A stretch of DNA of 64,000 bases from positions 1,384,679-1,448,678 of the forward strand of contig JBFWJC010000001.1 in assembly GCA_050253415.1 (NCBI GenBank), written 5' to 3'. The stretch's first letter is position 1, and every line of letters begins with the position of its first letter. Shown here one piece after another: positions 1 through 64,000 of the stretch. Both the position numbers and the translations under genes were made by a program. The stretch comes from Pedobacter sp. (lineage in GTDB: Bacteria > Desulfobacterota > Desulfuromonadia > Desulfuromonadales > Syntrophotaleaceae). The notes beneath the pieces were generated by a model. It made no database searches. It saw nothing but the letters and a program-made list of their open reading frames with translations, and had not been told where the DNA came from.

Positions 1-732
1 CTGGACTGGTCTGCCCGCCGGATCATCAACTCGGCTTTCGGTTGTGCCGGTCAGCGCTGCATGGCGCTGCCGACCGTGGTTGTCGAAGATTGCATCGCCG
101 ATGAATTCGTGGCTCTGCTGAAAAAGTATGCCCAGGAGTTGAAGATGGGGCCGGCCTACGAAGAGACCACCCAGTTGGGTCCCTTGGTCAGCGCTGGTCA
201 AAAGAAATTCGTTGTCGACATGATCAACAAAGGTGTCGAAGAGGGCGCCGAGCTGATTCTCGATGGTCGCGAAACGGTTGTCGAAGGCTGCGAAGAGGGC
301 TATTTCGTCGGCCCCACCATCTTCGACAATGTCAAGCCGGGCATGGTTGTTGGCGATGAAGAAATCTTCGGTCCGGTCGTTAGCATCAAGCGGGTCAAGG
401 ACTTCGAAGAAGGCATCACCGTCATGAACAACAACGAGTTCGCCAACGGTTCTTCGATCTTCACCCGGGACGGCCACAAATCCCGGGAATTCGCTCGCCG
501 GACCGACGGTGGCATGGTCGGCATTAACGTCGGTATTCCGGTGCCCCTGGCGTTCTTCCCCTTCTCCGGTCACAAGCGCTCCTTCTTTGGCGATCTTCAC
601 TGCCTCGGTCGCGACGGGGTTAAGTTTTATACCCAGACCAAGACTGTTACCACCAAGTGGGCATCTCTGGAGGAACTCAGCGATCAGGACAAGGTTTCTA
701 CCTGGGAAGGTACCATCAACAGAGAGCTGTAA
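1..732 (+). CDS. mmsA: CoA-acylating (methyl)malonate-semialdehyde dehydrogenase (ALDH family), 5'-partial
   Basis: Frame is open from base 1 (LDWSARRIINSAFGCAGQRCMA, catalytic Cys motif); EEIFGPV, GMVGINVGIPVP and FFGDLH motifs typical of MmsA/IolA. Confidence 0.9.
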   Translation: MDWSARRIINSAFGCAGQRCMALPTVVVEDCIADEFVALLKKYAQELKMGPAYEETTQLGPLVSAGQKKFVVDMINKGVEEGAELILDGRETVVEGCEEGYFVGPTIFDNVKPGMVVGDEEIFGPVVSIKRVKDFEEGITVMNNNEFANGSSIFTRDGHKSREFARRTDGGMVGINVGIPVPLAFFPFSGHKRSFFGDLHCLGRDGVKFYTQTKTVTTKWASLEELSDQDKVSTWEGTINREL

Positions 733-756
733 TAGATCTCTGGCGCAATGAAAAGT

Positions 757-790
757 CTGGCGGCCCGGCATCAAAGGGCCGGGCCGCCAG
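757..790. terminator. GC-rich hairpin, probable intrinsic terminator
   Basis: 13-bp perfect stem CTGGCGGCCCGGC/GCCGGGCCGCCAG starting 25 nt after the ALDH stop; no good U-tract on +. Confidence 0.6.
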
Positions 791-815
791 TACCTGCTTC
801 GCTAGGGTCATAGGG

Positions 816-1292
816 ATGACGATGCACATTGTTAAAGACATAGATGCCCAAACCAAGGCGATTATCGTGCTGGAATACCTGCCCGGTCGTACTGTGGCAG
901 AGATATGCCAAGAGTATGACGTTGAAACGACACAGATCTGGGAATGGCGCAAAACTTTCCTGTTGAATGTGCATAAGGTTTTTGGTTTGACTCACAAGTT
1001 TGAGATTTTGGAAAACGAGATTCTGGCGCCGGATGTCCACCGCATGGTTATTCGCGCCCCGCGGATTGCCAAGGTTCGCCAACCTGGGCAGTTTGTCATA
1101 ATCGGTGCTGAAGGGTACGGCGATGGTGTCCCCCTTACCATTGATGACGCCAATCCTTCAGAAGGCACCATTACCCTATTTGTTCATGCGGTCAGTGCAG
1201 CTTCGCGGAAACTTGTTGGAACTCCCGTGGGAGGAGGGGTTCCAGATATTACTGGACCTCTGTGGTGCAGGCATTCGGTAAGTAAACCGTGA
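816..1292 (+). pseudogene. Chimeric, truncated ORF: transposase-type HTH fused to the N-terminal FAD-binding domain of an NfnA/PyrK-like protein
   Basis: N-part KAIIVLEYL-GRTVAEICQEYDV..QIWEWRKTF resembles an IS OrfA HTH; C-part FEILENEILAPDVHRMVIRAPRIAK..QPGQFVII..PLTIDD..ITGPL resembles NfnA; stops before the NAD-binding and 2Fe-2S parts. Confidence 0.7.
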
Positions 1293-1464
1293 AGAAAGAG
1301 GTTCCAAATGTTTGAGGTTCTGCAAAGCGCAGCGGATTTTTGAACTGTTCCGTCAACGGCAAGGACACGCATCGGCAACCTAGCGCAGAAAGAGTTCGGC
1401 ACTGTGTAGAGTCTTATCCGGGAAAATCCTGAATAGAGTTCCCGAGAAATGTCAAATAGAGGAG

Positions 1465-3462
1465 ATGGAAATGGCAAGAATACTCTACGGGGTATGGAAT
1501 GAAGAGATCACCGACAACCGGGACAAGCGGTTTTTCGAGATCGAAGAGCTGAAAGAGTTCGATCAGATGGATGAGTTCAATCCCGGCAATCCGGTGAAAG
1601 CGTTCCTGGGCGCCAAGGGTTTTTTTGTCTTCGACAAGGAGACCAGCATTCTTGACGCCGCTCATCAGTATGTCGCCACTGCAGCCAAGGAGTCCTGCGG
1701 CAAATGTACGCCCTGCCGTGTGGGCACCGAGGTGCTCACCTCAAAGCTGGAAGCTCTCAGCAAGGGCGAGATCGGCGCCGATGCCGTGGATGAGATTCTG
1801 ACCCTGGCCGAACATATCAAGTCCACCTCCATGTGCGGGCTGGGGCAGACCGCCACCGAACCCCTTATCGCCATGCTCCGGCATTTCAGGGATGAATTTG
1901 AGATCAGTATCGGCCGGTATGACGAGACAGGAAAGCAGGCGTACACCGACTACGTGACCGCCCCATGCATAGAGCAGTGTCCCTCTCGGGTAGACATCCC
2001 ACGCTACATCGAGTATGTGAAGGACAGCAAATTCGACCGTTCCATAGGCGTGATTCTGAAGAAATACCCCATGGCCGCCACCTGCGGTCGCGTGTGCGTG
2101 CGCTTCTGCGAGGCCGCCTGCCGCCGCAGCCGCGTGGACGAGCCCGTGGGCATCAAGGTGCTTAAGCGATTCGTGGCCGACAAGGAGCGCTACGTCACAG
2201 ATCAGTGGTTCAACGAAGACCTCATCTCTGAAAAGAAGGGCGATGACTTGAGGGTAGCCGTCATCGGCGCGGGCCCGGCCGGTATCTCCGCGGCCTATCA
2301 TCTGCTGCTCAAGGGCTATCCCGTGGACGTGTACGAGTCCCTCACCGAACCCGGCGGAATGGCGGGCGTGGGCATTCCAAAATACCGTCTGCCCAAGGAC
2401 GAGATTCTCAACAAAGAGGTGAGCATCATCGAGTCGCTGGGTGGACATATCCATTATGGCAAGAAGATGGGCAAGGATTTCTCCCTCGACGATCTGATTA
2501 GGCAGGGGTACAAGTCGGTCTTCATCGGTGTGGGCGCCCACAGGGGCAAGAAGTTGAAAGTGGCCGGCGAAGACGACTCTCTGGAAGGCTATATCAGTGG
2601 CGTCAGGTTCCTTCTTTACATCAACCAGCATGTCCTCAATGAAGAGCAGAGTGAATTCCCGGTGAAGCTGGGCAAGAAGCTGCTGGTGATGGGTGGTGGA
2701 AATGTGGCCATGGACTGCGCTCGCTCCGCCCTGCGCATGGGTGTTGAAGAGGTACATGTGGCCTACCGCCGCGCCGAAGAGCAGATGCCCGCCGACGTGG
2801 AGGAGATCCACGCGGCCAAGGAGGAGGGAATTCACTTCCATTTCCTCAGCCAGCCCGTTCGGGTGATCTCCGAAAAGAGACAGGTCACCGGCATTGAATT
2901 CGTTGAGATGGAGCTGGGCGAGATGGACTCCAGCGGACGCCGGGGCGTGACTCCTAAGCCGGGCTCGGAATTCATCATCGATGCCGACAACGTGGTGGTC
3001 GCCATCGGCCAGGAGGTAGATGCCTCCTTTCTCAGCGATGACGACGGGATGGAGCTCGATCGCTGGGAGTGCCTTAAGACCGACGACCATCTGGCCACCA
3101 CCCGCAAGGGTGTGTTCGCCGGTGGCGATTGCGTGCTGGGCCCAGCCACCCTGATCCAGGCCATGGCCCAGGGCGAGAAGGCGGCACGATCCATAGACGA
3201 GTATTTGACTTACGGCCGACCCCAGTTCGATTCGGACCGGCGCATGAGCCAGATCGTCGAGTGCGTCCGTAAGCATGCCGACGACGACGTGATCCAGCCC
3301 GTAAAGCATCAGTACCGGGTGCGCATCGAGGAGCTGGAGCCCGAAAAGCGGAAAGAGATCTTCGAGGAGGTTGAGAAGGTCATCACTGCGGAGGAGGCGT
3401 TCCGCGAGGCGGATCGGTGTTTGCGGTGTTATCGGATTTATTCTGTGATAACGGATCACTAA
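1465..3462 (+). CDS. SfrB/GltD-like FAD/NADPH oxidoreductase with N-terminal NuoF-type 4Fe-4S domain; probable hydrogenase partner subunit
   Basis: ESCGKCTPCRVG..CGLGQ cluster motif; APCxxxCP, CGRVC..CE..CRR; GAGPAG FAD motif; GGGNVAMD..AYRR NADPH motif; C-terminal EADRCLRC; RBS GAGGAG. Confidence 0.85.
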   Translation: MEMARILYGVWNEEITDNRDKRFFEIEELKEFDQMDEFNPGNPVKAFLGAKGFFVFDKETSILDAAHQYVATAAKESCGKCTPCRVGTEVLTSKLEALSKGEIGADAVDEILTLAEHIKSTSMCGLGQTATEPLIAMLRHFRDEFEISIGRYDETGKQAYTDYVTAPCIEQCPSRVDIPRYIEYVKDSKFDRSIGVILKKYPMAATCGRVCVRFCEAACRRSRVDEPVGIKVLKRFVADKERYVTDQWFNEDLISEKKGDDLRVAVIGAGPAGISAAYHLLLKGYPVDVYESLTEPGGMAGVGIPKYRLPKDEILNKEVSIIESLGGHIHYGKKMGKDFSLDDLIRQGYKSVFIGVGAHRGKKLKVAGEDDSLEGYISGVRFLLYINQHVLNEEQSEFPVKLGKKLLVMGGGNVAMDCARSALRMGVEEVHVAYRRAEEQMPADVEEIHAAKEEGIHFHFLSQPVRVISEKRQVTGIEFVEMELGEMDSSGRRGVTPKPGSEFIIDADNVVVAIGQEVDASFLSDDDGMELDRWECLKTDDHLATTRKGVFAGGDCVLGPATLIQAMAQGEKAARSIDEYLTYGRPQFDSDRRMSQIVECVRKHADDDVIQPVKHQYRVRIEELEPEKRKEIFEEVEKVITAEEAFREADRCLRCYRIYSVITDH

Positions 3463-3568
3463 TGGTTTAGCAAACATAAAAGCCGTAATACTCATTAGAG
3501 AGAAATGAGTATCTTCAGTTAAAATTTCATGCGCTATTTAGCGTTGACAAATCTTTTAGGAGATTGCA

Positions 3569-5365
3569 ATGCAAGGGACCATCAACGGAAAACTGGTGGA
3601 ATTCGGGGAGAACGAGACCATTCTCCAGACCGCGAGACGTTATGATATGTTTATCCCCACCCTTTGCGAGCTGGAGAATCTCGACCACACGCCCGGCACC
3701 TGCCGCGTCTGTCTGGTGGAGATCAAGCGCAAGGGGGATGACTTCACCCAGATCGTGACCTCGTGCAATACGCCCATGGAGGAGGGCAACGAGGTGCAGA
3801 CCCGCAGCCGCAAGGTGCGCGAGCAGCAGCGTCTACAGGTGAATCTGCTGCTCACCGATCATGAAGAGGACTGCGCCACATGCGTGCGCCACGGCGACTG
3901 TGAGCTGCAGGACGTGGCTCAGTTCGTGGGCTTGAAAGAGGCGCGCTTCAAATACGACTTCTCCAGCGGCCGCACCAAGGATGCCAGCTCTCCGTCGGTG
4001 GTCCGCGACATGACCAAGTGCATCCGCTGCGGACGTTGCGTGACCATCTGCCGCGAAGTGCAGGGCACGGACGTGCTGTTCTACGAGAATAAGGGCGTCA
4101 ACTCCGAGATTGGCGTACGTGACAGCGATCTCTTGAACACATCGGACTGCGTGAGCTGCGGCCAGTGCACCCTGGTCTGTCCCGTGGGCGCCCTGGCCGA
4201 ACGGGACGATACCGAAGAGGTGATTGACTACCTCAACGATCCTGAGATGTTCACCGTAGTCCAGTTCGCTCCGGCCACCCGCGTGGCCCTGGGCGAGGAG
4301 TTCAACTTGAAGCCCGGCAGCAACGTGGAGGGCCAGATGATCACCGCCTTCCGCAAGCTGGGCGCCGATGTGGTGCTGGACACAAACTTCACGGCCGACG
4401 TGGTCATCATGGAGGAGGGTAGCGAACTGCTTCACCGCGTGAAAGAGGGCGGCACCCTGCCCATGCTCACATCCTGCTCCCCCGGCTGGATCAACTATGT
4501 GGAGAAATTCTATCCCGATATGGTCTCCAATCTCTCCACCACCAAGTCGCCTCAGCAGTGTCTGGGTGCCATCGCCAAAACCTATCTGGCCGAGAAGATG
4601 GAGATCGATCCGGCCAAGATGCGCGTCATCTCCATCATGCCATGCACGGCAAAGAAGGAGGAGGCCAAGCGTCCCGAATTCACCATCGGCGAACGTCCCG
4701 AGGTGGATGTGGTGCTCACCACCCGCGAGTTCGGCTCGCTACTGAAACGGGAAGGCATCTGGCTGCCCGATCTGGAGGAGGGCAAGTTCGACAATCCCTG
4801 GATGGGTGTGGCCACGGGCGCAGCCGAGATCTTTGGTTCAACCGGCGGTGTAATGGAGGCGGCGGTGCGCACCGTGCACTACATCGTCAAGGGCGAGGAG
4901 CTCCCTGGCGTGGACCTAAAAGCCGTGCGCGGCCTGGAGGGCATTCGTGAAGCCAGCGTGGATCTGGGCGAACTGGGCACGGTGAACGTGGCCATCGCCA
5001 ACAGCCTGAAATCCGCGAGAGAGCTGGTGGGTCGGGTACGCAGCGGCGAGAAGGAGTACCACTTCATCGAGGTCATGGCCTGCCCCGGCGGTTGTATGGG
5101 AGGTGGAGGCCAACCCAAGCACAAGCACAACTACCGTGAATTTCTCACGGCGCGTCAGAAGGCCATCTACGACATCGACGCCAGCAGCGAACTGCGCCAG
5201 TCCCACCGCAATCCCCTGGTGAAGGAGATGTACGACAGCTACTTCGGCGAACCCTACTCGTCCGAGAGGTCGCATAAATATCTTCACACCACCTATTCGG
5301 ACAAGAAGCGGACGGTGAAACACACCATCAAGGAGATCTGGGATGAGCTGTCGGAAGGCCGGTAG
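3569..5365 (+). CDS. hydA: [FeFe]-hydrogenase catalytic subunit, group A (2Fe-2S, His-ligated 4Fe-4S, 2x4Fe-4S, H-cluster)
   Basis: H-cluster motifs TSCSPGW, MPCTAKKEE, EVMACPGGCMGGGGQP; N-terminal IPTLC..CRVC..SC, HxxxCxxCxxxxxC and two CxxCxxCxxxC; RBS AGGAG. Confidence 0.95.
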   Translation: MQGTINGKLVEFGENETILQTARRYDMFIPTLCELENLDHTPGTCRVCLVEIKRKGDDFTQIVTSCNTPMEEGNEVQTRSRKVREQQRLQVNLLLTDHEEDCATCVRHGDCELQDVAQFVGLKEARFKYDFSSGRTKDASSPSVVRDMTKCIRCGRCVTICREVQGTDVLFYENKGVNSEIGVRDSDLLNTSDCVSCGQCTLVCPVGALAERDDTEEVIDYLNDPEMFTVVQFAPATRVALGEEFNLKPGSNVEGQMITAFRKLGADVVLDTNFTADVVIMEEGSELLHRVKEGGTLPMLTSCSPGWINYVEKFYPDMVSNLSTTKSPQQCLGAIAKTYLAEKMEIDPAKMRVISIMPCTAKKEEAKRPEFTIGERPEVDVVLTTREFGSLLKREGIWLPDLEEGKFDNPWMGVATGAAEIFGSTGGVMEAAVRTVHYIVKGEELPGVDLKAVRGLEGIREASVDLGELGTVNVAIANSLKSARELVGRVRSGEKEYHFIEVMACPGGCMGGGGQPKHKHNYREFLTARQKAIYDIDASSELRQSHRNPLVKEMYDSYFGEPYSSERSHKYLHTTYSDKKRTVKHTIKEIWDELSEGR

Positions 5366-5531
5366 GGACGGTGCAAGCTGCATCCCTACAATCGGAGCAA
5401 CAGTAGGTTGTAGCCTTCGGCGGCAAAAGCCTCCCGAACGTTTCAAGATGTCGGCAACTGAAATTCTTCTACTGGATAGTTGATTAAGTACTTTGCCGGG
5501 AGTTGAAAAAAGCCGCGGATAGGAAAATCAG

Positions 5532-5564
5532 CGGCTCCCCGGTTCAATGGGGAGCCGTTTGTTT
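5532..5564 (+). terminator. Intrinsic terminator after the hydrogenase genes
   Basis: CGGCTCCCC/GGGGAGCCG stem followed by TTTGTTT. Confidence 0.65.
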
Positions 5565-5827
5565 GGAGTGACTGTATTGTTAGAATCGGTTTGTTCCCAA
5601 GGTAGCACATACCATGGAGGCCCTGGCCATGCAGGTGGCTGATGTGCAAACATCGAGGGAACATTAGTTAAAAAAAGCTGGGGCCACATGATAAGATTCT
5701 GCAGTTGGTGTAACAGTACGCTGCGCTGGTCAACTAAGTTCAAGGGGAAAACCCAGGGCATCTGCCTGAATTGTTTGCGCAAGCATTTCTCGGACGAGGC
5801 GAAAGATATTCTCCGGGCCGTGGAGGA

Positions 5828-6790
5828 ATGATGAAAAACATAAGGCAAACCTTGCAAGGGAAGCCGCGCCTGGGCGCAGTGGCAGCCCTGGTTTTATTGT
5901 CCCTGATCTGGGGCTACAACTGGGTGGTGATGAAAATCGCGTTGCAGGATGCGCCTCCTTTGTTGTTCGCTGCTCTGCGAACCTTTCTCGGCGCGATCTG
6001 TCTGTTACCCATTCTCTACTTTCAGGGCCGTTTGCGCTGCCCGCAAAACCCGTTGCAGATTGTCCTGCTCGGTCTGCTTCAGACGACCGGTTTCATTGGT
6101 TTTATGACGTGGGCCTTGCTGGCCGGAGCAGCGGGGAAAACCGCCATGCTGGTCTATCTGATGCCTTTTTGGGTACTGATCCTGGCAGGAATTTTCCTCA
6201 ATGAAAGACTGGACTCCTGGCAGCGACTGGTCATGGTTCCGGCATTTGGCGGGTTGGTGCTGATACTCGAACCGTGGCACTTTTCTGGCGATCTCACTCC
6301 CAAGTTCCTTGCTCTGGGCTCCGGCCTTTGCTGGGCCGGAGGATCGGTGCTGGGAAAACGGCTCTGTAAAACCACCCACGCGGACCTTCTTGGTCTCACC
6401 GCCTGGCAGATGTTGCTGGGCTCCCTTCCGCTGGCGGCAGCCTGCTTCCTGATCCCTGAATCACCGGTCACTTGGTCTAGCTATCTGCTGGCGGCGCTAG
6501 CTTATAACGTTGTCCTCTGTAATGCTCTGGCCTTTATTCTCTGGTTTTACATCCTTAAAAAGCTGCCGGCCGGCATCGCCGGTCTGGGGAGCCTCGGCAC
6601 TCCTCTGCTCGGTGTGCTGGCTGCCTGGGTGCAGCTGGGAGAGCGACCGGGCCTTTCCGCCGGGATAGGGATGGGGCTAATCGCCTGTGCCCTCTTTTTG
6701 TTATGTCGTTCCTGGCGAGGGGTTGGGTGCCGGCAAAAAAGACCCAGGAACCTTGAACCCAATGAGGAACTCGCGCGCCAATTGCATTAA
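5828..6790 (+). CDS. EamA/DMT family transporter
   Basis: About 10 hydrophobic helices; LIWGYNWVVMK..PPLLFAALR, FLNERL and LGERP duplicated EamA motifs; GGAGG upstream of ATG 5828/5831. Confidence 0.9.
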   Translation: MMKNIRQTLQGKPRLGAVAALVLLSLIWGYNWVVMKIALQDAPPLLFAALRTFLGAICLLPILYFQGRLRCPQNPLQIVLLGLLQTTGFIGFMTWALLAGAAGKTAMLVYLMPFWVLILAGIFLNERLDSWQRLVMVPAFGGLVLILEPWHFSGDLTPKFLALGSGLCWAGGSVLGKRLCKTTHADLLGLTAWQMLLGSLPLAAACFLIPESPVTWSSYLLAALAYNVVLCNALAFILWFYILKKLPAGIAGLGSLGTPLLGVLAAWVQLGERPGLSAGIGMGLIACALFLLCRSWRGVGCRQKRPRNLEPNEELARQLH

Positions 6791-6805
6791 TGTGGTAGTT
6801 GGGTT

Positions 6806-7123
6806 GTGGTCGGTACAGTGGGTTGTGTTTGCAGAACAAGGGTAATCTTTGAGATTAATAATAACCTATGCAAGGGCTGCGGCTTGTGCAAGGCAGCTTG
6901 TCCTCGGAGTTTGCTTGTGTTGAGAAAGCAGGAAGGCTTTACGGATTTTTCTTTTGCGTTCATTCGAGAAACAGTCAACTGCGCTGGCTGCGCGATGTGC
7001 GCTTCCGTATGCCCAGATATTGCGATTTGCGTTTATGCGCGAACAAAAAATAAATACACTTTGGAACGCAGTCGGGCTTTTTCGATTGTTAAGAAAAAAA
7101 TCAGAGAAGGGTCGGGTAGATGA
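6806..7123 (+). CDS. 2x[4Fe-4S] ferredoxin (2-oxoacid:ferredoxin oxidoreductase delta-like)
   Basis: CKGCGLCKAACP and CAGCAMCASVCPD; start codon uncertain. Confidence 0.7.
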   Translation: MVGTVGCVCRTRVIFEINNNLCKGCGLCKAACPRSLLVLRKQEGFTDFSFAFIRETVNCAGCAMCASVCPDIAICVYARTKNKYTLERSRAFSIVKKKIREGSGR

Positions 7124-7455
7124 TTAAATTAAATGGTAAATTGAATGCCCGCCAATGGGGCCGGTCAGATATTCATGCAGCATTACCCCTATACTAAAGC
7201 CGCCGGGAAAAGACTGTAGAGGGTTGCCAGATCCGGTGTAATAAGTGAAAGTCCCCTTACGTCTGGTGGCTTCAGGAGATTTATACAGGGAAGTGCTTTC
7301 CATAAACAATTACGGATTAAGGTACATTGCTGGCCGAGGTTGGTCCTAAGGCCTATGCTTATATAGAGGAGTATTGATACTCATTATCCTTCGTAACAGA
7401 AAATCTTTCTTTTTTTACTTGCTTGCTGCCGCTTTCTGGTCGGAGTAGAGAATTC

Positions 7456-7662
7456 ATGACCCCGACCATAGTAGTTTTGAAAGATGATCAGACAGGCCAG
7501 GAACTTCTCGAAGAAGCTTTGTAGGTTTTAGATCCTGCTGTCACAGGCATTTCTGTTCATTTTGAGCACTTTGATCTGAGTCTGGAAAATCGTCGTAAAA
7601 CTAGGAATAAGGTAGTCTACGAAGCCGCTGAAGCCATTGATAACTATCTCAGTCGAGTATGA
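7456..7662 (+). pseudogene. N-terminal relic of an isocitrate/isopropylmalate dehydrogenase-family protein
   Basis: Manual translation MTPTIVVLKDDQTGQELLEEAL*VLDPAVTGISVHFEHFDLSLENRRKTRNKVVYEAAEAI; in-frame TAG at 7522, homology lost after about 60 codons; absent from the ORF track. Confidence 0.7.
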
Positions 7663-7825
7663 AAGCTAAATCAAGAATTTCCATGCGACTGTATATACCC
7701 AGTTTGGATGAGATTTGAGCGATTTTCATAGGTGAAAGTGACTGTCAGAATGGGCACTCAAAATCATACGAGTTGGCAGGCAAAGAGGAGGTCACTCGAG
7801 CCTTCGACTTGGAGCGTGAGGGGCT

Positions 7826-8035
7826 ATGATCATTATCTGCAGCTGGTGTAGTGCCAGGATCGGTTGGGTTAACTATTCCAAAGGCGAAAGCCACGGAATC
7901 TGTTTGAATTGTTTGCAGGAATTTTTCCCAATAGAGGCGAAAAGTATCATTCGCAAGATGCGCACCGACGCTCTGGCTACGCGTATTGGTAAGCAAGGTA
8001 ATTGCAATAATGATGGTTGCCCTGTACCTGCTTGA
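7826..8035 (+). CDS. Small Cys-rich protein, probable zinc ribbon (CSWC...SHGICxxC)
   Basis: Two CxxC pairs with SHGIC motif; GAGGGG upstream of ATG. Confidence 0.55.
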   Translation: MIIICSWCSARIGWVNYSKGESHGICLNCLQEFFPIEAKSIIRKMRTDALATRIGKQGNCNNDGCPVPA

Positions 8036-8143
8036 CTCTCATTTAAGTCACGATAATTGGTTTGATTCCAGAAGTAATGTTGATCCAATAAAAGACGGAG
8101 CTCAATACTCCGCCCCTTTTGTTGGTGCGATTTTTTTAGGCAA

Positions 8144-8884
8144 TCAAATCGCCTCTTTGGGCGTTGGTTTTTTTTCTTCGTTTTCTCGCAGAGCTTCCAG
8201 TTCTTTTTCCACATCGCAAATATGGGCAAACATGTGTTTTTCTGCCCCGTCGGCATCCCCTGATTTGATCGCTTCAAAGATCTTCTCGTGGGAGTCCAGG
8301 ACATGCTGCGAAAACTCCTGTCCCGGATTTATGTGCGTTTTGATGTCCGTGAGCATGCTGTTGACAAAATCAAGAATCATGACCATCACAGGATTCCTGC
8401 TGGCTTGAGCAAGGAAAACATGAAAATCAATTTCTTCTTTGACACCTACCACGTTTTTTTTCTTTTCGAATATTTTCCGACATTTTCGGTCGATTTCTTC
8501 AAGTTTATCGATTTCCTGAGCACTGAAACGCTCTGCCGCAAGCCTTGCAAGGTAAGGTTCAACAATCTTTCGGATTTCAGAAAGATCCTTGACGGAAACA
8601 TTTTGAAAGTGAAGGAAATTGGCAATGGAGTCACGGGTCGTTTCCATATCGACTTCACTGACAACCGGCCCGCCTCCAGCACCTCGCTTGATCTCAATAA
8701 ACCCCATAGCTTCCAAACTACGTAGCGCTTCACGTAAGGTGTGTTTACTGACACCAAATTGCGTAATCAGATCCTTTTCCGGAGGCAGACACTGACCGGC
8801 TTGTAACTGACCCTTTAAAATCGCATCTCGCACCTGGCGGATAATGTGTGTTGACATTTTGTCATGGCTTGCTGATCTGAACAT
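8144..8884 (-). CDS. FadR/GntR family transcriptional regulator
   Basis: LPPEKDLITQFGVSKHTLREAL wHTH; FCD domain (DFHVFLA..NPV..HEKIFEAI..MFAH). Confidence 0.92.
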   Translation of the reverse strand: MFRSASHDKMSTHIIRQVRDAILKGQLQAGQCLPPEKDLITQFGVSKHTLREALRSLEAMGFIEIKRGAGGGPVVSEVDMETTRDSIANFLHFQNVSVKDLSEIRKIVEPYLARLAAERFSAQEIDKLEEIDRKCRKIFEKKKNVVGVKEEIDFHVFLAQASRNPVMVMILDFVNSMLTDIKTHINPGQEFSQHVLDSHEKIFEAIKSGDADGAEKHMFAHICDVEKELEALRENEEKKPTPKEAI

Positions 8885-9077
8885 GTTGACCTCGATATAT
8901 GTTTATATATAGCCAAATGATTAAAAGTTACAATTATCCACTTGAAGATACTAAAGACCGAAAAGATAATCAAGTAAATTTGTCCAATATATTGTTCCAG
9001 ATGGTTTTCATCATAAGGATGTGATTTTAAATAAACTTCTTACGGCGGGTGTCAAGGTAGTTGTCGCCTCAGTCTCA

Positions 9078-10106
9078 TTATGCTGCTTCACTACAAAGGT
9101 CCTCTTCGGGGGACCTTTTTCGGTCGGGATTGAGTCGAACGATCTCAATGGGCTCCCAGTTGCGTGTTTGCCCGGTCCAGCGACCGGGGTTTCTCTGCCG
9201 GGCCTGTTCGTAAACCTCCTTCCGCTTGCTCAACTTGGCGGCTTCTCGCCCATAGTGCCGATCGTCTGGCGTCACGAAGCGGATCTCACTATGCTGATGC
9301 GCGGTGTTGTACCAGTGGACGAATGCATCGACCCACCGTTGAGCTTCAAACTCAGAAGCAAAGGGGCGAGACGGATATTCCGGCCGATACTTCAAAGTAC
9401 GAAACAGTGACTCCGAGAACGGGTTGTCATTGCTGACGCCCGGTCGACTGAAGGAGGGAACGACGCCCAGGCGCTGCAACGTGGCCAGCATGGTCGAGCC
9501 TTTCATCGGGCTACCGTTATCGGAATGCAGCACTAGGCCCTTGGGATCAACCTTGTGGCGGTGAAAGGCTTCCACGCACAGCAACGCACTGTTCTGACCG
9601 CATTCTTTGGAGAAGGCAGTAGCGGCCATAATCTTACGGCTCCAGACATCCAGGATCATGTAGAGATAAAAGAACTGGCCGGTGATCGTGGACCTCAAAT
9701 AGGTGATGTCCCAAGACCACACCTGGCATGGCCCTGTGGCCACTTTCTTCCGAGGGCGGCGATGCGTGGCCGGCCGGCAGCGTTCCCGGTGGGCCAGTTG
9801 GTTCGCCTGCCGCAGAATCCGGTAAAAGGACGATTCCGACGCCACATATCGGCCTTCATCGGCCAGGCGGGGGACGATCTGCTTGGGAGACAGTTCCCGA
9901 TATATTGGTGAATTGGCAACCGACAGGACCTCCTGCCGCTCAACTGGCGTCAGCTTGTTGGCCGGTGCAGTTACTGGGCCATGATGCCGGTCCTCGTCAT
10001 CCTCCTGACGGGCCCAGCGCTGAATGGTGCGGGCAGTCAGTCCCAGCATCTGGGCGGCCGGTTTCAACCGGGCTCCCTGGCACATGGCCTCATCGACCAG
10101 TTCCAA
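9078..10106 (-). CDS. IS3-family transposase OrfB (DDE integrase core)
   Basis: WSWDITY, LHSDNGSPM, SNDNPFSESLFRTLKY. Confidence 0.92.
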   Translation of the reverse strand: MELVDEAMCQGARLKPAAQMLGLTARTIQRWARQEDDEDRHHGPVTAPANKLTPVERQEVLSVANSPIYRELSPKQIVPRLADEGRYVASESSFYRILRQANQLAHRERCRPATHRRPRKKVATGPCQVWSWDITYLRSTITGQFFYLYMILDVWSRKIMAATAFSKECGQNSALLCVEAFHRHKVDPKGLVLHSDNGSPMKGSTMLATLQRLGVVPSFSRPGVSNDNPFSESLFRTLKYRPEYPSRPFASEFEAQRWVDAFVHWYNTAHQHSEIRFVTPDDRHYGREAAKLSKRKEVYEQARQRNPGRWTGQTRNWEPIEIVRLNPDRKRSPEEDLCSEAA

Positions 10107-10120
10107 GGCCTGCTGCCGCT

Positions 10121-10636
10121 CTAACGGTCGGTGTCGTCGCCCTCGTCCCCCCAGATTTCCTGTGCTTTTTTTTTGAGAACCAGCAACGCTGCGGTTTCGG
10201 CCAACGCCTTGTCCTTGCGCCTCAGTTCCTTCTCCAACTCCTGGATACGTTTGCTCTCGGCACGCTTAGCTTGTTTGGGCTCAAGGCCAACGAGCATCTG
10301 ATCACGCCACTGCTGAAGTTGGGCGTCATGCAATCCCCGGCTGCGCAAAAAGGCGCCGAACTCTTCTTCAGAAAGCGATGCCGCTTCCAGAACGGCCGCC
10401 AGCTTCTCTTCGGCACTCCAGTCTTGTGGTCGTTTCATATTGGACAGCCTCTGCATGGATTCGGTAAAGGATGGCGGCTCGGCATTGACAGCAATACCAA
10501 GCGTATCAGCTTCACTCACCCATCGGTAGAGCGAACTGCGGGAGACCCCTATCTCCTCTGCCAATGAGACTGGACTGGGCCCATCAGGGTCGGTCATTTT
10601 CTGAATCATTAGTGCTCTGAACGCTTTGGAATACAT
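10121..10636 (-). CDS. IS3-family transposase OrfA (HTH), with an A9G slippery site near its 3' end
   Basis: HTH (LAEEIGVSRSSLYRW), KDKALAETAALLVLKKKA; T9 run at 10166-10174 on + fits programmed -1 frameshifting. Confidence 0.88.
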   Translation of the reverse strand: MYSKAFRALMIQKMTDPDGPSPVSLAEEIGVSRSSLYRWVSEADTLGIAVNAEPPSFTESMQRLSNMKRPQDWSAEEKLAAVLEAASLSEEEFGAFLRSRGLHDAQLQQWRDQMLVGLEPKQAKRAESKRIQELEKELRRKDKALAETAALLVLKKKAQEIWGDEGDDTDR

Positions 10637-10899
10637 ACGCCTCCTGACTGCCCCTCAATTCTTTTGAGTTCAGTTAGAGGCGACAACTATGCTGACACAG
10701 GGGGGCGCTGACCAGAAAAAAGATTCCAACAAATCCTGCAATCCGGAACACTTAAGCGATCATCCCTACAAGAAAGGAGCGGAACGGCTGGACAGTCTTG
10801 CCTGACAACAGGGGGAGAGGGTTGATTAAGGACTCCTAGTTGGTTTTGGTCCGAATAGACAGCACTAAAAAACCGGGGTCGAATAAGAATAAATCCGTT

Positions 10900-10990
10900 T
10901 TGAATAGATTCTTGAATAGATACTTTTGCTAATTTCACCTGTGTTTCAAGTATGTTGAGTATTTTCTTGAATAGATACTTGAATAGATTC
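10900..10990. repeat. Four 12-bp direct repeats TTGAATAGAT(T/A)C arranged 2 + 2
   Basis: Copies at 10900, 10912, 10967, 10979; inverted partial TTCAAGTAT at 10945. Confidence 0.85.
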
Positions 10991-11730
10991 AACCTTTCAA
11001 TTCTGCGGGAAGACCTCGAGCTCCGAAAAAAACTGCAAAGTGGGAGTCAGCGCTACCACCACGGGATTTGACCGGCCAATGGGTTGGTGGTTTTGACTTC
11101 CACTTTTGTCCGGATCAGACCCCGGGCGCTACAACTTATGCGTAAGCTTCCGGCTAACATTCCGTCACATATGGGCAAGGCCCACATGTTTCCTAGCGGC
11201 TTTGGCGTCTATAAGGCAGTTGCTCTGGGCTCAACGGGGACGGTCGGTAGTTTTAACCCCCTTAAAAATTGCTGAGTTTACACTGGCAAGGCTCAGTAGA
11301 AAAAGTGGCTTTATCGCGGTCCGCTATTTTCTGTTTCCAGGTCGGATACATACAAACGGACCCCATTTACGGCTAGGATTTGTTCACTATATTTGTCCCA
11401 ACTCTCCCTAGCCAAGGTCTGAACTTCCGCATGATCATGAATCAAATAATCAAATTGCAGACAGGCTAGATCTCGATAGTGCCCAAGAGGAATCTCGGGA
11501 TCGTTGGGAGCACTTTGGAAATAAAATATTAGTGTGTAGTATGGGAACCCTTTCCAACTGCACAAAATTGTATTGTTGACTAAACAACAGCAAAATACTC
11601 CTGGAAATCTAAAAAATGTAGTGGTTCTCATAAGACTCTCCATGTATTGCGGATTCATTGTGGGGCGTCCGTAACGTCAGGTTTTAAATGGCCAGTTTAC
11701 CCAGTCTATAATCTCTGGTTGAATTCACGT

Positions 11731-12483
11731 TCAGTTTTGCCAAATTTTTCCAGTATTTACATCGCAGCCTGTGAGTTGGCCCCCGGCGCCTGCCCCGGTA
11801 TCCAATGATATTTCAAGTCCCTCCGTTCTTGGATTAAGAATCAGGGTATGGCCGTGCACGACGCATTGGTTCCAGCCGGTTTTATATCTCCAAAACCCCT
11901 CCCTGCTCCATAGCAGCTCATAGGGGTCCTGGTCGGCCATTCTTTTCCCCGGAACTATCCCCGCATGTACAAACAAATGATTGTCGGACTCATACCAAAG
12001 CTTTGTTGAGGCTAAAAATTTAATGTGCTCCCTAGGGATTGTCTCCAATGCCCTGCGGTAGGCGTTAAAAGTCTGAGGCTGGATCAAACCGTCATATGAG
12101 TCAATGCCATAGCTCTTTAGCGTTAAATCCCCGTGGTTTTGAAGCCACAGCCGGGTGTGCCTGAACTCTAAGGTGTCCATCCAGGCAATTTCGCAAGTCC
12201 ACAATTCTGAAACGGTATAGAGTAGGGGGACGCCCGTTTTGACCCCGGATTCAGTCAGGGCATCGAGAAATAATTGTTCATGATTGCCCCTCAGAAAAAC
12301 TGTTTGAGGGAATTGTTTTTGGAAATCGATCAAAAACTCGAGAACGCCCCGCGAATCGGGACCACGGTCAATGTAATCACCAAGAAAAACGAATTGGTCT
12401 TTTGGGCAGGGATTGATTTTGGCTATGAGGTTCTTGAGTTGATCAATGCAACCATGAATATCGCCCACTGCGATCACTCGCAT
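11731..12483 (-). CDS. PPP-family metallophosphoesterase (lambda-phosphatase/PrpA-like)
   Basis: GDIHG, GDYIDRGPDS, RGNHE, FVHAG, HGHT, LDTGA; GGAG before ATG 12483. Confidence 0.9.
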   Translation of the reverse strand: MRVIAVGDIHGCIDQLKNLIAKINPCPKDQFVFLGDYIDRGPDSRGVLEFLIDFQKQFPQTVFLRGNHEQLFLDALTESGVKTGVPLLYTVSELWTCEIAWMDTLEFRHTRLWLQNHGDLTLKSYGIDSYDGLIQPQTFNAYRRALETIPREHIKFLASTKLWYESDNHLFVHAGIVPGKRMADQDPYELLWSREGFWRYKTGWNQCVVHGHTLILNPRTEGLEISLDTGAGAGGQLTGCDVNTGKIWQN

Positions 12484-12516
12484 ATTGCATCTCCCGATTG
12501 CCAATGGTGTGCGCCG

Positions 12517-12780
12517 CTACTTAAGCAAGCGGACTTTTTCGGAAAGGTCTTCGAGGATAATGGCCGCCAGTTTCTCCATGCCCTCCGCACGGATGTGTAA
12601 TACCTCACCCTCTGTTTCTTTGCCACTTTTAGAATTTTCTGCCTTATAACGGTAAATATGTTTTCCCAACGTATCGTACCAACTACCGCTTTGGGGCCCG
12701 CAATTATGGCCATATACGTTCACAATTTCCTGATTGTTTATCGCAATCTTGATGGAAAAGGGCACTTTGAGGTCCTCCAA
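12517..12780 (-). CDS. Hypothetical protein
   Basis: 87-aa ORF, same strand and 33 nt upstream of the phosphatase; no recognised motif. Confidence 0.45.
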   Translation of the reverse strand: MEDLKVPFSIKIAINNQEIVNVYGHNCGPQSGSWYDTLGKHIYRYKAENSKSGKETEGEVLHIRAEGMEKLAAIILEDLSEKVRLLK

Positions 12781-13509
12781 AAAATAGAATGATCTTTAGA
12801 ATCGGTGAAATCCAAAGTCACTCCAGGGAAGGTAATTTTTGGCGTCTATGGCTTTTTAGTAGGCCGTTCCTGGTCTGTAAAAGGACTCCCAGGTATGTTC
12901 AATCAAGGAGGCCATATCTTCCGCTGCAGGCGGTATGTAATCTGCCTCTGGGGCAGGGAACGGTAGCCAAAATAAGCATGTATCCAGACGAGGTCACATG
13001 CCGATTAGCCGATTTTTGCGCAATGGGCCGGTGAGCTTTTTGGGGCCGGTGTGGGTAAACTTCTGGTAGGTTGCGACCTCCTGTCGCCCCCAGGGGAGAA
13101 TATGCTCCTCGACCAACGGCTTTTCTGGCCTTGTCCTCTTGCCCATAACCCTATCAATAGAGGGTCCTGAAATCAAGGGTTAAAATTTAGGAAAGTATTG
13201 CAAAACCAAATACTTAGACTAACTATTTTGTTAGGCCGATAACCCGCTACTCCCCCTCCAAAAAAAATCGAATATCTCAAACGCCCTTGTGCAGATGTCC
13301 CAATAATGACAGATCCACCATCCAATAAGACTGCTCGCTCTCTTCACGTTGATTTTTCAAACTCGTTCACATTCTGGTTAATCATGCTGATGCCCCAATT
13401 GTTGTTTTTTTCCAGGATTGTCCATGGTGGTCATAATTATCTAATCGTTTCTTGGGGGAGGGTGGGGCGAAGGCTTTACTATCTTCCCTGAAAACTCACC
13501 TTAAAAGTA

Positions 13510-14586
13510 CGGATCTATCCACCAAACAAAGGCTGCGGTATAGCAACACCGCCATAAATGGTTCGCCGAAGTTGGGTACCAACCGCTTGATTGAGAAGTA
13601 TTCCGAGTTGCTCCAACACCGGCTTCGCCTGCATCACGATCGTTGACAATCCGTTTCGCTTTTTTTCCACTGGGTCGGGGTTATTCCAGCGAAACACGAC
13701 CTCGCTGAGATACCGCGGCAAGTGGCGATGGCTGACAAAATGAAAGACGCCCTGCTTGGCCCTTTCGAGAATCGCATTGAAGGATTCGGCCGTGTTGACG
13801 TGAACTTTCCCTCGGGCAAATTCCTTGATGCCGTGGTGGACCCGCTCATGTCCCGCGAACTGTTTGCCGATCGCCACATAAGGTTGCAACTGGTCTGTCA
13901 TTATCCAAGAATCGGGCGCGACCACCTGTTTGACATAGGGTGCCAGGACCGCGTAGCTGTCACCCGGGATCATGCTGGCTTGGGCTGGGCCTTTGCGGCT
14001 AACGGCCACGTGGATACAGGCTTTCTTGGTGGATTTTCCCCGGGCATGTTTCACTCCCTGTTGGAACCTCGGTTTTCCTCCAAGGTATTTTTCGTCGAGT
14101 TCAACGATACCGTCCAGCAGTCCCAGGGAAACCGCATGCCCTGCCATCATGGCCCGAATGCCATGGCCAATTTTCCAGGCGGTCTTCTGAGTGACCCCAA
14201 GCCACTTGGCCAAGAAAACCGAAGAAACGCCTTTGCTGGAGTTGATCAGGAAATACATAGCCAGCAGCCAGGTCCGAAGCGGCAGCTTGGTACTATGCAT
14301 GGGCGTCTTTGTGGTCACTGTAAACTGCCCTTTGCAGCCGCTGCATTCATACAGTCCGGGCCAAGCAGAGGTTCCTGAGAGTGACCAGGACTTCAGGCAC
14401 CCACAGTGAGGACAGACCCGACCATGGGGCCAAACGACTTTCTCGAGATACTTCCGACAGGCCCCCTCGTTTGGAAACTGTTTGCGAAACTGTTTGAGAT
14501 TCATGGAAATCCCCCTTTCTGGAGGATATTCCATCAACACTGTGACGGGTTATGTCACAGCCACCTTCTTTTGGTGGATAGATCCG
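13510..14586 (-). mobile_element. IS1595-family insertion sequence, apparently complete
   Basis: Terminal IRs CGGATCTATCCACCAAA / TTTGGTGGATAGATCCG; exact 8-bp target duplication TAAAAGTA at 13502-13509 and 14587-14594. Confidence 0.93.
13515..14540 (-). CDS. IS1595-family transposase
   Basis: Zn ribbon CPHC..CSGC, VELDEKY, MTD, HVNTAESF, LPRYLSE. Confidence 0.92.
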   Translation of the reverse strand: MLMEYPPERGISMNLKQFRKQFPNEGACRKYLEKVVWPHGRVCPHCGCLKSWSLSGTSAWPGLYECSGCKGQFTVTTKTPMHSTKLPLRTWLLAMYFLINSSKGVSSVFLAKWLGVTQKTAWKIGHGIRAMMAGHAVSLGLLDGIVELDEKYLGGKPRFQQGVKHARGKSTKKACIHVAVSRKGPAQASMIPGDSYAVLAPYVKQVVAPDSWIMTDQLQPYVAIGKQFAGHERVHHGIKEFARGKVHVNTAESFNAILERAKQGVFHFVSHRHLPRYLSEVVFRWNNPDPVEKKRNGLSTIVMQAKPVLEQLGILLNQAVGTQLRRTIYGGVAIPQPLFGG

Positions 14587-14946
14587 TAAAAGTATAAATT
14601 TGAAAAATATAAAAATTTGTATACCACATTTTTGTATAACCCTTTTTCGTGTATTTTCAGTAGCTTGAAAATTGGTAAAAACTTATATGCTTTTAGCATA
14701 ATTCTTTTTGGATAATAGAGCATTCTAATTTTTCGCCATCTGCTCAATTCTTCGAAGGCTTCCTAGGGCAGGGAAGGTGGGTAATCTGTGACTGGATCCC
14801 AGCTTATGCGGAGAAGTTAGGATTCAGATCCGAACTGGCAGTCTTGTAAATCAGGGGTTGTAAGAATGTTTGAAAAATATCCAGGTACCACTGGAGGAAC
14901 AATCTGAGACAAATAATAGGATAGCTCAAGAGTAAGCCGGGCGTAT

Positions 14947-15234
14947 CTACGAAACTAGGGGCGATTCACTTTCATTTTCACACAAAAAAACAACCTCGTT
15001 GGCCCCTTCAGGGTGGGGTTTTACATGAACATGTAGAAACGCTTCATAAGATGGATAGATACCCATCGTGCTGTACGCGTCAATACCCTTGTCCTTCACA
15101 TTCAGGTCCGTGCGCCAGCAAGTAACCACCTGCCCAGTGTGAAAAATAACACCGTCGAGAACCCTTCCAGTCCCACTGATGCCTGATTGGTCGATTTTCC
15201 TGACCAAGGTGAAAAGTTTCGGATTAGTATTCAT
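14947..15234 (-). CDS. Small uncharacterised protein, last gene of the CBASS operon
   Basis: Starts 11 nt after the HNH-SAVED stop with RBS AGGAAGG; motif R-x-x-D-x-S-G-x-S-G-T-G-x-V-x-x-G-V-x-F. Confidence 0.75.
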   Translation of the reverse strand: MNTNPKLFTLVRKIDQSGISGTGRVLDGVIFHTGQVVTCWRTDLNVKDKGIDAYSTMGIYPSYEAFLHVHVKPHPEGANEVVFLCENESESPLVS

Positions 15235-15245
15235 CTGACGCCTTC

Positions 15246-16460
15246 CTATGCATCACGGTTTTTGTTTATTGTAAGTGCGTAAACAAAACCACTTGCCCCT
15301 TTGATTAAATCATAGACCCTGACTGCCGGATCGCATTTTGGCAACAGGGCTCGACCACATTCAATTGCTACTGGCGAAGGTGCGGCAATGAAAAGATTAA
15401 GTTCCTTTGTATGACCGTTTGCTGATCGTATCTTTGTCAATAATTGCCTGTACTCATAACAGAACATCTCCAGTTTCAATCGGCTCGAAAGAAAATCGAG
15501 ACCTGGCTTATCTGCCGTAATCTCATAGACATTGCAACCTTCACCGACAAGGTCGACCACCTTCTTCCGATCAACAACTCCACTGATAGATATTAATATT
15601 GAGGTATCAAAATCATCGTTATGCGTCTCTGGTTCAATTGTTCGATAATACTCCTTGCGAAAGTCATCAGGTTCGTCTTTCCATTTCCAATCCTTCGTGG
15701 TGCGATGTCTTTGGTATAAATCAACTGAATCAATATCGCCGATTAGACTGCCTAAGTAAGTCAACAGCGGAATGGGTCCTAAAGCAAAAACTGATACATG
15801 CATATAATCGCGGCGATTGGTGCCATGCTTGAAAATGTCATTGAATTTGGCCTTTATATTGCGAGATAAAATGCTCCAGTATCCCTCTTCAGTTTCCCTG
15901 TCTGCAAAGTCGGAAAAGTCTATAACGTCAGGGTGCTCTTTGGCCGGATAATTGGGCAACATAGCTTGATAAGCGAGTGTCTTGTCTATATTAAAATTAT
16001 TTCCGTCTATCGGGGCCTGGAATAGCAGCACGAGAGACTTGGCATCGTCCATTATGTCGGTGAGAAGCCTGATTCTATCCTCATGTTCTTTCTTGTATTC
16101 ACGTAAAAGCTCAATTGGATATGCGTGTACGTTCTCCTTGCTATCAATTATCTTGGCATGGTCCCTACATGTCAGCATAAGGTTCGAAATGTCTTTTGCA
16201 AGCCTGGGAGAATCAATTTCGTTTCCTCTCGGACCACCAGGTTCCGCTGCAATGATATGTGAAATTATCGAAAGATTATCTCTGGTCTTTGTCAATTCGT
16301 CCAAATACAAAGGCTTATTGCAGCCTCGGAATTCACATCTGCCTGCGGCTCTTGCCCAAAGTTCCAGCTGGGTCTTTGGAGGTATTGGAACGCGGCTTTT
16401 TTTCTTGCTCTTAGTTTTTGCTTTCGTAGCCTTTTGGCTTTTATCCTTTGGTTCAGACAT
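15246..16460 (-). CDS. cap5: CBASS effector, HNH endonuclease-SAVED (Cap5-like)
   Basis: AAGRCEFRGC..SHIIA..GGPRG..NLMLTCRDH HNH; SAVED motifs HVSVFALGPIPLL..LYQRHR..W.W. Confidence 0.88.
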   Translation of the reverse strand: MSEPKDKSQKATKAKTKSKKKSRVPIPPKTQLELWARAAGRCEFRGCNKPLYLDELTKTRDNLSIISHIIAAEPGGPRGNEIDSPRLAKDISNLMLTCRDHAKIIDSKENVHAYPIELLREYKKEHEDRIRLLTDIMDDAKSLVLLFQAPIDGNNFNIDKTLAYQAMLPNYPAKEHPDVIDFSDFADRETEEGYWSILSRNIKAKFNDIFKHGTNRRDYMHVSVFALGPIPLLTYLGSLIGDIDSVDLYQRHRTTKDWKWKDEPDDFRKEYYRTIEPETHNDDFDTSILISISGVVDRKKVVDLVGEGCNVYEITADKPGLDFLSSRLKLEMFCYEYRQLLTKIRSANGHTKELNLFIAAPSPVAIECGRALLPKCDPAVRVYDLIKGASGFVYALTINKNRDA

Positions 16461-16472
16461 ATCCTCTCCAGC

Positions 16473-17009
16473 TTACAATAATTTCAGCAATGATATCATT
16501 CTCGAACGTCTATGCCCCTCCCACATCCGCATCTCGGATGTGCCCACTATCAGGAAAATGAGACTATCGCTGTCAACAATGTCATCTCTTAGCTTCCGTT
16601 TCCAGTTGGTATCGTCGATGCTTGACGGCGATGGATATGGTTCCGGGTGAGTATGCCACTCGCCCAGATACGTGCAGGTATGACGGCTTATTGCCCACTC
16701 CCTGTCAATTATTTTCTGATGTTCTTTCTTCTTCCTAAAGAAAGTGGTTCTCGTGCCCCTGTCACCCGACATTGGGAAAGAAATCTTGTCAATCACGATA
16801 TCTTGGGAGTCAATAATGTAGCGTCCCAACATGACGCCTCCGCCTTCCGGTTTGTGACGGTCATTTTGGACATAGCTGTGGATGGACGCAATTACCTCGG
16901 CTGGAAGCTTGATTCGGCCGCCGTTTGAACGGGCAAATACCAGGTCATTGCTCAGTTTCAAGGTATTGGCAGACAGGACAGTCTCCTCGTGAATAATCGG
17001 CAATTTCAA
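16473..17009 (-). CDS. cap3: CBASS Cap3, JAB/MPN isopeptidase
   Basis: EGGGVMLG, YLGEWHTHPE..PSSID JAMM motif; true start may be the TTG at 16961 overlapping the cap2 end. Confidence 0.9.
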   Translation of the reverse strand: MKLPIIHEETVLSANTLKLSNDLVFARSNGGRIKLPAEVIASIHSYVQNDRHKPEGGGVMLGRYIIDSQDIVIDKISFPMSGDRGTRTTFFRKKKEHQKIIDREWAISRHTCTYLGEWHTHPEPYPSPSSIDDTNWKRKLRDDIVDSDSLIFLIVGTSEMRMWEGHRRSRMISLLKLL

Positions 17010-18681
17010 TAAAATGGTCGGTTGAAGTAGAATATCTTGCTGACAGTATCTTGCCGCTCTTCAGAAACTCCGTTGCATCTCCACGCCACGAACGAATCAG
17101 GTTCGTTTGAACGTCCCCATTCAAGGTGGCAATTGCCAGTCTTGTTGCGAGTTCGGCCGTCTTCATGGCATCGAGTGACCCGAATGGCGTGAAGGCACCT
17201 CTGCAGCCATCGATGTTTTTGGTAAAAGACTGGCCTTTTTCGGCAAATGAAGCGCGGCACCGTATATCCCCGTCCTCGGGCTCATATAAACAGTTCAGAC
17301 ATTTTTCCCTGGCCCCGTTTAACCTGGTCAGCACAGCATGCCCACCGACACCATATGGCTCAAGCCAGGTGAAGATGACCGGGGGAGAATCGATGCCATG
17401 GACGTACTTGTTGAATGCCAGCTCGACGGTAACATTGCCAAGGGCAGATATTATGAGGTCAAAATCCCCTGCTTTGATTTTTCCTGAATCCAGTGCCTCT
17501 TCAAGTGACAAGGGAATTGGGAACACTTCGACAAATGGCAGCCTTCCTTCAATGTCCGCTTTGATGCCATCGACCTTATACTTCCGAACCTGCTTCTTCC
17601 CGAGAACATGACGAAATAGATTTTCATGGGCCAGAAGTTCTTTATCGAGGACGGTCAACTGCGAGATGCCGGCACGCGTCAGTTCGTTTGCGATGTAGCC
17701 ACCGACCGAACCGCACCCAAGAAGCAGGACCCGTTTTTCTCTCAGAGTCAGATTGCTACCGCCGCGGGGAAGAAGATACTCCTTGTCTCTCCTGATTACA
17801 GTTAAAGGGACTAGTTGGCCTACCCTCCCTCTATCCTTCAAAGGGTGTTCGTGGTTGACACCCTTGAACCTGACCCCAAATAGAGTCTTGCCATCAGCGG
17901 TACTGGGAAGTCCCAGTAGGATTGTTTCTTCGCGGTGTGGCCTTGATATGAGGGGCTGCAGTTGGGATCTCTGTTCGTGGTCAAGGTTGTCGAAAATTAC
18001 TTTGCGGATTTCGGCTAAATCCCAAAATTTTAAAGGGTGTGGAGGGGTGATTATTGTCCCCGGTTTCAAAGGTATGTATATGGCGGGATGGCGAGTCCAT
18101 ATATCATGGTCTGGGAGTCTCAGAAATCTTCTAAAACTCCCATTGTCATCTGCCAGATATCGGGTTCCGTCTTTCGCTTTATAGAGATGGACTTTCTTGA
18201 CTTGGTCGCCAGGCGATACTATGGAGGTAATGTCTTTTACTTTGTAAAGGCGGTCCCAGTAGGCCCCGAACTCGTCAATGAAATCACGATGGTTTTTCCC
18301 GGAAATCCCGTCCATCACGACCTGTACGGACATGGAAATCGATTCGTGAGTTACCCCCTCAATGTCCTCGGAATTGAGAACAGTACCTTCTTCCTCTGCA
18401 TAGCAGACATATCCATCCGTTTCCACATGGGGCAAGATGCCGAAGGCATCCCATGGGACCAGATAGATATAAGGAAGAGAAAGTGGGAACGACTTCTTCA
18501 CGCCAAAATAGAAAGAAGTCGGAGCTCCGTTTATCTCGATTTCCAACTGGTAGCCGCGGCAAACAAGGCGGTCCTTGGCCCATGACTCAGACAGGCGCTT
18601 TGGGTGAATGTCCGCAACGGATCTGACCAGCGGACATTTCCCCAGCGCCTCTTTCAGCAAGGATTCATCGTAATCAAGCAT
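16945..18681 (-). CDS. cap2: CBASS Cap2, E2-E1(ThiF) fusion
   Basis: N-terminal E2-like FPLSLP..PHVE..GYVC; ThiF LLGCGSVGG..ENLFRH..CLNC..GC..CPVC. Confidence 0.92.
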   Translation of the reverse strand: MLDYDESLLKEALGKCPLVRSVADIHPKRLSESWAKDRLVCRGYQLEIEINGAPTSFYFGVKKSFPLSLPYIYLVPWDAFGILPHVETDGYVCYAEEEGTVLNSEDIEGVTHESISMSVQVVMDGISGKNHRDFIDEFGAYWDRLYKVKDITSIVSPGDQVKKVHLYKAKDGTRYLADDNGSFRRFLRLPDHDIWTRHPAIYIPLKPGTIITPPHPLKFWDLAEIRKVIFDNLDHEQRSQLQPLISRPHREETILLGLPSTADGKTLFGVRFKGVNHEHPLKDRGRVGQLVPLTVIRRDKEYLLPRGGSNLTLREKRVLLLGCGSVGGYIANELTRAGISQLTVLDKELLAHENLFRHVLGKKQVRKYKVDGIKADIEGRLPFVEVFPIPLSLEEALDSGKIKAGDFDLIISALGNVTVELAFNKYVHGIDSPPVIFTWLEPYGVGGHAVLTRLNGAREKCLNCLYEPEDGDIRCRASFAEKGQSFTKNIDGCRGAFTPFGSLDAMKTAELATRLAIATLNGDVQTNLIRSWRGDATEFLKSGKILSARYSTSTDHFIEIADYSRGDCPVCQYLETEQ

Positions 18682-19711
18682 GCGCAGATGCGCTCGCCGT
18701 GGCTATGGCGCGGCTCTTTTTTTCGCCGGTGTCTGGTTTTTCAGGAACAGGGAAGTCGTCCCCAAAGACCTTTCTCAGGGTTTCGCATGCCTTCACCGGG
18801 TCTACTTCACCGATTGCCGAGTCAAGAGCCTCCAGCAGACTTTCCAATTTCTCCTTCAGATTGGCCATCTGGTTGTCTGTCATCTTTTCGAACAATTCGG
18901 AATAGGGTTCGACTGGCAGGTACACCTTCAGTCTGTTTCCGAAGTTGTTCAGCATGCTGTTTACAACCCCTCGAATCGCTTGCAGGTCGTCGTACTTGCT
19001 CGTGTTCGCAACGGTATCCGTCGTCTTGTTTGGGGAAAACCATTCGTATACCGCGATGGTCAGGCCTATTCCGATAGGCGCGGCATTACCATTGGTAGAG
19101 AATTTGTGGTCCTTCCACCTTTTCAGATACCGTATCACCCTGACAAATTGCTTTTTGTCGTCGCCGGAATATCTGTTTCCAACAATGTCCGCCAATCCTT
19201 TAGGGTCTGATACTTCCCATGATTTATTGTTATCTGAAGAATTCAACTTTCCCTTTGCCAGACACTTCTTGCCGTCAGAGTTGCAAGACTCGTCGGAATA
19301 AATTGCAAGATCGACATGATACTGTGGTTCATCACCTTTCTGGTAAAAAACGGTTACACATGGCCTCCGCATGTCGACTTTTTTGGTATGGCCGTTCAAC
19401 GCTTCATACACCCATTTCTTGACTGCCACCGGGTCTGGATAGTCGTCTTTTGAGACATTGAAGGATACGCCGACATCAATATCATAATCACTGTCCAAAG
19501 GTATAACGCCGGTGCCCATTTTATAGCTTCCCTGGTCAAAAGTCTGGTACGTGGGAACCGGTTCATTCTTCTCCTCGAAAATCGCCTTCAGACGCGATTT
19601 TAGCTTATCAAGAACAATGTCCCTCTTTTCCCTTAGGGTCTGGTTCTCGTCGAATCGTTTGAGTTTAATTGCTTCATGAAAGGATTCGAAATGCTTTTGA
19701 ACGTCGGCCAT
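18674..19711 (-). CDS. CBASS cGAS/DncV-like nucleotidyltransferase (CD-NTase)
   Basis: QGSY..T....DYDIDVG, HVDLAIY, W..SDP, IRYLKRWKD; RBS AGGAGG; stop overlaps the cap2 start. Confidence 0.93.
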   Translation of the reverse strand: MADVQKHFESFHEAIKLKRFDENQTLREKRDIVLDKLKSRLKAIFEEKNEPVPTYQTFDQGSYKMGTGVIPLDSDYDIDVGVSFNVSKDDYPDPVAVKKWVYEALNGHTKKVDMRRPCVTVFYQKGDEPQYHVDLAIYSDESCNSDGKKCLAKGKLNSSDNNKSWEVSDPKGLADIVGNRYSGDDKKQFVRVIRYLKRWKDHKFSTNGNAAPIGIGLTIAVYEWFSPNKTTDTVANTSKYDDLQAIRGVVNSMLNNFGNRLKVYLPVEPYSELFEKMTDNQMANLKEKLESLLEALDSAIGEVDPVKACETLRKVFGDDFPVPEKPDTGEKKSRAIATASASAHA

Positions 19712-19753
19712 ACGACCTCCTTTTGGAAGTACAACATTTTGGGATGTTCCAGC

Positions 19754-19782
19754 AATATAGGTACGACATATTGTGTTGTCAA
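19754..19782 (-). promoter_or_regulatory. Sigma70-type promoter of the CBASS operon
   Basis: Minus strand TTGACA-17 nt-TATATT, 42 nt upstream of the CD-NTase ATG. Confidence 0.75.
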
Positions 19783-20484
19783 GAGAATGTTAAGATTTTT
19801 TTACGCCCACTGTTGATTGGCTGTGCATAGTTGCTGTTGCGTTACCCGACGTCTGAGAAGACACGAGTTTCAAAACACAGAAACCCAGCTCGGATCGCCA
19901 GGCGGGGTTTTCTCTTCCATGGGATAGTTATGTCCCTTGACCCGGTGCCTTTAAATGGGTGACACAGGGGGCTAGGAATGATCGGACATAACGAAATGGA
20001 ACCAAGACGACTGGTTTCAGGCATTTGCGATAGAATTTTTCGGCTAAAATGGTCGAAGCCTTTGCATCAGAGGAGGGTAGGGCGATGGCCAAATATGAAT
20101 CCAAACTTATACCCAAAGGCTAGGATTCGACAGATGGTCAAGCCCTGCCGGATGGTAGAATCCGGTTTAAAATGACCTCCTGAAAGAGAGCTAAAAAGTT
20201 GGCTCTGGCAGAGGTTCAGGTCGTATGGGAAGCGCCAATCACCAAAAGATTAAATTCAGACCATTAAATCCTACCCGCATTTCACCCTGCAAGAATGTAT
20301 TGAATCAGCCAATAGAAGATTTTTTCCGCTTACGGGTGATCGGGGGCCGCATAAGATTCGGCGCGAACTCAACCGCAATGGCTCCTGTTGTTCCTCCCGG
20401 CCCGGGGGATGAGCCCTCATCCACCAAAAAAGTCACTACACAGTCGGTCGCAGACTCTTTACTTCTGGCGCCAGGATTTTTTCA

Positions 20485-20960
20485 GTGCCTGGAGCGCTGC
20501 CTGTTCCTTGACTGATCGTTGAAGGTCATCTGTAGCCGACTGAAATGAAAGCAACAGGACGATGCAAAAATGGGGCGCCTCCGAAACCATCAACCAGTGG
20601 GGCGTTTTGGATTGCCAGTAGGACGGACAGTTTTAACGCCATCTACACTGACGACATAAACACCGATTGAGGCAAAAGTGCTACGGTGTGGACCGTCGTT
20701 ACTTCCAAACCGGGTGGGCATTGAGCAACGGCCAGCCATCGTCAAATCACGCAGTCGCTTCGGCGATTGGGAGGGCGGCTTGATGGTAGGTCCGGCAATC
20801 CGGTGCTCCTCGCTTCCCATGTGGAACGTAAAAAAACGCTACCAGAAGGTCTCGCTGCTTAAGAATTACAGGGCTGAAACTTTCAATACCGCAGTGATCC
20901 ATTTCTATCACCGATTGCCGGCAGCAATGCGATTGACGCTCATTGTAGGCCATAGTCGGT
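20485..20960 (+). pseudogene. Decayed IS30-family transposase fragment
   Basis: Pieces across stops and frameshifts: LD*S..ICSRLK, ETINQW, HL.*RHKHRLRQKCYG, RVGIEQRPAIVKSRSRFGDWEG, LPAAMRLTL. Confidence 0.75.
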
Positions 20961-22018
20961 TGCAATTCTATTTTCTCAAGGAGGCGGATTTTATGCGAAT
21001 TGATGAGGCCGAAGGGAACTGGGCAACTAAATGCCTCAAGCATCGACCACGAAAGGGTATCAAGGGCCGGAGCCCTTTACCCTGGGGGAGGACCTATGTG
21101 GTTCACGTGCAAATTGAATCCGGTGACGGTACACAGCCGTCATTTTAATTAATTGGAAAAAATAATTTAAGCCACTACTGGGTGCCGATAGTGCGTTTAT
21201 TCCAGACAGAAGGCGACAATGGGCCTACAAAAAGATATTGAAAACTTCGGTACTCAAGCATCTTGATAGCTTTTTCCATTATTCTCTTCATAGCTTCTTA
21301 CCTAATTTTTTACGACCATCAATCTTGAATCTTTTCAATAATTTCCTCGACAATCAACAAAAAATCAATTCTGGCAAAGAAAATTTACATCGTCTGTGAT
21401 TGCTTATTTGGGCTATTCCTAACAACTTTGTTTGCCATCAATAACCTTAACATGAAAAGCTCGTACAGGTAATTTAGTGAGTGTTTGTACCGTAACAATA
21501 AACACAAAAAATACAATGAATGATAATGATTAGAGTTTACTGTATTGTAATAGAAAAATATGCAATAAAAAACCAATATCAGTTGTACTATAAAGTAACA
21601 ATTCAATACGTCTATTTCATGGTTTAATTAATAAAAAAACCAAACAATACACATCCTATTGACAAAAGGAAAGTAGTTTTGCGATCATACAATCATAAAA
21701 AGAATTTTTATCCCTTAAATAAGATATATGTAATCACAATACAGGATGGTCAGGTGAAACTTTTCACCCACTAAACACGTGGGAGCCCCGTCGATGAACA
21801 CCAACAACAACGACCATTCTACCGTGCATGTTCAACCGATTTCCGAACGGAAAGAACATGGTCAGCATCAAAAGTCACCTCTACACGAAGGCCCCAACTT
21901 TCGCGTATCTGCCTTTTCGCTTTGGCACCTGCCGAAACCCCTCTCTGATTTTGCGACACTGACCACTGATGTTTTTACCGACCCGCGATGTAACCGGACA
22001 AAAATAAAAGGAGCCGCC

Positions 22019-22612
22019 ATGAATACATGTAATTTCAGAGAATTAGGTGACGTCTGCCTGGATATTTTGACCATCAAGCCGCAGGCGCCGGCCACAAAGC
22101 GTTTGCCACCCACATACCTGTTTGTGGCCGTCGATCATGCCAGTCGCTGGGCTTACGGGGAGTTGCACCAAAGCAGGTCGGCCCTTTTTGTTGACTTTCT
22201 TGAAAATCTGGCCAAAAAAGCACCATTCAGAATACATACGGTTTTCACGACCTACGACCGACCCTTCCATGAACTTTTCGTCAACGGCAGAGCGACCATC
22301 AATGACGTAAACGAAACATTCAACCAAGCCTGTGTAAGACTCGGCATTGTTCATCGATCAACCCCGCCTTGGAGGCCAGTTGATGCCGGTGTGTTGGAGC
22401 GATTCCATCGCAGCATTGGGGAAGGCTTGAAAACGGCAGGAGGGATTTCACCCAAGGATTTTGCGCCCACCTTGCTGCGCTACCTTGAGCAATACAATGA
22501 GCACCTTCCCCAGCTAGTTTTGGGCCACATAACGCCCATTCAGGCTGTAAGGAGAGGTATTGCCTCTGCAACAAATGTGGGGGACAACAACCCTCTTAGC
22601 ATAAAAAGGTGA
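22019..22612 (+). CDS. Stand-alone IS481-like integrase core domain, catalytically degenerate
   Basis: YLFVAVDHASRW, APFRIHTVFT, F...C..LGIVHR.T.P..P...G..ERF, YNEHLPQ..LG..TP; TDNG replaced by TTYD; no HTH; RBS AAGGAG before ATG 22019 (frame open from 21779). Confidence 0.65.
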   Translation: MNTCNFRELGDVCLDILTIKPQAPATKRLPPTYLFVAVDHASRWAYGELHQSRSALFVDFLENLAKKAPFRIHTVFTTYDRPFHELFVNGRATINDVNETFNQACVRLGIVHRSTPPWRPVDAGVLERFHRSIGEGLKTAGGISPKDFAPTLLRYLEQYNEHLPQLVLGHITPIQAVRRGIASATNVGDNNPLSIKR

Positions 22613-22616
22613 AACC

Positions 22617-22745
22617 ATGCGAAGTAATCGACCGCAAAAAAACTCGGTGATCCGGGTAGAACCGATTCGATCGCTGGACGCCATCGAACGCATCAAGGCC
22701 AATCTGGCCCCGCGCCCGCGCGGGCGGCCACTGCCGCCCCACTGA
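22617..22745 (+). pseudogene. N-terminal stub of a tyrosine recombinase
   Basis: Manual translation MRSNRPQKNSVIRVEPIRSLDAIERIKANLAPRPR..*; resembles the VEPIR N-terminus of small tyrosine recombinases; AAGGTG RBS. Confidence 0.55.
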
Positions 22746-22755
22746 AGGAGGAAGT

Positions 22756-22989
22756 ATGAAAAAGAAAGATGTCGGCAAAAACAGTCGCAGCAGGGCGACG
22801 ATCAAAGCGTCAAGAGCGCAGGTTACAAACGGTCACAAGGCCCCGCCGGCGATCAAGCGCTCGGCGTGTACACTGACTCCCCAACAAAAGACGACGTGGT
22901 TGTTGTGCCTGTGGGGTGGCGAGTTCAAGTTTTCTATTGAAGAAGCGGATTACCCTTTGGCACGGCCGGGGAAAAGGACCTTGTTCTGA
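22756..22989 (+). CDS. Hypothetical small basic protein
   Basis: RBS AGGAGG; no recognised motif. Confidence 0.3.
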   Translation: MKKKDVGKNSRSRATIKASRAQVTNGHKAPPAIKRSACTLTPQQKTTWLLCLWGGEFKFSIEEADYPLARPGKRTLF

Positions 22990-23035
22990 ATCTCAACAAA
23001 CTCTCCAATGCTAGCATCCGCAAAGCGGCGCAAGA

Positions 23036-23366
23036 GTGGCGCGCGAGGTTCCGGAAGGCCTGGGTCGACGCCGAGGTAAAGACTATTTCGGCTGGATTCA
23101 GGTGCGTGACTTCGGCAGGTTGGGTCGCGTCAGTCACATCCCTAGTCCTGAAGTCGACCGGGAAATTCACGGGATGTTCATCGGCGAAGAGGCTCTGTAC
23201 TACGGATCTGGGCTGGCGACCCGAGGTGGTCGAGATTCGGAAGCAATACCCGCTGTCCCTGAATCTTGCCTTGACAGTGGCAGAGGCGCTGGGCATCGCG
23301 CATCCCAGAGGTTTCCTGGAAAATTGCGGTGTCAGGGTGCTTGGGGACGGTCCAAGTGAAGTTTGA
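23036..23366 (+). pseudogene. tnsA: Frameshifted, truncated tnsA paralogue
   Basis: GKDYFGWIQVRDF..GRVSHIPS in one frame and WRPEVVEIRKQYPL..VAEALGIAHP in another; colinear with the intact TnsA N-terminus downstream. Confidence 0.8.
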
Positions 23367-23562
23367 TGATGTCTGGCAAGCTTCCATGGTCTTATCCCGG
23401 AGGGAATGGATATAAGTCAGGGGCCTGGGGCCTATGGATGATAAAGCAGCAATATAAAAGCCGTTATTGCGATTTTCGCAATTCCAAAACGGAAGTCCTT
23501 TCATCAAATAGCGAATGAGAAGAAAGAAAAAGCCATTAGCAGGTTCGGGAAAGGAGGACAGT

Positions 23563-24375
23563 ATGTCTCCACGAGCGCGCATTTCAGACAAAGGCAGAGC
23601 CCGTAAGGGGCGAGGCAAGGGCCATGGCAGAAATTACGAGCCGTGGATCAAAGTTGGCGACTACCCCGCAAATGTTGGATTCGGGGACAGGGTAAACGGT
23701 TTAATCAGCGGTCGTCCCACCCATACACTGTCGAGGTTGGAATTTGGTGAATATTTAACGTTGGAGAGGTGGCAGGATGTTGTGGATATCCGTGAAAACT
23801 ATCCTCTGCCCCCCGGGGAAACAAAAATCGTGGCAGACAGGCTTGGTTTGCGACATCCCGTTGAAAGAACAACCAAACAGCCCAAGACCTTAACCATCGA
23901 CCTTTACCTAGATATACTTGATAATGAAGGTTTTTTAATGCACGAGGCCTGGGATCTTAAAAAGAAAGCGCATCTGGCGCTGGCCTCGTATATGCGCCAA
24001 ATCGATATTAAGGAGGCGTATCTTGCCATTTACGACACCCCCTACCATATTGCTACTGAAAATGAAATCGACCCGATCCTCATCAAGAATTATTTTCTAT
24101 TACGGCGATATACCGGTGAATACTTTTCTGCCCAGCATTTGGCCCAGATCAACCATCTGGAGAAACTCCTTTGGCAAGAATTAAAAGATTCCAGGGAACC
24201 CGCTGCGCATGTCTGTACCCGTATAGATATCCAGCAGGGCTATCGTCAGGGTACGTGCCTGAGCACGGTTTACTACCTGATTTATCATCGATACTGGCAG
24301 GTTGATCTCTATGAGGAAATCAGGCCGGACGAAGGGCCTTTGAAGCTCTATCGTTTAAAAGCCGTAGAGGATTGA
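23563..24375 (+). CDS. tnsA: Tn7-like transposase endonuclease subunit TnsA
   Basis: GRGKGHGRNYEPWI, LSRLE, VVDIRENYPL, LGLRHP, TIDL..K; RBS AGGAGG. Confidence 0.9.
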   Translation: MSPRARISDKGRARKGRGKGHGRNYEPWIKVGDYPANVGFGDRVNGLISGRPTHTLSRLEFGEYLTLERWQDVVDIRENYPLPPGETKIVADRLGLRHPVERTTKQPKTLTIDLYLDILDNEGFLMHEAWDLKKKAHLALASYMRQIDIKEAYLAIYDTPYHIATENEIDPILIKNYFLLRRYTGEYFSAQHLAQINHLEKLLWQELKDSREPAAHVCTRIDIQQGYRQGTCLSTVYYLIYHRYWQVDLYEEIRPDEGPLKLYRLKAVED

Positions 24376-24397
24376 AAGCCTCCCAGGGGGATGGGAA

Positions 24398-26578
24398 ATG
24401 AATATCGCGATTGGCAATATCCTGGAGTGGCTCGATCCGGAGTTTCCGGACGAGGACCGGGCCCCATCTTCAGAAGAAACGATCTCCCGTGAGCGCGTTT
24501 TGTGGGGTGATGCAGATGTAATTGTATCCATCCCCATGTCGAGGCCGCACAAGGGGGCAGGTGATGGTATGCCGGTGGTGCACCTGAGGAGCAAACTGGA
24601 GCGTGCCCTAGAGGAAAATCGACTGTGTATCAATCGTGATTTTGATCCTTATGGTCGCTTGTTAATTCTCCCCTCCGAATACAAAGAGAAACACGCTGAG
24701 CATCAGAAAAAAGCATGGAACGCGATCCAAGACATCGCGAAAAAGGAACCCGGAATTTACGACCCGGGGACTCGCGGTCGCTTGGTACGACAGGCAGCAC
24801 ATAAGCATAAGGTGTCCCGCCCCTACATTTATAAGCAATTACGGCGATATTGGGTGGCCGGGAATATACTCGAGGCTCTGCTTCCTGATTTCTTCCACTG
24901 CGGGCACATCCCGCAGGGGCAGGAGTTTAAACATTCGAAGAATTCATTGGAAACCAAAATTAAGATTGTCAAGGGAATTAAAAAATTCGGGGGCGGTGGA
25001 AAGACAGGCCAGAACTTAAATGATGACATTTGCGAAGAGTATTTTTCAGAGAAAGATGTTTTAACGGAAAGACGACTGATATATCCGACGGCACCATCTG
25101 TCCATGTCACAAATTACTATAGGAAGCTATTAAGAGATCACGATCTCAAGTGGTATATAATCAATCAATTCGGAATCAATAAATTCAAGAAGCTTTTTAG
25201 ACCGTTATTAAAAACATCCCAAACCTATGTGTCCGGTCCTGCGGATACTTTTCAAATTGATCATACTGTAGCAGATATTTATTTGGTTAATAAAGACGAT
25301 CGCTTATTAATAATAGGCCGTCCTATGGTCTATATCGTTATCGATGTTTTCTCCCGCTTAATTACGGGAATCTTTGTCGGATTAGAAGGTCCGAGCTGGG
25401 AAGGCGGCGCCAGTCGGGCTTTGCTCAATGCATTTTCCCCGAAGTTGCCCTTTTTGCAGGAACTCGGAATGGATGAATTGTTTTGGGATGTCTTGGGGGA
25501 AAGGCTGGACGAAAGTACTTGGCCGGCTGACTGTATACCCGCCAGGGTTTTGGGCGATTTTGAAATCGTTTCGCAAAAAGCTGATGCACCGATAATGCCG
25601 CTCGGCATTACTTTTTCCAATACGCCTTCGCGCCAACCTTGGGCGAAAGGGATTGTCGAGGCGCAATTCCGCGTATCTAAAGATTACTTCCTGGATTGGG
25701 CACCTGGAGCGGTCGATGAGTGGAGGAAGGAGGTGGAGGGCCGAGATTATAAATATGATGCCATTTTCACTTTGGAGGAATTTACAAAAATACTTTTACT
25801 GTACGTTCTTCTTTGGAATGATCACCTTCTTCCAAAATACAAGCTGGACAAGGCAATGATCCGGGACCATGTGCAACCTAGACCGAAAGAGCTTTGGCGG
25901 TGGGGGTGGGCCAATCTCTGCGGCCTTCCTAATCAGCGTAGTAGGGAGGTGTTGGAGCTTGCTTTGCTGCCACGGAAGACGGGGCGGGTAACCCAGTTTG
26001 GGCTTGAATTTGGGAAAAAAACTTACGTGCCTCAATGTGAGGATGCCGAGGAAATTCTCCTTCGGGCTTCCTACTTTAATCCATATGAAGTGGAGGTTTC
26101 CTACGATTCACGGTCTGCCGAGTGCGTTCTCATGCATGACCCCGAAAAGCGGCGGGTAGTGCGATGCCTGCTGAATCTTCCAAAGGAACGTAGTTGTGTC
26201 GGGGTCAACGAAGAGGAAACCCGGGTTCTCGATGCAGCTAAAAGTAAACTGATTAACGCTGCCGCTGCGGGGGAACGGCAAAGCCGGGTGGATAAGAGGC
26301 AGGTTGGGAGGCGGATAACCGAAGAAGCTATGGCGGCCCACGAGGAGGCACGGATACTGGGGCCGGATACGACAAAGCGAAGGCGTGGCGATGTAGCCAA
26401 AAATCGTGCCGACGAGGTACGGACCCGGGCCAGTGAAAAACATGGTGAACAGGGCGAACAGCAAGCTAGGCCGGATATTCCCGATGCAAAAGATGAAGAT
26501 AAGAAGTCCGGGGATGCAGGGATTTTCGATCTCATGTACGGGAAGGGGGCGGATCATGAAGAACCTCGAAAGCATTGA
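24398..26578 (+). CDS. tnsB: Tn7-like DDE transposase TnsB
   Basis: YKQLRRYW, GP..FQID.T.ADIYLV, IIGRP..Y..IDVFSR.I.G..VGLEGPSW, KGIVE. Confidence 0.92.
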   Translation: MNIAIGNILEWLDPEFPDEDRAPSSEETISRERVLWGDADVIVSIPMSRPHKGAGDGMPVVHLRSKLERALEENRLCINRDFDPYGRLLILPSEYKEKHAEHQKKAWNAIQDIAKKEPGIYDPGTRGRLVRQAAHKHKVSRPYIYKQLRRYWVAGNILEALLPDFFHCGHIPQGQEFKHSKNSLETKIKIVKGIKKFGGGGKTGQNLNDDICEEYFSEKDVLTERRLIYPTAPSVHVTNYYRKLLRDHDLKWYIINQFGINKFKKLFRPLLKTSQTYVSGPADTFQIDHTVADIYLVNKDDRLLIIGRPMVYIVIDVFSRLITGIFVGLEGPSWEGGASRALLNAFSPKLPFLQELGMDELFWDVLGERLDESTWPADCIPARVLGDFEIVSQKADAPIMPLGITFSNTPSRQPWAKGIVEAQFRVSKDYFLDWAPGAVDEWRKEVEGRDYKYDAIFTLEEFTKILLLYVLLWNDHLLPKYKLDKAMIRDHVQPRPKELWRWGWANLCGLPNQRSREVLELALLPRKTGRVTQFGLEFGKKTYVPQCEDAEEILLRASYFNPYEVEVSYDSRSAECVLMHDPEKRRVVRCLLNLPKERSCVGVNEEETRVLDAAKSKLINAAAAGERQSRVDKRQVGRRITEEAMAAHEEARILGPDTTKRRRGDVAKNRADEVRTRASEKHGEQGEQQARPDIPDAKDEDKKSGDAGIFDLMYGKGADHEEPRKH

Positions 26579-28067
26579 CGCGGCTGAAACTTTCGGATCC
26601 CGGGGACCCATTTTCGGCAATAAGGTTCCGGCAAGGTATTTTCCATCGGCGGATCCCATGTTCAGGCACAATCCGCTTATCGAAGCGTTACCGCCAATTA
26701 TGGCGGTCGATGAGTTTACCAAAGCGGCCAGTTGGTACCCGGCTTATGATGAAGAGGAAAGGAAGAAGCCGTTAGAGTACCGCCTTATCGCGAGCGAAAG
26801 GATTAAAACACTCGTGGAGCCCCTGCCGCCATTTGTGAGGTTTTATTATTCATTGTGTGGTCAGCTCCGCTTTGGATATTTGAGCCGAAACCCTCCACGA
26901 CCGGCTTATAAAAAACAGTTGGAGGAAAGTTTTCCCGATAAAGAGTTCTCTGAGGACCCGTACCGCATGCCCGTCTTGCAGAATGCGGCATCCGGGTCAT
27001 GTGTCCTCGGTATCAGCGGTGTCGGCAAGACCACTTTAATCGAAACGGTCCTGAAGCTGATTCCTCAAGTCATTATTCACAGTGAATATGAAAACGAGCA
27101 ATTTACACAGCAGCAACTTGTCTGGGCATATGTGTGTTGCTTCCGCGGGAAAACTTTGAAAAATATCGCTTTCCAGTTTTTGTATCAGGTAGAGCTGTTA
27201 CTTGGCTACCCATGTTTTAGCAATTGTCATGGAAAAAGGTGGGCTGAAAAAGATATTTTGATGGAAATGGCAAGGGTTGCCCGGACGGTAAAGCTGGGAG
27301 CCCTTGTAGTTGATGAAGTGCAAAATTTGCAATACGGAGAGTCCAAAACAGGGCAACAGAGGAGGGGGTATTCCTATCCCCCATCGCTGTTGACGGCTTT
27401 GGTAACATTTTCGAACCTATTTAGGGTGCCAATCGTTTTTGTCGGAACACCGGAAACCGGGCCTCTCATAGGGAAAAGCATGCCTTTATCAAGGAGGGCA
27501 ACGCAAGGTGGCAAAATAGAGGTAGATCGTTTGCGCCCAGGACGGGTATGGGATCAATTTTATGAAACCTTATCCCGTTATCAATTTCAAAAAAAACCGA
27601 TGCAGGATAATGATGAAATCAAAAAGGCCTTTTATGAAGAGACCCAAGGGATCATAGGTGCCCTGGTGAGCCTGTTTACGGCTGTGCAATGGGAAGCCAT
27701 CTATTCAGGGGTGGAAGCGATATCCGAAAAACTAATCCGTGAGGTGGCGAGAACCCATTTAGGACCGTTGTATCCCTGGATCAGGCTTATAAAGGCCGGG
27801 AAAGAAAAATTTTTTTCAACGCCACAGGTATTGGAGTCCGATCTGTCCCATGAAGCTTTTGTTGCGGCCAGTAAAAGAAACACTAGATCCGCAAAAGACC
27901 AAAATGGGGGCGAACGAGCGAATGAAAGGGGAAAAAGTAATTCGGCCGGTCGGGAGAATGTGCTCACTGCAAGTAAAGATGCTCGCGCAAAAAAAAGGAA
28001 AAAAGCGAAGGAAAATTACGAAAAATTAAAAAGAAGGGGGCTGATTGCGGACGGAGAACGGGAATAA
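26556..28067 (+). CDS. tnsC: Tn7-like AAA+ regulator TnsC
   Basis: NPLIEALPP, GY..RNP, Walker A GISGVGKTT, PQVI.H, Walker B LVVDEVQ, VGTP. Confidence 0.92.
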   Translation: MKNLESIDAAETFGSRGPIFGNKVPARYFPSADPMFRHNPLIEALPPIMAVDEFTKAASWYPAYDEEERKKPLEYRLIASERIKTLVEPLPPFVRFYYSLCGQLRFGYLSRNPPRPAYKKQLEESFPDKEFSEDPYRMPVLQNAASGSCVLGISGVGKTTLIETVLKLIPQVIIHSEYENEQFTQQQLVWAYVCCFRGKTLKNIAFQFLYQVELLLGYPCFSNCHGKRWAEKDILMEMARVARTVKLGALVVDEVQNLQYGESKTGQQRRGYSYPPSLLTALVTFSNLFRVPIVFVGTPETGPLIGKSMPLSRRATQGGKIEVDRLRPGRVWDQFYETLSRYQFQKKPMQDNDEIKKAFYEETQGIIGALVSLFTAVQWEAIYSGVEAISEKLIREVARTHLGPLYPWIRLIKAGKEKFFSTPQVLESDLSHEAFVAASKRNTRSAKDQNGGERANERGKSNSAGRENVLTASKDARAKKRKKAKENYEKLKRRGLIADGERE

Positions 28068-28093
28068 AACAGAAGGTAGGAGGTGTTTAGGTT

Positions 28094-29977
28094 ATGTTGA
28101 TTTTTTTCCCGAGGCTTCTTCCCGATGAATTATTTTTCAGTGTCTGCGGTCGATATCACAGAGATCTAGATGCTGGTAATGACCAAAGGACTTCACGCGA
28201 GTTATTCGGTCTCCCTATTGCCAACTTCGGCTGGGATTTCCCAAGCCGGCTTCAGGCCTTTGTTGATCAACTGCCGGGAGATCCTCCTTTAACCGCTGAA
28301 AAACTGATTGAAGAAAATACCATGTTTCCTCTTTATCGACCATTTATTACCGAAGAGAGGGCAACCAGGGTTGTTTCTGGAATGGTTGGTACAACTGGCG
28401 CTCATCGATACAACCGATGTCTTGTCGGTATGATCAATGGAAAATTTCCCCTTGTAAAATATTTAAGGTGTTGCCCCGATTGCATTGCGGAGGATGAGAG
28501 GACCTACAGGACATCCTATTGGCACAGAAGCCATCAAGTGCACGGTGTCTTTGTCTGCCACAAACATGGAAGCCCATTGCTTGAAACCAAAGTTTCTACC
28601 TTACATAAAACTGGAGAGAGCCTTTTTAAGCCCCTGAATAAGGAATTAATCAATAAACCACTGTTTTCCGAGAAATTCGAAAAGACAGAATATGAAAATC
28701 TAAAAAAATTGTCGGACTCGATATGTTGGATACTAAATAACCCGATAAAAATAATTGGGAGAAAAAACTTATGCAAACGTTATAAAAGATTCTTATTGGA
28801 CAATAATCTTTTCTTGCGAAGAAGCAGGATATCCATAGCAAAAATAATGGATAATATTCAATGTGTGTTTGGAGAAAAAATACTCAAATTGTTGTGTTGT
28901 AATTTTGAAAAAAATTTAAAATATCCTTGGATTTCCAATCTTTTTTTTAACAATAACTTTGGACCCAATCCCCTCTATCATCTCCTGCTAATTCAGTCTT
29001 TAAATCTAGACCTTAAAGAGGTTTTTCTGGCTGATTACACGGATGAAACGGTTTCTTTTGCCGATGGATTCCCTTTTGGCAAAGGTCCCTGGCCTTGTCT
29101 GAATCCGGCCTCAAATCATTATAAAAAGAATGTTGTTATTGATTGTAGAATTGAAAGAAATACAGGCGATGGTAGGCCGATCGCTATCTTTACCTGCGAC
29201 TGCGGATATGCTTATGAAAGAATAGGTCCTGATAAAGCGAAAAAAGACCGATTTGAAAAATATCGCGTAGTTCGTTACGGTGAGGTCTTCGAAGACGAAC
29301 TTTTAAGGTTGGTTGAAGGTGAAGGGAAAAAGCATAAAGAGGTCGCAGAAATTCTCGGTGTTCATAAAAGCTATGTAGGAAACATGCTCAAAAAAATAAA
29401 GGAAAGGCCATCGAAAGAGGAACAGTTGAAGAAAGAACTTGCCGAATTAGAACAGAAGCGTAATGAGTGGAGTAGGGCCATCAAAAAAAATCCGTCCCTT
29501 GGACGCACTGAGTTGGCCTGCAAATATCCTGGACTAGTGTCTTATTTTTACAGGAAAGACAGGGATTGGTTTAAAAATAATCAGCCGCCGATAAAATCGA
29601 CATCTGCCCATACCGTCGACTGGAAATTAAGAGATGAACAATTGTCATCGGGAATCAATGATGCAGTCGCTAATATAAAAGGAATGCTTCCTTTAGCCCG
29701 TGCCTCGATTTCCAGGATCGCCCAACTTTTAAATTCTGAGACTATTTTGAAATCAAACAGGCGTCTTAACAAACTTCCAAAAACAAAAAAGTTATTAGAG
29801 GAAGCTTCAGAAAGCGTGGACGATTTCCAGATCAGGAGGTTGTATTTTTTCGCAAATGAATTAAAAAAGAATGGTGATCTAAGTCGTTTCAGGCTTTTGC
29901 GGGCCTCTGGCCTTGAATACAATAAATGTTCAAAACGTGTTCAGGAAGTAATTGATCGTTTACTTAATGGAGGATGA
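28094..29977 (+). CDS. tnsD: Tn7-like target selector TnsD (TniQ plus long C-terminal region)
   Basis: FFP...PDE..FS...RYH, T.FPLY.PF, LRCCPDC, YWHRSHQ..GV.VC.KH, GPWPCLN..CDCG, Y..DRDW, DW..RD. Confidence 0.9.
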   Translation: MLIFFPRLLPDELFFSVCGRYHRDLDAGNDQRTSRELFGLPIANFGWDFPSRLQAFVDQLPGDPPLTAEKLIEENTMFPLYRPFITEERATRVVSGMVGTTGAHRYNRCLVGMINGKFPLVKYLRCCPDCIAEDERTYRTSYWHRSHQVHGVFVCHKHGSPLLETKVSTLHKTGESLFKPLNKELINKPLFSEKFEKTEYENLKKLSDSICWILNNPIKIIGRKNLCKRYKRFLLDNNLFLRRSRISIAKIMDNIQCVFGEKILKLLCCNFEKNLKYPWISNLFFNNNFGPNPLYHLLLIQSLNLDLKEVFLADYTDETVSFADGFPFGKGPWPCLNPASNHYKKNVVIDCRIERNTGDGRPIAIFTCDCGYAYERIGPDKAKKDRFEKYRVVRYGEVFEDELLRLVEGEGKKHKEVAEILGVHKSYVGNMLKKIKERPSKEEQLKKELAELEQKRNEWSRAIKKNPSLGRTELACKYPGLVSYFYRKDRDWFKNNQPPIKSTSAHTVDWKLRDEQLSSGINDAVANIKGMLPLARASISRIAQLLNSETILKSNRRLNKLPKTKKLLEEASESVDDFQIRRLYFFANELKKNGDLSRFRLLRASGLEYNKCSKRVQEVIDRLLNGG

Positions 29978-30179
29978 AATTGAGGAGTTAACAATTAATA
30001 TGCTGAGGTCTAATGCCATTCAGATGAGAAACCCGCTCATTTTCTAATCCGAGAGTTTCCTTACAACTCAGCCCCCTTGTGTCAGGATTGACTTGTTCTC
30101 CTTTTAGCCCATCGCGACCTCACTTGTTCATGGGGTGCAAAATGCGATTCTGGACCATCAGCGTTCTCTAGTGGCTCTT

Positions 30180-30452
30180 CTACTTGGCCACGAAACCAGT
30201 CGCATCCTCTATAACTTGCCATTCTGGAAGCCTGAGATCTTGGCGAACAGCCTCAAAAAAGTCATCATCCTCGGCCACCACCTTGCCCTGGCCAGAGTGA
30301 AGCTCCTCCCATCCTCGGCCGACCGATTCGTTTTTATCTTCTTCGATCATTTCAAGCAAGTCGTCTATCGGCTCAGAACGCTCCGCTTTGACGTCCTCCA
30401 TCTCCTGGATGGTCTTGAAATCGACCGCTCTGTCACTGTCTGAATTTGCCAT
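30180..30452 (-). CDS. Small acidic hypothetical protein
   Basis: GGAGG RBS before ATG 30452; 90 aa, D/E-rich. Confidence 0.55.
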   Translation of the reverse strand: MANSDSDRAVDFKTIQEMEDVKAERSEPIDDLLEMIEEDKNESVGRGWEELHSGQGKVVAEDDDFFEAVRQDLRLPEWQVIEDATGFVAK

Positions 30453-31266
30453 CAAAACCTCCTCTTTTTGACAAATTCTACCATCCCTGGCGCCAGTGGT
30501 GCTACGCATAATCTGTTGCCCCAGGAGATGCGTTTGCAAGGTGGATATATTTTTGTGCTGTACTGCGGGCATACTCACCTCTCCAGGCAGTCTCGACCCT
30601 ACTCGGCGAAGTCCTGGTCGGCCCTTGTTTACTTTTACAGATCAAAACCATCCAAAAGTTCCTAACCAAACACTTCCACCTGTTGTCGAGCAAAACCGCC
30701 TAGCTATCCCTGGCGTAAAGCAGGCCTTTCTTTTGTAGGGGAATTTGTTTGGGCGTTCCGGATTGAGGGACGAGGCCCTTATTCCACCTTTTCCTAACCA
30801 TATTTTTACCAGGGCAACTAATCGGGCAATTTCGAGTTATACACTCAGTCTACCCATTCGGCCTATAACGTCTCAGATGTCAGGGATTTCAACAAATGGT
30901 TACACCGCATGATGTTTTTTGTGATGTAACTTCCGCTCGAAATCTTAATTTCGCCGCCAACCTGTCCTAAGGATGGGGGCCACCTCTATGTAGGACCCTC
31001 TAAGAAAGGAATATTTTACTCGCGTTCATATTCGGGTAGGAGGGGAACGCAGCTTTATTGGCTGTTCATGGGAAGGGATTGATGAATAAAAAGGGAGCCC
31101 AGCCAGAAAAAAGATTGCAGTTGGATTCGCGTGGGATATTTACAAATGCCCGTTTCTAGAAATTTTTGAACATCTTCATATTTCGGTTATATTTTCTTGG
31201 ATTGCTCTGAAACCTTTTGCCGGCCATTAAAGAGTGGAGATGTTTTTCCAACAAGGAGGGTTTGGA

Positions 31267-31965
31267 ATGAAGAGAGCATTAACTATAATTGCTATTTTTG
31301 CATTTTTCATAGGGGGGTGCGCATCCATTGAAGGGACGCGAAATAAGTCCTATACTTATAAGCAAAACGCTCCCTATAAAAATTTTTCTAAGATCGCAAT
31401 TTTTCCTATCGAAGAGAGCAGCAAGTTTCCAAGTCTGCCAGACTTGCTTGAAAAAAAGGTATGTGATGAGTTAATGGTAGCCGTTCCTGGCCTCCAGGTT
31501 TTGAACTCTCCTGCATTCAGTTTTGCGCTCCATCAGAACGGTAAACTAGAAAGTTTTTCGTCTTGGTATACAACCTATAAAACAACACGATATCTGGATT
31601 ACAACAGGCTTAATGAGGTGACAGACTCTTTGGATGTTCAATACCTTCTCTCAATTCGTTCTCTGGATATCGATAGAGAAAAGATTCATGCTGTTGACTC
31701 CGGTTACTCTGGAATGGTTTCGGATGCCAACAATGTGTATCGAACCAACTTCAAATTTATTGGTGAATTAATTGATATTCAGAACAGGAAGATCGTTTGG
31801 CAAGGTATCGGCTACTCGGAAAATATCAATTCGCCCAAGCGGCCGCTCGATCTGTTTTTCATCATCAAAAATCAAAAAAATCCGGAAATCGACACTTTTC
31901 TTGGCGAAATGGTTAAAGTTGCGGCCAAGGGTTTCGTTGTGGAAATGACGAAGAGAGAAAATTAA
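31267..31965 (+). CDS. Putative lipoprotein
   Basis: MKRALTIIAIFAFFIGGC lipoprotein signal; C-terminal ELID....IVW.G resembles LpoB/CsgG-like folds; RBS AGGAGG. Confidence 0.75.
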   Translation: MKRALTIIAIFAFFIGGCASIEGTRNKSYTYKQNAPYKNFSKIAIFPIEESSKFPSLPDLLEKKVCDELMVAVPGLQVLNSPAFSFALHQNGKLESFSSWYTTYKTTRYLDYNRLNEVTDSLDVQYLLSIRSLDIDREKIHAVDSGYSGMVSDANNVYRTNFKFIGELIDIQNRKIVWQGIGYSENINSPKRPLDLFFIIKNQKNPEIDTFLGEMVKVAAKGFVVEMTKREN

Positions 31966-32057
31966 CTTTTAATCAGCGGATTTTAGAACGGTCAACTTGG
32001 ATAAGGGTGGTTCAAACGAGCCAGTTCTACCCCTGCTCCCCTCCAATCATCAAAAAC

Positions 32058-32091
32058 GAAAAGCCCTTCACATTGATTTGAAGGGCTTTTC
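32058..32091. terminator. Bidirectional intrinsic terminator
   Basis: GAAAAGCCCTTCA/TGAAGGGCTTTTC stem. Confidence 0.7.
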
Positions 32092-32273
32092 TCATATCGT
32101 AGGAATCAGGCGATTCCTAACAGCTATGCAATACAAAAAAGCATTTCCTTCGTTTACGAGAAAAGTTATTTGTTATTAGCCTACTTATCATGCGTATGAA
32201 TTAATTTGATAATGCTATAATCCACGAGGACTCAACTTATCTTCAAATAAGATCAAAGGAATAGTGCGAAAAT

Positions 32274-33077
32274 ATGAAAGATTCCGTTGAGAGGCTATTA
32301 AGTCACCGACATGCGTTTTTCTCCAAAGAAGGCGAGGACGGGGTGTTGGCGTACATTTTGTCGCGAATGCCAGATAGGACCGGCTGGTGTGTGGAATTCG
32401 GGGCGTGGGACGGCATATCTGAAAGCAATACACACTACCTCGTATCGCAACAGGCCTACCGCGGCGTGATGATTGAAGCGGACCCTCTCAAATATAATCG
32501 TTTGTGCGAAAACATGAGACGATACGGCACTATTTGCATAAACGCTTTCGTACGCCCCGAAGGAGAAAACAGGCTCGACAACATTTTGAGTCATACCACC
32601 ATTCCCGAGCAGTTCGATCTGCTGTCCATCGATGTCGACGGCGAAGACTACCATGTCTGGAGATCTTTGGAGAATTACCAGCCCAAAGTCGTCATAATAG
32701 AAATCAACATACACGACAAACCCGGGGTGAAACGCATACACAAACCAGGCTCCCCAATATTCCAAGGCAATGCCGGTGCACGCAATCTATCCACGATAGG
32801 CATCTATGGTTACAGCGGTACAAGTATCACTTCCATGACTGAACTCGCCACTCGGAAAGGATACAGCCTGCTAGCAAATGTTCACTGCAACGCAATATAT
32901 GTCAAAAGCGAATATCTGGACTTATTTCACGACAGGGAAGTTGCGCCTGAAGAGGTGTTCACCTACGAGAATTACGGCATATTAGAATTATCCATAGGCG
33001 AAATGAAACATCTTGGGTGGAAAAGAGTTGTTGCGAAGAATCATTTTTTCCAAAGGGCACTATGTCTCGCAAAGTGA
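32274..33077 (+). CDS. FkbM-like SAM-dependent methyltransferase
   Basis: S..GEDG, CVEFGAWDG..SNT, G.MIEAD, FDLLSIDVDG.DY, PKVVIIE.N. Confidence 0.75.
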   Translation: MKDSVERLLSHRHAFFSKEGEDGVLAYILSRMPDRTGWCVEFGAWDGISESNTHYLVSQQAYRGVMIEADPLKYNRLCENMRRYGTICINAFVRPEGENRLDNILSHTTIPEQFDLLSIDVDGEDYHVWRSLENYQPKVVIIEINIHDKPGVKRIHKPGSPIFQGNAGARNLSTIGIYGYSGTSITSMTELATRKGYSLLANVHCNAIYVKSEYLDLFHDREVAPEEVFTYENYGILELSIGEMKHLGWKRVVAKNHFFQRALCLAK

Positions 33078-33195
33078 AATTCAGGAAGCGAGGGGGGGGG
33101 TGGGCACATGACCTTCCTGTCGTGGTTTCGTAGTTCAATCAAATGAAAAACGATACACAATAATATTAATTAAAAATAAGGTTCCATTAGATGTC

Positions 33196-33223
33196 TTGCA
33201 TGGTTTTGGTGCAGTGATAGAAT
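33196..33223 (+). promoter_or_regulatory. Putative sigma70 promoter of the hxs operon
   Basis: TTGCAT-16 nt-TAGAAT with extended TGn -10, 33 nt before hxsD. Confidence 0.5.
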
Positions 33224-33256
33224 GACACGTCGACTAAACACGAAAGGGGGGGAGGA

Positions 33257-33607
33257 ATGGAAACTATATCTAATTTTATCAACATCACGGACTCCGGTTG
33301 TGCAAACATCACCATAGACAGCTCGTTATATGAACTAGAGGCTATCAACGCAGCGAGCTATGCTTTCACTGACAACTATCATGTTCTGGCGAAACGCGTG
33401 GATGACGCGATCGTCACCGTCATCTTCGAGTTGAAAGACAACGCTTCGCAGAGGAACATCCCTCAGGACATCAAGTCTTTTGTAAATGCGGTCATCGACC
33501 ACCAAGTTAGGCTCCAGCTCGACCGGACAAACGGAAAAATTCGGGATCTGATTGTCGCACACGCCTTTTCTCCTCTTGATCTCCATGAGGAAACCAAATG
33601 TCTTTAG
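33257..33607 (+). CDS. hxsD: His-Xaa-Ser system protein HxsD
   Basis: LY..EAI..ASY.FTD, F.N..ID..VR......IRDLIVAHAF; first gene of the operon. Confidence 0.85.
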   Translation: METISNFINITDSGCANITIDSSLYELEAINAASYAFTDNYHVLAKRVDDAIVTVIFELKDNASQRNIPQDIKSFVNAVIDHQVRLQLDRTNGKIRDLIVAHAFSPLDLHEETKCL

Positions 33608-35067
33608 ATGACAAAACCCAGAGGATACTGCCGTTTCAGTTCTCTCGATTTGATCGTGACGACTATCTGCTCGTCAACGAGAGCGGAGAATACATCTTTC
33701 TCGATAGTGTCGAATTTCGCAAGCTCGTCCAAGGCGAGATAACTCCTGACTCTCCATCCTATTTCGACTTGAAAAGCAGGCACTTCCTCAACACGGAACA
33801 TCTGGCGGAAACACTTGAGCTGGTTTCCGCGAAATACAGGAGTCGTAAGCGGTTTATCTCTAACTTCACTTCGCTGCACATGATGGTCATTACCCTAAAG
33901 TGTTGCAACGATTGCACTTACTGCCAGGTTACCGCCGAGGGCGACGACGCCCAGGGCTTCGACATGTCTCCGGAAGTAGCCCGCCGCGTTATAGACTACA
34001 TCTTCAAGTCCCCAGCGAAGGTGATAAAGATAGAATTTCAGGGAGGAGAACCTACGCTTAACTGGGAAACACTCAGGGAGTCAGTCCTCTATGCTAAAGA
34101 GGTCAACCAGAAGCACAATAAGCATCTTGACTTCGTCGTATGCACAAATCTCGTCAAGGTTGGAGAAGACCATCTCAGGTTCTTCAAAGAGCATGGAATC
34201 TCCATTTCAACCTCCTTGGACGGACCTAAAGATCTCCATGACAAGAACCGGGTTCTGCGAAGCGGAGACGGCACCTACGACGTTGTCACAAAGAACATGT
34301 ATAAGGCTTTCGACATCCTGCTCCGCGGCAACGTGAATGCCCTCATGACCACCACCGTGGACAATATCGACCATCTGCGGGAGGTCATCGACGAGTATGT
34401 GAAGCTTGGGCTAAACGGGGTGTTCATCAGGTCGCTCAATCCGTACGGCCTGGCCGTAACTAACGTAGAAAATCTCGGTTATCCGGTGGAGCGTTTTGTC
34501 GAAAACTTCGAAAAAACACTCGATTATATCATCCAACTAAACCTCACCGGCACAAGGTTTGTAGAGTTCTACACGTGCATCCTGCTAACCCGAATCCTAA
34601 CGCCTTTTTCAACAGGCTTCGTGGATCTCCAGTCGCCATCGGGCGCAGGAATCTCGGGAGCGATATACGACCACAACGGCGATGTTTATCCTGCCGACGA
34701 AGCGCGCATGTTGGCCAGGATGGGCGACCGTCGCTTCTGCCTAGGGAATGTCTTCACAGACTCCTACGAGAGCATTTTCGGCGGAGAGCTTCTTCGGGAG
34801 ATTGTCGGTAAGTCATGCGTCGAAGTTATGCCTTACTGTGGATACTGCGTGTATCGATCATACTGCGGCTCCGACCCGGTTCGCAATTACCGCGAGACGG
34901 GCGACCTCATGGGGCATCGGCCAGACAACGATTTCTGCAGAAAGAACAAGCTCATCTTCGATTTGTTGTTCAAAAAGCTCAAACGCAACGACCCCGACGA
35001 GATGGACGTTTTTTGGTCTTGGATTACTTGTCGCAGCTTGAAAGATGTGCGGGGTGAATTCGAATGA
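33598..35067 (+). CDS. hxsB: His-Xaa-Ser system radical SAM/SPASM maturase HxsB
   Basis: LPFQF, SLH..VIT..C.xxC.YCQV, KIEFQGGEP, VDLQSP.GAG, YPADEARML, C..C....YCG.DPV. Confidence 0.9.
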   Translation: MSLDDKTQRILPFQFSRFDRDDYLLVNESGEYIFLDSVEFRKLVQGEITPDSPSYFDLKSRHFLNTEHLAETLELVSAKYRSRKRFISNFTSLHMMVITLKCCNDCTYCQVTAEGDDAQGFDMSPEVARRVIDYIFKSPAKVIKIEFQGGEPTLNWETLRESVLYAKEVNQKHNKHLDFVVCTNLVKVGEDHLRFFKEHGISISTSLDGPKDLHDKNRVLRSGDGTYDVVTKNMYKAFDILLRGNVNALMTTTVDNIDHLREVIDEYVKLGLNGVFIRSLNPYGLAVTNVENLGYPVERFVENFEKTLDYIIQLNLTGTRFVEFYTCILLTRILTPFSTGFVDLQSPSGAGISGAIYDHNGDVYPADEARMLARMGDRRFCLGNVFTDSYESIFGGELLREIVGKSCVEVMPYCGYCVYRSYCGSDPVRNYRETGDLMGHRPDNDFCRKNKLIFDLLFKKLKRNDPDEMDVFWSWITCRSLKDVRGEFE

Positions 35068-36194
35068 GGCAATTCAAAGGGATAGCGAGAAACATGAAGG
35101 GGCAGGTATTTGGCATGGTGACGCGCAACCCTTTTTCACTGTCCAGGGCGAACCGAGTGCTTGTCACGGACGAACCCTCGTTATTGGCAACGGGCTTTGC
35201 TGGCCTAATAACGAAGGATCATGGCTGTGGTGTGTCACGGCCCCAGATCAAGGTTCACGACGACACCTTGGGCAGGTTCAAAGAGGGGGACTGCGTCTTA
35301 ATGGAGGGGGACGGGACCATTTCGGTCCTTTGGGAAACGAGTTCGCCGATGAACTCGCTTTTTCTCACCGAGGCTTGCGACTGCCGCTGCATTATGTGCC
35401 CACAGCCACCAAAAGAGCATGATAGGGGCTTGGTGGAAATAAGCAAGCACACTCTTTCTCTTGTCGACATCAGAAAAGATCAGGTTCTTTGCTTGACGGG
35501 CGGGGAGCCTACCCTTCTAAAGGAAGAGTTTTTCGAGGTTTTGAGGTTGATTAGCAAAAAACATCCGAAAGCAAGTACCATGATGCTTACTAACGGCAAA
35601 TCTTTTGCGGAATTCGGGTTCACCAAACGCTTTGTTTCAGAGCGACCGAAGGATTTTCTTACCTGCATTTCGATGCATGGCGACGTAGACGAACTCCACG
35701 ACCAGATCGTGGGCGTGAAGGGCAGTTTCTACAAAACGGCGATGGGGCTGCAGAACCTTGCTCGCTTCCGCGAGAAAATTGAAATACGGGTGGTGGTGAA
35801 TCGACTCAACGCCCATCGTCTCGAATCAATTGCGACCTTCATCCAGCGAAACTTTCCGTTCATCTACCATTGTACCTTCATGGCTATGGAGATCACCGGT
35901 CTGGCCAGCGACAATTACGAAACCGTATGGATCGATCCCCACGAATACCGTGATCAACTCTCTCGGGCGGTAAGCGTGCTGAACCGGGCCGACATTTATG
36001 TCTCCATTTATAACCTTCCCTTGTGTCTGGTCGAATCTAGATCCTGGAATTTTGCTAGGAAGTCCATATCTGGATGGAAGAACGACTATCTTCCGGTATG
36101 TGAGAGTTGTCTCGCCAGAGAAGATTGCTGCGGGGTTTTCACGACCTCGGGATTGCATCAAAGCCCACATATCTGTCCACCGGTGAATGTTTGA
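35064..36194 (+). CDS. hxsC: His-Xaa-Ser system radical SAM maturase HxsC
   Basis: N.LFLTE.CDCRCIMCPQPP, TGGEPTL, LTNG, HD.IVG..G.F, SIYN.PLC, KSIS.WKN.Y...C..C.....C.G.F; ATGA overlap with hxsB. Confidence 0.9.
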   Translation: MRQFKGIARNMKGQVFGMVTRNPFSLSRANRVLVTDEPSLLATGFAGLITKDHGCGVSRPQIKVHDDTLGRFKEGDCVLMEGDGTISVLWETSSPMNSLFLTEACDCRCIMCPQPPKEHDRGLVEISKHTLSLVDIRKDQVLCLTGGEPTLLKEEFFEVLRLISKKHPKASTMMLTNGKSFAEFGFTKRFVSERPKDFLTCISMHGDVDELHDQIVGVKGSFYKTAMGLQNLARFREKIEIRVVVNRLNAHRLESIATFIQRNFPFIYHCTFMAMEITGLASDNYETVWIDPHEYRDQLSRAVSVLNRADIYVSIYNLPLCLVESRSWNFARKSISGWKNDYLPVCESCLAREDCCGVFTTSGLHQSPHICPPVNV

Positions 36195-36290
36195 ATTCAT
36201 AATCTTGAAGCGAGTTTGTCTTTTGGAACTCAGGATGTACCATTTTGAGGGAAAAACTATCTCTTGCTTCAGGGGAAAGGAGGATATTCC

Positions 36291-36515
36291 ATGAAGAAAC
36301 TATTTGGGAAGATGAGCCTTATTGTCGCAGCAGCAGTTGCTCTTTTCGGCATTTCGGCGAGCAACTTGCAGGCGTCTATATCGAACATCGACGACAAGAC
36401 GCCGCTTTATCTGGAGCACGGAAAGCAAATAACCGCGGGCATTGATTTCGCCCACGGGAGTCACGTTTCGCATGGCTCGCACGAATCGCACCATTCGCAC
36501 TACTCTAGCCGATAA
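36291..36515 (+). CDS. hxsA: His-Xaa-Ser repeat precursor peptide HxsA
   Basis: 74 aa; signal-peptide-like N-terminus; C-terminus HGS-HVS-HGS-HES-HHS-HYS-SR; RBS AGGAGG. Confidence 0.9.
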   Translation: MKKLFGKMSLIVAAAVALFGISASNLQASISNIDDKTPLYLEHGKQITAGIDFAHGSHVSHGSHESHHSHYSSR

Positions 36516-36554
36516 TCGCTAGGCTTTAGCACAGACACCGCTCCGGACAGATAC

Positions 36555-36596
36555 CTCCCTTAACCCTCGGCTTTTGGCTTTGGGTTAAGGGGGGAG
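36555..36596 (+). terminator. Hairpin downstream of hxsA
   Basis: CCCTTAACCC/GGGTTAAGGG stem. Confidence 0.5.
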
Positions 36597-37085
36597 TACA
36601 TTTGTTCATGCAAAAGATTCAAAGTAGATTGTCAGGATCAGAAGAAAAAGCAGACTCCGAACCATCGTCAGATATGAAACTCCTCTGCTTGAAATCATTT
36701 ATTTTTCCACTGTCTAGCTTTATCGTAACTGACCAAGTTTTATAAAGCTTGCACGGCCTAAATCCGACAAAGCTAATTTACCTGCATAAAAACAGGATTG
36801 TTTTCTTTTTTATACGATTACCAGAACATAAAACGGCCCAACCTGTTTCTCATTGGTTGGGCTGTCTTATATTTTGTCTCAAATTGGTTACGGTGGGTGT
36901 CAAGGGGTTATCAGATTATTTAAGATTTATCAGACATTGGAACCTAGGCCGGATGATCTGGTTTCCGACCAGAAGAGAGGACCTTGCATGTGGACGTGCG
37001 CTATTTAGACCGGCTTAATAGGTAATGGGTTAATAACATTTTTCTCCGAGAGTTGTCAGTGCTATCCAAGCGGGTAAATAACTTT

Positions 37086-38327
37086 TTACCTTTTTAACAA
37101 GTTCGGTAATGGTTCTAAGTAGTCGAAATTACATGAGGTCCAGTAAACGACAATTTTTGCAAAAATCACCAGGGAAAGTTGAGCGATTCTGTGGCACACA
37201 CCGGGCATGGCCGGCAAATGGTTGCTCCAGCGCGGCAGAAAGACAAGGATGCCGAACACTCCGGCGAAAGAAAGTTGAAACGATGGCGTGAACAGACTCA
37301 TGGGGGTTGCCACAAGGATGGCGAGGGCAATGGCCAGGGCCGCATGCAAGGGATTGCAACAGCGACGCACCCAAAGCAGGCCCGCCACTACGGCGGCGGC
37401 TAACCAGGCGCGTATGGCCGGCAGGGCTTGACCGGTCAATTGCAGGTAACACCATAGTGCCGGTAGCAGCAAAACAGGCAACAAACGGCGCGGTGGTAGC
37501 GCCAGCAGGAGTTTTTCACTGTGGCGCATGATGGCCAGTAGCGCCAGATATCCGACTGCGGCAACCAGCCCAAGGTGAAATCCGGAAATCGAAAACAGGT
37601 GGGACAGCCCCATGCCGGCAAGACGCGCACGTTGAGTTTTGTTCAACATATCTTTGTCGCCAATGATCAGGGCGCGCACCAATGCTTCCTGGTCTTTGTC
37701 CGGTACAGAGTATGCGATGAGCTTTCCTATGCGTGTACGCAGCCCGGTCAGAGGGGAAGGGCTGGTGTTCTGCAGTAGCGCGATGCCGGTGTCGTCCGGC
37801 AAAAACCCGGTAAATTGCAGGCCGCTGGCAGCCAGGTGTCGTGGATAGTCGAATTCACCGGGGGTGCCGAACCGTCGTGGAATGTGCAAGCGGGTGCGCA
37901 CCGCCAGTTCTTCGCCGCGGATAAAACTGCGCTCCGATTTTTCTATCTGCAAGCGCATGCCGCCTGACGCAGTAACAGGATGGCGATTCTGCAAAACATG
38001 GTGAATCCAAAGATCCAGTTGTTTGCTTCCATCGGGCCGGGATCGGGTCCGCAAAACACGGACATAGAGCGTATGCGGCGTTTTTTCGGAAAGGGATTGT
38101 AAAACGACTGTTTCGGGTGGCGGGCTGCTCTGGAGGTGGTAGTTGGAATAGCCGAAAGCCAGCATCAGAAAACAGAGCAAACAGGCTGCTCCTATGGCGT
38201 TCCGCAATGGCAACCATGCGATCGCCAGCACAACCGGCAACAGCAGGTGCCATGCCGGCGGCGGGATCGCCAGAGCCAACAGTAATCCCGTTGCATACGC
38301 CGCTGTCAGGGTGGGCAGATTAATCAT
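37086..38327 (-). pseudogene. comEC: ComEC/Rec2 competence protein, 3'-truncated at the island boundary (about 37168)
   Basis: PGEFDY, LIIGD, GLSHLFSISGFHLG, PSFQLSF; homology ends at RIAQLSLV, then about 26 junk codons from AT-rich DNA; remaining TM helices and beta-lactamase domain missing. Confidence 0.88.
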
Positions 38328-38420
38328 GTCGGGGGAAAGCCTCTCGCTTGTGCAGTGCGGGTGGCAGGTATTGGTCAGTAAGGGGAACCTGGCGATCTGT
38401 CCATAGGACGCAGAGCGAGA

Positions 38421-38603
38421 TTAGCAACCATTTATTTTCTGTGCAAGTTTTTTCAACGCCGCCCAGGTACTGCGATGTTGCTGGTCAGGGGAGCGTTGGC
38501 AGAAATCCACGGTTTTGCGATGCCTTTCGCGGTTAGCTGGCGCGGGCGTCGGCGGGAAAAATCCGGCGTAAAGAAATCCGATCAGCAACAGTAATTCGAA
38601 CAT
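38421..38603 (-). CDS. Small hypothetical membrane-anchored protein
   Basis: AGAGAGG RBS; MFELLLLIGFLYAGFF hydrophobic N-terminus. Confidence 0.4.
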   Translation of the reverse strand: MFELLLLIGFLYAGFFPPTPAPANRERHRKTVDFCQRSPDQQHRSTWAALKKLAQKINGC

Positions 38604-38764
38604 GGGGCACCTCTCTTTTTTTGGTGTTCCCAGTTTGCGGTATCGGTGTGACATAATATGTCGCAAGTATGCAAGGCGCCACTTTCCACAAATACAAAAA
38701 AGGGCACCGGTTATCCCGGTGCCCCTGATGAAATAGTGCTTGAAAGTGACGGTCCTCGTTTGAA

Positions 38765-39670
38765 TCAGCCGTTGCCCATGAACGATTCGCAGGCTTGCGC
38801 GAAAGCTTCGGGAATATCCTGCAGGATATCGTCGATATGGTCCTCTTCCAGTTCAAGAGTCGCGGCACAGGGATTATCGTCAATATTGATGTCTGCCTGG
38901 GGAACCCTCTGGCCGAAGCCAAGTCGCATGCAGAAAGTACCTCCAAGATTGACCAGAGCGGCGAGGGTGCTGGCCCGTTGTCCGACCTTTTCGGAGGGAG
39001 GCGGTTCGTTATGGTATAGCGTGCTGGCCACCAGGTGGGGAGCAAGGTTCCATTGGTGCAACATGGCGGCTCCGATGGCGGCATGGCTGTAAGGAAAATA
39101 CTTGTGTTCAAGTACGGCGAGTTCTCCTTCACCGTTGTAAGCTCCCTGAACCAGTTGCGAATATTTTTCGCTGTCAAGATTGTTCATGGCGATTTTGCCG
39201 ATATGTCGCAGCAGCCCGCCAAGGAAAGCTTCCTCCGGATCGAAACAGCGGGTTTTCCTGGCGATTTCCCGGGAACAGAGGGCACAACCGATGGCGTCTT
39301 CCAATAGGAGTTTCTCGATCAGGCCGAATCGTTTGTTCATGCTCTTGACGCCAGCAGCCAATACCAGGCTTTTAATGGTGGCCAGTCCCAGCATCGAGAC
39401 TGCGCCTTCCAGGTTGCTGATCTGGCGCTGGAAACTGTAGTAGGAACTGTTGGCTACCTTTAACACGCTGGCAGCGACCACGGGGTCCCTGGCGATGACC
39501 TCGGAAATGCTTCTGGCGCTCCAGTCGGGATCTTCTGTGGCGATGAGAAAGTCGCAGACAATGTCGGTCATGGACGGAAGATCCTGAGCGGCCGCCAGTG
39601 CGCAGGCCAGTTCCGGATCGGATTCAGCCCATGCGGTGAATGATTCGGTGGTCAGTTGCGTGGAACTCAT
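38765..39670 (-). CDS. HDOD domain protein
   Basis: I..DP.....LKVANS.YY, A...LG, EAFL.GLL.HIG, HA..GA....WNL. Confidence 0.88.
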   Translation of the reverse strand: MSSTQLTTESFTAWAESDPELACALAAAQDLPSMTDIVCDFLIATEDPDWSARSISEVIARDPVVAASVLKVANSSYYSFQRQISNLEGAVSMLGLATIKSLVLAAGVKSMNKRFGLIEKLLLEDAIGCALCSREIARKTRCFDPEEAFLGGLLRHIGKIAMNNLDSEKYSQLVQGAYNGEGELAVLEHKYFPYSHAAIGAAMLHQWNLAPHLVASTLYHNEPPPSEKVGQRASTLAALVNLGGTFCMRLGFGQRVPQADINIDDNPCAATLELEEDHIDDILQDIPEAFAQACESFMGNG

Positions 39671-39756
39671 GGTTTATTCCTTCATGGATATCATCGGTTG
39701 AAAGTTTCGACAGGGCCAGATTAACGGTCCCTGTACTATCCGTCAACGGTTTTCAG

Positions 39757-40854
39757 TTAGAACTTGAAACGCCGCATGCTGATGTTGAGCAGCAGGCCAA
39801 TACCGGTCATGGTCGTAATCATGCTGGTGCCCCCGTAGGAAAACAGCGGCAGGGGGACGCCTACGACCGGTAAAAGCCCGATGACCATGCCCAGGTTGAT
39901 GACAATGTGAAAGAACAGCATGGCACTCACACCAAAAGCCAGAAACATGCCAAACCGCGTCGAGGCTTGGCGCGCTATATTAAGTCCGCAGATCACAAGC
40001 AGCAGAAACAATGTCAGCAGGAGGAGACAGCCTGCAAAACCCCATTCTTCGGCAAACACGGAGAAAGCGAAATCCGTGTGACGTTCAGGGAGGAAAGAGA
40101 GTTGCGACTGGGTGCCTTTCATAAAACCCTTGCCCCAGAAACCTCCACTGCCGACGGCTATTTTGGACTGGATGATATGGTAGCCTGAACCCAGAGGATC
40201 ACTTTCCGGGTTGAGAAAGGTCAGGATGCGCTGTTTCTGATAATTGTGCAGCAAAAACCAGCCTCCCGTGGCAGCGCTGCCGGCCATCACTCCAAGTCCT
40301 GCCAGGGTGGCCGGGCGAATGCCTGCAAACAGTGCCATGGATGCCCCGATCATAAGAACAATCATGGCCGTGCCGAGGTCCGGTTGTTTCATGATCAACA
40401 ATGCCGGCAGGGACAACAGGATAAAAGGTGCCCACAACTCGCGGAAGGAATAGCCCAAAGGCTGCTCGCGACGGCTGAAAAAAAACGCCAGCGTAATAAT
40501 AATAACAATTTTCATCAGTTCGCTGGGTTGCAGATTGAAAACTTTGAGATCGAGCCAGCGCGTGGCTCCCATGGATGTGCGGCCGACGAGCAGTACCAGA
40601 AGGAGTAACACCAGGTTTCCGATGTAAAGAAAAAAGGCCAGGTGTTCCAGTCGTCGGTAGTCGATGGCACAGATAACCGTGACCAAAACCATACCGCCCC
40701 CGAGCCAGGAAAGTTGTTTGATAGAAAAGGGCGCTGCAGGTGATGTCCACGATGATGTAACGCTGATCAGGTTTAATATACCGAGTCCCGCGATCATCAG
40801 AACAACCAGGACCAGACCCCAATCGAAATGTGTAAGAAGACGGCGGTCAAACAT
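39757..40854 (-). CDS. rodA: Rod shape-determining protein RodA
   Basis: GATRW, QPSE, QPDLGT, DPLGSGYH, LPERHTDF, PLFSYGG; downstream of PBP2. Confidence 0.96.
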   Translation of the reverse strand: MFDRRLLTHFDWGLVLVVLMIAGLGILNLISVTSSWTSPAAPFSIKQLSWLGGGMVLVTVICAIDYRRLEHLAFFLYIGNLVLLLLVLLVGRTSMGATRWLDLKVFNLQPSELMKIVIIITLAFFFSRREQPLGYSFRELWAPFILLSLPALLIMKQPDLGTAMIVLMIGASMALFAGIRPATLAGLGVMAGSAATGGWFLLHNYQKQRILTFLNPESDPLGSGYHIIQSKIAVGSGGFWGKGFMKGTQSQLSFLPERHTDFAFSVFAEEWGFAGCLLLLTLFLLLVICGLNIARQASTRFGMFLAFGVSAMLFFHIVINLGMVIGLLPVVGVPLPLFSYGGTSMITTMTGIGLLLNISMRRFKF

Positions 40855-40859
40855 AATAA

Positions 40860-42806
40860 TTACTCACTGGTAACGGGCTGCGGTACAACGGGCTGCGGTA
40901 CAACGGGCTGCGGTACAACGGGCTGCGGTACAACGGGCTGCGGTACAACGGGCTGCGGTACAACGGGCTGCGGTGCAACGGGCGGTTTGTCCAGCCCGAA
41001 ATAATGGGCGATGATAGCTTTGGCGATGGGCGCGGCGGCGCTGCTACCGTGACTGCCGTGTTCGACCACTACCGCCACGGCGATCTGGGGGTTCTTGGCT
41101 GGCGCATAGGCGGCGAACAGGGCATGATCGCGAAACCGGTAAGGGATGAGGTTTTCATCTTTTTTCTGATCGCGCAGTTTGACAACCTGGGCGGTGCCGG
41201 TTTTTCCGGCATATGGCAGCATCTCGAGGCGACTCGCCCACGCTGTTCCTCCCGGTTCGTTGACAACCGCTTCCAGTCCACTCCGCACTGCCTCCAGATG
41301 TGGGGCCGGCAGTGCGTTTCGATGGAGGATTTCAGGTTCGGTATTCTGCACGGAATCGTTAAACGTATCTTCAATGCGTTTGATGATGTGGGGGCGAAAT
41401 ACCGTTCCGCCATTGGCAACGGCTGCTGTCATGGTGGCCAGTTGCAGCGGGGTAGTCAGAATGTAGCCCTGTCCGATCCCTGCATTAAGGGTTTCGCCAC
41501 GATACCAGCTGGAGCCATAGCGTTTCTTTTTCCAGGCACGATCAGGAATTAAACCATTTTTTTCCATTTCCATGGGCAGCCCCAGAGCACTTCCAAGTCC
41601 GAGTTCGCGTGCCATGGCCGCAATCCGGTCGATCCCGACATCGAGGGCTACTTTGTAAAACCAGACGTCGCAACTTTCTTTAAGAGCTTTGTGCAAATTC
41701 GTGGTGCCATGCCCACCACGTTTCCAGCAGCGAAAGGTGTGATTGCCGAGAGTAAACGATCCTTCGCAAAGTACGCTGGTGCTCGGGGTAGCGACTCCGG
41801 CTTTGAGGGCCGCCAGAGCCGTGACGATTTTAAAAATGGAGCCCGGTGGATATTGTCCGCTGATGGCCCGGTTCTGGAGAGGGTTCAGGGGGTTGTTTTG
41901 CAGATCATGCCATTCTTTGGTGGTCAAGCCCCGGGCGAACTGAGCCGGGTCGAAAGTCGGTTGACTCGTCATGGCAAGGATCTCACCGGTGTGAACATCC
42001 AGTACAACGGCTGCTCCGGCCTGACCGTTGAAAGCGTTTTCCGCCACCTGCTGCAAAGATGCCTGGAGAGTCAGGGTCAGATTGTTGCCAGGTTGCGGAT
42101 CCTGGGTTTTAAGGATACGCATGGTTTTACCTTTAACGTCGACCTCTACCCGTCGTTCGCCGTCGATGCCGCACAAAACCGGCTCCATCTTCCTTTCAAG
42201 CCCGGCCTTGCCGACGACGTCCCCGGGTCGATACCCTTTGAATTCCGGCATGCTCAGATCTTTATCCGTGATTTCACCAAGGTAGCCAAGCAGATGAGGG
42301 GCAAGAGGCCCCAGCGGAAATGATCGTACCGGGCGGGTTTCCATGAGCACGCCGGGAAGGTCAACGCCATTTTCCAGAATTTTTTCCAGGGTGTCGCGAT
42401 CGACGTCCCACGCCAGGGGGATCGGGCGATATTGGGGCAGCCGTTTGCCTGAATTCCAGCGCTTTAGCAGTTCTTCGCGATCGACAGAGAGAAATCCGGA
42501 CAGTCGCTGCAGAAGAATGTCCGGGTTGTCGACTTCCTGGCGCAGGACTGCGACATCAAAGGCCGGTCGATTGTCGGCCAGCAGGTTGCCCTCGCGATCA
42601 AAGATACGCCCGCGTTGCGCCGTGATAGGGATGTAGCGCGTACGGTTTCTCTCTGACAGGGTCCGATAATGGTCGTCGCTGATAATCTGCAACTGCCAGA
42701 GGCGCAGTAAAAGAAGGAGGAAAATGATGGCTGCCGCTACCGAAGCCAGTGCAAAGCGTTTACGGGTATAGGGGGACGGCCAGTCGGTCTGGAAGTCGTG
42801 ATTCAA
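40860..42806 (-). CDS. mrdA: Penicillin-binding protein 2
   Basis: RG.I.DR.G, PGSIFK (SxxK), SCD, KTGTAQ. Confidence 0.96.
   Translation of the reverse strand: MNHDFQTDWPSPYTRKRFALASVAAAIIFLLLLLRLWQLQIISDDHYRTLSERNRTRYIPITAQRGRIFDREGNLLADNRPAFDVAVLRQEVDNPDILLQRLSGFLSVDREELLKRWNSGKRLPQYRPIPLAWDVDRDTLEKILENGVDLPGVLMETRPVRSFPLGPLAPHLLGYLGEITDKDLSMPEFKGYRPGDVVGKAGLERKMEPVLCGIDGERRVEVDVKGKTMRILKTQDPQPGNNLTLTLQASLQQVAENAFNGQAGAAVVLDVHTGEILAMTSQPTFDPAQFARGLTTKEWHDLQNNPLNPLQNRAISGQYPPGSIFKIVTALAALKAGVATPSTSVLCEGSFTLGNHTFRCWKRGGHGTTNLHKALKESCDVWFYKVALDVGIDRIAAMARELGLGSALGLPMEMEKNGLIPDRAWKKKRYGSSWYRGETLNAGIGQGYILTTPLQLATMTAAVANGGTVFRPHIIKRIEDTFNDSVQNTEPEILHRNALPAPHLEAVRSGLEAVVNEPGGTAWASRLEMLPYAGKTGTAQVVKLRDQKKDENLIPYRFRDHALFAAYAPAKNPQIAVAVVVEHGSHGSSAAAPIAKAIIAHYFGLDKPPVAPQPVVPQPVVPQPVVPQPVVPQPVVPQPVVPQPVTSE
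40872..40983. repeat. 15-bp tandem repeat (AACGGGCTGCGGTAC) x7 plus partial, encoding the (PQPVV)n tail of PBP2
   Basis: Six identical copies, one single-mismatch copy and a partial copy. Confidence 0.95.
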
Positions 42807-42819
42807 AAGATTCGCCCTC

Positions 42820-43302
42820 CTACCGGTGTCGGCGATAGCGGCTCAACCAGTCTGAGCATTGCAGAAAAAGCAATCCCGCGAGCAGATTGACGAGCAATTG
42901 TCCCGGCATGGCGGTAAGGACCTGGCGCCAATATGTGCCGTGTTCGGCAAGGAAGCCCAGGGTGAAAATTAATATCAGTCCCTGCAGAAGCGTGCTGGAA
43001 AAAACCAGAAATAGCAACAATACCGGACTTTCGCTGTTAAGGTGACCGGCAATGCTCCTCACCATCAGATACAGGATAAGGTAGACCAATCCGTATAATC
43101 CCAGACTTGCACCGGACAGGCCATCCTGCAAGCATCCCAACAGCCAGGCTACCGGGCCGCCAAAAATCACTTTCTCCCGAAGGCCAAGGGTTAAAACCAG
43201 GAGTAGCAGCAGGTTGGGTTTCAGGAAAAACGTCGGGGGTACCAGGGTCTCAGCTACCGTAAACATAAGGCCGAGTGTAAGGTAGATGAACATCGCTCTC
43301 AT
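42820..43302 (-). CDS. mreD: Rod shape-determining protein MreD
   Basis: Hydrophobic 160 aa, G.LQD..SG..LG, between mreC and mrdA. Confidence 0.88.
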   Translation of the reverse strand: MRAMFIYLTLGLMFTVAETLVPPTFFLKPNLLLLLVLTLGLREKVIFGGPVAWLLGCLQDGLSGASLGLYGLVYLILYLMVRSIAGHLNSESPVLLLFLVFSSTLLQGLILIFTLGFLAEHGTYWRQVLTAMPGQLLVNLLAGLLFLQCSDWLSRYRRHR

Positions 43303-44117
43303 GGACTGTTTTCCAGTAGTACCAGAACTTCTTCCAGACGGGAGAAGTTGACAGCGGGGCTTACGACCACGCTCTGGAACAGATCAAGTTCGTTCGTCTG
43401 GATAAGGCTTACGGTTCCAACGGCTAAGCCTTTTGGGAAAATGCCGCCGTTGCCGGAGGTGATGATGCGGTCGCCGGTAACGATATCTTCCTTGGTTAAA
43501 GCAAAATCAAGGGTCAGAGACTGACCTCGCCCTCGGCAGATTCCCCTGGCGCGGCTTCGCTGCACCAGTACGGCCATGGCCGAGGAGGCATCGGTGGCGA
43601 GAAGAACCCGCGATTGCCGGCCTGAACAGCGTATAATGCGGCCGACCACCCCTTCCGGAACCATAACCGGCAATCCCTCATGCAGGCCATCTTCCAGGCC
43701 CCTGTCGATGATAACAGTCTGAAACAAGCTGGTGGCATCTTCGGCTATGACGCGGGCCGGCAAGGTTGGCATATCCAATTGTTCACGCAGAGCAAGAAGT
43801 GCGCTGAGCCGTTGGTTCTCCAGCCGGATCTCGCTGACTTGATCGAGCTTGTTGCGCAACCAACGGTTTTCGTCAAACAATCGGTCATTTTCCCGACTGG
43901 TATCGATGAGCCACAGGTAGTGCTGCCACAGGCTGCTTATGGTATCTGTTGAGGTGTCAAATCCGCGCTGCAGGGGGCTGGCCAGGAACAGGATGGCTTT
44001 TTCAAACAGGGTTGTTTCAGGCTGTTTTCGCAAGCGTGAAGAATAGATCAGCAGGGCGGTCATGACTAAGCAGACGACCAACAGTGGGGTGCGGTATTTT
44101 CGGATCAACTCCAGCAT
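43299..44117 (-). CDS. mreC: Rod shape-determining protein MreC
   Basis: TM, coiled coil (EN.RL..LL), ID.G..DG, GVVGR, TSG.GGIFP.G. Confidence 0.93.
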   Translation of the reverse strand: MLELIRKYRTPLLVVCLVMTALLIYSSRLRKQPETTLFEKAILFLASPLQRGFDTSTDTISSLWQHYLWLIDTSRENDRLFDENRWLRNKLDQVSEIRLENQRLSALLALREQLDMPTLPARVIAEDATSLFQTVIIDRGLEDGLHEGLPVMVPEGVVGRIIRCSGRQSRVLLATDASSAMAVLVQRSRARGICRGRGQSLTLDFALTKEDIVTGDRIITSGNGGIFPKGLAVGTVSLIQTNELDLFQSVVVSPAVNFSRLEEVLVLLENSP

Positions 44118-44137
44118 GCAATACCCTGTTGCGTAAT

Positions 44138-44166
44138 GCAAAAGAGGGCGTAGCGCCCTCTTTTGC
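44138..44166. terminator. Terminator-like hairpin between mreB and mreC
   Basis: GCAAAAGAGGGCG-TAG-CGCCCTCTTTTGC perfect 13-bp stem. Confidence 0.7.
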
Positions 44167-44193
44167 CGAAAATGCTATGTTGCCCCGGAAGTG

Positions 44194-45327
<1,134 letters not shown>

Positions 45328-45436
45328 CTATTTCAAGAGACAAAAGGAGAAATGGGTTGCAATTCCAAGGCCGATTGACTAACATTTGCCTTTATTTTTG
45401 CCCATCTGAAACATTCATGTAAAGGAGCTCACCAAT

Positions 45437-47386
45437 ATGCTGGACCTGATTCGGAAAAAGCAGCGGTCAGTACTTGTTAAAATAGTCTTCTGGACGATTA
45501 TTGCCGCTTTTATAGGAACCATTTTTCTGGTCTGGGGAAAGGGGAGCGGTGGCCCAAGTGGTGCGGATAACTCCGCCGTGCATGTGAACGGGGATCCTAT
45601 CAGTTATCAGGATTTCCAAATGGCCTACCAGAACCTGCGCCAGGATATGGAGCAGCGCTTCGGTCGCAGCCTGCCACCGGAAATCGAGAAGCAGCTGCAG
45701 CTGAATAATCAGGCCTACGATCAGCTTCTCAGCCGGGTGTTGTTGCTGCAGGAAGCCGACCGCCGCGATATCGAGGTCAGTAAGGACGAATTGCGTCAGG
45801 CGATTGCCGACATCCCTGCTTTTCAGAAGGATGGGCAGTTCGACCGTAATCTTTATGCGCAGGTTCTCCAATATCAGCATCTCACTTCCAAGGGTTTTGA
45901 ACGCAATATGCGCGAACAGCTGCAGATCACCAAAGTGGTCGAGGCTGTCAAGCAGGAGGCCGAGGTTAGCGAGCAGGATATCGAACAGGAATTTCGTAAT
46001 CGTAATGAAAAGATCGATCTGGCCTATGTGAAGTTTGCCGCCGGAGCTTATGAGAGCAAGGTGGTGGTGATCGATGAAGCGCTGCAGGCGTATTATCAAG
46101 ACCATCGTGAAGATTTCCGGCAACCCGAAAAGCTCGCCCTTCGCTATCTGCGGTTTGAGCCCGATTCTTTTGCAAAAGATGTGACCCTCGATGAAGCAGC
46201 TATCGAGGCTTATTATGAAAAACACAAGGATCAGTTCTGGGTGGCCGAGCAGGTCAAGGCTTCGCATATCCTGTTTCGCGTTACTCCGGCTATGGATGAG
46301 GCTGATCACCAGAAAAAGCGTGCCCTGGCTGAAAAGGTCCTCGAAATGGCCAAGTCCGGCAAAGATTTCGCCGGACTGGCACGTAAATACTCGGATGATG
46401 CCGGCAGCGCGATCAAAGGCGGCGAACTCGGTTATTTTACCCGTGGAAGCATGGTGCCCGATTTCGAAAACGTGGCGTTTGGCCTCAAGCCCGGGGAAAT
46501 CAGCGATATCGTCGAAACTTCGTTCGGCTATCACATCATAAAATGCGAAGGTTACATCAAGGCTGAGACCAAGCCCTTGGTGGATGTTCGCGATGAAGTG
46601 CGTAGCAGCCTTCGCAGCGAACTGGCCCGGCAGATGGCGCTGGACAAGGCCATGGAAGCCTACAGCGCTCACCGTCAGGACGGCGACATCGACGCCGCTG
46701 CTTTGGCCAATGGCCTCGAGGTTCGCGAAACCGGTCTTTTCGCGCGTGGTGACGCCATCGACGGATTGGGCACCGATGACGATATTACCGTAGCAGCCTT
46801 TGCCCTTAAGGACGGAGAACTGGCTCGACCGATGGTGCGTGAGCAGGGTGTGATTACCTTTGTCGTCAAGGAGCGTCATGCCAGTGTCGTTCCGGAGTTG
46901 GCCGAGGTACGCGCCGACGTAGAGCGGGCCTATCGCAGTCAGGAAAGCGTTGGGCTGGCCCGACAGGCAGCCGAGGATCTCCTGGTTGAACTCAAAGCCG
47001 GTAAGAAACTGGTCGACCTGGCCCTCAAGGAGAAGCTTGAAATTGGGGAAACCGGCTTTTTCCCGCATTCCTACGGCGATTTTATTCCGCGAATCGGCAA
47101 CTCCGAAACCTTGTCCAAGGCAGCTTTCGCCCTGACCATGAAGGCGCCGGTGGCCCCGGAGGTTTTTGTTGTCGACGATCGTTTCATCGTGGCGACCCTG
47201 ATCCATCGCCAGGAGGCCGACCCTGCACAATTAACCGAGGCGACCCGCGAAGAACTACGTACTTCCCTGTTGGCCAGCAAACGTGAAAAATTGTTGGTCG
47301 ATCTTATTCAAACCCTCAAGAGTGAAGCCAAGATCGAGGTCGAGCCGACCTTGAAAAATATTTTGGAAGGTGAAAAAGCTTTATGA
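45437..47386 (+). CDS. ppiD: PpiD/SurA-like parvulin peptidyl-prolyl isomerase
   Basis: N-terminal TM, SurA_N region, ASHIL..FA.LA..YSDD..GG.LG.F..G.MV..FE..FGYHII. Confidence 0.85.
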
Positions 47387-48273
47387 TACCGATAGTTCTG
47401 CAGACCAATTTTCCCGGACTCAAACTGGTTAATCAAGGCAAGGTGCGCGACATATACGACCTTGGCGAGCATCTGTTAATTGTGACCAGTGATCGTATTT
47501 CCGCGTTCGATGTGGTGATGAACGAAGGGATTCCTTATAAGGGATTTGTTTTGACCCAGATCTCCAAATTCTGGTTTGATACCTTCGCGGACATCGTGCC
47601 CCATCATCTTGTTGCCACCGAAGTGGATGATTTCCCGGTGGAAACCCACCCTTACAGGGATCAGCTCGAAGGGCGCAGCATGCTTGTGCGCAAGGCCAGT
47701 CCCCTGCCTATCGAGTGTATCGTGCGTGGCTATCTGGCCGGTTCGGGATGGAAAGAGTATCGCGAGCAGGGCACGGTGTGCGGTATCGCGCTGCCGGCCG
47801 GCATGGTTGAAAGCCAGAAGTTGCCTGAGCCGATCTTTACGCCGTCGACCAAGGCCGAGCTTGGAGCCCATGACGAAAATATCTCGTTTGAACGGGCTGC
47901 CGAACTCTGCGGTGAGGATCTTGCCAGACAGGTGCGCGACGTGGCGCTGACCATCTATGGCCGGGCGCGCGATACCATGGCCGCCAAGGGTATTATCGTT
48001 GCCGATACCAAATTCGAATTCGGTCTTAGGGACGGCCGCCTGATGTGGATCGACGAGGCTTTGACGCCAGATTCTTCCCGCTTCTGGCCTCAGGATCAAT
48101 ATCGCCAGGGAGGTTCCCAGCCCAGTTTCGACAAACAATTCCTGCGGGATTATCTGGAAACTCTGGACTGGAACAAGCAGGCTCCGGCGCCGGCTTTGCC
48201 CGACGATATCGTGCTTAAAACCTCGGATAAATATCTCGAGGCGCTATTCCGTATTACCGGACAAAAACCCTGA
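47383..48273 (+). CDS. purC: SAICAR synthetase
   Basis: [38 protein letters not shown]. Confidence 0.97.
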
Positions 48274-48295
48274 TAGTTTTATTTGGTGCGAACAC

Positions 48296-48333
48296 ACAAG
48301 GGCGCGCTCCTGGTACCAGGAGCGCGCCCTTGT
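48296..48333. terminator. 38-bp perfect palindrome between convergent genes, probable bidirectional terminator
   Basis: ACAAGGGCGCGCTCCTGGT|ACCAGGAGCGCGCCCTTGT. Confidence 0.75.
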
Positions 48334-48360
48334 TGTTTGTGTCGACCATAAACGCTTGTC

Positions 48361-48630
48361 TCAGCCTTCCCAGAACAGATAGTGGGGCGCTTCTCGCAAA
48401 AGTTCGAGGCACTCTTCAATGGTGCCGGTAAACTCGAAACGGCGCCAGCGATCCCGATTGAGGAAAAAATCCATCTTCCAGCGGCCATCCTGCAAGGCGG
48501 GCCGCAGACGCGCAAAATCCCCCCAGTCGCAAGTTAGATGGATCTGGGCACCATCCTTGTAGGCTTTGTAGTCGGCCAAGGCTTTATGTGTTTGCAATAG
48601 TTTTCTGATGTTATCCAGGTGCTGATACAT
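48361..48630 (-). CDS. Hypothetical protein
   Basis: About 89-aa ORF convergent on purC with protein-like composition; start uncertain. Confidence 0.55.
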   Translation of the reverse strand: MYQHLDNIRKLLQTHKALADYKAYKDGAQIHLTCDWGDFARLRPALQDGRWKMDFFLNRDRWRRFEFTGTIEECLELLREAPHYLFWEG

Positions 48631-48791
48631 AATCATTCTCTTGTCATGGCTCTCAGGCACTTTTTTTATGCTGATAATTTTGCCGGGAAAATGCGATTCG
48701 TCAAGTTTTGCAATATAATAACTTTATCCGGAGTGAGGTGTGAGGCTTGATAGGTGACAGGGCATGCTTTTGGGGAATTCAAAACGATAAA

Positions 48792-48824
48792 AAACGGCCG
48801 AAGTTCTGATGAACTTCGGCCGTT
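48792..48824 (-). terminator. Intrinsic terminator after purT
   Basis: AAACGGCCGAAGTTC/GAACTTCGGCCGTTT stem followed by a U-run on the minus strand. Confidence 0.75.
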
Positions 48825-48850
48825 TCTATCGGATATACAGGCTTGTGCGG

Positions 48851-50032
48851 TTATTTGGCGGTCTGAATGCTGACCTTGCCGGCGGATAGTTCGGCCAACT
48901 CGCGGGCGGTATCGACATCGGGCGCAACGATCAGGGCAACTCCCATGCGACGTCCCGGGCGCGTGTCGGGTTTGCCGAACAGGCGCACTTTGCTGCCCGG
49001 TACGCGCAGGGCGTCTTCGACTCCCTGGAAGCATACATCATCGCTGACGGCATCGGCCAGAATAACATGGGAGGCACCGGGTGACAGCAGTTCGATGGCG
49101 GGAACCGGCAGTCCCAGAATGGCGCGAACATGCAGTTCGAATTCCGACATGTTCTGGGTCACCATCGTGACCATGCCGGTATCGTGGGGGCGCGGAGAAA
49201 CTTCGCTGAAGAAAACCTTGTCGCCCTGAATGAAAAACTCGACGCCAAAAATCCCCGCTCCGCCCAAAGCGTCGGTAATCACTTTGGCTTGGCGTTGAGC
49301 TTCGTTAAGGGCTTTGTCCGTCATGGGCATCGGTTGCCAGGATTCCTGGTAATCGCCGCCTTCCTGGCGATGACCGATGGGCGGGCAGTAATTGGTGCCG
49401 TCGACGTGGCGTACGGTCAACAGGGTGATCTCGTAATCAAACGCAATGAAGGCTTCTATGATGACTCTTTCACCGGCGCCGCGGGCGCCCTGGCGCGCAT
49501 AGTTCCAGGCTTTTTCGATATCGGCCGGGGTTTTGACGGTGCTTTGACCTTTTCCGGAAGAACTCATGATCGGTTTTACCACGCAAGGCAGACCTATTTC
49601 CTCTACGCCCTGGCAGAACTCTTCATAGTTGGATGCAAATCGGTAGTTTGCAGTCGGAAGCTGCAGGTCTTCGGCAGCCAGACGGCGAATGCCCTCGCGG
49701 TTCATGGTCAGGTTGGCGGCCCGGGCGGTGGGAATGATGCGAAATCCCTGTTGTTCCAACTCGAGCAGGAAAACGGTATCGATAGCTTCGATCTCCGGAA
49801 CGATAAGATCGGGGGATTCTTGTTTGATAATCCGCTCCAAAGCATCGCGATCAAGCATGTTGGCAACATGGCTGCGGTGGGCAACCTGCATGGCCGGAGC
49901 ATCGGCATAGCGATCCACGGCAATGGTTTCGATGCCAAAGCGCTGGGCTTCTATGATAACTTCCTTGCCCAGTTCGCCGCAGCCGAGCATCAGCAATTTG
50001 GTGGCGGATTTTTTCAATGGGGTCCCGATCAT
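48851..50032 (-). CDS. purT: Formate-dependent phosphoribosylglycinamide formyltransferase
   Basis: [41 protein letters not shown]. Confidence 0.97.
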
Positions 50033-50129
50033 TTTTTCCTCCCGTGGGTAAGGGCTTGGTTCCTCAGATATAATGGGCTTGCAATATGCCCAATGAGTGA
50101 AATCTTGTCAAGTGCCAGGGGTAAACAAT

Positions 50130-50636
50130 CTAACGGCGTGTAAGTCGCTGGATAAGGTTTTTGTGCTCCGGGTAGCGGGCTATGAGGGGCTGGCTGTGCG
50201 CCAGTTCGAAATCGGCGAAATCGAACCCGGGGGCTACGCTGCAACCGGCCAGGGCATAACTGTCAGGCAGGGCTACCGTGGCGCCAAACCAGCATCCGGC
50301 CTCAACCACAACCTGAAACGATTGATCGTTTTTGGGATCGTTTCCCAAGCGTGGTTTACGGTAGCTGCCCAGCGGGTCGATAATGTGGATATCCAGAGGC
50401 GATCCGCCGTAAAAATGCCAGATTTCATCGGATGCAAGGCGGTGCAGGGCCGAAAAATCCTCACTTTGCAACAGGTAGTAAATGGCCGTGGCAAACTGGC
50501 GGGAGCCCTGAAACCGATTGGGCAGGGAGGTCGCAGGAATACTCTCTGCGGCGCGATAGGTTTCTCGAAAATACCCCCCTTCGGGGTGGCGTATGAGTTC
50601 CAGGTTGTTAATCCAGAAATGGGCGGAATGCTGCAT
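50130..50636 (-). CDS. Cupin domain protein (DUF985/Cupin_5-like)
   Basis: HPEGGYFRET, TAIYYLL, HRL.SDE.WHFY.G, VAPGFDF.DF. Confidence 0.88.
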   Translation of the reverse strand: MQHSAHFWINNLELIRHPEGGYFRETYRAAESIPATSLPNRFQGSRQFATAIYYLLQSEDFSALHRLASDEIWHFYGGSPLDIHIIDPLGSYRKPRLGNDPKNDQSFQVVVEAGCWFGATVALPDSYALAGCSVAPGFDFADFELAHSQPLIARYPEHKNLIQRLTRR

Positions 50637-50660
50637 GTCGTAGGGTGCTCCATACGGTAG

Positions 50661-51869
50661 TCAAGGGAGGGACGATGCATGCTTCCCGCCGCGGTATTCC
50701 ATGGCAACCAGGGTTACATCGTCCTTGAAGGGCATTTTCTGGCCAAAGCTCTGCAGGTATTCAATGGTCTTGTCGCAGGAGCTCGTCAGGCTGCGTTTCT
50801 TTTGCAGCTGCAGCTTATTGTAAAGGCGCTGAAGGCCGAACATGTCACCCTGTTGGTCGCAGTGCTCGATAATCCCGTCGGAATAGAGATATATCCTGTC
50901 GCCATACTGGAGGGTAACTTCCCCTTCCTCAAAGGGGACGCTGCCGCCTGCGCCAATAATGGAACCACCTGAGGTTAACAATTCATAGCTGCCGTTTCGA
51001 CGGATCCGCACCGGTGGCGGATGTCCGGCCGAACTGAATTGCAGTCGTCCGCTCGGCGTATGTAACAACATATAGGTAATGGTGAAGAATTTGCCGAAGC
51101 GCTCGAGGGGATATTCCCGATCCAGTTGACGCAATACCTCGGCCGGGGAAAGGCATTGAGGGCGCTCGCCATTTGCGGTCGGCGTTTTCAAGAGTCGTCC
51201 GCCGGTAGGGGAAAGACTCTGGAATACCGATACGGTTACCATGGCGGCTGAGACGCCGTGTCCGCTAACGTCGAGCAGGTAGATCATGATGGTGTCGTCT
51301 GTCAGGCGACTTATATTGAACAGGTCTCCACCAATTTTGTCGCAGGGCAGGAAATTCCAGGCGAATTCGAGATCTTGCACATTCGGCAGATTTTCCGGTA
51401 ACAGCGCGCGCTGGATCAGCGCTGCGGAATGTCGGTACTCCTCCAGTTCGATCTGTTTGTTCAGCAGCATTCGCTGGACAAGGTTGGCTTCGTACTGGAG
51501 CCGATGAATGGTTAACTGGGTGGCTATTTTGTACTGTACCTCGCGGTCATCGATGGGGTGCATCAGGGTATCCGCCACCCAGGGCGTGAGGGCTTTGACG
51601 GGTACGGGGTTGCGCCCGTTGGACGAAAACAGAAGGCAGGGCAAAGGATTGTCCCGGCAGCGCAAGACCATGGGGGTCCATTGTTCAGGGCGTTGTTCAT
51701 GGGCCATCTCGGTATCGAACAGCAGCAGGTCCGGGCGTTCGCCAAGCATGCGTGCCGTTTCGGGCAAATCTCCTGCTTTGAGAATAAAATAGCCTTTGTC
51801 ACGCAACATGCGATAGAGACGGTCACTTGTCGGATTGGTTTTCCTGGCGAGCAAAATTTTTTCCGGCAT
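50661..51869 (-). CDS. RsbU/SpoIIE-type PP2C phosphatase with receiver-like N-terminus
   Basis: IQ..LLP, GGD.F, DVSGHGV, AGHPP, YSDG..E, DDVT. Confidence 0.9.
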   Translation of the reverse strand: MPEKILLARKTNPTSDRLYRMLRDKGYFILKAGDLPETARMLGERPDLLLFDTEMAHEQRPEQWTPMVLRCRDNPLPCLLFSSNGRNPVPVKALTPWVADTLMHPIDDREVQYKIATQLTIHRLQYEANLVQRMLLNKQIELEEYRHSAALIQRALLPENLPNVQDLEFAWNFLPCDKIGGDLFNISRLTDDTIMIYLLDVSGHGVSAAMVTVSVFQSLSPTGGRLLKTPTANGERPQCLSPAEVLRQLDREYPLERFGKFFTITYMLLHTPSGRLQFSSAGHPPPVRIRRNGSYELLTSGGSIIGAGGSVPFEEGEVTLQYGDRIYLYSDGIIEHCDQQGDMFGLQRLYNKLQLQKKRSLTSSCDKTIEYLQSFGQKMPFKDDVTLVAMEYRGGKHASSLP

Positions 51870-51928
51870 GAGGCACTATCCCTGATTGATGTAGCAGGTA
51901 ACCATTATCGCAGCACACTTCCGCATCT

Positions 51929-54127
51929 TTACCCAATTAAAGTATAGTTCATAAATCCCTTTTCGGCATGGTTCGTTGAGCAGTCTTGCCCCGCTTCAAA
52001 CGAAAGCGCTTCGATCTTTTGTGCTTTCAGGCACTGCGTAAAATCGTTGATGTTGACGGGTCTGCCAAAAAGATACCCCTGACCGTAATGGCATTCCAGA
52101 TCCAGAAGCAATGTTTTTTGCTCCGGAGTTTCAATTCCTTCGCAAATGGTGGTGAGACCGAGACTGTCGCCCAGGGCGATAATGGCCCTCGTAATGGCCA
52201 TGTCGCTGGGGGAATTGGCCAGGTCACGGATGAATGACCGGTCAATTTTAAGGGTGTCGATGGGGAAATGCTTCAAGTAACTTAAAGACGAATAGCCGGT
52301 TCCAAAATCATCAATGGCGATGTGGAAACCCATTTGTTTGAGCCGGGACATGTTGCTGACGGTTTTGTCATTGTTTTGCATGATGGTGCTTTCGGTCAGT
52401 TCAATCTCCAGGTTACTGGCTGATATGCCGTAATGGTGGACGATGTCGCCAATCAGGTCGGCGATATTGTCCTGGGAGAAAAGCTGCCCCGATACATTGA
52501 CCGACAGACGCAGGGTTGCAAAGCCGCTTGCCTGCCACTTGGCGATCTGAAGGCAGGCTTGACGCAATACCCACAGGTCGACATCGATCATGAGACCGGA
52601 TTCCTCGGCAAGGGGCAGGAAGTCGCCAGGCATTTTGATTCCCTGACGGGGATGCTGCCAGCGAATCAAAACTTCCGCCCCGGAAAGCTGGCCACTGCGC
52701 ATGTCGACCTGGGGTTGAAAATACAATACGAGCTCGTCATTTTTAAGTGCTTTGCGCAAGTCGTTTTCCAGGATCAGGCGGTCCTGTATGGGGGTTCCCA
52801 TGGACGGCTGATAAATGCGATAGGTGGCACGTCCTTCGGCCTTGGCGTGGCGCAGGGCGGTGTTGGCGTTACGGAGGACACTCTCCTGCTCGTCGTCTCC
52901 CTGCGGAAAAAGACTGATGCCGATGCTGGTGGTAATCAGGACCTCGCAATTGCCAAGCAAAAACGGTTGTGAAATATCCTGGATGAGATGCCCTGCAATC
53001 TGGCTTACCTGTTCCGCTCCATAGGTGTCGGGGAGAAGTATGGCAAATTCGTTGCCGCCAAAACGGGCCACGCAGTAATCTGCAACCGAAGAGCTGGGAT
53101 ACAGGACCTTGCATCCCTGCAGGCTTCTGCGAATACGATTGGCGATACTCATCAAAACCTTGTCGCCAATGACATGCCCGAGAGTTTCATTGATGCGTTT
53201 GAAACGATCCAGATCAAGCAACAGTACGGCCAGTTGGCCATGGGCATGCTTTGCCTGCAGCATGGCGGAACTCAGGCTGTCCATGAAAAAGCTGCGCTTG
53301 GCCAGGCCGGTCAGGGCGTCAAAATGGGCCAGGCGGAATATTTTCTGTTCGGCATGATGGATGGCCGTGACGTCCTGTATGATGCCGGTCATGCTGCATG
53401 GTACCCGGTCGCAGGTGGTCTGAATTTCGATCTGGCTGTTGATGTAACGCTCTTCGCCATCCACTGTGACGCGATAATTCTGCCGGTATGGCTGACGGGT
53501 GCGAATAGCTTGGTGGAAGGTGTCTTGTACCCGTTGCCGATCCTCCGGATGGATGTTTTGCAACAAGCCTTCGGGGCTATCCAGGGGGGCGTCTTCGGCA
53601 ATGCCCAGCAATGTGTGGACTTCCCCGCTGCAGGCAAAGTGTTCCGAGTCGAAGTTGAAGTGCCAGTGCCCCATGCGGGCGATGCGCTGTGCCAGGGATA
53701 GCCGTGCCTGGCTGATTTTGAGGTCTTCATAAAGGCATGCCGAACGCAGCATGTACATGACCCGGTAACGGAGCAGCAGCCAGTTGATCGGCTTGCTGAT
53801 AAAGTCGGTGGCGCCTGCATCAAAGGCTTTTTTTACCGATTCGACATCGTCGAGTCCGGTAAGCATGATAATGGGAGTTTCCTTGCCCTCGGGCAGACTG
53901 CGCAATCGACGGCAGGTGGTAAAGCCATCCATGCGTGGCATGACCACATCCAGCAGGACCAGGTCCGGGCGCGTTTTACGAAACTGGGATAGGCCTACGG
54001 CCCCATCCTCTGCTTCGATAACGGCAAACCCGGCATATTCGAGCGTGGCCCGGGTGAGCAGGCGCATGGCGGGATCGTCGTCCACGATTTGGATAAGATG
54101 CGGGCGTTTCTGATCCACAGGGATCAT
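51929..54127 (-). CDS. REC-PAS-GGDEF-EAL protein, probable c-di-GMP phosphodiesterase
   Basis: REC (VDDD, LLDV.MP, KP); GGDEF reads GGNEF; EAL motifs [22 protein letters not shown]. Confidence 0.9.
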
Positions 54128-57100
54128 TGCTGCGCTCCTTCCTGGATTAATGCAAACTCAACGCGGTTGTACTCGTTTTGAATCGAAGCCATCAACGGGT
54201 CAAGCTTCTCTGCCGAAACGGCCTTGGCCTCTTCCATTTTGCGGCAAAGATCAGACAAACACAGGGCTCCAAGATTTGCGCTACTTGATTTCAGTCTGTG
54301 AGCCAGGTCAAATACTTTGCCCATTTGCTCATTTTGCAAGGCATGTTCCATATCCCTGAGCACGCCGGGAGTCTCATCCAGATACATAGCGATGACCTTA
54401 CCCAGCAATCCCTGCTTTTGTTGGGGGTCTTCCAGGGCTCTGATCGAATCCAGCACGTCACGATTTATAGGATTGTCGGACGTGCGGTGTTCCTTTTTGC
54501 GGTCGGGTTCAGACGGGCCCAGCGTTGGTCTGTTCCAGCACTCCGAATCTTTCCTATGACCCAGAACCGTCATCCATCGGCTCAGCATGGTGCTGACCTG
54601 GCGCAAGGTGAAAGGTTTGCCCAGATAGTCGTCCATGCCGGCTTCCAGGCATTTTTCCCGATCTCCCGGCTGTGTGTGCGCGGTCATGGCGATAATGGGC
54701 AGGCTGGTTTTATGTTGCTGTTTTTCCATTTGGCGCAGCACTTGAGTGGCCTGGTAGCCATCCATGTTGGGCATCTGGCAATCCATGAAAAGCAGGTCAA
54801 AAGATTGCTCCTTGACGGCCGCGACAGCCTCCAGTCCGTCGGAAACAGCGTCGACCACGCAACCGAGTTTTTCCAGCATGCCACGTGCAACCTGCTGATT
54901 GATGACATTGTCTTCAGCCAGCAGCACGCGGGCCCGCGGTGTCTTCGATGTTTCTAGCGGAGGGGAGGCTGTTGCCGTGGCGCCGTCCATTGTCATCGAT
55001 GCAGGGGCCATAGCAGGGGGTATTTCGGTCAATTGCAACAGCAGTTCGGACGGACGAATCGGTTTGCATAGGTAACCCAAAGTTGGAGCCCCTTCGATCG
55101 TGCCCTGCAAGCCCAACTGCCCGGCACGGTTAAGCATCAGAAGGCGTTGCGGCGGATCCGGGCAGGTTGCTGTAATCTGTCGTACCAGCTCTTCAACCTG
55201 CATGTCAGGCAGGGTTGCGGCAACCAGTACAAAGTGGAAAGACTGGGTCTGCAGCATGGTCAGACCCTTGCCGCCGCTCGCCGCGGTTTTAGCGAGCATG
55301 CCCCACGTTTGCAGTTGCCGTTTAGCGCTACGGCGGACCAAGGGGTGAGGGTCGATGACCAGGGCGCACATATCCGCGAAGCCGGGGAGTCCCGAGCCCG
55401 ATTCCTTGCGACAGGCGGGGTCTTTGGTCAGGGTGACTTCAAACCAGAAATTCGAGCCGCGACCGGGGGTGCTGCAAACCTCGATGTGTCCTCCCATGTG
55501 ATCGATCAGATCGTGGCAGATCGATAGTCCGAGGCCTGTGCCACCATATCTGCGCGTGGTGGAACCGTCCACCTGACTAAAAGGATGGAAAAGTTGCGGT
55601 ATGTGTTGGGGCTCGATGCCAATCCCCGTATCCCTTACGTGCATACGAAAGGTGACCGTTTTATCGGTGCTGCTCAGGACCCTTAGTTTAAGTAAAACGG
55701 AACCCTGGTTGGTAAACTTGATGGCATTGCTGAGCAGATTAACCAGAATCTGGCGTAGGCGGCCAGGGTCACCGTGCAAGATCGGCGGCATCTGCGAGGA
55801 TATATCCAAAACCAGTTCAATTCCCTTGGCCTTGGCTTTGGCAGCGAACAGTCCGGTCGCCTCTTCGGCTAAGTGGCAGATATCGAAAGGGATGTTTTCG
55901 AGTTGCAGCTTTCCGGCCTCCAGCTTGGAGAGATCGAGAATGTCGTTGATGATATGCAGCAGCGCGCGACCGGACTGGGCGACGGTTTCGGCGAGTTTTC
56001 GCTGATTGTCCGCCAGGGGACTGTCGAGCAGTAGCTCCGTCATGCCCATGACACCGTTCATGGGGGTGCGAATTTCGTGACTCATGTTGACCAGAAATTG
56101 CGATTTGGCGCGATTGGCCTCTTCGGCACGCTGTTGCGCCTGTTGCAACTGTCTTATTGTCGACTGCAACTGCTCAGTCATCGTCTGCAGTGCGCGATTT
56201 AAGATGCCGACTTCGTCGTCGCTGGGGGGCGGCCACGGGATGGTGTCCGTGCCGGTAGGTATGTGCTGGGCAATGTCAACGATCTGCAACAACGGACGGC
56301 TCAATCGGCGGCTGAACAGCAGGGCGTAAACCGAAATCAGTAAAAGCATGGATGTGCTTGCCGCAGTTCCAAACAGCAGGATGCGTTTGTTGTTGGCCAG
56401 ATCTTGCCGCTGGTCAAAGCCGCTGAGCAAAAAACAGTCTTTTTGGTCATAAAAGGGTAAGGGCATTTTTGAGGCGGCTATTTCCGGATTGTCCAAAGGT
56501 ATGGGGCCGTCACCTGTGTCGGCGCCGATTGTCGCGGCAAGGGGGCACAAAAAATCCGCATCGCGGCTTCGTGATTGTACTTTGCCAAAACTAGATAGAA
56601 GCGTGTTGCCGAAAGCCGGACCGAGTTGCAGAGTTTTGCTGGCAAACAGCACGCCGATGACCTTGGTCCCGGACAGAATTGGCGCATAGGACATAAGTGC
56701 CAATTCAGGCAGGTGCCCTTGGGTTTCCATCGGGGCAAAAAAAGCCAGGGGTTCGCGCGTCATGGCCAGGTTCAGGTGCTCAGATAGGGTTGATGAACCA
56801 TGCTGCGGGGCTGGGCCGATTTCGGCAATAGGAATCCCTTCCGGGGAAAAAACGGCCAGTGCAGTCAGGTTGTTTTGCTCGCGCAACAGGTCCAGATAGG
56901 CTTTCAGCTGGAAGGAAATATCCAGTTTTAGAGGAACGATGAGTTGGTTGTCCGAAGCGACGCGCAAGGTCTGCTCGCGAAAACTCTCCAATTGGGTGAT
57001 GAGCAATCCTCTGTTGATACGTTCCAGTTGCTGCAGTTTGATCTGAGAGTTTTCCACAATATGGTTGTGGGCCACTCTGCCGAAAACAAAGAATCCCAAA

Positions 57101-57180
57101 AGGGTGATAAGGATCGGCAACGGCAAAATGACCAATAGCAGTTTGGCGGTCAAGGATTTATGGAAGGGTATCGGTTGCAT
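54124..57180 (-). CDS. Hybrid sensor histidine kinase (TM-HAMP-HisKA-HATPase-REC-REC-Hpt)
   Basis: [48 protein letters not shown]. Confidence 0.93.
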
Positions 57181-57185
57181 GGTGG

Positions 57186-57851
57186 TTATTTCCCTTGGGG
57201 CGTTGAATGAGTCGGGGACTCCAATTCTCCAAGATAAGCGATATGCCTGGCGGAGGACATTTTGGCGGCGAGCATGCCGCAGAGAAAGGCAGGTTGATAG
57301 ACCTTGCTGCAGGAAGTAATGACATTGGGTGACCGGTACTGGCTATTGCATAGAAAAAACACCCGGTCGGGATAGGTGTGCGCAAGTTGTTTAACGGCGG
57401 GTGCAAAGCTGGCGTCTGTCGCAACCAGAGTTTTGACACCCTGGCCGATAAGGTTTTTCATGATCCTTCCCGCATCCTCCGGGGGGACGCTGGGAACGGA
57501 GATAGTCTGCACTTTCGAGAATTCCTGGGCAAGCTGCAGCCGGGCTATTTCGTGGGCATAGTTCCATCCTGCGTCCCCTACCGGGCCATTGAATGGAAAT
57601 CCGACTTTAAGCAAAAAAGCCTCTGCCTGACACTTGAAGGCTTGCAATCCCAGCAGCAGGATTACCATTACCAGCAGGAGCTGACCGCCCGACAAGAAAG
57701 CAATACGGCGTAGCTGCCCTGCCGGAAATGTCCGATGTAAAAAGGTTCCTTGGTCATTGCATGTCATCATTTCATGTCTTTCGTCAAAAGCGTGACAAGG
57801 TCGATCACTATTTCTGGTCTTGGCCCTGAAAGCAGATGCAGGTTCGGACAA
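57186..57851 (-). pseudogene. Truncated BMP-family periplasmic binding protein
   Basis: KVGF...GPVGDAGWNYAH, PD..F, Y...FLCG.LAA.MS....IAY; stops at about half the usual length; start uncertain. Confidence 0.65.
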
Positions 57852-58069
57852 TAAATATACGGCGTCCTTGATATTTCCATCGTATCTAATGAATTTTACG
57901 GTTATGCTTTTGCTGCAAGAACAAGGCCGTGTTTTGACCTTGGAGGGTTTGCCTGGCGCAGGTTTATGGCGGTTCGAGCACCCGGGGAAAACCCGTAAAA
58001 CGGTTGCCCGTCAAAGGGGGCTATGCTACCCTGTGATACCTGTAAAAATGTAAAGTTAGGTGAAGGATT

Positions 58070-58828
58070 ATGGGAAAAAACTCAGTTTCAAAAGAGCGGT
58101 TGGACAAACTTCTGGTGACCCGCGGGTTGGTTCAGTCGCGGGAGCGCGCGCGGGCGTTGATTTTGGCCGGGCAGGTGGTGGTGGACCACCATACTGTTGA
58201 CAAGGCTGGTGCCCAGGTGTCTACAGATGTGTCCCTGCGCCTCAAAGGTGAGGACATCCCCTATGTGTCGCGCGGCGGCCTCAAGCTTGAAAAAGCCCTG
58301 GAAACCTTTGCGGTCGACGTGACGGGACAGGTAGCGCTGGATGTCGGGGCGTCGACCGGTGGTTTTACCGACTGTTTGCTGCAACGCGGTGCCGTACGGG
58401 TTTACGCCGTAGATGTCGGCTATGGACAACTGGCCTGGAAGCTGCGTCAGGACGAGCGCGTGGTGAATCTCGAGCGTACCAATATCCGGCATTTGCAAGC
58501 TGAAACCCTGCAGGAAAAGCCTGGTCTGGCGGTCATTGATGCATCCTTTATTTCTCTGGACAAGGTGTTGCCTGCAACCCTGGCGCTGTTGGATGAACAG
58601 GCCGAGGTGGTGGCATTGATCAAGCCTCAGTTCGAGGTCGGGCGAGGCGCGGTTGGCAAGGGCGGGGTGGTCAGGGATGCCAGCCAGCACGAAGAGGTGG
58701 TTGAGCGCATCCGACGTCTGTCCGAAGAGCTCGGTTGTCAGGTGCTGGGGGTGACTGAAAGTCCCATTCTTGGGCCCAAGGGTAATCGGGAATTTCTTAT
58801 CCATCTCCAAAAGGGGGGGGGTGCATGA
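58070..58828 (+). CDS. tlyA: TlyA-family rRNA methyltransferase (S4 + FtsJ)
   Basis: RLD..LV, YVSRGGLKL, DVGASTGGFTD, SFISL, LIKPQFE, GN.EFL. Confidence 0.95.
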   Translation: MGKNSVSKERLDKLLVTRGLVQSRERARALILAGQVVVDHHTVDKAGAQVSTDVSLRLKGEDIPYVSRGGLKLEKALETFAVDVTGQVALDVGASTGGFTDCLLQRGAVRVYAVDVGYGQLAWKLRQDERVVNLERTNIRHLQAETLQEKPGLAVIDASFISLDKVLPATLALLDEQAEVVALIKPQFEVGRGAVGKGGVVRDASQHEEVVERIRRLSEELGCQVLGVTESPILGPKGNREFLIHLQKGGGA

Positions 58829-59577
58829 ACCGCGTCTATTTTGTCGGCGCGGGGCCTGGCGATCCGGATCTGATAACCTTGCGCGGTGCTGCTTTGCTGG
58901 GCAAATGTCATGCGGTATTTACGTTTGCTCCGCTGGATAAAACTTTTGCCGGGTTGATCGACGGTCGCCCAGTATATGATCCTTACGATTTTGATTTTGA
59001 TGATTTGCTGAGCCGCCTTGATGAGTTGCTTGAGGCTGGCGATGTGGTTTTTTTGCAGCCGGGTGACATGACTTTTTTTTCGCCCTTTCAGGCGCTGATT
59101 GAAAGGCTGGGCGATAAGGTCGAAGTGGTGCCCGGGGTCGGTTCGGCCAATGCGGCGTCCGCACTTTTAAAGCGGACACTGAATCTTTCCGGGTTCTGTA
59201 CCCGAACGATCCTGGTTTCCTCGCGCGTATTGGCAGAAGTCCCCGGATCTCCCTCTCTTGAAGAGCTGGCCAAGCCCGGTGTCACGCTGTTGATTTACAT
59301 GAATCACTATCCTTTGGCGGAGCTGGTCTCCCGCTTACGCTCCGGTTACGGTCGTAACGAGCCGATCGCTCTGGCTCACCGCATCGGCTTACCCGGCCAG
59401 AAACTGTTTCTGGGGTCTCTCGACGATATCCTGGGCCAGACCAGAGATTGTGAACTGTTCGATAAAAAAGGCCGCGCCGATCTTACCCTGATCATTGTCG
59501 GGGAAGCCCTTACGGCAACGCCCGATCAGGGCTGGTGGGATCAACGGCGCCTGAACGTGCGTCGCCAACGCAGTTGA
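58825..59577 (+). CDS. Tetrapyrrole methylase, CobM/CbiF-like
   Basis: VYFVGAGPGDPDLITLRG, GD, VVPGV; ATGA overlap with tlyA. Confidence 0.8.
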   Translation: MNRVYFVGAGPGDPDLITLRGAALLGKCHAVFTFAPLDKTFAGLIDGRPVYDPYDFDFDDLLSRLDELLEAGDVVFLQPGDMTFFSPFQALIERLGDKVEVVPGVGSANAASALLKRTLNLSGFCTRTILVSSRVLAEVPGSPSLEELAKPGVTLLIYMNHYPLAELVSRLRSGYGRNEPIALAHRIGLPGQKLFLGSLDDILGQTRDCELFDKKGRADLTLIIVGEALTATPDQGWWDQRRLNVRRQRS

Positions 59578-59630
59578 TCCGGATATTTCAACCTCTTTTT
59601 ATACTTCTTCCGTTTCGGTGCTCTTTGTTT

Positions 59631-60740
59631 ATGATCCGTATTTTACATACCGCTGATCTCCATCTGGGATCCGTTTTTCCGGAACTTCCCGGTCAGGCCG
59701 CAAACAGGCGCGCCGACCAGCTTGCAACCTTTGAGCGTATTATCGCGTTGGCCTTGAGCAATCGGGTTCATTTGTTGTTGGTGGCCGGCGATCTGTTTGC
59801 ATCACCCTGGCCGACCAGGGAGGTTGTCGCGTGCGTCCAGGCCGGCTTTAAGCGTCTGCTTGCGAGCGGTATCCTCCCGGTTATTCTGCCCGGACGTAGC
59901 GATACGCTTCGCTCTGCGGATGGCATTTACGGGCGTGACGTATTCGAAGATGTCCTGGTACTCGACCCGCAACGGTTGGAGTGTGTGACGCTGGATATCG
60001 GGGGACAGTCGCTGCAACTGTATGCAGGCTTGGCAGAGGGCGACCGGATTGTCTGGCCCGCTTCGGATATGGGTGAAACCGCGGGGATTCATGTCGGTTT
60101 GCTCCACCTGCCGACCACCGCCGCTTTGGATGATAATGTCGACAGCTGGATCGAGGACACTCCATGGAGGAACTTGGAGGGGGGGTACCTTGCTCTGGGC
60201 GGAGGCCACAATTATCGCGAGTGGCACGTAGACGGTCGGGTCGTCGGGTGTTGCCCCGGCACGCCCGAGGGTTTAAACTTTGTCGAACGTGGGGGACGCT
60301 ACTGTGTTGTGTGCTGCCTGGGCTCGGGGCCAACCAGAATCGAGAAGCATTCGGTTAACAAGCGTATTTGGGAAGAAAAAAGTCTGGATGTAAGTGGCTG
60401 TCGATCGATGAAGCACGTTTTGGAACTGGTTCGCTCACTTGGCCACCCCGATGTGTTGATGCATGTAACGTTGACCGGTCAGTCGAACCTGCTGCTGAAT
60501 GCACGGGCCCTTCGACAACAGGCAGAGGATGCTTTTTACTATCTGGAAATTGACGACCAGACGCCGCTTCTCGACAGCTCCCTGTTGAAGGATCTGGCCG
60601 ATGCTGACAATTTACGCGGTCTGCTGGTTCGCAAAGCCCAAGCCAGAGCCGCTGGTCTGTCGGCAACAGAGCGGTCTATACTGGAGGCGGCTATGCGGGA
60701 TATTCTTGAACGGTGCCAACCTTATGGTGGAGATCAATGA
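59631..60740 (+). CDS. SbcD/Mre11 (YhaO)-like metallophosphoesterase
   Basis: ILHTADLHLG, AGDLF, PGTPEG..F.E.G; motifs III and V degenerate. Confidence 0.8.
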   Translation: MIRILHTADLHLGSVFPELPGQAANRRADQLATFERIIALALSNRVHLLLVAGDLFASPWPTREVVACVQAGFKRLLASGILPVILPGRSDTLRSADGIYGRDVFEDVLVLDPQRLECVTLDIGGQSLQLYAGLAEGDRIVWPASDMGETAGIHVGLLHLPTTAALDDNVDSWIEDTPWRNLEGGYLALGGGHNYREWHVDGRVVGCCPGTPEGLNFVERGGRYCVVCCLGSGPTRIEKHSVNKRIWEEKSLDVSGCRSMKHVLELVRSLGHPDVLMHVTLTGQSNLLLNARALRQQAEDAFYYLEIDDQTPLLDSSLLKDLADADNLRGLLVRKAQARAAGLSATERSILEAAMRDILERCQPYGGDQ

Positions 60741-62899
60741 TGATGCTTCGGCGGCTTGAACTGCAGGCTTTCGGACGCTTTGAGGACGAGGTCATCGAAT
60801 TCGCACCCGGCATGAATCTGGTGTCGGGTCCCAACGAGTCGGGCAAAACCACTCTTTTACAGGCTGTGGTGGCGGTATTGTTCGGAGATGACGATGCCGC
60901 ACGATTCGTACCTTGGGAAAGCTCCGGCATATGCAGGGCGGCGTTGTTGATTGAGACAAAGGGGCGCCAGGTAAGGATCGAACGTGATTTTTTTACCGGT
61001 TATGTAAGTTGGACCGAAGCCGATGCCGAGGGTGTTTTTCAGCCTGTTTTTTGCGGCTGTCCAGATGCCGAAAATTCGGAATTGGACCCGTCAACCTATC
61101 GAGCAAGGTTGCAGGAGCTGCTGGGAGTGTCTCACCGGGAGTTCTTGCAGACCCTGCTCTATGGTGATCCTTCCGACGGCAACCCCGGGGAGGCTTCCGA
61201 GCGTCTCAAAGCATGTTTTTCAGATCCGGAAGTAGCCCGATTCGAGGATGTCCTGAAAACGTTGCAGGCTGAATTCCTTGGCATTTCAAGCGACAATCCC
61301 TGGGGGCTTCAAGCGGACGGGGAGGGTGAGCTGCAGGCTATTGCACGGCGACTGGCAGAGCTGGAAAAAGAATGGTTCGGGCTTCAGGAAACCATCCGTC
61401 AGCGGGAGCTGCAAGAGGCCGATGTGGTCGACGAGATCAGCGGAGCCGACGGAACGATTGATTCCGAAACGGCCTGCCCTGTGGTGCCTGAGTCATCAGA
61501 ACCCATTGTGGAACATCACGAGGCTGCAGGGCCTGTTACGGATGTGAGCTCCGATCCGCCAGCGGATTATGCGACCAGACGTGCCACACTGGAGACCGAG
61601 TTGGCCAAAACAGGCCTGCCGCGAAGCATCCCGGCCGAGTTGCCCGAGCTTTTGAGTTCTTGTGCCAGCTTGCGGCAGGCGATGGCTGAACAGAAGCGTA
61701 GCCTGGGGGTTCGTCAGGAAGAACGACGGAAGTGCCGTCCGCCGGCCTGGAAAGGGTTGGCATTCGGTTTGGCAGGTATCTGGGCAGCAGCGTTATCCTG
61801 GCTATGGGTACAGCTCTCTATCCTGCCGATCTGGGGAGGTTTGCTGGTTACTGCCGTTGCCGGAGCATGGTATGTCCGGCGTTGCCTGCAGGCACGTAGT
61901 GCGGGACAGCAGCTCGATAGCCAGGTTGCCGCCGTAGAGGCGCAGGTCTACGAACTCCAGCAGCAGCTCACAGCCATCAACGATCGATTCGAGGCTTTGG
62001 GTTTGTCGCCTTCGCCTGTGGAAACCGTGCGCATGCAAAAAAATCTTCCCCGCCATCAGCAACTGCTGGAGCAGTTGCGGCAGATGGATGTTGTTCAGGA
62101 TGAGGTTGCCCAGGACAGGGGGGGGATCGAGCCAGACGTCTCTGTCTGTGAGCCGATTGCTGCGTCAGTAGAGGCTTTCGCTGCTATCTCAGATGCGCAA
62201 GCAGCCGAGCCGGTGCCTGATGAAGCTTCTTGCATGCAGGCAGCCGGGGACTCTATTATTGCAGATTCGATGGGTACACCGGGGGCTCTTGACTTGGAAA
62301 GCCTGCTGGATGCACGCACCCGGATCGAAGCTGAAGGGGAAGAGCTGCGGGCACGGGAGTCCAAGCTTACACAGCGCAGAAATACTCTCGTTGTGGAATG
62401 TGATCTGCTGATGGAGACTCTTGCCGATACTCCCGCGACCGATAGGCAGGCTTTGGCCGGGATTCTCGGTCAACTGATGAGCGATTTGACAGGTGGCGTG
62501 GTTGATAAAGTGCATGTTACTGAGGATTTTGTCGTGCAATTATCGGGAGCGGATGGTGTCTGGTTACCGGTTGAGCGTTTTAGCAGTGCCACACGCACCC
62601 TGCATAATTTGGCGTTGTGCCTGACCCCTAACCAGCTACGTGGCGAGGGTTCGCGCCTGCCGCTTCTGCTTGATGATCCCTTGGGGGCTCTCGACAAAAA
62701 ACGCCGTGGGCAGGCGCTTAAAGTTCTGGAGCAGTGTGCTGCCGGGGCACAGATTATTTTATTCAGTCACGAGGAAGCCTTGCGCCGACGGGCGATGCGG
62801 GATGGTTGGCATCTGATTTCCCTGCGTGCCAAGGGGCCTGCGGTAGCAGTCGGCAAGGAGGAGAAGAACGATGATGACGGACAATTGTCTTTTTTGTAA
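60737..62899 (+). CDS. SbcC/YhaN-like SMC-family ATPase with central hydrophobic segments
   Basis: FGRF, Walker A GPNESGKTT, coiled coils, Walker B LLLDDP..LD, FSH. Confidence 0.82.
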   Translation: MMMLRRLELQAFGRFEDEVIEFAPGMNLVSGPNESGKTTLLQAVVAVLFGDDDAARFVPWESSGICRAALLIETKGRQVRIERDFFTGYVSWTEADAEGVFQPVFCGCPDAENSELDPSTYRARLQELLGVSHREFLQTLLYGDPSDGNPGEASERLKACFSDPEVARFEDVLKTLQAEFLGISSDNPWGLQADGEGELQAIARRLAELEKEWFGLQETIRQRELQEADVVDEISGADGTIDSETACPVVPESSEPIVEHHEAAGPVTDVSSDPPADYATRRATLETELAKTGLPRSIPAELPELLSSCASLRQAMAEQKRSLGVRQEERRKCRPPAWKGLAFGLAGIWAAALSWLWVQLSILPIWGGLLVTAVAGAWYVRRCLQARSAGQQLDSQVAAVEAQVYELQQQLTAINDRFEALGLSPSPVETVRMQKNLPRHQQLLEQLRQMDVVQDEVAQDRGGIEPDVSVCEPIAASVEAFAAISDAQAAEPVPDEASCMQAAGDSIIADSMGTPGALDLESLLDARTRIEAEGEELRARESKLTQRRNTLVVECDLLMETLADTPATDRQALAGILGQLMSDLTGGVVDKVHVTEDFVVQLSGADGVWLPVERFSSATRTLHNLALCLTPNQLRGEGSRLPLLLDDPLGALDKKRRGQALKVLEQCAAGAQIILFSHEEALRRRAMRDGWHLISLRAKGPAVAVGKEEKNDDDGQLSFL

Positions 62900-63221
62900 G
62901 ATTATAGCCGGAGAGATTCCCGGAACCTTTATCTATGAAGATGATAAGTTGGTGGTTCTGCAGGATATTGCGCCGCAGGCACCTCATCACTATTTGATCA
63001 TCCCGCGCAAGCATATTCGTACCACTCTCGACCTTGCGGTAGAGGATAACGATCTCGTCGGGCATGTCTACCAGGTAGCTGCGCAGTTGGCTGGGCAGCG
63101 CGGTTTTGCCGAGGGCGGTTTTCGGGTGGTGAATAACTGCAATGAAGGGGCCGGCCAGACGGTCTGGCATCTGCACTTTCATTTACTCGGTGGACGTGCC
63201 ATGACCTGGCCTCCGGGTTAG
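62871..63221 (+). CDS. hinT: Histidine triad nucleotide-binding protein
   Basis: CLFCKI, DI.PQAP.H, GQTVWHLHFHLLGG. Confidence 0.93.
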   Translation: MMTDNCLFCKIIAGEIPGTFIYEDDKLVVLQDIAPQAPHHYLIIPRKHIRTTLDLAVEDNDLVGHVYQVAAQLAGQRGFAEGGFRVVNNCNEGAGQTVWHLHFHLLGGRAMTWPPG

Positions 63222-63289
63222 TGCCAAGCCCGGGATGCTTGTTGCACAGCAGGTGTCATGGTTCCGCGTCAAAGGGCCTGGGGCATCAT

Positions 63290-63673
63290 TCAAAGCTGAC
63301 CCTTTGATGGCCCGGCCTTGGTCGACTCATGCTGTTCGGCGTCTTGCTGACAGGCCCGACACAGCCTGGTAAAAGGGAGAACTTCCAGACGGGCCATGCC
63401 GATTTTTTTACCGCAACCCTCGCAGGTTTCGTAACTGCCGTCCCGAAGACGTTCAAGGGCCTCGTCTATTGCAAGGATTTCTTCCCGACCGGCATCGCTG
63501 AGCAGGTGCAGGCAATCCTTGAGGCTGTCCGTCAGCCCCTGGTCCGCAACATCGGCCACGCCTTCATCGAGCAGGGCGGCAGCATCGGCGTTCTGTCGAC
63601 GGCACTGTTGCAAGCGTGTTTCACGCAGACTGAGAAGTCTTTTTCGAATACTCTCCAGGCTCTCTCGTGTCAT
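63290..63673 (-). CDS. TraR/DksA C4-type zinc finger protein
   Basis: D..D coiled-coil tip, I..AL.R...G.Y..C..C...I...RL...P....C..C; AAGGAG before ATG 63673. Confidence 0.88.
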   Translation of the reverse strand: MTRESLESIRKRLLSLRETRLQQCRRQNADAAALLDEGVADVADQGLTDSLKDCLHLLSDAGREEILAIDEALERLRDGSYETCEGCGKKIGMARLEVLPFTRLCRACQQDAEQHESTKAGPSKGQL

Positions 63674-63820
63674 GTTCTTCTCCTTCAGGAATGCGGGGGC
63701 GTCAGGGAGTCTATCTTCAAAAGTAAACCGTTTCCGCAGTAAGTCAAAGATGATCTGCGACGATGCGGTGGAATCCGCTGATTTAACAGGATCCAACCAG
63801 CCCCCTGCCTTGGAGGATGT

Positions 63821-64000
63821 GTGGCAGAACACAAGAAAAAAGAACGGCGCATGGTCAATGAAATCCTCGAATTGCTGGTTACCCATTACGGTGGCGGGTT
63901 GAGCGAGGAAGAACTCGACCGTGGCATAACCGACTTTCAACGCGCCATTGCTATCGCTTCGCGGGCACACGAGGGTCAGCTGCGTAAGTCCGGCGAACCA
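63821..64000 (+). CDS. RelA/SpoT-family protein, HD domain N-terminus (3'-partial)
   Basis: GGAGG then GTG 63821; manual translation ends ..RAIAIASRAHEGQLRKSGEP; absent from the ORF track. Confidence 0.8.
   Translation, partial: MAEHKKKERRMVNEILELLVTHYGGGLSEEELDRGITDFQRAIAIASRAHEGQLRKSGEP

Follow-up and report, generated by a model that had tools for sequence, protein, structure and literature searches.

A fifth gene in a type II CBASS lineage encodes an Acb5-family protein and may act as a host-encoded brake on the cyclic-dinucleotide signal

Introduction

The usual picture of CBASS is that of a one-way alarm, and the negative regulators encoded in its operons, Cap3 in type II and Trip13/Cap6 in type III systems, act on the CD-NTase protein, through deconjugation and HORMA disassembly respectively, and not on the nucleotide signal. 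To our knowledge, the brakes known for CBASS (Cap3, Trip13 and the transcription factor CapW) all act on the cyclase and none on the signal. In type III CRISPR, the Crn2/AcrIII-1 family (DUF1874) consists of small oligomeric proteins that degrade the cyclic-nucleotide alarm to 2',3'-cyclic phosphate products, and the family serves both as a viral anti-defence weapon and as an off-switch inside the host defence locus. Regulated signal degradation has been called typical of type III CRISPR and typically missing in CBASS (bioRxiv 10.64898/2026.10.26.761840, in the part of its text available to us). The same portion of that preprint reports that Csx15, a SAVED-like host enzyme tied to Cas10, degrades CBASS messengers in vitro, that CD-NTases rarely adjoin csx15, and that its authors regard the physiological meaning for CBASS as unclear.

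Phages encode enzymes that remove the CBASS signal. According to the available part of its description, Acb5 is a phage homotetramer that blocks CBASS, and Acb5A cuts both bonds of 3'3'-cGAMP to give 2'3'-cAMP and 2'3'-cGMP; it favours substrates with 3'3' linkages, with good cleavage of cGAMP and partial cleavage of cUA, and its anti-defence activity is lost upon mutation of R10, W38 or H61 (bioRxiv 10.1101/2025.07.12.664507). The same source counts 1480 Acb5 homologues in IMG/VR, and gives homologues from 96 phages with sequenced genomes, chiefly phages of Streptomyces and Mycobacterium, as well as from Haloarcula viruses. Acb1, a phage 2H phosphodiesterase, likewise degrades CBASS cyclic nucleotides but, in the partial accounts available to us, is a monomer of unrelated fold that leaves a linear product by cutting a single bond.

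The gene described here is the fifth of a type II CBASS operon in a stretch of 64,000 nucleotides of bacterial DNA (the window), and it resembles each of these systems in part. Its product shares with Acb5A and Acb5B the sequence family, the size class and a D-x-SG-x-SGTG loop, and conserves equivalents of R10, W38 and the histidines; modelling predicts a homotetramer for it as well, and its fold matches proteins of Streptomyces phages and of a Haloarcula virus, which are Acb5 hosts in the available text of bioRxiv 10.1101/2025.07.12.664507. It differs from Acb5 in being host-encoded, inside a CBASS operon, rather than phage-encoded, and in having five extra residues that are invariant only in the operon clade. 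It also exceeds Acb5A by about 20 residues; the stretch between the tryptophan and the histidines is extended, and H-V-H-V-K-P-H stands in place of H-G-H. With Crn2/AcrIII-1 it would share, by analogy as far as the host role is concerned, the host/virus duality of one enzyme family, in a different signalling system. As a putative host enzyme acting on CBASS messengers it resembles Csx15, but it is fixed inside the CBASS operon. Like Cap3 and Trip13/Cap6, it would be an operon-encoded negative regulator restraining CBASS.

Results

Organisation of the operon

The preliminary description of the window placed a type II CBASS operon at this site, and Pfam and PADLOC confirm the identity of the four genes that precede the fifth (Table 1). 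A CD-NTase, Cap2 (E1/E2), Cap3 (JAB) and a nucleotide-sensing effector lie in one operon, as is characteristic of type II systems. All five genes are on the minus strand, and operon neighbours overlap or sit within 12 nt of each other. The CD-NTase scores 134.8 bits against the NCBIfam model 'CBASS cGAMP synthase', under its 150-bit cut-off; the nearest solved chains are 8ysc/8ysd (E 4.9e-101), and the next is 7ljo (E 1.7e-23), which has been named CdnB (PMC12804361). The HNH-SAVED effector also matches a second PADLOC model, SAVED_HNH PDLC01997 (E 1.8e-110), and has solved relatives in 8ysq (E 5.2e-93) and 7rwk (E 3.3e-53).

Table 1. Features of the operon and its surroundings, in window coordinates
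Feature	Position	Strand	Basis
IS1595-family transposase, after the operon	13515-14540		Pfam
Weak terminator-like hairpin and U-run, 52 nt past the fifth gene	14880..14895	-	Pattern match
Fifth gene, Acb5-family protein, 95 aa	14947..15234	-	ORF list, ATG start
11-nt spacer, Shine-Dalgarno-like AGGAAGG overlapping the HNH-SAVED stop codon	15235..15245	-	Direct sequence reading
HNH-SAVED effector, Cap5-like, 404 aa	15246..16460	-	Pfam SAVED E 5.9e-42; PADLOC PDLC00739 E 8.5e-119
Cap3, JAB deconjugating peptidase, 178 aa	16473..17009	-	Pfam Prok-JAB E 2.2e-15; PADLOC JAB PDLC00896 E 3.6e-52
Cap2, E2 and E1 fusion, 578 aa	16945..18681	-	Pfam Prok-E2_B E 2.3e-33, ThiF E 8.9e-19; PADLOC E1-E2 PDLC00837 E 2.9e-164
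CD-NTase, 345 aa, first operon gene	18674..19711	-	Pfam DncV-like_NTFase E 3.1e-14; PADLOC cyclase PDLC00795 E 2.7e-132
Promoter-like site, TTGACA-17-TATATT, 11/12, upstream of the CD-NTase	19754..19782	-	Pattern match

The fifth reading frame begins 11 nt past the HNH-SAVED stop, counted from TAG to ATG in the ORF list, just as first described. Read along the minus strand, the junction runs GCA TAG GAAGGCGTCAG ATG, and the Shine-Dalgarno-like element lies 6 nt before the ATG, in agreement with the claim that the gene has a ribosome-binding site of its own. The absence of a terminator between the two genes, also claimed there, holds as well, as an 11-nt gap is too short for one. A weak terminator-like pattern with a 5-bp stem was picked up by a pattern scan within the 3' end of HNH-SAVED (15332-15315). 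The similar element beyond the fifth gene is possibly the end of the operon; its folding is not better than that of shuffled sequences (z 0.68). The promoter-like site ahead of the CD-NTase is a pattern match only, in a region with 8 such sites against 8.9 +/- 2.5 in shuffles. Four sequencing runs, whose libraries may be DNA, yielded five short identical contigs (167-249 nt), none of which crosses the junction between HNH-SAVED and the small gene. We infer that the fifth gene is co-transcribed with the rest of the operon. It occurs as a single copy in the genome of the window, on the chromosome and inside the CBASS operon.

The fifth protein is a member of the Acb5 family

The 95-aa protein belongs to the Acb5 family (PF26761). 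In a large protein collection, 241 homologues were found at E<=1e-3, and PF26761 is the precomputed assignment of every one of the 120 that are listed, with listed identities of 56-96%; clustering at 50% gave 318 homologue representatives, numbers well beyond those of a chance reading frame. In a protein atlas, the query groups with three PF26761 'Acb5' clusters (scores 0.91-0.92), two of which are mostly viral, and all 30 matches carry the same PF26761 family set. Membership was read indirectly in this way, through homologues and the atlas, the Pfam set used being one that does not contain PF26761; searches of that set, NCBIfam and PADLOC gave no match for the small protein. The preliminary description had not recognised the protein as a named Cap. 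This remains correct in that it has no CBASS ancillary name, but the family itself is already named, as Acb5 (PF26761). Among the names Cap19 to Cap23, only Cap19 was met in the literature searched, in work on the CapW regulator.

The preliminary description also placed a DxSGxSGTG motif in small phage proteins, and this holds: the fifth protein matches phrog_7499 in PHROGs (E 6.2e-14), and tblastn returned 94 Streptomyces phage records. The 40 of these 94 that are listed are all annotated as 'hypothetical protein' or carry no annotation. A search of genome loci with one family member, P0160, found no viral locus. A sub-threshold match to Atu4866 on three homologues was dismissed as noise, and two long proteins with many matched stretches (P0146 and P0232) proved to be low-complexity repeat proteins and were left out. 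Elsewhere, the Acb5 domain occurs in fusions with structural proteins of phages and with enzymes, the partners being DUF2213 scaffold-like proteins, a portal protein, Clp_N, phosphomannomutase and an exonuclease.

Pocket residues, fold and predicted oligomer

The motifs originally noted in the protein are all present: RKIDQSGISGTGRVLDGVIF occupies residues 12-31, and is followed by W40-R41 and by H68-V-H70, then H74. We aligned 174 family members, comprising 34 operon-linked copies, 7 other genomic copies, 4 phage proteins and 129 representatives. R12, W40, H70 and H74 are each found in 34/34 operon-linked copies, and in 128, 128, 128 and 125 of the 129 representatives. When compared by eye with the published Acb5A sequence, R10 and W38 of Acb5A align with R12 and W40 without gaps. 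The histidine loop, H-V-H-V-K-P-H, is two to three residues longer than the H-G-H of Acb5A. Family proteins with the short loop have their second histidine, the counterpart of H61, opposite H74 when aligned in one way and opposite position 72 when aligned in another. The pocket residues corresponding to R10, W38 and H61 are present, with the mapping of H61 depending on the alignment. Five further residues (H32, T33, Q35, C39 and R41) are invariant in the operon clade only, being found in 34/34 operon-linked copies versus 22 to 67 of the 129 representatives. From the alignment, these clade-only residues could reflect a changed specificity or a protein partner.

An AlphaFold2 model of the fifth protein (pLDDT 89.4) has five matches in BFVD at E<=1e-3 (E 2.4e-6 to 1.7e-5, TMq 0.63-0.67), and these are exclusively proteins of the Streptomyces phages Coruscant, VWB and Tribute and a Haloarcula virus protein. 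Foldseek against the PDB returned no match to the model at E<=1e-3, the best hit of a wide structure search with VIA (Z 5.1) lies inside the noise range of the tool, and a profile search of PDB sequences gave nothing under E 0.019. Judged by these searches, the fold is shared with phage Acb5 members and unlike known phosphodiesterases. None of the ring-nuclease folds (CARF, DUF1874, Csx3, SAVED-like) is among the Foldseek PDB or VIA matches, and the likeness to ring nucleases would be functional only.

The fifth protein is predicted to form a homotetramer. Prediction of four copies together with two cGAMP molecules scored 0.87, versus 0.00 for the best of three controls, and the four-copy runs had a contact agreement of at least 91% and a partner pLDDT of at least 80. 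The mark of 0.87 was reached by 20/30 proteins solved as one-chain pairs and by 1/23 solved as single chains, a calibration that holds only roughly here because the protein's own alignment and a ligand were used. The predicted tetramer contains two interfaces, one formed by strand 27-39 and the other by residues 52-69, as expected of a dimer of dimers.

Linkage to the operon and conservation

A scan for relatives, with one genome taken per species and CBASS neighbours identified by tblastn with the four other proteins of the window's operon, gave 37 loci. HNH-SAVED adjoins the small gene in 30 of them, upstream in 29 and downstream in one (L028). All five genes are present in 22/37 loci; contig ends truncate the remaining 8 of the 30, and one of these (L032) has no Cap3 match in its 1.35 kb of upstream sequence. 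Because the scan patterns came from close relatives, the figure of 30/37 describes the subfamily near the window protein and not all of Acb5, and two of the loci (L007 and L008) are not independent, since their small proteins are identical. The 30 loci linked to HNH-SAVED are distributed over at least seven phyla: Thermodesulfobacteriota, Chloroflexota (including Thermomicrobia), Bacteroidota, Deinococcota, Gemmatimonadota, Acidobacteriota and Cyanobacteriota. A chromosomal gene with the same arrangement in 30/37 loci differs from a phage-encoded one used against the CBASS of its host.

The small gene is under strong purifying selection. Its product shows the highest conservation among the five proteins in 18/18 complete operons, with a median identity to the window of 59%, compared with 50% for the CD-NTase, 37% for Cap2, 46% for Cap3 and 38% for HNH-SAVED. 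The position of the gene is kept as well, its start lying -11 to +33 nt from the HNH-SAVED stop in 29/32 operons, frequently with an overlap of 7 nt.

We also searched in the reverse direction, starting from HNH-SAVED and looking for the small gene with a family HMM and tblastn; the places reached are mostly loci of the 37-locus scan, and only five are new. HNH-SAVED was found in 3/401 genomes of the window's phylum (3 places), in 18/274 genomes of Hymenobacteraceae (19 places) and in 11/125 genomes of Deinococcaceae (12 places). The small gene lies in the same locus at 14 of the 15 HNH-SAVED places that have a Cap3 match; at the fifteenth (L044) a contig end falls within HNH-SAVED, and the small gene is on the continuation of this locus (L060). 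All 12 of the Deinococcaceae places have the small gene, and it is found at none of the 16 HNH-SAVED places without Cap2/Cap3 matches (L040, L041, L046-L059). The central claim of the preliminary description was that the gene is a conserved fifth component of type II CBASS with phage relatives, and the CBASS-linked loci and the phage matches support it. As a finding that would speak against the claim, it had named homologues enriched neither near CBASS nor in phages; we find them to be strongly enriched beside CBASS genes and common in phages as well.

Seven of the 37 loci (L004, L015, L022, L024, L027, L034 and L035) have no CBASS gene. L004, whose best tblastn segment is 90% identical, adjoins TraH conjugation genes. 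L015 is near rpsP, KhpA and RimM. In L022, an M50 peptidase and FtsH flank the small gene, and a DAC-domain (diadenylate cyclase) gene is two genes away. L024, L027 and L035 adjoin glutamate dehydrogenase, and L034 is at a contig end. As 7/37 relatives lie away from CBASS, an Acb5-family protein can also work alone, and the host copies that stand alone near diadenylate cyclase or housekeeping genes are a hint of a further role for the family in the control of everyday cyclic-dinucleotide signalling. A quick tree of 174 rows and 89 columns places 34/34 operon-linked rows inside one group of 49, which also takes in the 7 non-CBASS loci and 8 representatives; the four phage rows fall outside. The key branch has a support of 84 and is not starred, and the tree gives no reading of the direction of transfer between host and phage. 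As judged from these sequences, the pattern fits a single recruitment with later escapes.

Discussion

We think it probable, by analogy with the phage enzyme, that the fifth gene is a host-encoded brake that degrades the signal, an Acb5-family cyclic-dinucleotide nuclease fixed in one type II CBASS lineage. It is because the protein belongs to the Acb5 family that the host probably uses the gene as a brake on its own alarm. Of the functions put forward in the preliminary description, a nuclease limiting autoimmunity, akin to a phage counter-defence gene, appears to be the best fit to the family assignment.

By analogy with phage Acb5A, the protein would assemble as a homotetramer built from two dimers, and its pockets, two-fold symmetric, would lie between protomers. 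W40 would provide stacking against the bases; contacts to the phosphates, and a metal-independent cleavage of 3'-5' bonds to 2',3'-cyclic mononucleotides, would come from R12 together with the H70/H74 pair. The small gene would be translated just past Cap5, often from an overlapping start, and the protein would in this way be made alongside the effector and could continually remove the product of the CD-NTase. Leaky or Cap2-primed synthesis would then fail to trip the DNA-degrading effector, which would set a threshold; removal of the signal would allow signalling to be reset, and it would take a strong burst of synthesis during infection to outrun the brake. A signal with a 2'-5' bond, as reported for CdnG-Cap5, might not be a substrate; other Cap5 systems use 3'2'-cGAMP as described in the part of PMC8568899 available to us. 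Several observations count against the brake. The CD-NTase scores under the cGAMP synthase cut-off, Cap3 is already a brake in type II systems, 7/37 relatives lie away from CBASS, five residues are invariant in the operon clade only, and the catalytic loop, as far as the alignments tell, differs from that of Acb5A (H-V-H-V-K-P-H versus H-G-H). The weak terminator-like pattern within the 3' end of HNH-SAVED also counts against it.

The small protein could instead insulate the effector from other signals. In this case the enzyme would spare the signal of the operon and remove other cyclic dinucleotides that could wrongly activate Cap5, for example housekeeping 3'3'-cGAMP, c-di-AMP, c-di-GMP or side products of the CD-NTase; we consider this reading unlikely, although it is the main alternative. 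Geobacter relatives use 3'3'-cGAMP as an ordinary second messenger, and relatives of the gene stand alone in housekeeping contexts, as at the locus near the DAC-domain gene (L022). The preference of Acb5A for 3'3'-linked substrates, together with the use of 3'2'-cGAMP by Cap5 systems elsewhere (PMC8568899, available in part), would also suit an enzyme of this kind. However, the gene accompanies the operon in phyla without known cGAMP housekeeping signalling, and translational coupling to Cap5 would be needless for such general protection.

It is less likely still that the protein tunes activation without cleavage, either as a sponge for the signal or as a binder of Cap5 or the CD-NTase. Several features would suit a binder. 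The five clade-only invariant residues lie on or beside the strand 27-39 surface of the predicted dimer, a surface that might just as well serve a partner; the catalytic loop is unlike that of Acb5A in length; and the pipeline that led to Acb5 was, in the portion of the preprint available, designed for sponges (bioRxiv 10.1101/2025.07.12.664507). Yet four pocket residues, both histidines included, are invariant in 34/34 copies, which would be needless for a pure binder. Because the residues required for activity (R12, W40, H70 and H74) are invariant, a pure sponge, as the preliminary description had suggested among other functions, is less likely than an enzyme.

We regard it as improbable that the gene is a selfish or leftover phage gene, that is, an anti-CBASS gene that landed behind the operon and was kept by neutralising a costly system and not for defence. 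The family is mainly viral, the operon lies among mobile elements such as the IS1595-family transposase (Table 1), and the copy beside conjugation genes (L004) is without CBASS. Against this, position and orientation are kept in 30 loci from at least seven phyla with the other four genes intact, and in every complete operon no other of the five proteins is as well conserved as the small one. The grouping of the operon-linked copies in the tree also argues against repeated captures, although a support of 84 is not decisive.

A role in converting the signal, in which the cleavage product (a linear dinucleotide or 2',3'-cyclic mononucleotides) would be the ligand for Cap5 or a second effector, appears very improbable. 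In some operons the small gene is directly followed by another SAVED protein (602 aa in L017, SAVED E 1.7e-36), and in L028 the small gene is upstream of HNH-SAVED, but most operons have a single effector, and solved relatives of Cap5 are activated by intact cyclic nucleotides in the partial accounts available to us. Finally, the suggestion that the small protein is the substrate onto which Cap2 conjugates the CD-NTase, for which linkage to operons bearing Cap2 and Cap3 is the only argument, is barely credible and unsupported because no lysine is conserved (K72 is found in 12/34 operon-linked copies, K6, K13, K47 and K49 are outside conserved columns, and no lysine occurs in an invariant or nearly invariant column), and the enzyme family also works in phages, which have no Cap2.

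Acb5 is a known family, although only as an enzyme of phages; what appears to be new is that it occupies a fixed place in the CBASS operon of a host. The literature on Acb5 and CBASS that we examined, part of it in excerpt, does not mention Acb5 homologues inside CBASS operons, and an earlier description elsewhere is possible. In the available portion of its text, the Acb5 preprint (bioRxiv 10.1101/2025.07.12.664507) mentions neither Cap5, ring nucleases, host-encoded or bacterial homologues, chromosomes nor Deinococcus, and the clade motif FHTGQVV is absent from its table of 1480 IMG/VR homologues as far as that table can be searched as text. We see an even chance that a type II Cap5 lineage has a CBASS off-switch of its own that degrades the signal and belongs to the family of the phage weapon Acb5. 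In this case CBASS of this lineage would be tunable and possibly reversible rather than a one-way suicide switch, and the host gene and phage Acb5 would be two sides of one exchange, like Crn2 and AcrIII-1.

A signal-degrading brake, if real, would mean that CBASS is regulated at a further, new level, and would account for how cells tolerate an effector that shreds DNA. It would also be a second case in which hosts and viruses use the same enzyme to opposite ends. Annotation is affected too, in that PF26761 genes in bacterial genomes would not automatically be prophage anti-defence genes. The same five genes are present on plasmid pDrdI of Deinococcus wulumuqiensis NEB 479, a non-pathogenic strain in culture, where the fifth, which follows the SAVED gene and encodes 89 aa, is annotated as hypothetical.

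Acb5-like genes outside CBASS operons

Relatives of the 95-aa protein encoded by the fifth gene of the CBASS operon also occur without CBASS genes nearby, and the neighbourhood of one such copy hints that some host proteins of this family may act on a different nucleotide. In L022, a locus without CBASS genes from a Trueperaceae MAG, the Acb5-like gene is flanked by an M50 peptidase-CBS gene and ftsH, and ftsH is followed by a gene for a DAC-domain protein (diadenylate cyclase). Based upon this arrangement, c-di-AMP, rather than a defence signal, may be the target of some host Acb5-like copies. A glutamate dehydrogenase gene adjoins the Acb5-like gene in three further loci without CBASS (L024, L027 and L035), from halophilic Bacteroidota/Rhodothermota MAGs, which makes a second recurrent non-defence context. 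L004, from a Geobacterales MAG, holds a copy that shares 90% identity with the window protein over its best tblastn segment. No HNH-SAVED gene was found within 1.3 kb upstream of this small gene and a TraH conjugation gene lies close to it; a mobile element may carry this copy as an orphan.

The Acb5 domain is also found fused within larger proteins of the homologue collection, including phage scaffold/protease-like DUF2213 proteins (P0160, P0233 and P0234) and a portal protein (P0236). Unrelated enzymes are fused to it as well, in P0222 (Clp_N), P0258 (phosphomannomutase) and P0184 (exonuclease). Those portions of the Acb5 paper that the analysis covered (bioRxiv 10.1101/2025.07.12.664507) make no mention of such fusions.

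Variation and surroundings of the five-gene operon

Gene order is altered in Larkinella punicea (L028), where the small gene separates Cap3 from HNH-SAVED. Past HNH-SAVED there is a 209-aa ORF and then, at a distance of about 0.9 kb from HNH-SAVED, a HEPN (pEK499_p136) gene. In Deinococcus oregonensis contig 28 (L032/L063), the HNH-SAVED gene carries an internal TAG and no Cap3 match was found upstream, whereas the small gene has stayed intact; the operon may be in decay here with its fifth gene retained. Additional defence genes adjoin the five-gene operon at three other loci (L017, L009 and L019).

In the window, the operon is followed immediately downstream by a gene for an IS1595-family transposase (DDE_Tnp_IS1595, E 8.1e-38, as well as a zinc ribbon). 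Two adjacent ORFs look like a two-part transposase, and a calcineurin-like metallophosphoesterase (E 4e-18) is situated between the insertion sequences. The effector and the CD-NTase both have close solved relatives, 8ysq (E 5.2e-93) and 8ysc/8ysd (E 4.9e-101), respectively, which belong to a single deposition series.

Coordinates of features in the window and in loci from other genomes
Locus	Position	Feature
Window	9078-10636 (-)	Candidate two-part transposase (ORFs 9078-10106 and 10121-10636)
Window	11731-12504 (-)	Metallophosphoesterase
Window	13515-14540 (-)	IS1595-family transposase
Window	15246-16460	Effector
Window	18674-19711	CD-NTase
L004	1334-1585	Acb5-like
L009	8322-8912	Second CD-NTase, starting directly after small gene
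L017 (Hymenobacter nitidus)	5803-7608	Second SAVED protein, 602 aa, after small gene
L019	2298-3422	Second HNH-SAVED, ahead of CD-NTase
L022	1505-2608	M50 peptidase-CBS
L022	2608-2886	Acb5-like
L022	2899-4749	ftsH
L022	4770-5351	DAC-domain
L024	8001-8258	Acb5-like
L027	8001-8237	Acb5-like
L028	7980-9483	Altered gene order
L035	8001-8198	Acb5-like
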